From Christensenellales bacterium (GTDB taxonomy: Bacteria; Bacillota; Clostridia; Christensenellales; UBA1242): a DNA stretch of 36,802 nucleotides. The DNA lies in contig JBJEXU010000121.1 of assembly GCA_051886095.1 (NCBI GenBank), positions 1 through 36,802 of the forward strand. The letters are read 5' to 3'. Every line of letters starts with the position of its first letter. The stretch's first letter is position 1. The position numbers and the translations under genes are program-made. Positions 1 to 36,802 of this stretch are shown here, piece after piece. The notes beneath the pieces were generated by a model. That model worked only from the letters and a program-made list of their open reading frames with translations, made no database searches and had not been told where the DNA came from.

Positions 1-420
1 GGAATGAGAAATATATAATTTTGGAGTGGTTCCGTTATTGAAAAAATCGGGATTTGAAATTACTGATTTTATCATTCGTGTTCCGTAACCTTTGTTATGT
101 AATTTCGGATTAACTACTAGATAATCTATGTGGTAAATAGATGGAGCAAAACTCGCATTCCCTAACAAAATAGCTCCCACTAATTGATTGTCTTCAAAAC
201 AATAAAATAAACTATCGTTAGGTTTTGAATTTTTCAAAGTAGTGGTTGTAAATGTCTTTAAAAAATCATCTAAAGGCATTGCAGAAGTAATGTACCTTTT
301 TACTTTGGTTGATTTGCTCCACGAGTTTACTTCATTAGAAATATTTTTACCGAGTTCGCTATTAAGTTCGCTTGATTTAAGCCATAATAATAAATTTTTT
401 TCATCTTCTAGTTTGTTCAT
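1..420 (-). CDS. GNAT-family N-acetyltransferase, paralog 1 (C-terminus outside window)
   Basis: ORF not in the supplied track because it runs off the left edge. My reverse-strand translation from ATG 420-418 gives 140 codons with no stop: MNKLEDEKNLLLWLKSSELNSELGKNISNEVNSWSKSTKVKRYITSAMPLDDF...IDYLVVNPKLHNKGYGTRMIKSVISNPDFF. It is collinear with the two ORFs downstream. GNAT motif A (HNKGYG) is present. SD AAGGA lies upstream of the ATG. Confidence 0.7.
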   Translation of the reverse strand, partial: MNKLEDEKNLLLWLKSSELNSELGKNISNEVNSWSKSTKVKRYITSAMPLDDFLKTFTTTTLKNSKPNDSLFYCFEDNQLVGAILLGNASFAPSIYHIDYLVVNPKLHNKGYGTRMIKSVISNPDFFNNGTTPKLYISHS

Positions 421-483
421 ATTAGTCCTTTTATTGGTAATATTATGTAAGTAATTGACAATATACCATTGATAATTGACAAT

Positions 484-1113
484 TTATAATGTCTTTTCTT
501 CGGTGTTTTTAGTAATTGGTGATTTGAAATAATAAATTTTATATAGTCGACCTGTTGATGATGTATTTTTATCAATTTGTTTAAATCCGTTACTTTCAAA
601 TGCTTTGCAACTAGAAATATTTTCTTCCTCTACAGATGATATTATCCCTTCGGGATTATATTGATTGCTAAAATATAAAATATTGTCTTTTATAGATTTT
701 ATCATTCGGGTTCCATATCCTTTACCCTGAAGTTCTGGATTTACAATAATATAATCTATAGTGGTGTGTTTATATTCTCCTAAAGGAGATGTTGTATAAA
801 TTAGTCCGATAAGTTTTTCTTTATTAGAGCATAAAAATAATCCAGTAAAATTATTTGGCGAACTATTTTTAGGTAGCATTGATTCAAATAATTTATCCAA
901 AGGGGTTTTTGAAGCAATAAACCTTTGAACATTAGGATTGCTTGACCATTCTCCTATTTGTTTGAATTGCTCTTGATAATAACTTAAGTTTTCTAAATTG
1001 ATACGATTCCAAGTTAAATCATTATTTTCGTCAAACAACATCATTTCAGATTTTGTGCTTTCTTTATGTGGTTGTATTTTAGTAAATAAATTCTTTAAAA
1101 TCCCCATATTCAC
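484..1113 (-). CDS. GNAT-family N-acetyltransferase, paralog 2
   Basis: 209-aa ORF with acetyl-CoA motif IDYIIVNPELQGKGYGTRMIKSI and C-terminal NISSCKAFESNGFK. The track start at 1113 is a GTG overlapping the SD (AGGTGA). ATG at 1107 or the later MML start are alternatives. Confidence 0.75.
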   Translation of the reverse strand: MNMGILKNLFTKIQPHKESTKSEMMLFDENNDLTWNRINLENLSYYQEQFKQIGEWSSNPNVQRFIASKTPLDKLFESMLPKNSSPNNFTGLFLCSNKEKLIGLIYTTSPLGEYKHTTIDYIIVNPELQGKGYGTRMIKSIKDNILYFSNQYNPEGIISSVEEENISSCKAFESNGFKQIDKNTSSTGRLYKIYYFKSPITKNTEEKTL

Positions 1114-1231
1114 CTACTTTGTAAAATTTATACTGGCATTAAATTATTAAATAAAATGCATTTAAGCAAATTGTGTTTGTAATTTTAATACAAAGAATGC
1201 TATTTCAAAATTAATTATAGTAAAACATTTT

Positions 1232-1759
1232 TTATTTTTGCATATTTCTCTCTGAAAAGAAAAATCTTAAATATTTAGTGATTATCTTGCTTTTAGGTTT
1301 TTGCAAAACTTGAAAATTGTTTTTAAGAAATGCTTTTTGGCTTGCTAGATTGGTTTCGCTAACCGATGCTACAAATTTTCCGTTATATTTATCACCTACA
1401 AAAAATTGTGGATTGCTTGTAATTGATTTTATCATTCTCGTACCAATTCCCCTGCCTTGAAGTTCGGGATTGACAACAATGTATTCAATGGTGGAATTGT
1501 CGTCTTTAAAATATGGCTCTGATATAAGAACTGCTCCAGCCAAAATTTTTTTATCAAAACAATAATAAATATTACAACCATCGTCAAAGAAATCTAGAAA
1601 AAGGGAAGATACCGGCTGTTCGTTGGATATGTATTCCTGTACATTTGGTGCGGACGACCAACTATCTAATATCTTATTGTTTTTTCTAAAAGCTGATGGG
1701 TGATATTTGTCATATTTTTCCCACATTAGATGAGTGTCATTATCAAATAATTTATCCAT
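1232..1759 (-). CDS. GNAT-family N-acetyltransferase, paralog 3
   Basis: 175-aa ORF with IEYIVVNPELQGRGIGTRMIKSI (motif A) and NLASQKAFLKNNFQV. It shares the N-terminal W..SWSSxPNVQxYI signature with paralogs 1 and 2. Confidence 0.75.
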   Translation of the reverse strand: MDKLFDNDTHLMWEKYDKYHPSAFRKNNKILDSWSSAPNVQEYISNEQPVSSLFLDFFDDGCNIYYCFDKKILAGAVLISEPYFKDDNSTIEYIVVNPELQGRGIGTRMIKSITSNPQFFVGDKYNGKFVASVSETNLASQKAFLKNNFQVLQKPKSKIITKYLRFFFSERNMQK

Positions 1760-1822
1760 AATATTTACCTTATTAATATCTTAAAATTAATATCTTAAGT
1801 AAATTTTTTAAGTTTTATAATT

Positions 1823-3175
1823 TTATTTGCCAACGCAGAACTTGCTAAATATATCGTCAATAATCTTTTCGTTGTCTGAATTTCCTGTAATGTCGCCTAA
1901 GGCTAACCAAATATTTTTAATATCGATAGAAATTAAATCGAGATTGTTGTTGCCGTGCAGACTTAATAGAGCCTGTTTTAAATATTCTAGTGCTTTAGTT
2001 ATTGCATTTATGTGTCGTGTATTTGTTAAAACTACAGCGTTATTATTTATATTTTTGTGTGTAACAAATTTTAGTAAAGTTTCTTTAAGGGCATCTATGT
2101 TTTCACCAGTTAAAGTTGATATTTCCAGTACCTTTTTAAATGGTAAATTGTCAATATTAACTCGTTTAATCAAATCGGACTTATTGACAATAAGTATCGT
2201 ATTATTGTTATTTAATTCGGACATAATGTCATAATCTTCTTTAGCAAGAGGTTCAGAACCATCGATAATATATAGAACAATGTCGGCTGATTTCAGCATA
2301 GATTTAGATTTGTTTATCCCTATGTTTTCTACTAAATTATCAGAATTTCTAATACCAGCACTATCAATTAAAATAAACTTAAATCCTTTGTAAGTAAAGG
2401 TTTCTTCAAGTAGGTCTCTTGTTGTTCCTTGAATGTTGGTAACTATTGCTCGTTCATAATTAAGTAGACTATTAAGTAGGCTAGATTTACCTGCATTTGT
2501 TTTGCCGTAAATTAAAACTTTTACACCATCTTTGATACATTTACCATATGATGCGGTATCAAGTATTGAATTAAGTTTTTCTTGTACAAGCGATAAAGTA
2601 TTTTCAATATTTTCTATAGTTTCTTCTTCTAAGTCTTCTTCGGGATAATCAAGAGTAACTTCGATTTTGGCAAGTAGTTCTGTTAAGGTATCTTGTAATA
2701 TAGAAATCTCATTTTTTAATTTACCTTGTAATAAATCATATCCTGCTTTTAATTCACTATCACTTTCAGCGTTTATAATATCAATAATTCCCTCTGCTTC
2801 GTCTAGAGATAACTTTCCGTTTAAAAATGCAAGTTTGGAAAATTCGCCTTTAGTTGCAACATCACAACCAAGTTCCACAAGGCTTTCAAAAATTCTATTA
2901 GTTAATGTTATTCCACCGTGACAATGAAATTCAATTAAATCTTCGCCAGTATAGGAATTAGGTGCTTTGAAATAGACGCACATACATTTATCGCAAATGC
3001 CTTTATATTCAAATTTGCCAAGATACATTTTTCTAGGCTCAAAATCTTTAACTTCCAAATGATTTGTATGAAAAACTTGAGAGGCAATGTCTAATACAGA
3101 TTTACCACTCATTCTTATTATTGATATTCCACCATTTCCAATGGCTGTTGAAATGGCTACAATATTTCTTTCCAT
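1823..3175 (-). CDS. mnmE: tRNA modification GTPase MnmE
   Basis: 450 aa. G-domain motifs GKTNAGKSSLLN, DSAGIR and NKSD. Diagnostic C-terminal FCVGK (CxGK) tail. Confidence 0.93.
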   Translation of the reverse strand: MERNIVAISTAIGNGGISIIRMSGKSVLDIASQVFHTNHLEVKDFEPRKMYLGKFEYKGICDKCMCVYFKAPNSYTGEDLIEFHCHGGITLTNRIFESLVELGCDVATKGEFSKLAFLNGKLSLDEAEGIIDIINAESDSELKAGYDLLQGKLKNEISILQDTLTELLAKIEVTLDYPEEDLEEETIENIENTLSLVQEKLNSILDTASYGKCIKDGVKVLIYGKTNAGKSSLLNSLLNYERAIVTNIQGTTRDLLEETFTYKGFKFILIDSAGIRNSDNLVENIGINKSKSMLKSADIVLYIIDGSEPLAKEDYDIMSELNNNNTILIVNKSDLIKRVNIDNLPFKKVLEISTLTGENIDALKETLLKFVTHKNINNNAVVLTNTRHINAITKALEYLKQALLSLHGNNNLDLISIDIKNIWLALGDITGNSDNEKIIDDIFSKFCVGK

Positions 3176-3622
3176 AATATTGCCTCTATAATTAATTTCT
3201 GCTTGTTTATAAAATTTTAATAAATTGTAACTATACCAAATTCATTAAAGTTTTAAATAAACACATTTTTAATATTTTACCATAAAATAAGTATTTGTTA
3301 ATAGGCTTTTATAAAAAATTTTTATAATTTTTGATTTTTGATTTTATAAAAAAAGAAATTAATTAGAGAAAAAGAAATGTGATTTTTATATTTTTAGGTG
3401 ATACATACGGTTGAATATACTCTAATATAAAGCCTAAATACGATTATGAAAAAATTGTCGAATAACAGGCAAAATTGTTTGGTTATATATATATAATATG
3501 TTAAAATAACTACAGTATATCTAATCGTAAAATTTTGAATGTTTCAAGATATTTAGTTGCTATGTTGCATAGACTAAATGTGAAAGCCAAAAATTGTTTT
3601 TTATATAATTATAGATAGAAAA

Positions 3623-5092
3623 ATGGAAAATGAGAAAATGGAAAAGTTAAAAAGAAGTAGTGGTGTATTGTTACATATTACTAGTTTGCCTAATGCTTAT
3701 ACATTAGGTACTTTTTCGTGTGAGGCTCTAAGGCTGATTGACTGGTTAGAGGCGGGAGGTTTTAAAGTCTGGCAAATCCTTCCTATAACCGATTGTGGCT
3801 ATAAATTTTCGCCTTATAGTGCTAAATCTTCGTTTGCCATTAATCCAACACTTATTGATTTAACCGAGTTCTTAACTGAAACCGAATTGAATAGTTTTTG
3901 TTTCAATAAAAATGGTGATGTTTTAGTAGAAGAAAATAAAATTTTAAGCGCTATTGACCTAATCTATGATAAGTATAGAAATGATTTTGAGTTGTCCCAA
4001 TTTGAAAAAGAAAATAAATATTGGCTGGAAGATTATGCGCTTTATAAAGTCATAAAAAGTCTTAATAATAATTGCTCGTGGGAGAATTTCCCAAAGCAGT
4101 TAAGGGATAGAAATGTAGCATCTATTAACTCATTTAAATTAGAACATTCTAAAGAATTAGATAGAATTAAGTTCACTCAATTTATAGCAGATAAACAATG
4201 GAAGAGAATTAAGGAATATGCGAGTAAGAAAGATATTCAAATTTTAGGAGATATGCCGTTTTATGTGGAAATGGATAGTGCAGATGTGTGGTCTAATCCT
4301 AAAAATTGGAAATTAAATTCTGATGGAAAAGGCGAAGTTGCAGGTGTTCCACCCGACTACTTTAATGAAAATGGTCAATTATGGGGAAATCCTATATATA
4401 ATTATGAGACTATGGCAAAGGACAAATATTCTTTTATAATAAAACGATTTAAACGCCAAGCGGAATTATTTAATATAGTGAGGATTGACCATTTTATTGC
4501 ATTTAGTAGATATTGGGCAATTCCAAAAAGTTCTAGCACTGCAGTTAATGGCAGATGGGTTAAGGGATTTGGTGAAGAAATCTTAAAAGAGATAATGTCT
4601 AAAGTAAAAGTAAGTATTATTGCCGAGGACCTTGGAGTGGTTACTAGGGAAGTAATAGATTTAAGAGAAAAATTTGGTATTCCCGGTTTAAAGGTTCTTC
4701 AATTTGCTTTTGATGGAATGGGGGATAACATATACCAACCACATAATTACGAAAAAAATTGTGTTGCTTATATTGGAACTCACGATAATGACACATTTAT
4801 GGGTCTACTTAATAATTCCGATTGGGATAAACTTAATCGTTTTAAAAGATACCTTAGAATACCTCTTGAATGGGGAAATGATGCTGTTGTGGATAATTCA
4901 ATTATTTCACTTTATCGAAGTAGTGCAAACTTAATTGTATTTACAATGCAAGATATTCTTAAACTAGGTAGCGAAGCACGAATGAATACACCGGGTGTAA
5001 TTGAGGGTAATTGGGCGTGGCAGTTGGATAAATTACCTAGTGTAGAACTTTGCGGTTGGTATAAAGACCTAGCAAATTTATATGCAAGATAA
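3623..5092 (+). CDS. malQ: 4-alpha-glucanotransferase (amylomaltase, GH77)
   Basis: 489 aa with RSSGVLLHITSLP N-terminus, VRIDHFIAF, IIAEDLGV and YIGTHDNDT motifs typical of MalQ. An alternative in-frame ATG is at 3638. Confidence 0.88.
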   Translation: MENEKMEKLKRSSGVLLHITSLPNAYTLGTFSCEALRLIDWLEAGGFKVWQILPITDCGYKFSPYSAKSSFAINPTLIDLTEFLTETELNSFCFNKNGDVLVEENKILSAIDLIYDKYRNDFELSQFEKENKYWLEDYALYKVIKSLNNNCSWENFPKQLRDRNVASINSFKLEHSKELDRIKFTQFIADKQWKRIKEYASKKDIQILGDMPFYVEMDSADVWSNPKNWKLNSDGKGEVAGVPPDYFNENGQLWGNPIYNYETMAKDKYSFIIKRFKRQAELFNIVRIDHFIAFSRYWAIPKSSSTAVNGRWVKGFGEEILKEIMSKVKVSIIAEDLGVVTREVIDLREKFGIPGLKVLQFAFDGMGDNIYQPHNYEKNCVAYIGTHDNDTFMGLLNNSDWDKLNRFKRYLRIPLEWGNDAVVDNSIISLYRSSANLIVFTMQDILKLGSEARMNTPGVIEGNWAWQLDKLPSVELCGWYKDLANLYAR

Positions 5093-5223
5093 ATTTATAT
5101 CAAAAATTTTTAACTTAATAGATTGTATACACAAAACAAAGAAAACTAAATAATTGCGGGCTTAGATAAAAAGTAAAATAGTAAAATAATTGCGTAAATA
5201 GCCCATACGCAGTATGGAGAAAA

Positions 5224-7116
5224 ATGGAAAATATTAACGAACAAATTTATTTATTTCATCAAGGTACATATTATCACGCTTATGAACTACTTGGCTGTCA
5301 CCCATACACCAAAGGTGATAAGACTGGGTATGTATTCCGCACTTGGGCACCTAATGCAACTAAAATTAGTGTAGTAGGTGATTTTAACGGCTGGAATAAC
5401 ACTTTGAATCCTATGAAAAGAATAAGCGAAGATGGCGTATGGGAAGCATTTATTCCTAATGTAAAAGAATTTCAGATGTACAAATATGAAATTACCGATA
5501 AAAATAATTATGCTAGACTTAAGGCCGACCCCTATGCTTTTATGCAGGAAACTAATGGGAAAACAGCTTCAATGGTATATGATATTGAAGGATATAATTG
5601 GCAAGATGAGGGTTATTTAAAACACCGTAAAACTAAAAACAATTATACTAGTCCTATGAATATATATGAGGTTAATTTCTGTTCGTGGAAAAAACAATCC
5701 GATTGCAGTTACTATACATACAAAATGCTAGCGGACGAACTAGTGCCTTATGTTGTTGATATGGGATATACACATATTGAGATAATGCCTATTACCGAAT
5801 ACCCTTATGATGGTAGTTGGGGTTATCAAGTAACGGGATATTTTGCGCCATCAAGTAGATTTGGCTGTCCTAAAGACTTTATGTATTTTGTAGACAAATG
5901 TCACGAAAATGGAATTTCAGTTATTATAGATTGGGTTCCTGCACATTTTCCTAAAGACGCACACGGACTAATAGAATATGACGGCGAGTGCTTGTATGAA
6001 AATCAAGGCTGGGATAGGAAGGAACATAAATCTTGGGGAACTAGAAGATTTGACTATGGCAGAAGCGAGGTTCAGAGTTTCCTTATTTCTTCGGCAATGT
6101 TATTCCTTGATAAATATCATATAGATGGAATTAGGGTTGATGCGGTTGCTTCTATGCTTTATCTAGATTATGACAAGCGTCCGGGTGAATGGATACCTAA
6201 TGTTTATGGCGAAAATAAAAACCTTGAAGCAGTTGCATTTTTGCAAAAACTAAATGCAAGTATTTTTAAAGAATTTCCGAATGTTCTAATGATAGCAGAA
6301 GAAAGCACCGCTTGGCCAATGGTAACTAAACCTGCACATTTGGGAGGTTTGGGATTTAATTTCAAATGGAATATTGGTTGGATGAATGATACTTTAGAAT
6401 ATGTAAAAACTGACCCATATTTCCGTAAGTCTATTCATAACAAACTTACATTTTCGATGTTCTATGCATTTAGCGAAAACTTTATCTTGCCTATATCTCA
6501 CGATGAGGTTGTGTATGGTAAATGTTCGTTGCTAAATAAAATGTTTGGCGAGTATAACGATAAATTTAAATCTATGCGTGCATACCTAAGTTATATGATG
6601 GCTCACCCTGGAAAAAAACTTACCTTTATGGGCACTGAATTTGCACAATTTAAGGAATGGGATTATCAGGCGGGAATAGATTTCTGCCTACTTGACTTTG
6701 AAACTCACAACAATATGTTTAAATTTGTAAAAGCACTAAATCATTTTTATTTAGAAAGACCGGAACTTTTTGAAGAGGACTTTTCTTGGAAGGGTTTTGA
6801 TTGGTTAGTTCCTGATGATAATAATCAGAATGTGCTTGTATTTAGAAGAATGGATAAATCGGGAAATGAACTTATTTATGCAGTTAATTTTTCTGCAGTG
6901 ACAAGAGAGAACTATAGTTTTGGCGTAAATGCTAAAGAATATGAAGAGGTATTATCAACCGATTGGAAGGAATTTGGTGGAAGCGGTATAACCAATGGTA
7001 AAGTTACTGCAGTTAAAGAAAATTATCGAGGAAAGAATTATAAATTAACAATTACAATCCCTGCACTTAGCGGAGTGTTCCTAAGTAGAAAAACTAAAGA
7101 TCTAAGGATAGATTAA
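5224..7116 (+). CDS. glgB: 1,4-alpha-glucan branching enzyme (GH13)
   Basis: 630 aa. Conserved regions DWVPAHF, GIRVDAVASM, MIAEEST and ISHDEVV. SD GGAGA lies 5 nt upstream. Confidence 0.93.
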   Translation: MENINEQIYLFHQGTYYHAYELLGCHPYTKGDKTGYVFRTWAPNATKISVVGDFNGWNNTLNPMKRISEDGVWEAFIPNVKEFQMYKYEITDKNNYARLKADPYAFMQETNGKTASMVYDIEGYNWQDEGYLKHRKTKNNYTSPMNIYEVNFCSWKKQSDCSYYTYKMLADELVPYVVDMGYTHIEIMPITEYPYDGSWGYQVTGYFAPSSRFGCPKDFMYFVDKCHENGISVIIDWVPAHFPKDAHGLIEYDGECLYENQGWDRKEHKSWGTRRFDYGRSEVQSFLISSAMLFLDKYHIDGIRVDAVASMLYLDYDKRPGEWIPNVYGENKNLEAVAFLQKLNASIFKEFPNVLMIAEESTAWPMVTKPAHLGGLGFNFKWNIGWMNDTLEYVKTDPYFRKSIHNKLTFSMFYAFSENFILPISHDEVVYGKCSLLNKMFGEYNDKFKSMRAYLSYMMAHPGKKLTFMGTEFAQFKEWDYQAGIDFCLLDFETHNNMFKFVKALNHFYLERPELFEEDFSWKGFDWLVPDDNNQNVLVFRRMDKSGNELIYAVNFSAVTRENYSFGVNAKEYEEVLSTDWKEFGGSGITNGKVTAVKENYRGKNYKLTITIPALSGVFLSRKTKDLRID

Positions 7117-7118
7117 TT

Positions 7119-9488
7119 ATGGATAAGACTTTAAATGATTTGATGAATATTGTCAGTCGTTCAAGGCAAATTGATGAGGTTGGTAAGACTTCAAGCGTAA
7201 AAACTCCGACAAATGCGAGTATCCACAATGACGATTTGTTAGGAAAAGAAAGGACTATAGAAACTAGCCCTAAACTTTCTAATGACGATAATGCCGAAAT
7301 GAAAAAACAAACCTCTAATACAAGTACAAAATCAACAAGTACAACTAAACCTGCTACTAAAAAGTCTACCACAAAGAGCACAACAAAAACTGCTACAAAA
7401 TCAAATACAAAGCAATCTACATCAAAGCAGACTCACACTAAAGCAAAATCTGAAACAAAAACAACTGAAAAAAAGTCCACAACTACTAGTAGCACAAAAA
7501 CAAAAAGTGTATCTATTGCTAAAAAAGAAGATAAATATGCCGAACTTCGTTCTTCGTTGCTTAATGGAGTAGAGAATACTAAAATTTCACAACAAAATCA
7601 AGAGAGTAATATAAATCCTATAAGCGAGACTAATCAAGAAATTAAGTCATCTATGCCTTTTGAACTTGATACTGGCAACAAAGAATTAGATAGAAAAATT
7701 GCCGAGTTTTATAGAAGAAAACAAGAAAAAATTAATAAGAATTTTACTAGCGAAGACAAAGTTAATGAAAATGAGCAAATTATTGTCAATGAGAGTTTTG
7801 AAGACGAAGAAAATTTAGGCATTAACACATCTTATAGCGGTGAAAATAAAAATATCTATAATTTATCTAACGAGAATACTGACATAACCGATTATATTTT
7901 AACTAGTAATATCCCAACCGATGAAAATGAAGAAACAACACAAGTTGTAGAAAGTGAAAATGTAGATAAAGATGCTTTAGCAAATAGTGTAGTAGATAAA
8001 TTGTTAGATGAGTTTAATAAGATTGAAGAGAAATTAGACAAGAAACCAAAAGAAGAAATGAAAGTATTATATGTTGCCAGTGAGTGTCAGCCTTTTGTGG
8101 CATCGGGTGGACTTGGTGATGTTGCTGGTAGTTTGCCTAAGGCTATTGCTAAGAATGGTGGAGTTGATATTAGAGTTATCTTACCTTTGTATGGTACTAT
8201 CAAGCGTGATTATAGAGATAAATTCGAGTATCTATGTAATTTTACAGTTCACCTATCTTGGAGACAGGAATATTGCGGATTATTTAGATATTATAGTGAT
8301 GGTGTAACTTACTACTTTATTGACAACGAAAGATATTTCAAAAGAGATAAACTTTATGGGTACTATGACGATGGAGAAAGGTTTGCATATTTTAGCAAGG
8401 CAGTAGTTGAGGCATTACCATATCTTAATTTCTTCCCAGATATTATTCATTGTAACGATTGGCAGAGTGCTTTAGTTAGTGCATATATAAAAACAGGAAA
8501 CTGGTCTGATTATAGATATTATAAAATTAAGAATATTTATACTATACACAATGTGGAATACCAAGGTGTGTATGGTATGGACACATTAAAAGATTTATTT
8601 GGAATAGATAATAGATTCCGTAACGATGTAGAATATAATGGAGACATTAATTTAACAAAATCGGCAATACAATATTCTGACAAATTTACCACCGTTTCGC
8701 ATAGTTATTGCGATAACTTAAAACAACCATATTGTTCAAGAGGTCTTCATCATATAATCATTAGAAATGAATATAAACTAAGTGGAATTTTAAATGGTAT
8801 AGATTATGATTTTTATAATCCAGCAACAGATGCTTGTTTGTATAAAAATTATGATATAAATAGCATAGACGATAAGGTTATTAATAAGAAACGTTGGCAG
8901 GAAGAAATGGGACTACCTGTAGATGGTGAAACTCCTATGATTTCTATTGTAAGTCGACTTGTAAACCACAAAGGTATTGACCTAGTTATTAAGGTTATAG
9001 AAAATATCTTGCAACAAGATATTCAATTAGTTGTTGTAGGTACTGGTGACCAAAAATATGTTGATTACTTTAGATATTTAGAAGGTAAATATCCAACAAA
9101 AGTTAGGGCACTTGTTAATGAGTATTCTAATGAGAATGCTCGTAAGGCTTATGGAGCAAGTGATATTTTCTTAATGCCAAGTAAAATCGAGCCTTGTGGA
9201 ATTTCACAGATGATTGCATCTAGATATGGTAGTATTCCAGTAGTAAGAGAGGTTGGTGGACTAAAGGACACAATAAAAGACTTTGGTTGTGAAGGTGGCG
9301 GAAATGGCTATACCTTTACAAATTACAATCCAAATGACCTATCCTATCAACTTAATAGAGCAATTAAAGATTTTAGAGACAGAACTAGTTGGAGAGAAAA
9401 AATTAAAACTTGTATGAGTGTAGATTTTACCTGGGATAAACCGGCTAAAGACTACATTAAATTGTATAGTTCAGTGTGCGGAAAATAA
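7119..9488 (+). CDS. glgA: Glycogen synthase (GT5) with a 313-aa low-complexity N-terminal extension
   Basis: The C-terminal 476 aa (from M314, nt 8058) begin MKVLYVASECQPFVASGGLGDVAGSLPKA and are collinear with bacterial GlgA. Residues 1-313 are in the same frame with no stop and are STK-rich then N/E-rich. The start is 2 nt after the glgB stop. Confidence 0.85.
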   Translation: MDKTLNDLMNIVSRSRQIDEVGKTSSVKTPTNASIHNDDLLGKERTIETSPKLSNDDNAEMKKQTSNTSTKSTSTTKPATKKSTTKSTTKTATKSNTKQSTSKQTHTKAKSETKTTEKKSTTTSSTKTKSVSIAKKEDKYAELRSSLLNGVENTKISQQNQESNINPISETNQEIKSSMPFELDTGNKELDRKIAEFYRRKQEKINKNFTSEDKVNENEQIIVNESFEDEENLGINTSYSGENKNIYNLSNENTDITDYILTSNIPTDENEETTQVVESENVDKDALANSVVDKLLDEFNKIEEKLDKKPKEEMKVLYVASECQPFVASGGLGDVAGSLPKAIAKNGGVDIRVILPLYGTIKRDYRDKFEYLCNFTVHLSWRQEYCGLFRYYSDGVTYYFIDNERYFKRDKLYGYYDDGERFAYFSKAVVEALPYLNFFPDIIHCNDWQSALVSAYIKTGNWSDYRYYKIKNIYTIHNVEYQGVYGMDTLKDLFGIDNRFRNDVEYNGDINLTKSAIQYSDKFTTVSHSYCDNLKQPYCSRGLHHIIIRNEYKLSGILNGIDYDFYNPATDACLYKNYDINSIDDKVINKKRWQEEMGLPVDGETPMISIVSRLVNHKGIDLVIKVIENILQQDIQLVVVGTGDQKYVDYFRYLEGKYPTKVRALVNEYSNENARKAYGASDIFLMPSKIEPCGISQMIASRYGSIPVVREVGGLKDTIKDFGCEGGGNGYTFTNYNPNDLSYQLNRAIKDFRDRTSWREKIKTCMSVDFTWDKPAKDYIKLYSSVCGK

Positions 9489-9500
9489 GGAGAAAAGGTA

Positions 9501-11927
9501 TTGAGCAGTAAAATTACAACACAAAAAGCACTTTCAATGCTAGAAGACAATTTAAAAAAATATTCTGAATTAACCTTGAAGGAGGCAAAAACAGCCGATA
9601 TATATAAAGCGCTTGCAATGATAGCCGAAGAAATATTACTTGATATGAGAGAAAAATTTCATAGTAAAGTTTCTAAGGCTCAAGCGAAAAGAGTGCATTA
9701 TTTATGTCTAGAATTTTTGTTAGGCAGAACATTAAAAACAACATTATTTAATTTAAAGTTAGATAATGTATTTAAAACTGTACTTAAAGACAATGGCATA
9801 AATATAGAAGATGTATATGAGGTTGAAGCAGATGCGGGACTTGGTAATGGAGGACTAGGTAGACTAGCCGCTTGTTTTATGGATAGTCTTGCACACCTTA
9901 GTTACCCTTCTATGGGACATAGTATTCTTTATGAATACGGCTTGTTTAAACAAAAAATTGTTGACGGAGAGCAAATAGAATTAACCGATGCTTGGCGTTC
10001 AACGGGTGATTATTGGCTACAAAAAAGACCCGAAAAGGCTGTATTTGTTAAATTTGGTGGAACAGTCAATGAAACAATGAAAGATGGTAAACTAATTCCT
10101 GAATATTATGGATATACTGAAGTTCAAGCAATTCCTTATGATATGGTTCTTAGCGGTTATGATAGCGATGGAGTTGCAGTACTTAGGTTGTGGGAAGCCA
10201 AAAGTGTTAATCAATTCGACCTTAACAGTTTTAGTCAAGGTGCATATGTTCAAGCAGTGGCAGAAGCAAGCAAAATAGAGATGATTAGTAAGGTTCTTTA
10301 TCCTGCTGATGACCACGCAGAAGGCAAAATACTAAGACTAGAACAACAATATTTTCTTGTGTCTTCGGCACTTCAAAATATTGTTGCAACTCACTTAAAA
10401 AGATATAAAAATTTAAAGACCTTGCCCGATTTGGTAGCCATTCATATTAATGATACTCACCCAGCACTTAGTATTCCAGAACTTATGAGAATACTTATGG
10501 ACGATTATGGTTTTGGTTGGGACGATGCTTGGAATATTGTTATAAAAACTATAGGTTATACTAATCATACAGTCCTTATGGAAGCATTAGAGAAATGGGA
10601 CGAGAATTTGTTTAGAACAACACTACCTAGAATTTATCAGATTGTTAAAGAAATTAATAGAAGATTTACTAAGGATTTGTTTGATAATCGTAGCGAAGAT
10701 TTTGACCTACAAACTATTGAAAAGATGTCAATCGTGAGTGGTGGTCAGGTTAGAATGGCTAACCTGTCGGTTGTTGGAAGTTATAAGGTCAATGGTGTTA
10801 GTAAACTACATAGTGAAATAATCAAGAATGATTTATTTAAACCTTTTAGTAAATTATATCCTAATAAATTTACTAATGTAACTAACGGAATTGCACATAG
10901 GCGATGGTTATGTCAATCTAATGAGAATTTAGATAAATTATTAACCGATTGCATAGGAAATAGTTACTATTATAATCCGAACGACTTAACTAAATTACTT
11001 GAGTTTACCGAAGATAAATCTGTTCTAAATAAACTATCCAAAATTAAACAAAAAAATAAGAAAGAATTTGCGGAGTATCTAAAGAAAACTCAAGGGGTAG
11101 AGATTGACCCAAGTTTTAGATTTGATGTTCACGTTAAAAGAATTCACGAGTATAAAAGGCAATTATTAAATGTTCTAAAAATAATACATTTATATTCCGA
11201 GTTGCTTAAAGACCCAGATAAAAATGTAACGCCTCAAGTATTCTTCTTTGGTGGCAAAAGTGCTCCTAAATATTATATGGCAAAACGAATTATTAAACTT
11301 ATTTGCAAATTGTCTAAAGAAATTGACAATAACCCTTCGGTTTCTGCCAAATTAAGAGTGGTTTTCCTAGAAAATTATAATGTTAGTTTGGCGGAGAAAA
11401 TTATTCCTGCTACTGAGGTAAGCGAGCAAATAAGTCTTGCGGGTAAGGAAGCAAGTGGTACTGGAAATATGAAATTTATGATAAATGGAGCGTTGACTCT
11501 TGGAACTTTTGATGGTGCTAATGTAGAGATGAGTGAATGTGTGGGCAAAGATAATATATTTATATTTGGACTTACAAGTGAAGAGGTCGATGACGAATGG
11601 AAAAAGGGATATAATCCTAAATCAATTTATGAAAGTAATCCTATTGTTAGGAATATTATTGATATGTTAAGAGTTGGTTTTGATGGAGAGAGTTTTGCAG
11701 ATATTGCTAATTACTTAATAGAGGGTAATAGACCCGACCCTTATATGTGTTTAATCGACTTAGATAGTTATCTAAAAGAACACGAGTATATGGATAATGT
11801 TTATAAAGACCCTGCGCTTTGGAACAAAATGAGTCTTATAAATATTGCCAAGTCTGGTTTCTTTGCTGCAGATAGAAGCATTAAAGAATATGCCGACAAA
11901 ATTTGGCGATTGAAACCTGTTAAATAA
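9501..11927 (+). CDS. glgP: Glycogen/maltodextrin phosphorylase (GT35)
   Basis: 808 aa with GNGGLGRLAACF and the PLP-lysine region EASGTGNMKFMINGA. TTG start is 8 nt after SD AAGGAG (9487-9492). Confidence 0.92.
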   Translation: MSSKITTQKALSMLEDNLKKYSELTLKEAKTADIYKALAMIAEEILLDMREKFHSKVSKAQAKRVHYLCLEFLLGRTLKTTLFNLKLDNVFKTVLKDNGINIEDVYEVEADAGLGNGGLGRLAACFMDSLAHLSYPSMGHSILYEYGLFKQKIVDGEQIELTDAWRSTGDYWLQKRPEKAVFVKFGGTVNETMKDGKLIPEYYGYTEVQAIPYDMVLSGYDSDGVAVLRLWEAKSVNQFDLNSFSQGAYVQAVAEASKIEMISKVLYPADDHAEGKILRLEQQYFLVSSALQNIVATHLKRYKNLKTLPDLVAIHINDTHPALSIPELMRILMDDYGFGWDDAWNIVIKTIGYTNHTVLMEALEKWDENLFRTTLPRIYQIVKEINRRFTKDLFDNRSEDFDLQTIEKMSIVSGGQVRMANLSVVGSYKVNGVSKLHSEIIKNDLFKPFSKLYPNKFTNVTNGIAHRRWLCQSNENLDKLLTDCIGNSYYYNPNDLTKLLEFTEDKSVLNKLSKIKQKNKKEFAEYLKKTQGVEIDPSFRFDVHVKRIHEYKRQLLNVLKIIHLYSELLKDPDKNVTPQVFFFGGKSAPKYYMAKRIIKLICKLSKEIDNNPSVSAKLRVVFLENYNVSLAEKIIPATEVSEQISLAGKEASGTGNMKFMINGALTLGTFDGANVEMSECVGKDNIFIFGLTSEEVDDEWKKGYNPKSIYESNPIVRNIIDMLRVGFDGESFADIANYLIEGNRPDPYMCLIDLDSYLKEHEYMDNVYKDPALWNKMSLINIAKSGFFAADRSIKEYADKIWRLKPVK

Positions 11928-12029
11928 CTTTAATGTAATATAGAAAAAGTAAAAGACATTTAAAACAAAAATTTTAACTGAAATCTTAAAAAAGATAAAT
12001 AAATTTACCTTGCACAATTTGGAGGGAAA

Positions 12030-13850
12030 ATGATAGATTTTATATTTAATCCAATTAAAGATAAATCACCCAAGGGTGCGGTTATACTTAATACCGAAGT
12101 GAAATATACTCTTAGGGTAAGTAAATTTGTAAATACTGACAATGCTTATTTTGTTATGCATAAAGATGGTGAAAATTCAATAAGATATGCTATGACAAGA
12201 GAATATGTTGATGAGAAATATATTCACTTCACTTTTACTTGCAAATTTACTGAAGAAGGGTTCTTCTGGTATCATTTTGAGATTGAACAAGGTGATAATA
12301 CTCTTAAACTTATTAGAAGCGATAATTTAGATGCTATAGAATGTAGAGCAGATAGCGATTATCTTCAACTCGTTATTAAGAACGAATCAAATGCAGATAG
12401 TTCTTTCCGTAAAGGAATTATTTATCATATTTTTGTTGATAGATTTAATAAAGTGGGTGAAGTTAAACCAAGAAGTGGTTTAAAACTTATTAAAGATTGG
12501 GATACCCCAGTAGAGCCTGAATTTAACGAAAATGGCGAAAGGGTTAATGTTAATTGTTATGGTGGTAATTTTGCCGGAATTATAGATAAACTCCCATATC
12601 TTAAAGAACTTAATGTTGGAACTATTTATCTATCTCCAATTTTTGAAGCAAACTCAAGTCATAAATATGATGTTGCCGATTATTCTAAAGTAGATAGTAT
12701 GTTTGGAAGTTCGGAAGATTTATTAGAACTTATTAAGAAAGCAAAAAAACTTGGCATTAAAATAATCATAGATGGTGTATTTAATCATACGGGTAGCGAT
12801 AGTGTATATTTCAATAAAGATGGTAGGTACAAAACTATAGGTGCATATCAGAGTCCTAACTCTAAGTATTATTCTTGGTACGACTTTAATAACTATCCTA
12901 ATGACTATAGTTGTTGGTGGGGAGTAAAAACTTTACCACAAACCAGAGAAGATAGTGGATTTTTTGATTATATTGCAGGCAAAAATGGTATTATAGAAAA
13001 ATATATGTCAATGGGACTCGGCGGAATGAGGCTAGATGTTGTTGATGAACTTACTAATAATTTCATTCACGCAATTTGCAATGCAATAAGAAACATTGCA
13101 CCAAAAGCATTAGTTGTTGGCGAAGTTTGGGAAGATGCCTCAAGTAAAATATCGTATGACGAAAGAAAAGAGTATTTCTTGGGTGGAAATCTAGACAGTG
13201 TAACTAACTATCCAATGAAAAATGCTATTCTTGATTTTGTAAAAACTGGCAATGTAAAAAACTTTGTTAATACAACTAATCTTATACTTGACCAATATCC
13301 TAAGAGTGTTCAGAATAATCTTATGAATATTCTTGATACTCACGACACAATTAGAGCCCTTACATATTTAGGTGCGGATTTTAATAATCCCTATTATTCT
13401 GAGAATGGTAATTATGTTTTGTCTAAAGATGAAAGGGAGAAGGGTATTAAACTTTTAAAACTTGCTAGTATTATTCAATATACAATTATGGGTATTCCTG
13501 CGGTTTTCTATGGTGATGAAGTGGGAATTGAGGGAATGAAAGACCCATATTGTAGAACTCCTTATCCTTGGGGAAAAGAAAATACTGAACTACTTGAATG
13601 GTACAAGATGCTTGGCAACCTTAGAAACAACAAGGTTCTTGATGATGGTGATATGAATATTAAATATGCCGAAAATGGCATACTAATTTATGAAAGGGTA
13701 AAAAAGGACAACAAAATTATTATTGTGGTTAATAGAAGCGGTAGCGATTTTGAATTTGTGCTTGAAAGAAGTATGTGTAATTTCTTTACTGGCGAATATG
13801 TAAGTGGCAAATTAATTGTAGAGAATGATAATGCACTTATTCTATGCTAA
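12030..13850 (+). CDS. GH13 alpha-glycosidase (neopullulanase/cyclomaltodextrinase-like) with N-terminal beta-sandwich domain
   Basis: 606 aa. Four GH13 regions are present: DGVFNHTG, GMRLDVVDE, VGEVWED and ILDTHDT. SD GGAGGG is upstream. Confidence 0.85.
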   Translation: MIDFIFNPIKDKSPKGAVILNTEVKYTLRVSKFVNTDNAYFVMHKDGENSIRYAMTREYVDEKYIHFTFTCKFTEEGFFWYHFEIEQGDNTLKLIRSDNLDAIECRADSDYLQLVIKNESNADSSFRKGIIYHIFVDRFNKVGEVKPRSGLKLIKDWDTPVEPEFNENGERVNVNCYGGNFAGIIDKLPYLKELNVGTIYLSPIFEANSSHKYDVADYSKVDSMFGSSEDLLELIKKAKKLGIKIIIDGVFNHTGSDSVYFNKDGRYKTIGAYQSPNSKYYSWYDFNNYPNDYSCWWGVKTLPQTREDSGFFDYIAGKNGIIEKYMSMGLGGMRLDVVDELTNNFIHAICNAIRNIAPKALVVGEVWEDASSKISYDERKEYFLGGNLDSVTNYPMKNAILDFVKTGNVKNFVNTTNLILDQYPKSVQNNLMNILDTHDTIRALTYLGADFNNPYYSENGNYVLSKDEREKGIKLLKLASIIQYTIMGIPAVFYGDEVGIEGMKDPYCRTPYPWGKENTELLEWYKMLGNLRNNKVLDDGDMNIKYAENGILIYERVKKDNKIIIVVNRSGSDFEFVLERSMCNFFTGEYVSGKLIVENDNALILC

Positions 13851-13880
13851 TAATCTTTAATTATAATTTTAATTATATGT

Positions 13881-13916
13881 AAAAAACAACTAGTTTATCG
13901 ACTAGTTGCTTTTTTA
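13881..13916. terminator. Bidirectional intrinsic terminator between convergent GH13 and alcohol dehydrogenase genes
   Basis: AAAAAA-CAACTAGT-ttatcg-ACTAGTTG-CTTTTTT: an 8-bp stem flanked by an A-run and a T-run. Confidence 0.75.
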
Positions 13917-13946
13917 TTTGATTATTTAGTATCAAGAATTTTTGAA

Positions 13947-15101
13947 TTACATTGCTTCTCTAAATAGTCTTACGAAGTCTTCCTTGGTAACTTCTCTTGG
14001 ATTACCAGGTTTGCAAGGGTCCTGCATTGCTTTCTCAGCAAGCATCTCTATGTCTTCTTCTTTGCAACCGGTATCTCTTACTCTCTGGGTAACACCGACG
14101 GATTTAGATAATTCTTCAATCATCCATACAAAAGTATTAATAACATCTTGGTCATTTAAGTGTCTTGCATCTGGTCTGCCAATATGACAAAGAATTTCTC
14201 TAAATCTATCAGCACAAACCGCACCATTAAATCTCATAACAGTAGGAAGTAGAATGGCATTAGCAATTCCGTGAGGAGTATCATAAACAGCGCCTAATTG
14301 ATGTGCCATAGAATGAACAATTCCAAGTCCTACATTAGAAAATCCCATACCTGCAATATATTGTGCCAAAGCCATATTTTCTATAGCCTTAGGGTCTTTA
14401 TTGTTCACAGCATTAGCAAGATTTTCAAAGATTAACTCTATTGCTCTTAGATGAAACATATCTGACATAGTGTTATGTCCTTTAGTTATATATCCTTCAA
14501 CAGCGTGTGTAAGGGCATCTAAACCAGTTGCTGCAGCAGTTCCCTTTGGTAAGGTTTCCATTAGTTCACTATCTACAATAGATAGAACAGGAATGTCGTG
14601 AGGGTCTACACATACCATTTTAATTTTTCTAGCTTCGTCTGTAATTACATAGTTGATTGTAACTTCAGCAGCAGTGCCGTGAGTAGTTGGTAGTGCAATT
14701 AAAGGTAGGCCTTTATTTTTAGTATTTGATAGACCATTAAGAGATACTAAATCTGCTCTTTCTGGGTTGGTCATTACTATGGAAATTCCCTTAGCGGTAT
14801 CTATAACCGAACCACCACCAACTGCAACAATTACATCTGCCTTTGCAGTTGTGCAGGCTTTAACACCATCTAGAACATTTTTGATTGTTGGATTTGGTTT
14901 GATATCAGAATAAGTCTTATATGAAATTTTTGCTTTTAATAATAAGTCTGTTACTTTGCTAGCAACACCACAATCTATTAAAGATTTGTCTGTAACAAAT
15001 AAAACTTTTTTAAAACCTCTGGACTTTATTTCATTAACAAGTTCGGCTCTACTTCCTCTTCCAAAATATGAGGTTTCGTTTAAAACAAATTTTTCTGCCA
15101 T
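13947..15101 (-). CDS. Iron-containing alcohol dehydrogenase, lactaldehyde reductase (FucO)-like
   Basis: 384 aa, collinear from the N-terminus (FVLNETSYFGRG...VTDKSLIDCGVASKVTDLL) with E. coli FucO as I recall it. Contains GGGSVIDTAK, the TTHGTAAEVT motif, and metal-site His in HSMAHQLG. Confidence 0.8.
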   Translation of the reverse strand: MAEKFVLNETSYFGRGSRAELVNEIKSRGFKKVLFVTDKSLIDCGVASKVTDLLLKAKISYKTYSDIKPNPTIKNVLDGVKACTTAKADVIVAVGGGSVIDTAKGISIVMTNPERADLVSLNGLSNTKNKGLPLIALPTTHGTAAEVTINYVITDEARKIKMVCVDPHDIPVLSIVDSELMETLPKGTAAATGLDALTHAVEGYITKGHNTMSDMFHLRAIELIFENLANAVNNKDPKAIENMALAQYIAGMGFSNVGLGIVHSMAHQLGAVYDTPHGIANAILLPTVMRFNGAVCADRFREILCHIGRPDARHLNDQDVINTFVWMIEELSKSVGVTQRVRDTGCKEEDIEMLAEKAMQDPCKPGNPREVTKEDFVRLFREAM

Positions 15102-15318
15102 TTTTTATTCTCCTATTAAAAAATATTTTAGAAAGTATAACAATAATTTTAAATGTTGTAAAGCGATAAATAAAATCTCTATATAATAACAAAGTTTAAA
15201 ATAATTAAACTGACAATAAATATTTTTCTTTTGGTTGGAGTTGTTTGTGAATTTTTATAGTTAAAATATTAAATCTTTAACATTTTTTCTAAAAATAATT
15301 AGAAATTGTTTTAACTTA

Positions 15319-15347
15319 TTGACCCATTTGTTCTTTTATGCTATTAT
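15319..15347 (+). promoter_or_regulatory. Sigma-70-type promoter candidate for degV
   Basis: TTGACC (15319-15324), 17-nt spacer, TATTAT (15342-15347), about 90 nt upstream of the degV start. Confidence 0.45.
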
Positions 15348-15435
15348 ATAAATGTTGAATTTTCAACAAGTCACATAACATAAAACATTTTAGTAAATCA
15401 TATGTATATATGAAAATTCTATCAGGGAGAAGATA

Positions 15436-16284
15436 ATGGCTGTTAAGATTATAATTGATTCTGCATCGGATATAAGTGAGAAAGAAGCAAAAGAATTGGG
15501 AGTAATAATGGTTCCAATGACAATCACTTTTGGCAAAGAGGAATATTTAGATGGAGTAAATTTATTACCTAAAGATTTTTATGAGAAATTAATTGAAACT
15601 AATATATTCCCTAAAACTAGCCAAATTAACGAATATACTTGGGCGCAGGTGTTTAAAGAACATACTGCTAATGGTGATGATTTGGTTGTAATTACTTTGT
15701 CTTCTAAATTGTCTGGAACATATAATAGTGCTGTCAAAGCAAGCGAGAATTACAAAGATAAGGTATATGTTGTAGACAGCCTTAATGCCGCAGTTGGCGA
15801 GAGATTATTATGTAATTATGCTTTAAGACTTGTTAACTTAGGGAAAAGTGCTAAACAAGTTGCTGAGATGCTTAACGAAAAGAAGACAAAAATTAATTTT
15901 ATAGCAATGCTGGGAACTTTGGATTATCTTAAGAAAGGTGGTAGAATATCTGCTACAGTTGCATTTGCTGGAAAATTATTATCTATTAAGCCAGTTGTGT
16001 CTATTGTTGATGGTAAGGTTAAGTTAATTGGTAAGGCAATAGGCTCTAAAAATGGTAGTAATTTATTAAATAAATTTATAAAGGAAAGAGGTGGCATAGA
16101 TTTTAGTATGCCTTATGGAGTTATTTGGTCGGGACTAGATAATTCGTTACTAAAGAAATATGTGGCGGATAGTTCATATTTATGGGAAAAGAACACGAGC
16201 AAAATTCCAGAATATATGTTGGGAGGAACTATTGGAACGCATATCGGGCCGGGCGGAATAGGAGTTGCATACTTTGAAAAATAA
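15436..16284 (+). CDS. DegV-family fatty-acid-binding protein
   Basis: 282 aa. The N-terminus VKIIIDSASDISEKEAKELGVIMVPMTITFGKEEYLDG matches the DegV pattern. SD GGGAGA is upstream. Confidence 0.88.
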   Translation: MAVKIIIDSASDISEKEAKELGVIMVPMTITFGKEEYLDGVNLLPKDFYEKLIETNIFPKTSQINEYTWAQVFKEHTANGDDLVVITLSSKLSGTYNSAVKASENYKDKVYVVDSLNAAVGERLLCNYALRLVNLGKSAKQVAEMLNEKKTKINFIAMLGTLDYLKKGGRISATVAFAGKLLSIKPVVSIVDGKVKLIGKAIGSKNGSNLLNKFIKERGGIDFSMPYGVIWSGLDNSLLKKYVADSSYLWEKNTSKIPEYMLGGTIGTHIGPGGIGVAYFEK

Positions 16285-16385
16285 ATATTGTTAAGATATT
16301 CGTGTAAATAACTTAAAATAAAAAGAATTCTAGAACAAAGAATTGTAACTAATTAGCCTAGTTTCACATTTTTTAAATTAAAAAA

Positions 16386-16423
16386 AGACAATCATAAGTT
16401 ACATAAATGATTGTCTTTTTTTT
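16386..16423 (+). terminator. Intrinsic terminator downstream of degV
   Basis: AGACAATCAT (16386-16395), 11-nt loop, ATGATTGTCT (16407-16416), followed by T7. Confidence 0.75.
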
Positions 16424-16580
16424 GTAAAATATAACCCCCAGATAGTTATTTTAGTTTATAAAATCTGAAATTTTATTAAAAGTAATTAGTATATTTTGTG
16501 TGTTAATGTCTATCGCCAATTAATGTGATTAGCATCACAAAAGCCAATACTTGGCTTACACACTTCTGAAATTGTCGTCT

Positions 16581-16631
16581 GTTTATATCAAATGCCACCT
16601 ATCGGTGTCGCTTGTATAAACTTCTATATTA
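16581..16631. repeat. Short conserved intergenic element X (truncated member of the palindrome family)
   Basis: GTTTATATCAAATGCCACC...CTTGTATAAACTTCTATATTA. The first 19 nt are identical to 29866-29884 and the 3' end is near-identical to 29895-29917. ATGCCAC plus CTTG[C/T]AT resemble the basal arms of copy A at 24613-24740. Confidence 0.6.
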
Positions 16632-16806
16632 TTTACTATGTGATGTTAATTTGTTTACATTAAAATTTAAGTTTTGTTTACACAAAACCAAGTAAAAACT
16701 AATGTTTTTCCTTTATCAGTGTTTGAATTAACATAAGTTATCCGAAAATATTGCCTTGCACTGCTTTTGTCTAACTTCAGATAACAAATTACTATAAATA
16801 AAAAAA

Positions 16807-16882
16807 TGGTGACCCCGCCGGGACTCGAACCCAGAACAAAGCCTTAGGAGGGCTCCGTAATATCCAGTTTTACTACGAGGTC
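16807..16882 (-). tRNA. tRNA-Arg (anticodon CCT)
   Basis: Hand-folded 76-nt cloverleaf on the minus strand: GACCTCG-TA-GTAA-AACTGGATA-TTAC-G-GAGCC-CTCCTAA-GGCTT-TGTT-CTGGG-TTCGAGT-CCCGG-CGGGGTC-A-CCA. It has a 7-bp acceptor stem, GG in the D-loop, a TTCGAGT T-loop and an encoded CCA. Confidence 0.88.
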
Positions 16883-17248
16883 ATAAATTATTTTGATTTT
16901 ATTAAGTTTGTAGTTAAGGCTAATAAGTATATTAGCCTTTGTTGTTTTCTACAATCTTTTAAAATTTTACTATATTTATTTTAATAAATCAAGTATATTC
17001 GTGCCTATGTGTCTCTCTATTTTCAATTCCCCAATAATAGTGATTAGAGAATATACATTGAACTATGTGCAGGAGTTGAGCACTGTTTCCGTGCTCAGTT
17101 TGTCGTTAACAAAACGTGAACTAGACTTATTAGTGACAATTCTTTGTTTTAGAAGTCTATTACTTGCAGTGCTAGTGGGTGATATATTGTTAGTTAACTT
17201 TAAATGAAGAGTTGTTTGCTGAAAAATTTTAGAAGTTATTATTGTTGG

Positions 17249-18712
17249 TTATTTGGATGCAACATTTAATTCTTCGGATTTCTTCGTGGATTTATTTTTT
17301 GTATTCCGTTTGTTTTGTTTTGTGTTGTTTTGTAAATTTTGTTCGTTTTTTTGTGTATCCAAGTTGGTTTTGTCTAAGGAATTATCTTTGTTGTCCAAAC
17401 TCTTCAAAATTTCTTCTGTATCTTTTTCAGCATTGGCGACAAGTACTAGCGATATGCAAATAATAAATATATCCATTGTAGGGCATTGGTCGGTAATTCC
17501 GGATAAACCTATAGCTAAAACGTGAAGCAAGTTCATAAATTTAAATTCGTTAAATTTAGTAAGCAATATTTGATATTTTTTTATATAGTAATATAGTATC
17601 AATAAAGAACCAACTATTCCTAGAGAGGTTAGATATTGTATAACTGAATTATGAGCAAGAATAATACTATCTGTAGAGATAAGTCCGGGAACTGGGTCTT
17701 TACTCGTAAAGCCAACTCCAAAAATTGGATTATGTATAAACTTATCTAAACACCAAGGCCAAAGTGTGTTTCTGCCATTTCCGCTTAAACCTAGGTTAGT
17801 GTAATGACTAAGCAATTTAGATATTGATTCAAATCGAAAAATACAAACTATGCCAAGTATAAAAATTCCCAGTATGCCGATAAAAAAGAAAATTAGTTTG
17901 TTTTGTGATTTTACAAATATATATAAAATACATATAAGCATTAAAATAAAACAAATGAGTGTACCCATTCTAGAATAGGTAAAGTAAGTACAAATTGCAA
18001 ATATCATACCAGCAAGAGTAAGTAGATAATCGCATTTGTTTTTTAGAGCAAAATGGAAAGTAGAAATCATTGCTAGAATAAAATAAATTGCGACAACATT
18101 AATATTTTGCAGTCCAATCCAAATAACATTTTTAGCAAGGATTGCAGAACTAAAAGGTTCATCTACCATTGCATAACTTATAAGTAATTGAATAGAAAGT
18201 ATTATGCCAATAGAAATAAATAATACATTAAGATAAGTTTTTAAATTATGAGTAAAGTTGATGGCTAACCAATATATTAGATAACTTGCACTTGTCATTG
18301 CAATAATAATTATAAAGTTCAGAAGATTAAAATAATTCCATAAGCCACCGATTAAATAGGCAATCAAAGAAATAACAAAGCCCCAAAATAGTTTACCTTT
18401 CTTTACAGGCGTTTTTTTAATGGCTAATTGTCTAATTAAAAAAACGATTACACCTATTAGGAAAAAGCAAATTGAAACTCCGAGAATAATATAATCTATA
18501 AATCCTTCTATTTGATTAATAAAAAAAGGTACAGAAAAAACTACAGGACATATATTTCTAACATCATCACAAAATATTAAAAGAAGGCCAACATAAATGC
18601 AAAGAAGAGGAACTGTAATAAAATCTAATTTACAGACCCAACCAAAGAAGCCAATAGTAAGTAGAATTGGCATCCAAATATAATTTGATAATGTATTTTT
18701 AAGTTTTGTCAT
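17249..18712 (-). CDS. O-antigen ligase/polymerase (Wzy_C)-like polytopic membrane protein with basic C-terminal tail
   Basis: 487 aa with more than 10 predicted TM segments. Contains the characteristic YSRMGTLI and AHNSVIQYLTSLGIVG segments. The C-terminal ~60 aa are N/K/T/Q-rich. Confidence 0.7.
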   Translation of the reverse strand: MTKLKNTLSNYIWMPILLTIGFFGWVCKLDFITVPLLCIYVGLLLIFCDDVRNICPVVFSVPFFINQIEGFIDYIILGVSICFFLIGVIVFLIRQLAIKKTPVKKGKLFWGFVISLIAYLIGGLWNYFNLLNFIIIIAMTSASYLIYWLAINFTHNLKTYLNVLFISIGIILSIQLLISYAMVDEPFSSAILAKNVIWIGLQNINVVAIYFILAMISTFHFALKNKCDYLLTLAGMIFAICTYFTYSRMGTLICFILMLICILYIFVKSQNKLIFFFIGILGIFILGIVCIFRFESISKLLSHYTNLGLSGNGRNTLWPWCLDKFIHNPIFGVGFTSKDPVPGLISTDSIILAHNSVIQYLTSLGIVGSLLILYYYIKKYQILLTKFNEFKFMNLLHVLAIGLSGITDQCPTMDIFIICISLVLVANAEKDTEEILKSLDNKDNSLDKTNLDTQKNEQNLQNNTKQNKRNTKNKSTKKSEELNVASK

Positions 18713-18728
18713 AATTTCCTAAATATTT

Positions 18729-19970
18729 TTAGTTAGTTTTTTTATTTGGATTTTCGTTTTTTGAATTAATTAATCTTGTGTAATCTTTAAGAGCTCTTGA
18801 AACAGCATCGTCCCAAGTAAGATATAAATCTTTAAACGCTTTTTCACAAACATTTTTATATTTTGTTTCGTCTTTAAAAATATCTATTATTGTATTTGCG
18901 TAATCTTCCTCGGAATTTTTAGATAAATAACCATTGACATTATGGTTAACAGCATCAGCCGTTGCAGCTTCCTCTAAGAAAAGTGTCGGTGTCTTTTGGC
19001 TTGACGCTTCAATCTGAACAAGAGAACTACAATCATATAATGATGGAAATAAAAACAAGTCTGCAAGTGAATATAACTTAGATATCTCTTTGCGATTTGT
19101 AATTTTGCCAAGAATTAAAATGTCTTTTTTTAGATGTAACTCTTTAATTAAATTTTTTAATTTTAATTCATCGGGTCCAGTACCTACAAAAAGCATTTTA
19201 AATTTAAGACCTTTTTCTTTGACTAATTTAAGACTTTTAACAATAAATAAAATATTTTTTAAAACGGTAAGTCTGCCTACAAATAAAAAAACTTTTTCAT
19301 CACTATTTATTTTATACTTTTCTTTAAGTTCGCTTATAAAACTCGTGTCACTTAAATATTTAAGGTCAGTTCCGTTATTGTGGACCTGAGGCAAGGCTTT
19401 GGCACCATACTCATTAAAATAAATCTCTGAAACATTTCGATTTACTGCCCAACATTCGTCACAATTATTAAATACTTTCATAATTTTTTTTAGTAGAATA
19501 TTAGATAACCATTTCCAGTTGTGAGTTTCCTTGAGAAAATCTTTTTTGTATTGACTATGCATTGTTGCAGCAACGGGTATATGATGCATTTTAGCGTATT
19601 GCATACCTATTTTACCCACTCCGAATGGTGAGTGAATATGAATTATATCTAAGTTAGAATTTTCAATTTGCTTTTTAAATTTGCGACTTAAATTTGGCAA
19701 AGGCAAATCGTAATCTAATCCATATACTGGAAACATTGGACATCTGACCACTTTATAAGGTAATGAGCTATCGTCAAAATTTTTTCTGGTTTTTGTTGTA
19801 AAAACTGTGACATCAGCAATTTCGTTTAATCTTCTTGCATAGTTGTCTACAACCATTATAACACCATCAACCATGGGGAAAAATGTATCAATAAAGAAAC
19901 CAATTTTTAATTTTTTAGTTTCTTCATTTGAAACTGAAATTTTATTCATAAATAATCCTTTTTTATTCAT
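18729..19970 (-). CDS. GT4 glycosyltransferase (glycolipid/diacylglycerol glucosyltransferase-like)
   Basis: 413 aa. KIGFFIDTFFPMVDGV N-terminus and a C-terminal GT-B region (FLFVGR...FLFPSLYD..S.V.IEA). The in-frame ATG at 19949 has the better SD (AAGGA) and is the likelier start. Confidence 0.8.
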   Translation of the reverse strand: MNKKGLFMNKISVSNEETKKLKIGFFIDTFFPMVDGVIMVVDNYARRLNEIADVTVFTTKTRKNFDDSSLPYKVVRCPMFPVYGLDYDLPLPNLSRKFKKQIENSNLDIIHIHSPFGVGKIGMQYAKMHHIPVAATMHSQYKKDFLKETHNWKWLSNILLKKIMKVFNNCDECWAVNRNVSEIYFNEYGAKALPQVHNNGTDLKYLSDTSFISELKEKYKINSDEKVFLFVGRLTVLKNILFIVKSLKLVKEKGLKFKMLFVGTGPDELKLKNLIKELHLKKDILILGKITNRKEISKLYSLADLFLFPSLYDCSSLVQIEASSQKTPTLFLEEAATADAVNHNVNGYLSKNSEEDYANTIIDIFKDETKYKNVCEKAFKDLYLTWDDAVSRALKDYTRLINSKNENPNKKTN

Positions 19971-20077
19971 AATAGTCCATATTTTTAAAATTTCTAAAAT
20001 GAATTAATTGTATTTTAACATAGATAAAATTTTATGGCAAATATAGTAAAATGAAAAAATGAAGATATTTTAATTTC

Positions 20078-20106
20078 TTTACAAAAGAATAGTAATATTG
20101 TAAAAT
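20078..20106 (+). promoter_or_regulatory. Promoter candidate for the MetRS-like gene
   Basis: TTTACA (20078-20083), 17-nt spacer ending TG, TAAAAT (20101-20106), giving an extended -10. Confidence 0.5.
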
Positions 20107-20148
20107 ATTGATTATGATATATTTGTAATCAATACTCAGGAGATAAAT

Positions 20149-22146
20149 ATGAAAGACTATGGGGACGAAAGACTAAAGAGAATGATAGAACACAGACCAG
20201 TTGCTCCTAAAAGGGCTGTGGTTACTGGTGGTATGCCTTATGGAAATAAAGATTTGCATTATGGACACGTACTAGGAATGTTTCTTTATGCTGACTTTAT
20301 GGCGAGGTTTCTAAGGGATAGAATTGGCAAAGATAATGTAATTTTTGTGTCTGGTACTGATTGCTATGGCTCACCTGCTATGGAAACATTGCGAAAAAAA
20401 CAAAGCGAGGGTTACACTGGAACTATGCAAGATATGGTTCTTGAGTATCATAATAGACAAAAAGCCGACCTTGATAAATTCCAAATTTCCTTAGATTTTT
20501 TTGGTGCAAGTGCGGTAGGTGAGGCTGTGCCTTTTCATAATCAAACAAGTGCGGAAATATTTAATAAATTATACGATAATGGATATTTGAAAAAGATGTC
20601 CACTTTGCAATTCTATGATGAAAGTAAAGGTGTATTTCTAAATGGTAGACAAGTTATAGGAAAATGTCCTTATGAAAATTGTGCAAGCGAGAAGGGTTAT
20701 GCGGACGAGTGTGACCTTGGTCACCAATACCAGCCTAAAGAACTTATTGACCCAGTTAGTACATTAAGTGGAGAAAGACCAGTTCTTAAAGAAATTGGTA
20801 ACTGGTATTTTGATTTGCCAAGATGTTTAGACCTACTTAATGAATGGGTGGAAAGACTTACTAAAACAGAAGCACGACCATTTTTCTTAAAAGAGATTAA
20901 AGAGTTCTTTAAAAAACCAGAAATCTATATTAAAAAAGACCAAATGGAAAAGTTTGAAGAGATTGGGTTTTTGCTTCCAACTCACGAACTTAGAGAGGAA
21001 AAGAGCAAAGCATCTTTTGTACTAGTATTTGACAAATTAGAAGATAGAGAATTTGCTTGTGAGATGCTTAGTGATAATGGAATTAGGTATAGAACGGGTA
21101 AAACATTAACACCTTTCAGACTAAGTGGAAATATCTCTTGGGGAGTTCCTCTTCCAGATAAAGATGGATTTAAAGATTTAACATTCTATGTTTGGCCGGA
21201 GAGTTTGTGGGCACCAATTAGTTTTACTAAAACATACTTAAATTCTTTAGGCAGATTGGACGATTGGAAAAAGTATTGGTGTAGCAAAGATAGTTATATT
21301 TACCAAGTTTTGGGCGAAGATAATATGTATTTTTATGGTCCAGTACAACACGCAATGTGGCTATGCACTCAAGGTAAAAATCCTACACTAGATATTCCAG
21401 AAGGCGAACTTAATATGTCGCACTTAATTGTTAATAAACACTCTTTGTTCCTTGGCAACAAGGCAAGTAGTTCGGGAAATATAAAACCACCTAAGCCAAA
21501 TGAATTATTAGAGTATTATTCGGTTGAACAATTACGAATGCATTTCTTAGGTTTAAGTGTTGGAACTAATTCTTCTTCGTTTACTCCTAAACCTTTTGAT
21601 CCAGATGCCAAACCTGAAGATATTGATCCTGTAACTAAAGATGGAAATCTATTAACTAATGTTTATAATAGAATACTGCGAACATTATTTTATACTTGGC
21701 AAAGCAGGTTTGATGGCGTGGTACCAGAAAGAAAAATCTCTGAAAATATTTTAAAAGATGCTACTCTAACTATTCTCAAGTACGAAAAACTAATGTTTGA
21801 TAATAAATTCCATATGGTTATGTATGAACTAGATAGTTATATTAGAAACATAAATAAATATTGGGTGGCAAACATTAAAACTTGCGAAGAAGATAATGAG
21901 AAACTATCTCAATTAATTGCTGATACCCTTCATATGTGCAAAGTTGCAATGGTTCTATTGCACCCAGTATCTCCTGTGAATATTGAAAAACTTGCTGAAG
22001 ATTTGAAGGTTAATAAAAATATATTTAGTTGGGAAACAATTAACAATCCAATATATGATTTTGTAGATGATAGAAACAACTATAGACCTAAATTTATTGA
22101 AGCAAGATATGATTTCTTTAGTAAGCCAGCCTGTCAATTTGAATAA
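20149..22146 (+). CDS. metG: Class I aminoacyl-tRNA synthetase, methionyl-tRNA synthetase-like (divergent)
   Basis: 665 aa. HIGH-type motif LHYGH, FVSGTDCYGSPAM, and a knuckle region GKCPYENCASEKGYADECDLGH followed by NWYFDLP, all collinear with E. coli MetG from memory. The KMSKS position reads KASSS. SD AGGAG is upstream. Confidence 0.75.
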   Translation: MKDYGDERLKRMIEHRPVAPKRAVVTGGMPYGNKDLHYGHVLGMFLYADFMARFLRDRIGKDNVIFVSGTDCYGSPAMETLRKKQSEGYTGTMQDMVLEYHNRQKADLDKFQISLDFFGASAVGEAVPFHNQTSAEIFNKLYDNGYLKKMSTLQFYDESKGVFLNGRQVIGKCPYENCASEKGYADECDLGHQYQPKELIDPVSTLSGERPVLKEIGNWYFDLPRCLDLLNEWVERLTKTEARPFFLKEIKEFFKKPEIYIKKDQMEKFEEIGFLLPTHELREEKSKASFVLVFDKLEDREFACEMLSDNGIRYRTGKTLTPFRLSGNISWGVPLPDKDGFKDLTFYVWPESLWAPISFTKTYLNSLGRLDDWKKYWCSKDSYIYQVLGEDNMYFYGPVQHAMWLCTQGKNPTLDIPEGELNMSHLIVNKHSLFLGNKASSSGNIKPPKPNELLEYYSVEQLRMHFLGLSVGTNSSSFTPKPFDPDAKPEDIDPVTKDGNLLTNVYNRILRTLFYTWQSRFDGVVPERKISENILKDATLTILKYEKLMFDNKFHMVMYELDSYIRNINKYWVANIKTCEEDNEKLSQLIADTLHMCKVAMVLLHPVSPVNIEKLAEDLKVNKNIFSWETINNPIYDFVDDRNNYRPKFIEARYDFFSKPACQFE

Positions 22147-22203
22147 AATACATTGTATTTTTGTACTAAATTAAAATTATTTGGCAAAACCTTAAGTAAG
22201 ATT

Positions 22204-22239
22204 AAGAAAAAGACTTGAGAACACCCAAGTCTTTTTCTT
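22204..22239 (+). terminator. Intrinsic terminator after the MetRS-like gene
   Basis: Perfect 14-bp stem AAGAAAAAGACTTG / CAAGTCTTTTTCTT with an 8-nt loop. The 3' arm is T-rich. Confidence 0.7.
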
Positions 22240-22316
22240 ATGAAACATTTGGATAGAATTGGAAAATAATATAGGTATAATTATATTGGTTTTATCTCAA
22301 AATAAAATAAATAAAA

Positions 22317-22760
22317 ATGGAGGTAAGACGAATGGACGCAAATCTAAAGAAGGTTCTACTAAATATGACATATTATACTTTAATAGGGACAATGATAGCA
22401 TTTGAAGTTTTCTTTATGATTACTCTTGCTGGCGCTACTATGGCTATGTGGGAAAAAGTTGTATATTATATTTTGTCTGGATTACTTGTAGCAGTTGTTA
22501 TTTATGATATTGTATGTACTTGTATGAATAGACAAAAATATATTTCGGGATTTATACTTTATGTTATTACTATTGCAGTAGTAGTGATTAGCCTTATAGT
22601 TATGGCAATTAATTCTGCAAACGGTAGATTGCTTATAGATATAAGTGAAAGATTTTTTAGAATTATTCTATTTAGTTATTTAATCAATGCTTTAGCAGTT
22701 CTAATTTATTGTACTGGCGAAAAGTTGATTGTTGTTGCAGACAATAGAATTAAGAAATAA
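22317..22760 (+). CDS. Hypothetical small membrane protein (4 predicted TM helices)
   Basis: 147-aa hydrophobic ORF. GGAGG at 22319-22323 favours the in-frame ATG at 22332 (MDANLKK) as the true start. No family recognised. Confidence 0.6.
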   Translation: MEVRRMDANLKKVLLNMTYYTLIGTMIAFEVFFMITLAGATMAMWEKVVYYILSGLLVAVVIYDIVCTCMNRQKYISGFILYVITIAVVVISLIVMAINSANGRLLIDISERFFRIILFSYLINALAVLIYCTGEKLIVVADNRIKK

Positions 22761-22783
22761 GTAATATTATTATAAGATATATT

Positions 22784-22818
22784 GCAACGAGCAAGAAAAA
22801 ATTGCTCGTTGCTTTTAT
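22784..22818 (+). terminator. Intrinsic terminator after the small membrane protein gene
   Basis: GCAACGAGCAA (22784-22794), 7-nt loop, TTGCTCGTTGC (22802-22812), then TTTTAT. Confidence 0.75.
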
Positions 22819-22931
22819 GTTCAGGGACAAGTTAAGAGAAAAGAGGCACAGTTATGCAATCTTTTGTAGAGTAACAGTTTCGACGTTGTAACATAGTAAC
22901 ATTTTGGAATTTTAATAATGATTTGGTTTGT

Positions 22932-22966
22932 AAAAAAATACCCTCAAATGAATGAGAGTATTTTTG
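22932..22966 (-). terminator. Intrinsic terminator for the YhhN-family gene (minus strand)
   Basis: On the minus strand, ATACTCTCA-ttcatt-TGAGGGTAT with one U:G pair, followed by T7. Confidence 0.7.
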
Positions 22967-22987
22967 TTATTAATTTGTAGTAAATTT

Positions 22988-23683
22988 TTATAATACAAAA
23001 AGTACTGCAAGTAAAATAATTTGTGCGGCATAATAAAGTGTATGGTTAATAGCAATATATGGTTTGCTTGCAATCTTACCACCAAAGTATTGGCAAGATA
23101 GTACAATGTCTGACAATAAAAATAACATTAGACCAATAGCGGTTAGCCATAAGCCTCCGCCTACAATGGCTAAAACAAAGGTATATGCTAGAGCAAAACT
23201 AAGAATGAATGTATATACTATTGTTTGAACTAGGTAATTACCGAAGTCTAAGCCCATTTTCTTTCCAGATAAAGTTGTTAATATTGTTAATAGGATTGCA
23301 ACTCCACTAGCGACTAATATTGGCATAAGTAAATTAGTATCACTTGCAAATATAGTGAACGCACCAATGTAGCAACAATGTCCTAAGAAAAAAGATGCCA
23401 TACCCATATTTAGATAAGTTCTGTCATTATCTGGATAGATAACTTTAAGGTCAAGAACCATATCTCCAATCATACCTAGAAGTAATCCAACAACTATAAG
23501 TATTCCTACCCAAGCATTTGAATTGCTTAAACCCAAAGCAATAATTCCTGATACTACAAAGCCGAGTGAGGCAAGTGTTTTAAGAACAAATGCAATAAAA
23601 CTACCTTTAATTGTTCTAACCACTATGAATATTATTGCAAGTATAGAACATACGACAATAAGCGATATTTCAAGTGCTGACAT
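22988..23683 (-). CDS. YhhN-family (lysoplasmalogenase-like) membrane protein
   Basis: 231 aa, polytopic, with GMIGDMVLD and FLLSDIVLS motifs typical of the YhhN family. SD AAGGGGGA is upstream. Confidence 0.7.
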   Translation of the reverse strand: MSALEISLIVVCSILAIIFIVVRTIKGSFIAFVLKTLASLGFVVSGIIALGLSNSNAWVGILIVVGLLLGMIGDMVLDLKVIYPDNDRTYLNMGMASFFLGHCCYIGAFTIFASDTNLLMPILVASGVAILLTILTTLSGKKMGLDFGNYLVQTIVYTFILSFALAYTFVLAIVGGGLWLTAIGLMLFLLSDIVLSCQYFGGKIASKPYIAINHTLYYAAQIILLAVLFVL

Positions 23684-23717
23684 AATTTTATTTCCCCCTT
23701 TTTGTTTTTACATTTAA

Positions 23718-23747
23718 ATTTTAAAATTTTGAGGGGAGTATTGTCAA
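23718..23747 (-). promoter_or_regulatory. Promoter candidate for the YhhN-family gene
   Basis: On the minus strand, TTGACA (23747-23742), 18-nt spacer, TAAAAT (23723-23718). Confidence 0.5.
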
Positions 23748-23784
23748 GTAAAGATATACAATATTAATTCTAACTTGTGTTTAA

Positions 23785-24603
23785 TTAGAAAAAGGACAAT
23801 ACAACTAGGATTGTGGATAAGGCGATAAGATAATATGAGAAGTATATAAGTTTATTCTTGTTAACAAGATTTGTCATAAGTTTAATACATAATATTCCAA
23901 TAATTGTGCATATAAGCATAGCAACGAGTAATGCAAAAATATTTATATTAAAGGTGCCTAAATTATCATCAAATATTTCCATTAAAAAACTTGCTATAAT
24001 TATAGGAATAGATATAAGAAAACTGTATCTTGTTGTATCTTCTGCTTTACACATTCGCCCTACTGCAATAGTGCTACCACTTCTACTAATTCCAGGAATA
24101 CAAGCGATGCCTTGAGTGAGTCCAATAATGATTGCTTGCTTATAACTAACTCCGATATTGGTGATAGTTGTGTCGATTTTACGCATGGTTTCTGACTTAA
24201 AATATGTAGTTCTTGACAATAATTGATTTTTTTCTGACAAATAATCACTAATACATAACAAGACGGCGGTTATTAAAAAGAACGCAAAAATATATTCACC
24301 ACTGAAAGTTTTGTCTATAATTGGTTTTAAAATTAGTACCACCAAACAAGTACATAAAGTAGTTACAATTATCTTTCTATTTGTTGGACAAAGCGGGTGC
24401 TTTATTAATTGTATAATTTCTTTCCTATAATATATAAGCACAGATAGAAGTGTTGCAATATGTAAAAGTATGCTAAGTAGTTTAACATTATTGTCAATGC
24501 CGAAAAAATTATAAAGAAGCACCAAATGCCCGCTACTGCTAATCGGCAAAAATTCGGTTAGTCCTTGAATTGTGGCAAGTAGTAATAGTATCCAAAAATT
24601 CAT
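23785..24603 (-). CDS. uppP: Undecaprenyl-diphosphate phosphatase
   Basis: 272 aa. N-terminal QGLTEFLPISSSGHL and the GISRSGSTI motif are characteristic of UppP/BacA. SD GGAGGGAG is 3 nt upstream of the ATG. Confidence 0.92.
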   Translation of the reverse strand: MNFWILLLLATIQGLTEFLPISSSGHLVLLYNFFGIDNNVKLLSILLHIATLLSVLIYYRKEIIQLIKHPLCPTNRKIIVTTLCTCLVVLILKPIIDKTFSGEYIFAFFLITAVLLCISDYLSEKNQLLSRTTYFKSETMRKIDTTITNIGVSYKQAIIIGLTQGIACIPGISRSGSTIAVGRMCKAEDTTRYSFLISIPIIIASFLMEIFDDNLGTFNINIFALLVAMLICTIIGILCIKLMTNLVNKNKLIYFSYYLIALSTILVVLSFF

Positions 24604-24612
24604 TATCTCCCT

Positions 24613-24740
24613 CCTTTAAAGCATATATGCCACGCAATACTGCGTTACTGCCGATTATTTAGACTGGTCATTTATATTAATAAACTCCCAGCCTAAACAA
24701 CTCGTCGAGCCTTGTCTTGCTTGCATCTATGCTTTAAAGG
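24613..24740. repeat. Imperfect palindromic element, copy A (128 bp)
   Basis: Basal arms CCTTTAAAGCATATATGC / GCATCTATGCTTTAAAGG (17/18 complementary). Apical arms TTTAGACTGG (24658-24667) / CCAGCCTAAA (24688-24697). It is GC-enriched relative to its flanks. The mismatches are G:U-compatible only on the minus strand. Confidence 0.85.
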
Positions 24741-24757
24741 GAGCAAGAGAAAGCAAG

Positions 24758-24868
24758 TGCTACGCAATACTGCGTTACTGTCGATTATTTAGACTAGTCA
24801 TTTATACTAATAAACTCCCAGCCTAAATACTCGTCGAGCCTTGTCTTGCTTGCATCTATGATTTAAAG
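24758..24868. repeat. Imperfect palindromic element, copy B (tandem with A, 130-bp period, lacks the left basal arm)
   Basis: Hand alignment to 24628-24739 gives 6 substitutions plus 1 indel over ~112 nt. Confidence 0.85.
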
Positions 24869-24985
24869 AAAAACAACTTATGTTACTAGTAGATTAAATT
24901 GTCTGGCATAATGCAAGAAATAGTATTAATACCTATTCTATGTGTGAAGATTTAATAATATTTCTATTAAGTAATTAAAAAAGAC

Positions 24986-25014
24986 TATCTTTAAAATTTT
25001 TTTTGTGTTACAAT
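24986..25014 (+). promoter_or_regulatory. Extended -10 promoter candidate for ychF
   Basis: TGTTACAAT (25006-25014), i.e. TGn plus TACAAT. The -35 (TATCTT) is weak. It lies 28 nt upstream of the ychF ATG. Confidence 0.4.
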
Positions 25015-25041
25015 ACATAAGATTTTAATTAGGAGATAAAA

Positions 25042-26136
25042 ATGAAAGTAGGAATTGTTGGTCTACCAAATGTTGGCAAGAGTACTTTATTTAATGCATT
25101 AACTAAACAAAATATACCAAGTGAGAATTATCCTTTCTGTACTATAGAGCCTAATATGGCTATAGTTGGAGTTCCAGATAATAGATTAGATGTTCTAGGC
25201 AAAATGTACAATACTAAGAAAATCACCCCAGCAATATTGGAAGTTGTGGATATTGCAGGACTTGTAAAAGGTGCTTCTAAAGGAGAGGGACTTGGCAATA
25301 AGTTCCTAAGTCATATAAGAGAAGTTGACGCAATTATTCACGTAGTTAGATGTTTTGAGAATTCTAAGATTATTCACGTGGAGGGGTCGATTGACCCAGT
25401 AAGAGATGTGGAAGAAATTAACTTAGAATTAATCTTAAGTGATTTGGAGAGTGTTACTAAAAGACTTGAGAAATCTCAGAAATCACTTAGAAATGGTGAT
25501 AAGAAATTAATTGCTGAGGTGGACTTGCTTAACAAATTAAAAGGTGTACTTGAAGGTGAGAAGCCTGTTAGAAGTTATCCAGCAAGTGAAGAGGAAAAGG
25601 AACTAATTAAAGGGTTCTTCTTAATTACAAGCAAGCCGGTAATATATTGTGCTAATATTTCGGAAATTTCGACAACTAATGCAAACGAAAGTGAGAATGT
25701 TAATAAACTTAAAAGTTTAGCTGAGAAAGAAAATTCAGAGGTTATCGTTGTTTCTGCGAAAATGGAAGAAGAATTATGCCTGCTTGATGACGACGAAAAG
25801 GAATTATTTAAAGAAGAACTAGGAATTACAAGTTTTGGTCTTGATAAACTTGTAGTTGCTGGATACAAAGCGCTTGGACTTATATCTTATTTAACCGCAG
25901 GAGAACAAGAGTGTAGGGCTTGGACGATTGTAAACGGTACCAAAGCACCTCAAGCAGCAGGTAAAATCCATACCGATTTTGAAAAAGGTTTCATTAAAGC
26001 GGAAGTAGTGTCTTACGAAGAACTTGTAGAACTTGGTAGTTATAATCTTGCAAAAGAAAAAGGTCTTGTGCGAATTGAGGGCAAAGATTATGTGGTGAAA
26101 GATGGGGATGTGGTTTATTTCCGCTTCAACGTCTGA
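25042..26136 (+). CDS. ychF: Ribosome-binding ATPase YchF
   Basis: 364 aa. G1 GLPNVGKSTLFNALT and the C-terminal TGS region RAWTIVNGTKAPQAAGKIHTDFEKGFI. SD AGGAG is upstream. Confidence 0.95.
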   Translation: MKVGIVGLPNVGKSTLFNALTKQNIPSENYPFCTIEPNMAIVGVPDNRLDVLGKMYNTKKITPAILEVVDIAGLVKGASKGEGLGNKFLSHIREVDAIIHVVRCFENSKIIHVEGSIDPVRDVEEINLELILSDLESVTKRLEKSQKSLRNGDKKLIAEVDLLNKLKGVLEGEKPVRSYPASEEEKELIKGFFLITSKPVIYCANISEISTTNANESENVNKLKSLAEKENSEVIVVSAKMEEELCLLDDDEKELFKEELGITSFGLDKLVVAGYKALGLISYLTAGEQECRAWTIVNGTKAPQAAGKIHTDFEKGFIKAEVVSYEELVELGSYNLAKEKGLVRIEGKDYVVKDGDVVYFRFNV

Positions 26137-26262
26137 TTTTCATTTATATACTTCGTCTAACTTCGTTTCTGCTTGAGTTATATAGACTAGTCATTTATAG
26201 ATAATAAACTCCTAGCCTATATAATCAAGCGAGCCTTGTTATACTCGTATCTAAATGAAAAT
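26136..26262. repeat. Imperfect palindromic element, copy C (127 bp)
   Basis: Basal arms ATTTTCATTTATATAC / GTATCTAAATGAAAAT. Apical arms TATAGACTAG / CTAGCCTATA. The conserved core GACTAGTCATTTATA...AATAAACTCC is shared with A and B, and the orientation is the same. It starts on the last base of the ychF stop codon. Confidence 0.85.
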
Positions 26263-26289
26263 TAGTTGATATAACGACTGAGGCTTATC

Positions 26290-26313
26290 GCGATTGCCGA
26301 GCCTTGTCTTGCT
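26290..26313. repeat. Truncated derivative D of the palindromic element
   Basis: GCGATTGCCGAGCCTTGTCTTGCT. The last 16 nt (CGAGCCTTGTCTTGCT) are identical to 24706-24721 of copy A. The first part resembles the copy A left arm GCGTTACTGCCGA. It looks like copy A with the apex deleted. Confidence 0.55.
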
Positions 26314-26511
26314 AGAAACTAATCAATCAGAAAGTGGATATAAGTTATATTCGGTATTTAAATGATTATTTGGTATTACGACCGAATGGTTGAAAGTGTT
26401 ATATGAAAAATCAGTCGATATAATGACTGAAAGAAATTGATTATTATCGATATAAATGAAAATTTTAGTAATATGTTTTTCTAATGAGCGGTTAGTAAAA
26501 TAAAAAGCCGA

Positions 26512-27024
26512 GTGGTGAATTTTATTATGGAAGAAAAAGAGAATTTATTTAAGTGTCCTAATGACTTAAAAGTTAAGATTAGTAAAGATAACGGAGAGTT
26601 AGTATTAGACGAGAGTTGTTGTACTAATTTATCTATAATTGTTAAAAATACAGGTGAAATTGCAACAAGTTTCTTTGGTGCTCATAACCCTGCAATGTTG
26701 AAAGTTTTAGACAAAACTTTAAAAAGTTATTTTAAGTCAATAAAAAAGACTTTAAGAGCCGAATACAAACGGGCAGATAACGAAGAAATTACCGTAATTA
26801 AAAATGGTAAAGAAACTAACTCTAAAGAAATTGAAAAGGCGCTTGAAAAAGAGGTTGATGTAAAAATCAAATATGAATTTGAAAGTTTAAAAGAGATTGA
26901 AGAGCATAATAAATTGGCTAAAAATAACATTACAAATAAAGAGGTTGGTAAAACATATAAGTCAAATGGTACCCCAAAACAAAACAAGAGCAAGATTAAA
27001 AATAGTAAAAAGACAAATAATTAA
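26512..27024 (+). CDS. Hypothetical protein with Lys-rich C-terminal tail
   Basis: 170-aa ORF as given (GTG start). The in-frame ATG at 26527 (MEEKENLF) is the more plausible start. No recognisable domain. The C-terminus is KSNGTPKQNKSKIKNSKKTNN. Confidence 0.5.
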   Translation: MVNFIMEEKENLFKCPNDLKVKISKDNGELVLDESCCTNLSIIVKNTGEIATSFFGAHNPAMLKVLDKTLKSYFKSIKKTLRAEYKRADNEEITVIKNGKETNSKEIEKALEKEVDVKIKYEFESLKEIEEHNKLAKNNITNKEVGKTYKSNGTPKQNKSKIKNSKKTNN

Positions 27025-27122
27025 TGTTATAATAACATTAATTTTTTCTTAAAAAATTGTCTTGTTATGTTGAATTTTTGAAAAAGTTATGTTAGGATAA
27101 TAATAAGATAGGATAAAGCGGG

Positions 27123-27782
27123 GTGGGCATTATGGAAACTCAGAATCTAGAAACAGAAAAACAAAAAGGAAAATTCTATGTATTTTTAGATGTAGATGGT
27201 GTTTTGTGGGACTGGAAATGGAGACTATCAGAAATTAAAAGTGGCAAGATTGATAGGATTAAACAAGGTGGTTTACCTTCTCACTTTAAGCCAGAAAGTG
27301 TAGAGGCACTAAATAAACTTCTAAATTATTTAGATGGTTTTTATGATGTTCAGTTGGTCCTTTCTTCGGCTTGGCGTGCATTAAATATAGATTATGTAAA
27401 AAAAGTATTTGTTAAGAATGGTATTTCTTCTAAATATGTAGAGAATATAGATAAAACACCTTTTGCCGATATGGGTGGAAGAGGTTTTTCTAAGACTGAA
27501 TTAAGGCCAAGAGGACAAGAAATAATGAAATACTTAGAGGGACAACCTCAATCAGAACCTTCATTAATTGTGCTAGATAATAATTGTTTCGATTTTGACA
27601 AATACCCTAAATTATTTTTTAATTTTATAAAAACAGACGGCAATAAAGACTCTCTTAATCCAAAACAAATTGATGCGTGGATAAAGAGAAATATTTATGA
27701 GAGAATTAAAGGAATTAATAAGAAAAGCACTACTGCAAATCCAGTACACGATGATTATTCTGATGATGAGTTCTATGCTTAA
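27123..27782 (+). CDS. HAD-superfamily phosphatase-like protein (resembles the HAD domains of the Swiss-army-knife RNA-repair group)
   Basis: FYVFLDVDGVLWDW (DxDG motif I), VLSSAWR (motif II) and IVLDNN (motif IV-like). The likely start is ATG 27132, after GGGGTGG. Confidence 0.6.
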   Translation: MGIMETQNLETEKQKGKFYVFLDVDGVLWDWKWRLSEIKSGKIDRIKQGGLPSHFKPESVEALNKLLNYLDGFYDVQLVLSSAWRALNIDYVKKVFVKNGISSKYVENIDKTPFADMGGRGFSKTELRPRGQEIMKYLEGQPQSEPSLIVLDNNCFDFDKYPKLFFNFIKTDGNKDSLNPKQIDAWIKRNIYERIKGINKKSTTANPVHDDYSDDEFYA

Positions 27783-27784
27783 CA

Positions 27785-27825
27785 AAAAAAATGAAGTAAT
27801 TAAAACAAAATTACTTCATTTTTTT
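27785..27825. terminator. Bidirectional intrinsic terminator
   Basis: AAAAAAATGAAGTAAT (27785-27800), 9-nt loop, ATTACTTCATTTTTTT (27810-27825). It lies between convergent genes. Confidence 0.8.
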
Positions 27826-27922
27826 GTATAAAGTTGTTTTTATACTGATAATGTTTCTGCCAAATTATGTAAAATATAAAATTACAATTAAATTATTAAT
27901 AAAAATATTTTCCTATTAATCA

Positions 27923-28999
27923 TTAGATGGTTCTTTCAGTTGGTACATAAATCATTCTTTTTTTCCATAACCAGGGGGTTTGGAACTGTTTTCCGCATAA
28001 AGCACTTATCATCATAGGAATTATTGTCAAAGCACATGCGCCGACTAGTACAGCACCTAAAATTGCTCCAATCATTGAAATGGTTGCTACTACTCCTACT
28101 ATTTCTACCCAATTAGGTAATAGAAAATATTGAGCAATTAATATCCCACCTAATATTTCCATTAAATTTAATTCAAGACCCTCGTTTGCGTGAATTCTTA
28201 CGAAACGATTTTTTCTCTTAAATAATAATGGAATAAAGAATAATAGGTATGCTAGCCAAGCAATCTTTCTGCCAGAAGCGATTTCGGATTCATCTAAATC
28301 AATATATCCAGAATTTTTCTTTGTCTTTCTTTCGCGTTTTTTATCGTCGTTTTTATTAGGTGTTGGTTGTTGAATAGTAATTGGTTGTTCGCTAGTCTGT
28401 TGCTCGCTAGGTTGTTGCATAGTTTCAGGAGTAAAGACACTATTATCTATCTTAGTACTATAGTCATTTTGAGATTCTGGCATAGTTGTGTTTGTGGTGG
28501 ATATGTAATCTGGTTTATTTTGTTCCATAGTATTTGTCTCCTGTTCATTTTGTGTGTTTTGGGTTCTGACAACAACTCTATCAAGTAAAGTGTCTGACAT
28601 TATAACTTCTGCTCCTGCAGAGGTTGGTTGATTACCTATATTATATGTGTTAGTTGGAGAGTCCTCATATAAATTAGATGTGCTTTGCTCAGGTTTATAA
28701 GTATTATAATCTTGATAATCAATATATTCTTCTTTGTATAATGGAGTAAACACAGTATTATCGGCTGGAGTAAAGGTACTAACAAGAGTTTCGTTGCCGT
28801 ATTGTTCTCTAAGAGTTGCTTGTTTGATTTTCTCCTCGTTAACTTGTTTTAACTTATTAAGTTTTTTAATAACTTCTGGGTCGATTTTTAGAGTGTAATT
28901 GCTCTGGTCGACCGGTTTGCCTGTAATATTATCTACTATTGTGTAGTTTCTAGTGCTTACAGGGAAATCCTGAAGTGTCATAACATTATCTGTTTCCAT
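27923..28999 (-). CDS. Membrane protein with DUF4870-like C-terminal domain and long Q/T/N-rich N-terminal region
   Basis: 358 aa. The C-terminal IAWLAYLLFFIPLLFKRKNRFVRIHANEGLELNL plus 3 TM helices match the DUF4870 pattern as I recall it. The N-terminal ~230 aa are low-complexity. SD AAGGTGA is upstream. Confidence 0.6.
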   Translation of the reverse strand: METDNVMTLQDFPVSTRNYTIVDNITGKPVDQSNYTLKIDPEVIKKLNKLKQVNEEKIKQATLREQYGNETLVSTFTPADNTVFTPLYKEEYIDYQDYNTYKPEQSTSNLYEDSPTNTYNIGNQPTSAGAEVIMSDTLLDRVVVRTQNTQNEQETNTMEQNKPDYISTTNTTMPESQNDYSTKIDNSVFTPETMQQPSEQQTSEQPITIQQPTPNKNDDKKRERKTKKNSGYIDLDESEIASGRKIAWLAYLLFFIPLLFKRKNRFVRIHANEGLELNLMEILGGILIAQYFLLPNWVEIVGVVATISMIGAILGAVLVGACALTIIPMMISALCGKQFQTPWLWKKRMIYVPTERTI

Positions 29000-29027
29000 T
29001 ATTTCACCTTTTTAATTTTGCTTAATC

Positions 29028-29762
29028 TTAATTTGCTTCTTCTTCTAATGTTTTATTCTGAACTATGAATGTAACACTTCCTTCTGGTGTGGTGTCAGGA
29101 GTTGTAGACTCTTCTTTATTTTTGTCTTCTGTAGATGATGCCTCACTTACTATTCTATCAATGATATCCTTGATTTTTTCTTCGGTTAGATTTTTTTCAA
29201 CAAATTCATCTACATATTTATAAACACTGCTTGTAATTTTTGTTTCTGAAATTTTTTCATAGATAGGGGTTCCAATTCCTGGTACTTGAGAAAGCAAACT
29301 GCATACTGCAAGTAAAGCAATAACTACTACTCCACCTCTAACGGCACCAAATACCATACCAAGAACTCTATTTATACCTGATAGAGCAGGGCTATTTTTA
29401 GTAATGCTTTCAAATATTTTAGAAAGAATATAAATTGCTAGTTTAACTATTAGGAATACGATAATTAAAGATATAATCCATACAACAAATTTTGCAACAT
29501 CAGAGTTCTGAAGTTCTGTGCCAAATATTGTTATTGCACTACCACTAGTAGCCTCATCAATTTTAGTTAAAATTAGTTCTTCAAAATTAAATATTTTGTT
29601 AATAAAATTAGATACATATTTTGCTGTAAAAATAGAAACGGCAAGAGCAATTCCTGTTCCAAATAGGCTTAGAATACTATCAAAGAAACCTTTGGCAATT
29701 CCAACTATTGTACTAACAACTAAAATAAAAATTAGTAATCCGTCAATAATATAATTCCACAT
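29028..29762 (-). CDS. cvpA: CvpA-family membrane protein
   Basis: 244 aa. N-terminus IIDGLLIFILVVSTIVGIAKGFFDSILSLFG and a 4-TM layout typical of CvpA. SD AAAGGAG is upstream. There is a 28-nt gap to the downstream gene, so it is probably an operon. Confidence 0.75.
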   Translation of the reverse strand: MWNYIIDGLLIFILVVSTIVGIAKGFFDSILSLFGTGIALAVSIFTAKYVSNFINKIFNFEELILTKIDEATSGSAITIFGTELQNSDVAKFVVWIISLIIVFLIVKLAIYILSKIFESITKNSPALSGINRVLGMVFGAVRGGVVVIALLAVCSLLSQVPGIGTPIYEKISETKITSSVYKYVDEFVEKNLTEEKIKDIIDRIVSEASSTEDKNKEESTTPDTTPEGSVTFIVQNKTLEEEAN

Positions 29763-29865
29763 AACGATAAACTCCTTTGGTGCTAAGTGTTATTTATGAT
29801 TTTGTTTAATACTAAGAACTAATCAAAATTAAGCCTTAGTAAATAAAAACACATAATAGTCATCA

Positions 29866-29917
29866 GTTTATATCAAATGCCACCAACGCGATACTTGCAT
29901 AAACTTCCTATATTACA
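29866..29917. repeat. Short conserved intergenic element Y (paralog of X)
   Basis: GTTTATATCAAATGCCACCAACGCGATACTTGCATAAACTTCCTATATTA. See element X. ATGCCAC..GCGATACTTGC parallels ATGCCACGCAATACTGCG of copy A. Confidence 0.6.
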
Positions 29918-30076
29918 AATAATATATCATATGCGAAAATATTTGTCATTTAATGTTGAGAAGGTTTTTAAAATTTTTCATTTTGTTTTTTTATATCCAT
30001 AATTTATCTAAATAAACTAGAAAAAGATATTTATGTGTTTTAAAAAGTTCATTTTAGTAAAAAATCTAGTAATTAA

Positions 30077-30619
30077 ATGAAATTAAGTGGAGAGGATATG
30101 TTAAAAGAATATTCTAAAACTAGAGATGACTTAAAGAACTTTGCATACGAACTTATGCGAAATCTAAGAAAAGGATATTATCCCGTTTTTTTATGCGTCG
30201 GTAGTGATAAATTTGTTTGTGATAGTCTTGCTCCAATAGTGGCAGAATTGCTGAGAAAAAAATACAATATCAAGGCTTATGTTTATGGTGGACTGGATTA
30301 TAATATTAATGCTAGCAATTTAGTACAAGCGGTTAATTATATTGAAACCGAACACCCTTATTCAAGCCTTGTTTTGATTGATGCAACACTTGGCAATAAT
30401 GTTGGAAGTATAAGACTCACAAACGGCAGTTTTGCAGGGCTTGGACGCGAATTGCCAATAAAAAAAATAGGTCAAATTTCTATACTAGGAGTGGTTGGTA
30501 GAAAGGGTAAAAATTTCGACCTTAATTCCACTAGACTTAAAGTTGTAACCGACCTTGCTCAGTTTATATCACAAGGCTGTGCAATGGCGGTGTGGAAATT
30601 AAGTGAAAGTTTAAAATGA
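30077..30619 (+). CDS. yyaC: YyaC-family (DUF1256) putative sporulation protease
   Basis: 180 aa. FLCVGSDKFVCDSLAPIVAELL and LIDATLG match the YyaC/GPR-like pattern. ATG at 30098 follows GGAGAGG and may be the true start. Confidence 0.7.
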   Translation: MKLSGEDMLKEYSKTRDDLKNFAYELMRNLRKGYYPVFLCVGSDKFVCDSLAPIVAELLRKKYNIKAYVYGGLDYNINASNLVQAVNYIETEHPYSSLVLIDATLGNNVGSIRLTNGSFAGLGRELPIKKIGQISILGVVGRKGKNFDLNSTRLKVVTDLAQFISQGCAMAVWKLSESLK

Positions 30620-30781
30620 CAAATTTTGCGGAAAATTTTTTATATTATAAAATTAAAAAGTATTAAAATTAAAATATAATCAAAAAAAAGTTGTTTTTTT
30701 GAATGGGTTTATGTTATCATATATTTGCTTAAAATTTAAGTGAATAAAGATTTAAAAGGTGTTAATCTATTTGATTAATGC

Positions 30782-33244
30782 TTGGAGGTAAGAAATTTGA
30801 AAAAGACGAGCAATAGACTTAGAACATTTGTCATAGTAGTTGCATTCTTAATAATTTTTGGCATAATGTTTTATTTTGCTGGTATGGGAGATACTGGCGA
30901 ACTTGTAAATATGACACAAGTTCAGGATATGGTAAGGTATGGCTATTATACTACACCTGATATTGACGAAGAAGGTAACCCTACTGAGAAGAAAGTTGAA
31001 ACTGGCTATGTAACTGATATTTATGTTTGTGGCGGAAATGGTTATATAAAAGTGAAAAATACTGGTGTGGAAGGTAGGGCTTTCCCTAAGTATGCCGATT
31101 ATTATTTTACTTATAACAACACAACTGAAGATTTAAAATTTATTGAAGAATTTAACCAAATGGTTGATGCTGCCAAGAGGGGTGTTACCGAGTATGAACT
31201 TGAAGGCGGAGTTGTTATAAACATTTCTGATTATGCTACTTTATCTAAAATTGCATATAGCAAAGTTAATCCAACAACTAGTTTCTTTGAAACAGCACTT
31301 CCTTACATTATTATGTCAATTATTGTAATAATGATTGGATTTGTTTTATTTAAATTATTCTCTGGTAAAAATGGTGGCGCTAATGCATTTACTCGTAACA
31401 GAGCAAGAATGGTTGAGAAATGCAATGTTAAATTCTCAGATATTGCTGGTGCTGAAGAAGAGAAAGAAGAGACAAGAGAAATTGTTGAATTTCTTAAAGA
31501 CCCAGCCAAGTTTAAAGCATTAGGTGCTAGAATACCTAAAGGAATATTACTAGTTGGTAATCCAGGAACGGGTAAAACACTTCTTGCTAAGGCCGTAGCA
31601 GGAGAAAGTAATGTTCCATTCTTCAGTATATCTGGTAGCGATTTTGTTGAACTTTATGTTGGTGTAGGTGCTAGTAGAGTAAGAGACTTATTTGAAAATG
31701 CTAAGAAAAATGCCCCTTGTATTGTATTTATTGATGAGATAGATGCTGTAGGTAGACAAAGAGGTGCTGGCCTTGGTGGCGGAAACGATGAAAGAGAACA
31801 AACACTTAACCAATTACTAGTTGAAATGGACGGATTTGATAGTAACTCGGGTATAATTATTCTTGCAGCAACTAATAGAGCAGATGTTCTTGACCCAGCA
31901 CTATTAAGACCTGGTAGATTTGATAGACAGATTTATGTTAATGTCCCAGATGTTAAAGGTAGAGAAGGTATTATTAGAATACACGCAAAGAATAAACCTA
32001 TTGAAGAGAGTGTGGACTTTAAAGATATTGCTAGACTAACTAGCGGATTTACAGGAGCAGATATTGAGAACTTCCTTAACGAAGCAGCAATACTTGCAGC
32101 AAGGGATAATAGACTTACAATTACAATGGAAGATTTAACAGAGGGTATTAATAAAGTTCTTATGGGACCTCAAAAGAAATCTAGACTTGTAACTGAGAAT
32201 GATAAAAAGTTAACCGCTTATCACGAGAGTGGTCACGCAATTATTGCTAAATTTATGGAATGTGGAGATACTGTTCACGAAGTATCAATTATTCCAAGAG
32301 GAATGGCGGGTGGTTATACAAATATAAGACCAGCCGATGACGATAGTCATTATAGTTACAACAAACTTTGTAATAGAATTAGTATGATGATGGGTGGTAG
32401 AATTGCCGAAGAAATAGTATTTAAAGATATTACTGCGGGTGCAAGTTCCGATATTCAGAAAGCAACCGAACTTGCTAGAAAGATGGTTGCCGAATGGGGT
32501 ATGAGTGAGAAACTTGGATTTATGAGTTTTGGTTCTAATAACGAGGTGTTTATTGGAAGAGATTATCAAGTTCAGAACCAATATAGTGATTCTACAGCCA
32601 AAATAATTGATGACGAAGTCAAAGCAATTCTTGATAAATGTTATACTAAAGCCAAGAAACTTCTTGAGAGTAAAAGAGATTTGTTAGATAGAATGTCTAA
32701 TTTGCTTCTTGTGGAGGAAACAATTTATACAGAGGAAGTTGACGAATTAATCGCGGGAAAGAGTAGCGAAGAAATTTCTCAAAGACTTCACGAGAAGGCA
32801 GAGAAGAGAAAAGAAAAAGAGGACGAAATTCGCAAAGAACAAGAACTTATTAAACTTGAGAAAATGCAATCACTTAAAATTAAAGCCGCAGAAGCATTGA
32901 AAGAAGCGGGTGTAATTGGTGAAGACGAGTTTGCTAAACTTAAAGAAGAGTATGATAAAATTGTTAAAGAAAAGGACGAATTCCTAACCACTCGCAATGA
33001 CGAATTAAAACACAAAGTAGAAGAAAAATTGGCAGAGACTAAAAGTGAGAGTAAAATTGATATAGAAACTAAGGAATCAGAGTCTCCTAGCGAGAAAGCA
33101 ACTGAAACTGCTGTAACAAAGCCTAAGAAAACTACAAAAAAGACTACTAAAACTTCTGGCGATAAAAAGGCAACTTCTAAAACCACAACAAAAAAGACTA
33201 CAAGTAAGAATAGTAAAACTAGTAATGATAAATCGGATAAGTAA
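30782..33244 (+). CDS. ftsH: ATP-dependent zinc metalloprotease FtsH (extended ectodomain and C-terminal tail)
   Basis: Walker [18 protein letters not shown], Walker [33 protein letters not shown], and zinc site HESGHAI. The probable true start is TTG 30797, 8 nt after GGAGG (30784-30788). Confidence 0.93.
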
Positions 33245-33329
33245 AAAGAGTTTAATTATTTGACTTAAAGTTTATTTTGTACTATTCTAGACATATAATT
33301 TAAAATAACCGAAACAAAAAGGATAAAAT

Positions 33330-33959
33330 ATGAAAACAAATTTAGCCAAAAACATATTATCAATAACAATAGTGTCTATTGTTCTTGCTCTAGTGCTTGT
33401 AACAATTATACTAGCACTTGTCCCTAAGAAATTAGAAAATTTAATACCTAGCGGATATACTTCAATTACTGTGTATAACGATAATCTTGACCAGACTTAT
33501 TATTATACAGCCAATGCAACTGATGCAGATGCTGTTAAAGAGAATGGCATTTATCGTAAAATAGAAGAATTACATCTTAATAGTCTTAAGGATAATTTAT
33601 TAAGTGCAATGTTCCAAGGTACTGGTAGTTTTGATATTAGAGTAGACTCTAATTATTATTCAAATGCTATTACACAAGCCAAGTCAGATTCTTCTAAAGT
33701 TTTGGTATTCACTTTTACTAAAGGGGAAGAAACTTTAAAAATTGGCGGAAAGGAATATAGAGATACAAGTGCATTATCTAGCACTCTTGTAACTTTTGAT
33801 ATGATAGTAATGCCTATAGGTAGTAGTGATAGTTTTGAAGAATGCACCATCTATTTAGCAGATAGGAGCACTAAGAATACATCATATCAGGTTAAATTCC
33901 TTGCCCATCAGAGTGATTTGGCAAAATATATTAGCGAACTTACTTTCCCAGTAGTTTAA
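33330..33959 (+). CDS. Hypothetical membrane-anchored protein
   Basis: 209 aa with a single N-terminal TM helix (ILSITIVSIVLALVLVTIILALV) and a soluble remainder. SD AAGGA is upstream. No family recognised. Confidence 0.55.
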   Translation: MKTNLAKNILSITIVSIVLALVLVTIILALVPKKLENLIPSGYTSITVYNDNLDQTYYYTANATDADAVKENGIYRKIEELHLNSLKDNLLSAMFQGTGSFDIRVDSNYYSNAITQAKSDSSKVLVFTFTKGEETLKIGGKEYRDTSALSSTLVTFDMIVMPIGSSDSFEECTIYLADRSTKNTSYQVKFLAHQSDLAKYISELTFPVV

Positions 33960-33976
33960 TAAAGGAAAAACTTTTT

Positions 33977-34022
33977 AGACTTGAGATTTTTATTTAATTT
34001 AAATATCTTAAGTCTTTTTTTG
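33977..34022 (+). terminator. Intrinsic terminator
   Basis: AGACTTGAGAT (33977-33987) pairs with ATCTTAAGTCT (34005-34015) with one G:U, followed by T7. Confidence 0.7.
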
Positions 34023-34094
34023 TTCTCTTGTTATTAAAAAACGAGAAAATTATATTATTTATTAATGCTTGAGAGAAAAAAGAAAAAAATATTG

Positions 34095-34123
34095 TTGACA
34101 TTTGGGCGTTTATTTATTATACT
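34095..34123 (+). promoter_or_regulatory. Strong sigma-70-type promoter for rpmH
   Basis: TTGACA (34095-34100), 17-nt spacer, TATACT (34118-34123). Confidence 0.65.
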
Positions 34124-34239
34124 AATTAAGCAAATTTTTGTAATAGTTAATTTTTTTATTTAACTAAATTTATATAGGAAAAATGCAATGTGTAATTACA
34201 CTTGCTTTTCACATAACAAATAAAAGGAAGGGATATACA

Positions 34240-34374
34240 ATGAAAAGAACTTATCAACCAAAGAAAAGACAAAGAAGCAAAGTTCACGGTTTCAGAGCAA
34301 GAATGAGAACTAAGGGCGGTAAGAAAGTTATTAAGAATAGAAGAAATCGCGGTAGAGCCAAACTTTCTGCTTAA
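34240..34374 (+). CDS. rpmH: 50S ribosomal protein L34
   Basis: [44 protein letters not shown] (44 aa), near-universal L34 sequence. It starts at the internal ATG of the 34183 ORF, after AAGGAAGGGA. Confidence 0.95.
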
Positions 34375-34397
34375 ATTAATTTAATATGTTTTTTTGG

Positions 34398-34429
34398 TGT
34401 CTATAAAAAATATTTTATAGACATATTTT
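34398..34429 (+). terminator. Hairpin/partial terminator between rpmH and rnpA
   Basis: TGTCTATAAAA (34398-34408), loop AATA, TTTTATAGACA (34413-34423), then TATTTT. Confidence 0.55.
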
Positions 34430-34447
34430 GAATTTAAGAGGTTATGT

Positions 34448-34786
34448 ATGCTACAAGAAAAAAATAGGCTTAGGAAACGCAAAGAGTTTGCCTATCTTTA
34501 CAATAACGGAACAGCCAAGCATACTGCTAACTTGACAGTTGTTTACTTACCTACTAAACATAGAGTGCTTAAAATAGGATTTTCCATTTCTAAAAAAATT
34601 GGTAAAGCACATACTCGTAATCTTATCAAGCGTAGACTTAGAGCAATCGTAAGAGAATTGGTACCTAATCTACCAAACGATTATAATATTGTAGTAATTG
34701 CCAAAGTCGGGGTTGAGAAATTGACTTTTGCTGAACTTAAAACACAAACAGAATTAGTTTTTAGAAAAACGGGGTTACTAAAATAA
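34448..34786 (+). CDS. rnpA: Ribonuclease P protein component
   Basis: 112 aa, basic, with an RNR-type motif (NLIKRRLRAI). It sits immediately after rpmH. Confidence 0.88.
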   Translation: MLQEKNRLRKRKEFAYLYNNGTAKHTANLTVVYLPTKHRVLKIGFSISKKIGKAHTRNLIKRRLRAIVRELVPNLPNDYNIVVIAKVGVEKLTFAELKTQTELVFRKTGLLK

Positions 34787-35067
34787 TGTGGGTTAAAGTA
34801 ACGATTGAAGCATTATTTTATCCATTTAAAGCAGGTCTTATTGTGCTTATCTGGTTATATAAAAAACTGATTAGCCCAATGTTTCCCAAAACCTGTAGGT
34901 TCTATCCGACCTGTTCTGAATATATGCTTATTGCTATTAATGAATGGGGACTTTTTAAGGGGCTGGTTTTAGGTATTAAAAGAATATGCAGATGCCGACC
35001 AAATGGAAAATGTGGGGAAGATTTTGTTCCGCTTAATATTAAAGGAGATTTAAAATGGATTTTTTAG
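34786..35067 (+). CDS. yidD: Membrane protein insertion efficiency factor YidD
   Basis: YKKLISPMFPKTCRFYPTCSEYMLIAINEWGLFKGLVLGIKRICRCRP matches the YidD signature. TAATG overlap with rnpA. Confidence 0.88.
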   Translation: MWVKVTIEALFYPFKAGLIVLIWLYKKLISPMFPKTCRFYPTCSEYMLIAINEWGLFKGLVLGIKRICRCRPNGKCGEDFVPLNIKGDLKWIF

Positions 35068-36146
35068 CCATTACACTTACAAAGCCGACTGGCCTTTGGG
35101 AGAGTATCATTTTTGGAATGGAAAACTCTCTTAGAGATTATGCATTGGCTTTAATTATTGTAACAATACTTATTAAACTTGTTATGGTTCCTTTTGACTT
35201 TGTGAATAAGTATTCTTCTAAGAAGAGTGCTAGAAAGCAAGCAGAGATGAAACCCGAACTTGACAAGGTTAATGCTAAGTATGCTAATGACAAAAATATG
35301 CTTAATCAGAAAACTATGGAGGTTTACAAGTCTCACAACTACAATGTTATGGGCACTTGTGTAGGAATGCTTGTTTATTTAGTATTCACAATGGTGGTTT
35401 TCTGGACACTATTTGCTTCATTGAATAAGATTTCTTACTATAAGATAGGCGACCAGTTCTTACAAGTTAGAAGAGAATACTTTGCCTCATATAGTATAGA
35501 TGTAGACGCGTTAGGAGACGAGACAACAGCCCTAGACGAATATAATCTTGTAATAAAAGACTTAACAGAGGAACAATTAGTTGAGTTTAAAGCAAGTGCA
35601 GAAACTAATGCTAATGCTAAATATCAGGAAACTAAAACGGGTTTCTTATGGATTGAGAATATATGGCTTGCAGATAGTACAACTAATCCAGTAATGAAAT
35701 ATTCCGACTTTATCAAGAAGAGTGGAATTAGCGAGAGCCAAATTACTGAAGCAGAATATAACTTAATTATGGAGCCTATTAAGACAGGCGAAAGAAAGAA
35801 TAACGGATATTTTGTTTTAGCAGTTCTTGCTGCAGGACTTAACTTCCTTTCTATGCAAGTTAATACTTGGGTATCTAAGAGAAAAGCAAAGAAGCAGGGT
35901 ATAGACCCAGCACTTATGACCAATACGGGTTCTAATAAATTGATGTCAATTATTATGCCAGTAATTATGGGTGTCTTCACATTATTCTATAACGCTGCAT
36001 TTGGTCTATATATCGTAGCAGGTGCATTAATAACCTTAATTACTAGTCCGTTAGTTACAATGTTTGTAGATATATTAGAGGTCGAGGCAATTAAGAAAGA
36101 GCAGAATAGAAATGTTGCAATATACGATAGAAAAAGAAGGAAATAA
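35055..36146 (+). CDS. yidC: Membrane protein insertase YidC
   Basis: 363 aa. Contains the LIKLVMVPFDFVNKYSSKKSARKQAEMKPELDKVNAKY and EVYKSHNYNVMG segments typical of YidC/Oxa1. It overlaps yidD by 13 nt and has a basic C-terminal tail. Confidence 0.9.
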   Translation: MDFLAITLTKPTGLWESIIFGMENSLRDYALALIIVTILIKLVMVPFDFVNKYSSKKSARKQAEMKPELDKVNAKYANDKNMLNQKTMEVYKSHNYNVMGTCVGMLVYLVFTMVVFWTLFASLNKISYYKIGDQFLQVRREYFASYSIDVDALGDETTALDEYNLVIKDLTEEQLVEFKASAETNANAKYQETKTGFLWIENIWLADSTTNPVMKYSDFIKKSGISESQITEAEYNLIMEPIKTGERKNNGYFVLAVLAAGLNFLSMQVNTWVSKRKAKKQGIDPALMTNTGSNKLMSIIMPVIMGVFTLFYNAAFGLYIVAGALITLITSPLVTMFVDILEVEAIKKEQNRNVAIYDRKRRK

Positions 36147-36148
36147 TT

Positions 36149-36802
36149 ATGAGAAATATTGAAGTAACAGCAAAGACGGTGGAACAAGCAGTTGAGAAGG
36201 GTCTACAAATGCTTGGAGTTAATAGGGAAGATATTGAAGTTAAAGTATTAAGTGAAGGCAGTATGCTTAAGAAAGCAGTTGTCGAGATATTTACTTTTGC
36301 CACCGCTGAAGAAAGAGAGGAATATCTTAAAAATAATCAACCAAAAAATGAGGTTAAACTTGTCAAATCAGAACCTGAAGAGGTTCTAGATATACCTACC
36401 GAGTATGTAGACGAAGTAACCAAATGTGTCACCGACTTTCTAGAGGGATTACTTGTTAAAATGGGCATCGAAGCAACTGTTAGCAGAGGTGTTAGGAATG
36501 GAGACATTATCTTCAAAATTAATGGAGAGAATGTTAACAATTTAATCGGTTACCACGGAGAAACTCTAGAGGCAGTTCAAACTATAGTTAACACAATAGT
36601 AAGAGAACAAGTTAGAGAATATCATAAGAAGATTTATCTTGATGTTGAGAACTATCGTCGCAAGCGTCAAGATACCGCCACACAAATAGCCGAGAAAATG
36701 GCTAAGAAAGTACTAACTACTAAGCGTTCTATCAAACTAGAACCAATGAATTCCTTTGAACGCAAAGCCATTCATTATGCCTTAAGTGGTATAGAGCATA
36801 TT
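36149..36802 (+). CDS. jag: Jag/KhpB RNA-binding protein (KH + R3H), C-terminus outside window
   Basis: My translation from ATG 36149 gives 218 codons to the window edge: MRNIEVTAKTVEQAVEKGLQMLGV (Jag_N) ... NNLIGYHGETLEAVQ (KH GxxG) ... LEPMNSFERKAIHYAL (R3H). It is not in the track because it runs off the right edge. Confidence 0.85.
   Translation, partial: MRNIEVTAKTVEQAVEKGLQMLGVNREDIEVKVLSEGSMLKKAVVEIFTFATAEEREEYLKNNQPKNEVKLVKSEPEEVLDIPTEYVDEVTKCVTDFLEGLLVKMGIEATVSRGVRNGDIIFKINGENVNNLIGYHGETLEAVQTIVNTIVREQVREYHKKIYLDVENYRRKRQDTATQIAEKMAKKVLTTKRSIKLEPMNSFERKAIHYALSGIEHI

Follow-up and report, generated by a model that had tools for sequence, protein, structure and literature searches.

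Tandem imperfect palindromes beside uppP in a Clostridia genome: very probable copies of an ERIC-type element with relatives in several phyla

ERIC (IRU, RU-1), a MITE of 127 bp, has been in use for genotyping for 35 years, and we know of no transposase that moves it. In reviews its hosts are confined to the Enterobacteriaceae and Vibrionaceae (PMC10969869; PMC11602168). The element has terminal inverted repeats and TA termini and is associated with target duplication (PMC2229807 Table 1; PMC3184786). ERIC copies are further characterised by co-transcription with the genes beside them. According to De Gregorio et al. 2005, as summarised in PMC2229807 and PMC10969869, ERIC destabilises the upstream transcript in a manner that depends on its orientation, with an RNase E site becoming exposed when ribosomes act on the element.

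Here we describe three intergenic hairpin elements (A, B and C) and a related fragment (D) in a stretch of Clostridia DNA of 36,802 nt, the whole of which is called the window. A, B and C, and probably D, are very likely copies of an ERIC-type element of about 130 bp that is non-autonomous, encodes no protein and is copied in trans.

Copies, anatomy and fold in the window

The preliminary description of this DNA had noted two palindromes in tandem at a 130-nt period and a third copy in the same orientation, and this arrangement was confirmed in the sequence. The elements are as follows.

24612-24740, plus strand: copy A, 129 nt, very probably a full-length ERIC-family element, rod hairpin (24613-24740 in the preliminary description)
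24741-24872, plus strand: copy B (repeat part 24758-24868), second copy, head-to-tail with A and 5'-truncated
26133-26266, plus strand: copy C, full-length, 132-134 nt, with its 5' end over the ychF stop codon
about 26262-26330, plus strand: fragment D, tentatively a core-only "mini" derivative, without apical hairpin
26450-26463, plus strand: 14-nt segment, 100% complementary to the left arm of C at 26136-26149 (inverted repeat)

Copies A and B are direct repeats with a spacing of 130 nt that are 94% identical across 70 nt and have one identical 24-mer in common; copy C is oriented the same way. Copy B is without the left basal arm, the place of which is taken by a filler of about 18 nt (GGAGCAAGAGAAAGCAAG). 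The 16-mer CGAGCCTTGTCTTGCT occurs three times exactly and five times at ≤3 mismatches, against an expected 0.05 occurrences. There are thus 3-4 copies per 36.8 kb of window, all of them intergenic. The earlier label of GC-enriched elements holds for A and B (G+C 0.40 and 0.38, window 0.31) but not for C (0.29). The dinucleotide TA is present inside TTTAAA at both ends of copy A (24617-24618 and 24735-24736), and copy C ends in TTA.

Fragment D consists of the core GCGATTGCCGAGCCTTGTCTTGCT flanked by a short terminal repeat, TTAGTT/AACTAA. It has the exact 16-mer that is common to A and B and gave an nhmmer match at 26295-26323 (E 0.0017); neither of the covariance models R1 and R2 described below matched it. 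Fragment D is probably a copy of the ERIC-type element as well. The 14-nt segment, which lies 186 nt past the right arm of C itself, may be what is left of the end of another copy, either older or nested.

In each copy the two ends pair as a basal helix, followed by an asymmetric core (CTGCGTTA opposite GAGCCTTGTC) and an apical helix that varies freely. The conserved hairpin at the apex, GTCA-(5 bp)-loop-(5 bp)-CTCC, is referred to as the tip. The conserved motifs were located at the following positions.

24640-24648, plus strand: 5' core motif CTGCGTTAC, from alignments; ERIC counterpart CTGCGTT
24667-24688, plus strand: apical hairpin (tip) of A, GTCA-TTTAT-loop-ATAAA-CTCC
24706-24721, plus strand: 3' core motif CGAGCCTTGTCTTGCT; ERIC counterpart (T/C)CGCCTT(C/G)CTGCAAC
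24797-24818, plus strand: tip motif of B, same motif as the tip of A
26190-26212, plus strand: tip motif of C, same motif as the tip of A
24835-24850, 26230-26245 (3 mismatches) and 26298-26313 (in D), plus strand: other sites of the 3' core motif, from the 16-mer search

On the minus strand the tip reads GGAG-UUUAU-loop-AUAAA-UGAC, which gives a G-C pair, tandem G.A/A.G and a G.U pair. The basal helix of A (24613-24630/24723-24740) is 18 nt long and 94% complementary, and that of C (26133-26151/26247-26265) is 19 nt long and 89% complementary; the two differ in sequence yet each stays complementary, and the halves of the 130-nt hairpin are not self-palindromic. Folding of A gave -38.3 kcal/mol for the plus strand versus -53.7 kcal/mol for the minus strand, with z-scores of -6.2 and -9.3, respectively. 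For C the energies were -40 (plus) versus -48 kcal/mol (minus), and the z-scores -8.0 and -9.7. None of 200 shuffles folded as well as A or C.

The details of the fold agree with those first reported from the sequence. This applies to the 18-nt basal helix of A, the apical helix, the terminal TTTAT/ATAAA stem and the minus-strand loops TAAT, TAGT and TATCT, as well as to the divergent but complementary basal helices of A and C. It also applies to individual positions: A24663 lies opposite C24692 as an A.C mismatch that is present in all three copies, the pair 24666/24689 is G-C in A and A-T in C, with A.C in B that becomes G.U on the minus strand, and the pair 24659/24696, T-A in A, is flipped to A-T in C at 26182/26220.

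Correspondence with ERIC and relatives in other phyla

The lead to ERIC came from the core of the ERIC-PCR primer, which we take to be GGAG-CTTAC-ATAA-GTAAG-TGAC, the same tip motif with two compensated pairs. The counterpart in E. coli ERIC is GTCA-CTTAC-TTAT-GTAAG-CTCC, a stem of CTTAC/GTAAG versus TTTAT/ATAAA in the window.

Genomes, one per species, were scanned for the apical hairpin GTCATTTATA-N1-4-AATAAACTCC, which yielded 41 loci. The whole architecture surrounded the tip match in about 32 of these, in the order CTGCGTTAyGC, arbitrary helix arm, tip, complementary arm, CAAGCCTTG and complementary ends. Hosts in the genome scan were Brumimicrobium, Saprospiraceae, Bacteroidales, Helicobacter, Campylobacter, several Gammaproteobacteria, Thermoanaerobacterales and Christensenella. 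Covariance model R1 was built from 23 Bacteroidota and Clostridia copies and contains no enterobacterial sequence. It detected 40 full-length copies in the genome loci, some of them not selected by the tip, and 44 further copies in 62 metagenome loci; in the window A scored 85.4 bits, B (24745-24868) 65.6 bits and C 66 bits. Altogether there are about 90 relatives in Bacteroidota, Campylobacterota, Gammaproteobacteria, Thermoanaerobacterales and Clostridia.

Since the loci were fetched by an exact tip match, the invariance of the tip within them is given by construction; conservation of the tip is independently informed by the copies that were not tip-selected and by ERIC. Compensatory variants of the tip stem among the extra copies and ERIC are TCTAT/ATAGA, TTTAC/GTAAA, CTTAT/ATAAG, CTTAC/GTAAG and CATAC/GTATG. 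The arms from the tip to the ends have a constant length of 52-57 nt. Terminal sequences vary by lineage, with tip and core conserved. At the 5' end TA is nearly universal in the family and at the 3' end it is present in about 60% of the copies; an empty site that could be aligned was not found for any window copy.

Pairing is kept by compensatory change across phyla. In the metagenome set 45 of 52 pairs were changed on both sides, in agreement with the compensatory changes noted at the outset, and the covariation score of 0.333, which was reached by 0 of 500 shuffles, fell to at most 0.078 when the partners were slid by 1-3 columns. The strand equivalent to the window minus strand folded better in all 40 genome copies and all 44 metagenome copies, and the same strand was the better folder in 9/9 enterobacterial ERIC copies. 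With the tip replaced by a neutral loop, the minus strand remained better in 83 of 86 unique copies, by a mean difference of -9.2 kcal/mol. The RNAalifold consensus energy was -75.2 for the minus versus -52.5 for the plus strand. Mismatches of the type A.C, which are G.U on the minus strand, outnumbered G.T mismatches by 237:58 and 170:73 in the two sets, with three columns fixed as A.C; without these columns the excess was modest, at 139:57 (metagenome, alignment A5) and 85:69 (genome, alignment A4). The minus-strand fold is therefore under constraint across the family, as RNA or as single-stranded DNA. The strand asymmetry and the view that the copies are not a simple decaying duplication stand as first proposed, the copies being members of an interspersed extragenic palindrome family.

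Several variants of the element were seen among the loci. Head-to-tail pairs with a 5'-truncated second copy recur (A-B in the window and loci L019, L022, L032 and L017), and core-only mini forms were present as fragment D, in L046 and at L004:2430-2498. The apical domain is replaceable: the elements of L045 and L049 have the same ends and core with a different apical hairpin. They lie right after dnaA, with the dnaA stop codon within the basal helix. One copy is located inside the terminal loop of a cobalamin riboswitch hairpin, in the strong-folding sense.

Model R1 aligned end to end with an E. coli ERIC that separates ybhI from ybhJ (28.5 bits, E 1.6e-5). Of 12 ERIC loci in E. coli, Klebsiella, Salmonella and Rahnella it detected 9 at full length, with 24-37.5 bits. 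Reciprocally, model R2 was made from enterobacterial ERIC copies only (E. coli, Klebsiella, Salmonella, Rahnella); its structure line was inherited from R1 via the alignment, the sequences being ERIC only. R2 matched A over model positions 1-127 with 52 bits (E 4.3e-11), C with 34.4 bits (E 1.6e-6) and B at 24754-24857 with 28.6 bits (E 5e-5), the next-best match in the window being the reverse strand of A with 16 bits. Bacteroidota copies reached up to 78 bits (E 5e-17) with R2, and a Thermoanaerobacterales copy 29 bits. A structure-free signature derived from ERIC, GTCAYWTA-N5-9-TAWRCTCC-N15-25-GCCTT, gave three exact matches in the window and none in 100 shuffles, and it matches seven ERIC loci. 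A sequence-only HMM from nine ERIC copies found no match in the window; the link to ERIC thus rests on structure-aware models and short motifs.

The window copies and ERIC are alike in being a single long imperfect-palindrome hairpin of about 127-133 nt. The end-to-end hairpin of about 127 bp that is typical of ERIC is present in A (129 nt) and C (132-134 nt), with z-scores of -6 to -10. ERIC and the window family also have in common the GTCA...CTCC tip, the 5' CTGCGTT and the GCCTT that lies 15-25 nt past the tip both in ERIC and in the window copies. Further likenesses are the TA ends, an intergenic and multi-copy occurrence that varies between related genomes (see the empty spacers of L043 and L044 below), the same better-folding strand, the habit of often overlapping the upstream gene's stop codon in one orientation, and the reciprocal covariance-model matches. 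The window copies differ from ERIC in their Clostridia host with 31% G+C and in the helix sequences, which are all different and AT-rich, and they are not detectable by the sequence-only ERIC HMM. The family differs also in having further relatives in Bacteroidota, Campylobacterota and Thermoanaerobacterales. The published host range of ERIC, Enterobacteriaceae and Vibrionaceae, does not include this Clostridia host. Because the host range is a description and not a mechanism, we treat the occurrence in Clostridia as an extension of the host range and not as an exclusion from ERIC.

The preliminary description had put the palindromes forward as a candidate structured RNA or a new extragenic palindrome family, and had itself named a significant match to a described repeat as the finding that would speak against this. 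Such a match, to ERIC/IRU, was obtained: the status of an extragenic palindrome family stands, but its newness does not.

Neighbouring genes, empty spacers and stop codons

The features around the copies are listed below.

23785-24603, minus strand: uppP (BacA), Pfam BacA, 4e-58
reverse complement of 24606-24616 (AAAGGAGGGAG), minus strand: uppP Shine-Dalgarno, overlapping the end of the A basal helix
24920-24948, minus strand: promoter-like site TTCACA-17-TACTAT, from a consensus scan only
25042-26136, plus strand: ychF, Pfam YchF-GTPase_C and MMR_HSR1, with the stop codon TGA at 26134-26136 in the first bases of C

The other genes of the window are housekeeping genes (mnmE, glycogen operon, metG, ftsH, rnpA, yidC), and no transposase, reverse transcriptase or recombinase was found among the window genes. 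The closest relatives of its YchF are from Clostridia/Clostridiales MAGs, and the host is an uncultured Clostridia bacterium. Two of these relatives, L043 and L044 (YchF 94% and 93% identical), have the same divergent uppP-ychF arrangement. The uppP-ychF spacer is 438 nt here versus 193 and 234 nt in L043 and L044, whose spacers gave no model match; in L044 there is no element after ychF either. Since the spacers of the closest relatives are empty, the window copies are insertions: A, B and C are not a conserved uppP leader or an RNA gene, and the earlier candidate of a structured RNA tied to uppP is not borne out. Beyond the promoter region proximal to ychF, the L043 and L044 spacers are too diverged for a precise empty-site alignment of A/B and C.

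The basal helix of A ends within the first bases of AAAGGAGG, the uppP Shine-Dalgarno. Promoter-like sites were no more frequent in the uppP upstream region than in shuffles, as judged by the consensus scan. The site at 24920-24948, if used, would place B and A in the 5' leader of uppP in the strong-folding sense.

The copies frequently abut the end of a gene. The stop codon of an upstream ORF on the same strand was located within the first bases of the element in about 17 of 40 genome copies and about 19 of 44 metagenome copies (around 40%). As TAG or TAA it lay at model positions 3-5 in each of 12 Bacteroidota copies of the genome set. The stop codon of a convergent ORF was found at the other end in only 1 of 84 copies. 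Copy C over the ychF stop codon fits this pattern, as do annotated ERIC copies that follow ybhI and two genes of Rahnella. ERICs that overlap or adjoin stop codons reportedly favour one orientation, as the abstract of De Gregorio et al. from 2005 is said to state. The upstream genes of the copies are unrelated housekeeping genes.

Tabulation of the orientation, a check proposed together with the original observation, revealed a link to the gene through its stop codon and no bias with respect to GC skew, which relative to the element was positive in 25 cases and negative in 30. An explanation by replication strand was rejected on this ratio: orientation does not follow GC skew and is tied to the adjoining gene. 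In the mRNA of the upstream gene it is the weaker-folding strand that is present, which may reflect either targeting or selection acting against stop codons with a near-perfect hairpin.

Proposed mobilisation and host effect, and rival readings

As an ERIC-type element, the repeat would be copied in trans by an enzyme encoded elsewhere. Judged from the family as a whole, it would insert at TA, often exactly where a gene has its stop codon and with a single orientation, and a protein would recognise the apical hairpin and core on the single-stranded form. By analogy to ERIC in Yersinia, an effect on the host may be a by-product at the RNA level. Copy C puts a hairpin immediately behind the stop codon of ychF in the usual orientation of the family, where translating ribosomes may modulate folding and RNase E access, as proposed for that system. 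Copies A and B would lie between the uppP ribosome-binding site and the candidate promoter, and the uppP leader would then contain two hairpins of high predicted stability, at -54 and -43 kcal/mol, with the former ending in the Shine-Dalgarno.

A possible but doubtful route is that the element moves as a single strand, with the tip and the fixed mismatches as recognition features, and is not a MITE of the DDE cut-and-paste type. This would involve an HUH/Y1-type enzyme, as for REP/RAYT and IS200/IS605, or an RNA-based process, and it concerns the mechanism and not the identity with ERIC. Helices of arbitrary sequence that stay paired across phyla, the strand asymmetry (84/84; 83/86 without the tip), the three conserved A.C positions and the constant tip-to-end arms of 52-57 nt argue for it. 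So do the conservation of tip and core while terminal sequences differ by lineage, the recurrent 5'-truncated head-to-tail copies and the strict orientation relative to the abutting gene. However, TA at both ends in most copies and the target duplication published for ERIC fit a TA-duplicating DDE enzyme (IS630-like), the orientation, unlike that of IS200/IS605, shows no GC-skew bias (25:30), none of the copies had a candidate enzyme beside it, and the excess of A.C over G.T is modest outside the fixed columns (139:57; 85:69).

A relationship to the Correia element of Neisseria (CREE/NEMIS) is very improbable. The architecture of terminal repeats, asymmetric core, optional internal segment and mini forms is Correia-like, and the Correia core GCGTTGCCTCGCCTTGTCCTG resembles GCGATTGCCGAGCCTTGTCTTG of fragment D at 19 of 22 positions. 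Both are small TA-flanked hairpin MITEs that occur as full, internally deleted and mini versions; their cores are similar to GCGTT...GCCTTGTC, and neither has a known transposase. In tests with genuine Correia copies, however, R1 and R2 found none in 40 kb containing five, and HMMs in both directions and blastn-short between Correia and the family gave nothing above noise. Correia copies, moreover, are not full-length rods and have no strand asymmetry. The conserved 26-bp terminal repeats of Correia (TATAGTGGATTAA..., consensus), a feature unlike the family, were not found here.

We likewise consider it most unlikely that the copies are themselves genes for trans-acting small RNAs, transcribed from the minus strand and functioning through the conserved tip. 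The minus strand is the better folder everywhere and the tip is conserved, as such a gene would have it, but no conserved promoter or terminator accompanies the element, its ends and helices vary freely, copies are found over stop codons, in 5' leaders and inside a riboswitch loop, and presence or absence differs between close relatives. It is hardly credible that A and B form a dedicated cis-regulatory leader of uppP (a tandem riboswitch or attenuator) with C as an unrelated paralogue: the strong fold, the promoter-like site upstream and the end of minus-strand A inside the Shine-Dalgarno suit it, but relatives that have YchF at 93-94% identity and uppP and ychF arranged as here lack the element, which moreover occurs beside about 90 unrelated genes in several phyla and matches no Rfam family.

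The assignment to an ERIC-type element was also compared with other described repeats. REPs are 20-40 nt long and tagged with GTAG or CGTC, REPINs consist of two such units in inverted orientation, and both are mobilised by RAYT, the gene of which is flanked by REPs. The family resembles them in being extragenic palindromes near gene 3' ends with the hairpin as the replicating unit, for which single-strand recognition is plausible; membership was rejected on the basis of the single 130-nt hairpin, with no GTAG/CGTC end tag and no RAYT gene nearby. In integron attC sites the core sites RYYYAAC and GTTRRRY lie at the base of a hairpin with a variable tip, in cassette arrays. Here, by reading, conservation is at the tip and not at the base, R''/R' core sites are absent and the flanks are housekeeping genes. 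Readings of the tip itself as attC, dif, IHF site or promoter gave no match to the consensus sequences known to us, and the tip stem covaries. A small minus-strand ORF from the ATG of the tip has 4-16 codons, with nothing conserved beyond Met-Thr by reading, and was rejected. To our knowledge, no IS has ends that match the ERIC-type family. RUP of Streptococcus pneumoniae is a 107-bp TA-targeting hairpin MITE tied to IS630-Spn1. It is a Gram-positive MITE and a model for a TA-duplicating transposase acting in trans (PMC2229807); its ends, unlike those of the family, match a known IS, and the likeness is one of description, with no sequence relationship seen.

Rfam 15 gave no match in the window region at the gathering threshold or at E values up to 10, and no matching family for the element on 18 related loci or one Bacteroidota copy; this search had been suggested with the original observation. 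No match came from blastn of A and B to plasmid and phage sequences or from the tip pattern applied to viral contigs, and a literal search of papers for the tip sequence returned unrelated matches only. A recurrent neighbouring protein (transposase, TnpB, reverse transcriptase) was not found; all-against-all BLAST of the ORFs flanking the copies yielded a single trivial pair. An exact look-up of the YchF of the window returned no record.

The novelty lies in the host range and in the apical hairpin common to several phyla. As far as the searched literature shows, the conservation across phyla of tip, core, geometry, strand asymmetry and the habit of lying on stop codons is new as well. A more speculative reading, to which we give limited credence, is that ERIC is one branch of a cross-phylum family of single-strand hairpins, the tip of which would be the docking site of a horizontally spread enzyme that places the element on stop codons in a fixed orientation by a non-DDE route.

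The presence of ERIC-type elements in Clostridia, Thermoanaerobacterales, Bacteroidota and Campylobacterota means that the label "enterobacterial" is too narrow. With every helix rewritten between lineages, the constrained parts are now defined as the tip, the core and the pairing, and not the ends. In annotation, such hairpins at stop codons or in leaders should be named mobile repeats and not candidate riboswitches. The mobilising factor becomes findable through gene families that co-occur with the element across distant hosts. The element itself is ordinary; its conservation across phyla provides a handle on the mechanism of mobilisation.

Chromosomal setting and repeat remnants around ychF

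The window is probably a leading-strand region near the replication origin, since GC skew is above zero over its whole length (1-36802), three of its genes are origin-proximal, and dnaA lies about 6 kb upstream of ychF in relatives. Rfam, applied at its gathering threshold, gives a single match in the window, a tRNA gene.

1823-3175, minus strand: mnmE, origin-proximal gene
16810-16882, minus strand: tRNA gene
34448-34786: rnpA, origin-proximal gene
35055-36146: yidC, origin-proximal gene

Further repeat debris follows copy C, the ERIC-type element overlapping the ychF stop codon, at 26262-26470.

within 26262-26470: mini element D, a core-only fragment
about 26407-26431: second copy of the left arm of D, inside a minus-strand terminator-like hairpin
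26450-26463: perfect 14-nt complement of the left arm of copy C

In L044, a close relative in which copy C is absent, the spacer downstream of ychF (L044:3075-3360) is filled by an AT-rich, tandem-like repeat whose units resemble ATACTTTAAAGATAAAT.

Family copies in other genomes

At L040:5890-6246, a locus from another genome, a cobalamin riboswitch has one of its peripheral hairpins interrupted in the terminal loop by an inserted family copy (6001-6129). The region was matched by RF00174 with 39.6 bits and an insert of 168 nt, compared with 14 in the model, and the strongly folding strand of the element is the sense strand of the riboswitch.

In many Bacteroidota loci (for example L033:7185-7210, L054, L084 and L025), about 20 conserved nucleotides, TTTATGGACAGACACTAWTT, form a tail 3' of the hairpin. 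This tail is an inverted copy of the element 5' end, TAGTGTCTGTCC, and the tailed copies therefore have two candidate right ends.

PLSDB entries NZ_CP119140.1, NZ_CP119142.1 and CP125156.1 supplied Correia and ERIC copies for comparison; these entries are whole chromosomes of N. gonorrhoeae (2.17 Mb) and K. pneumoniae (5.37 Mb) recorded as plasmids. Such chromosomes among plasmids are a trap for plasmid statistics.

Elements directly downstream of dnaA

Two Clostridia relatives of the window carry family-like elements directly 3' of dnaA.

L045:4569-4698: family-like element
L049:5057-5187: family-like element

In both, the basal helix contains the dnaA stop codon. Their ends and core motifs are those of the family but the apical hairpin differs, and from these elements the apical domain of the family appears to be exchangeable.
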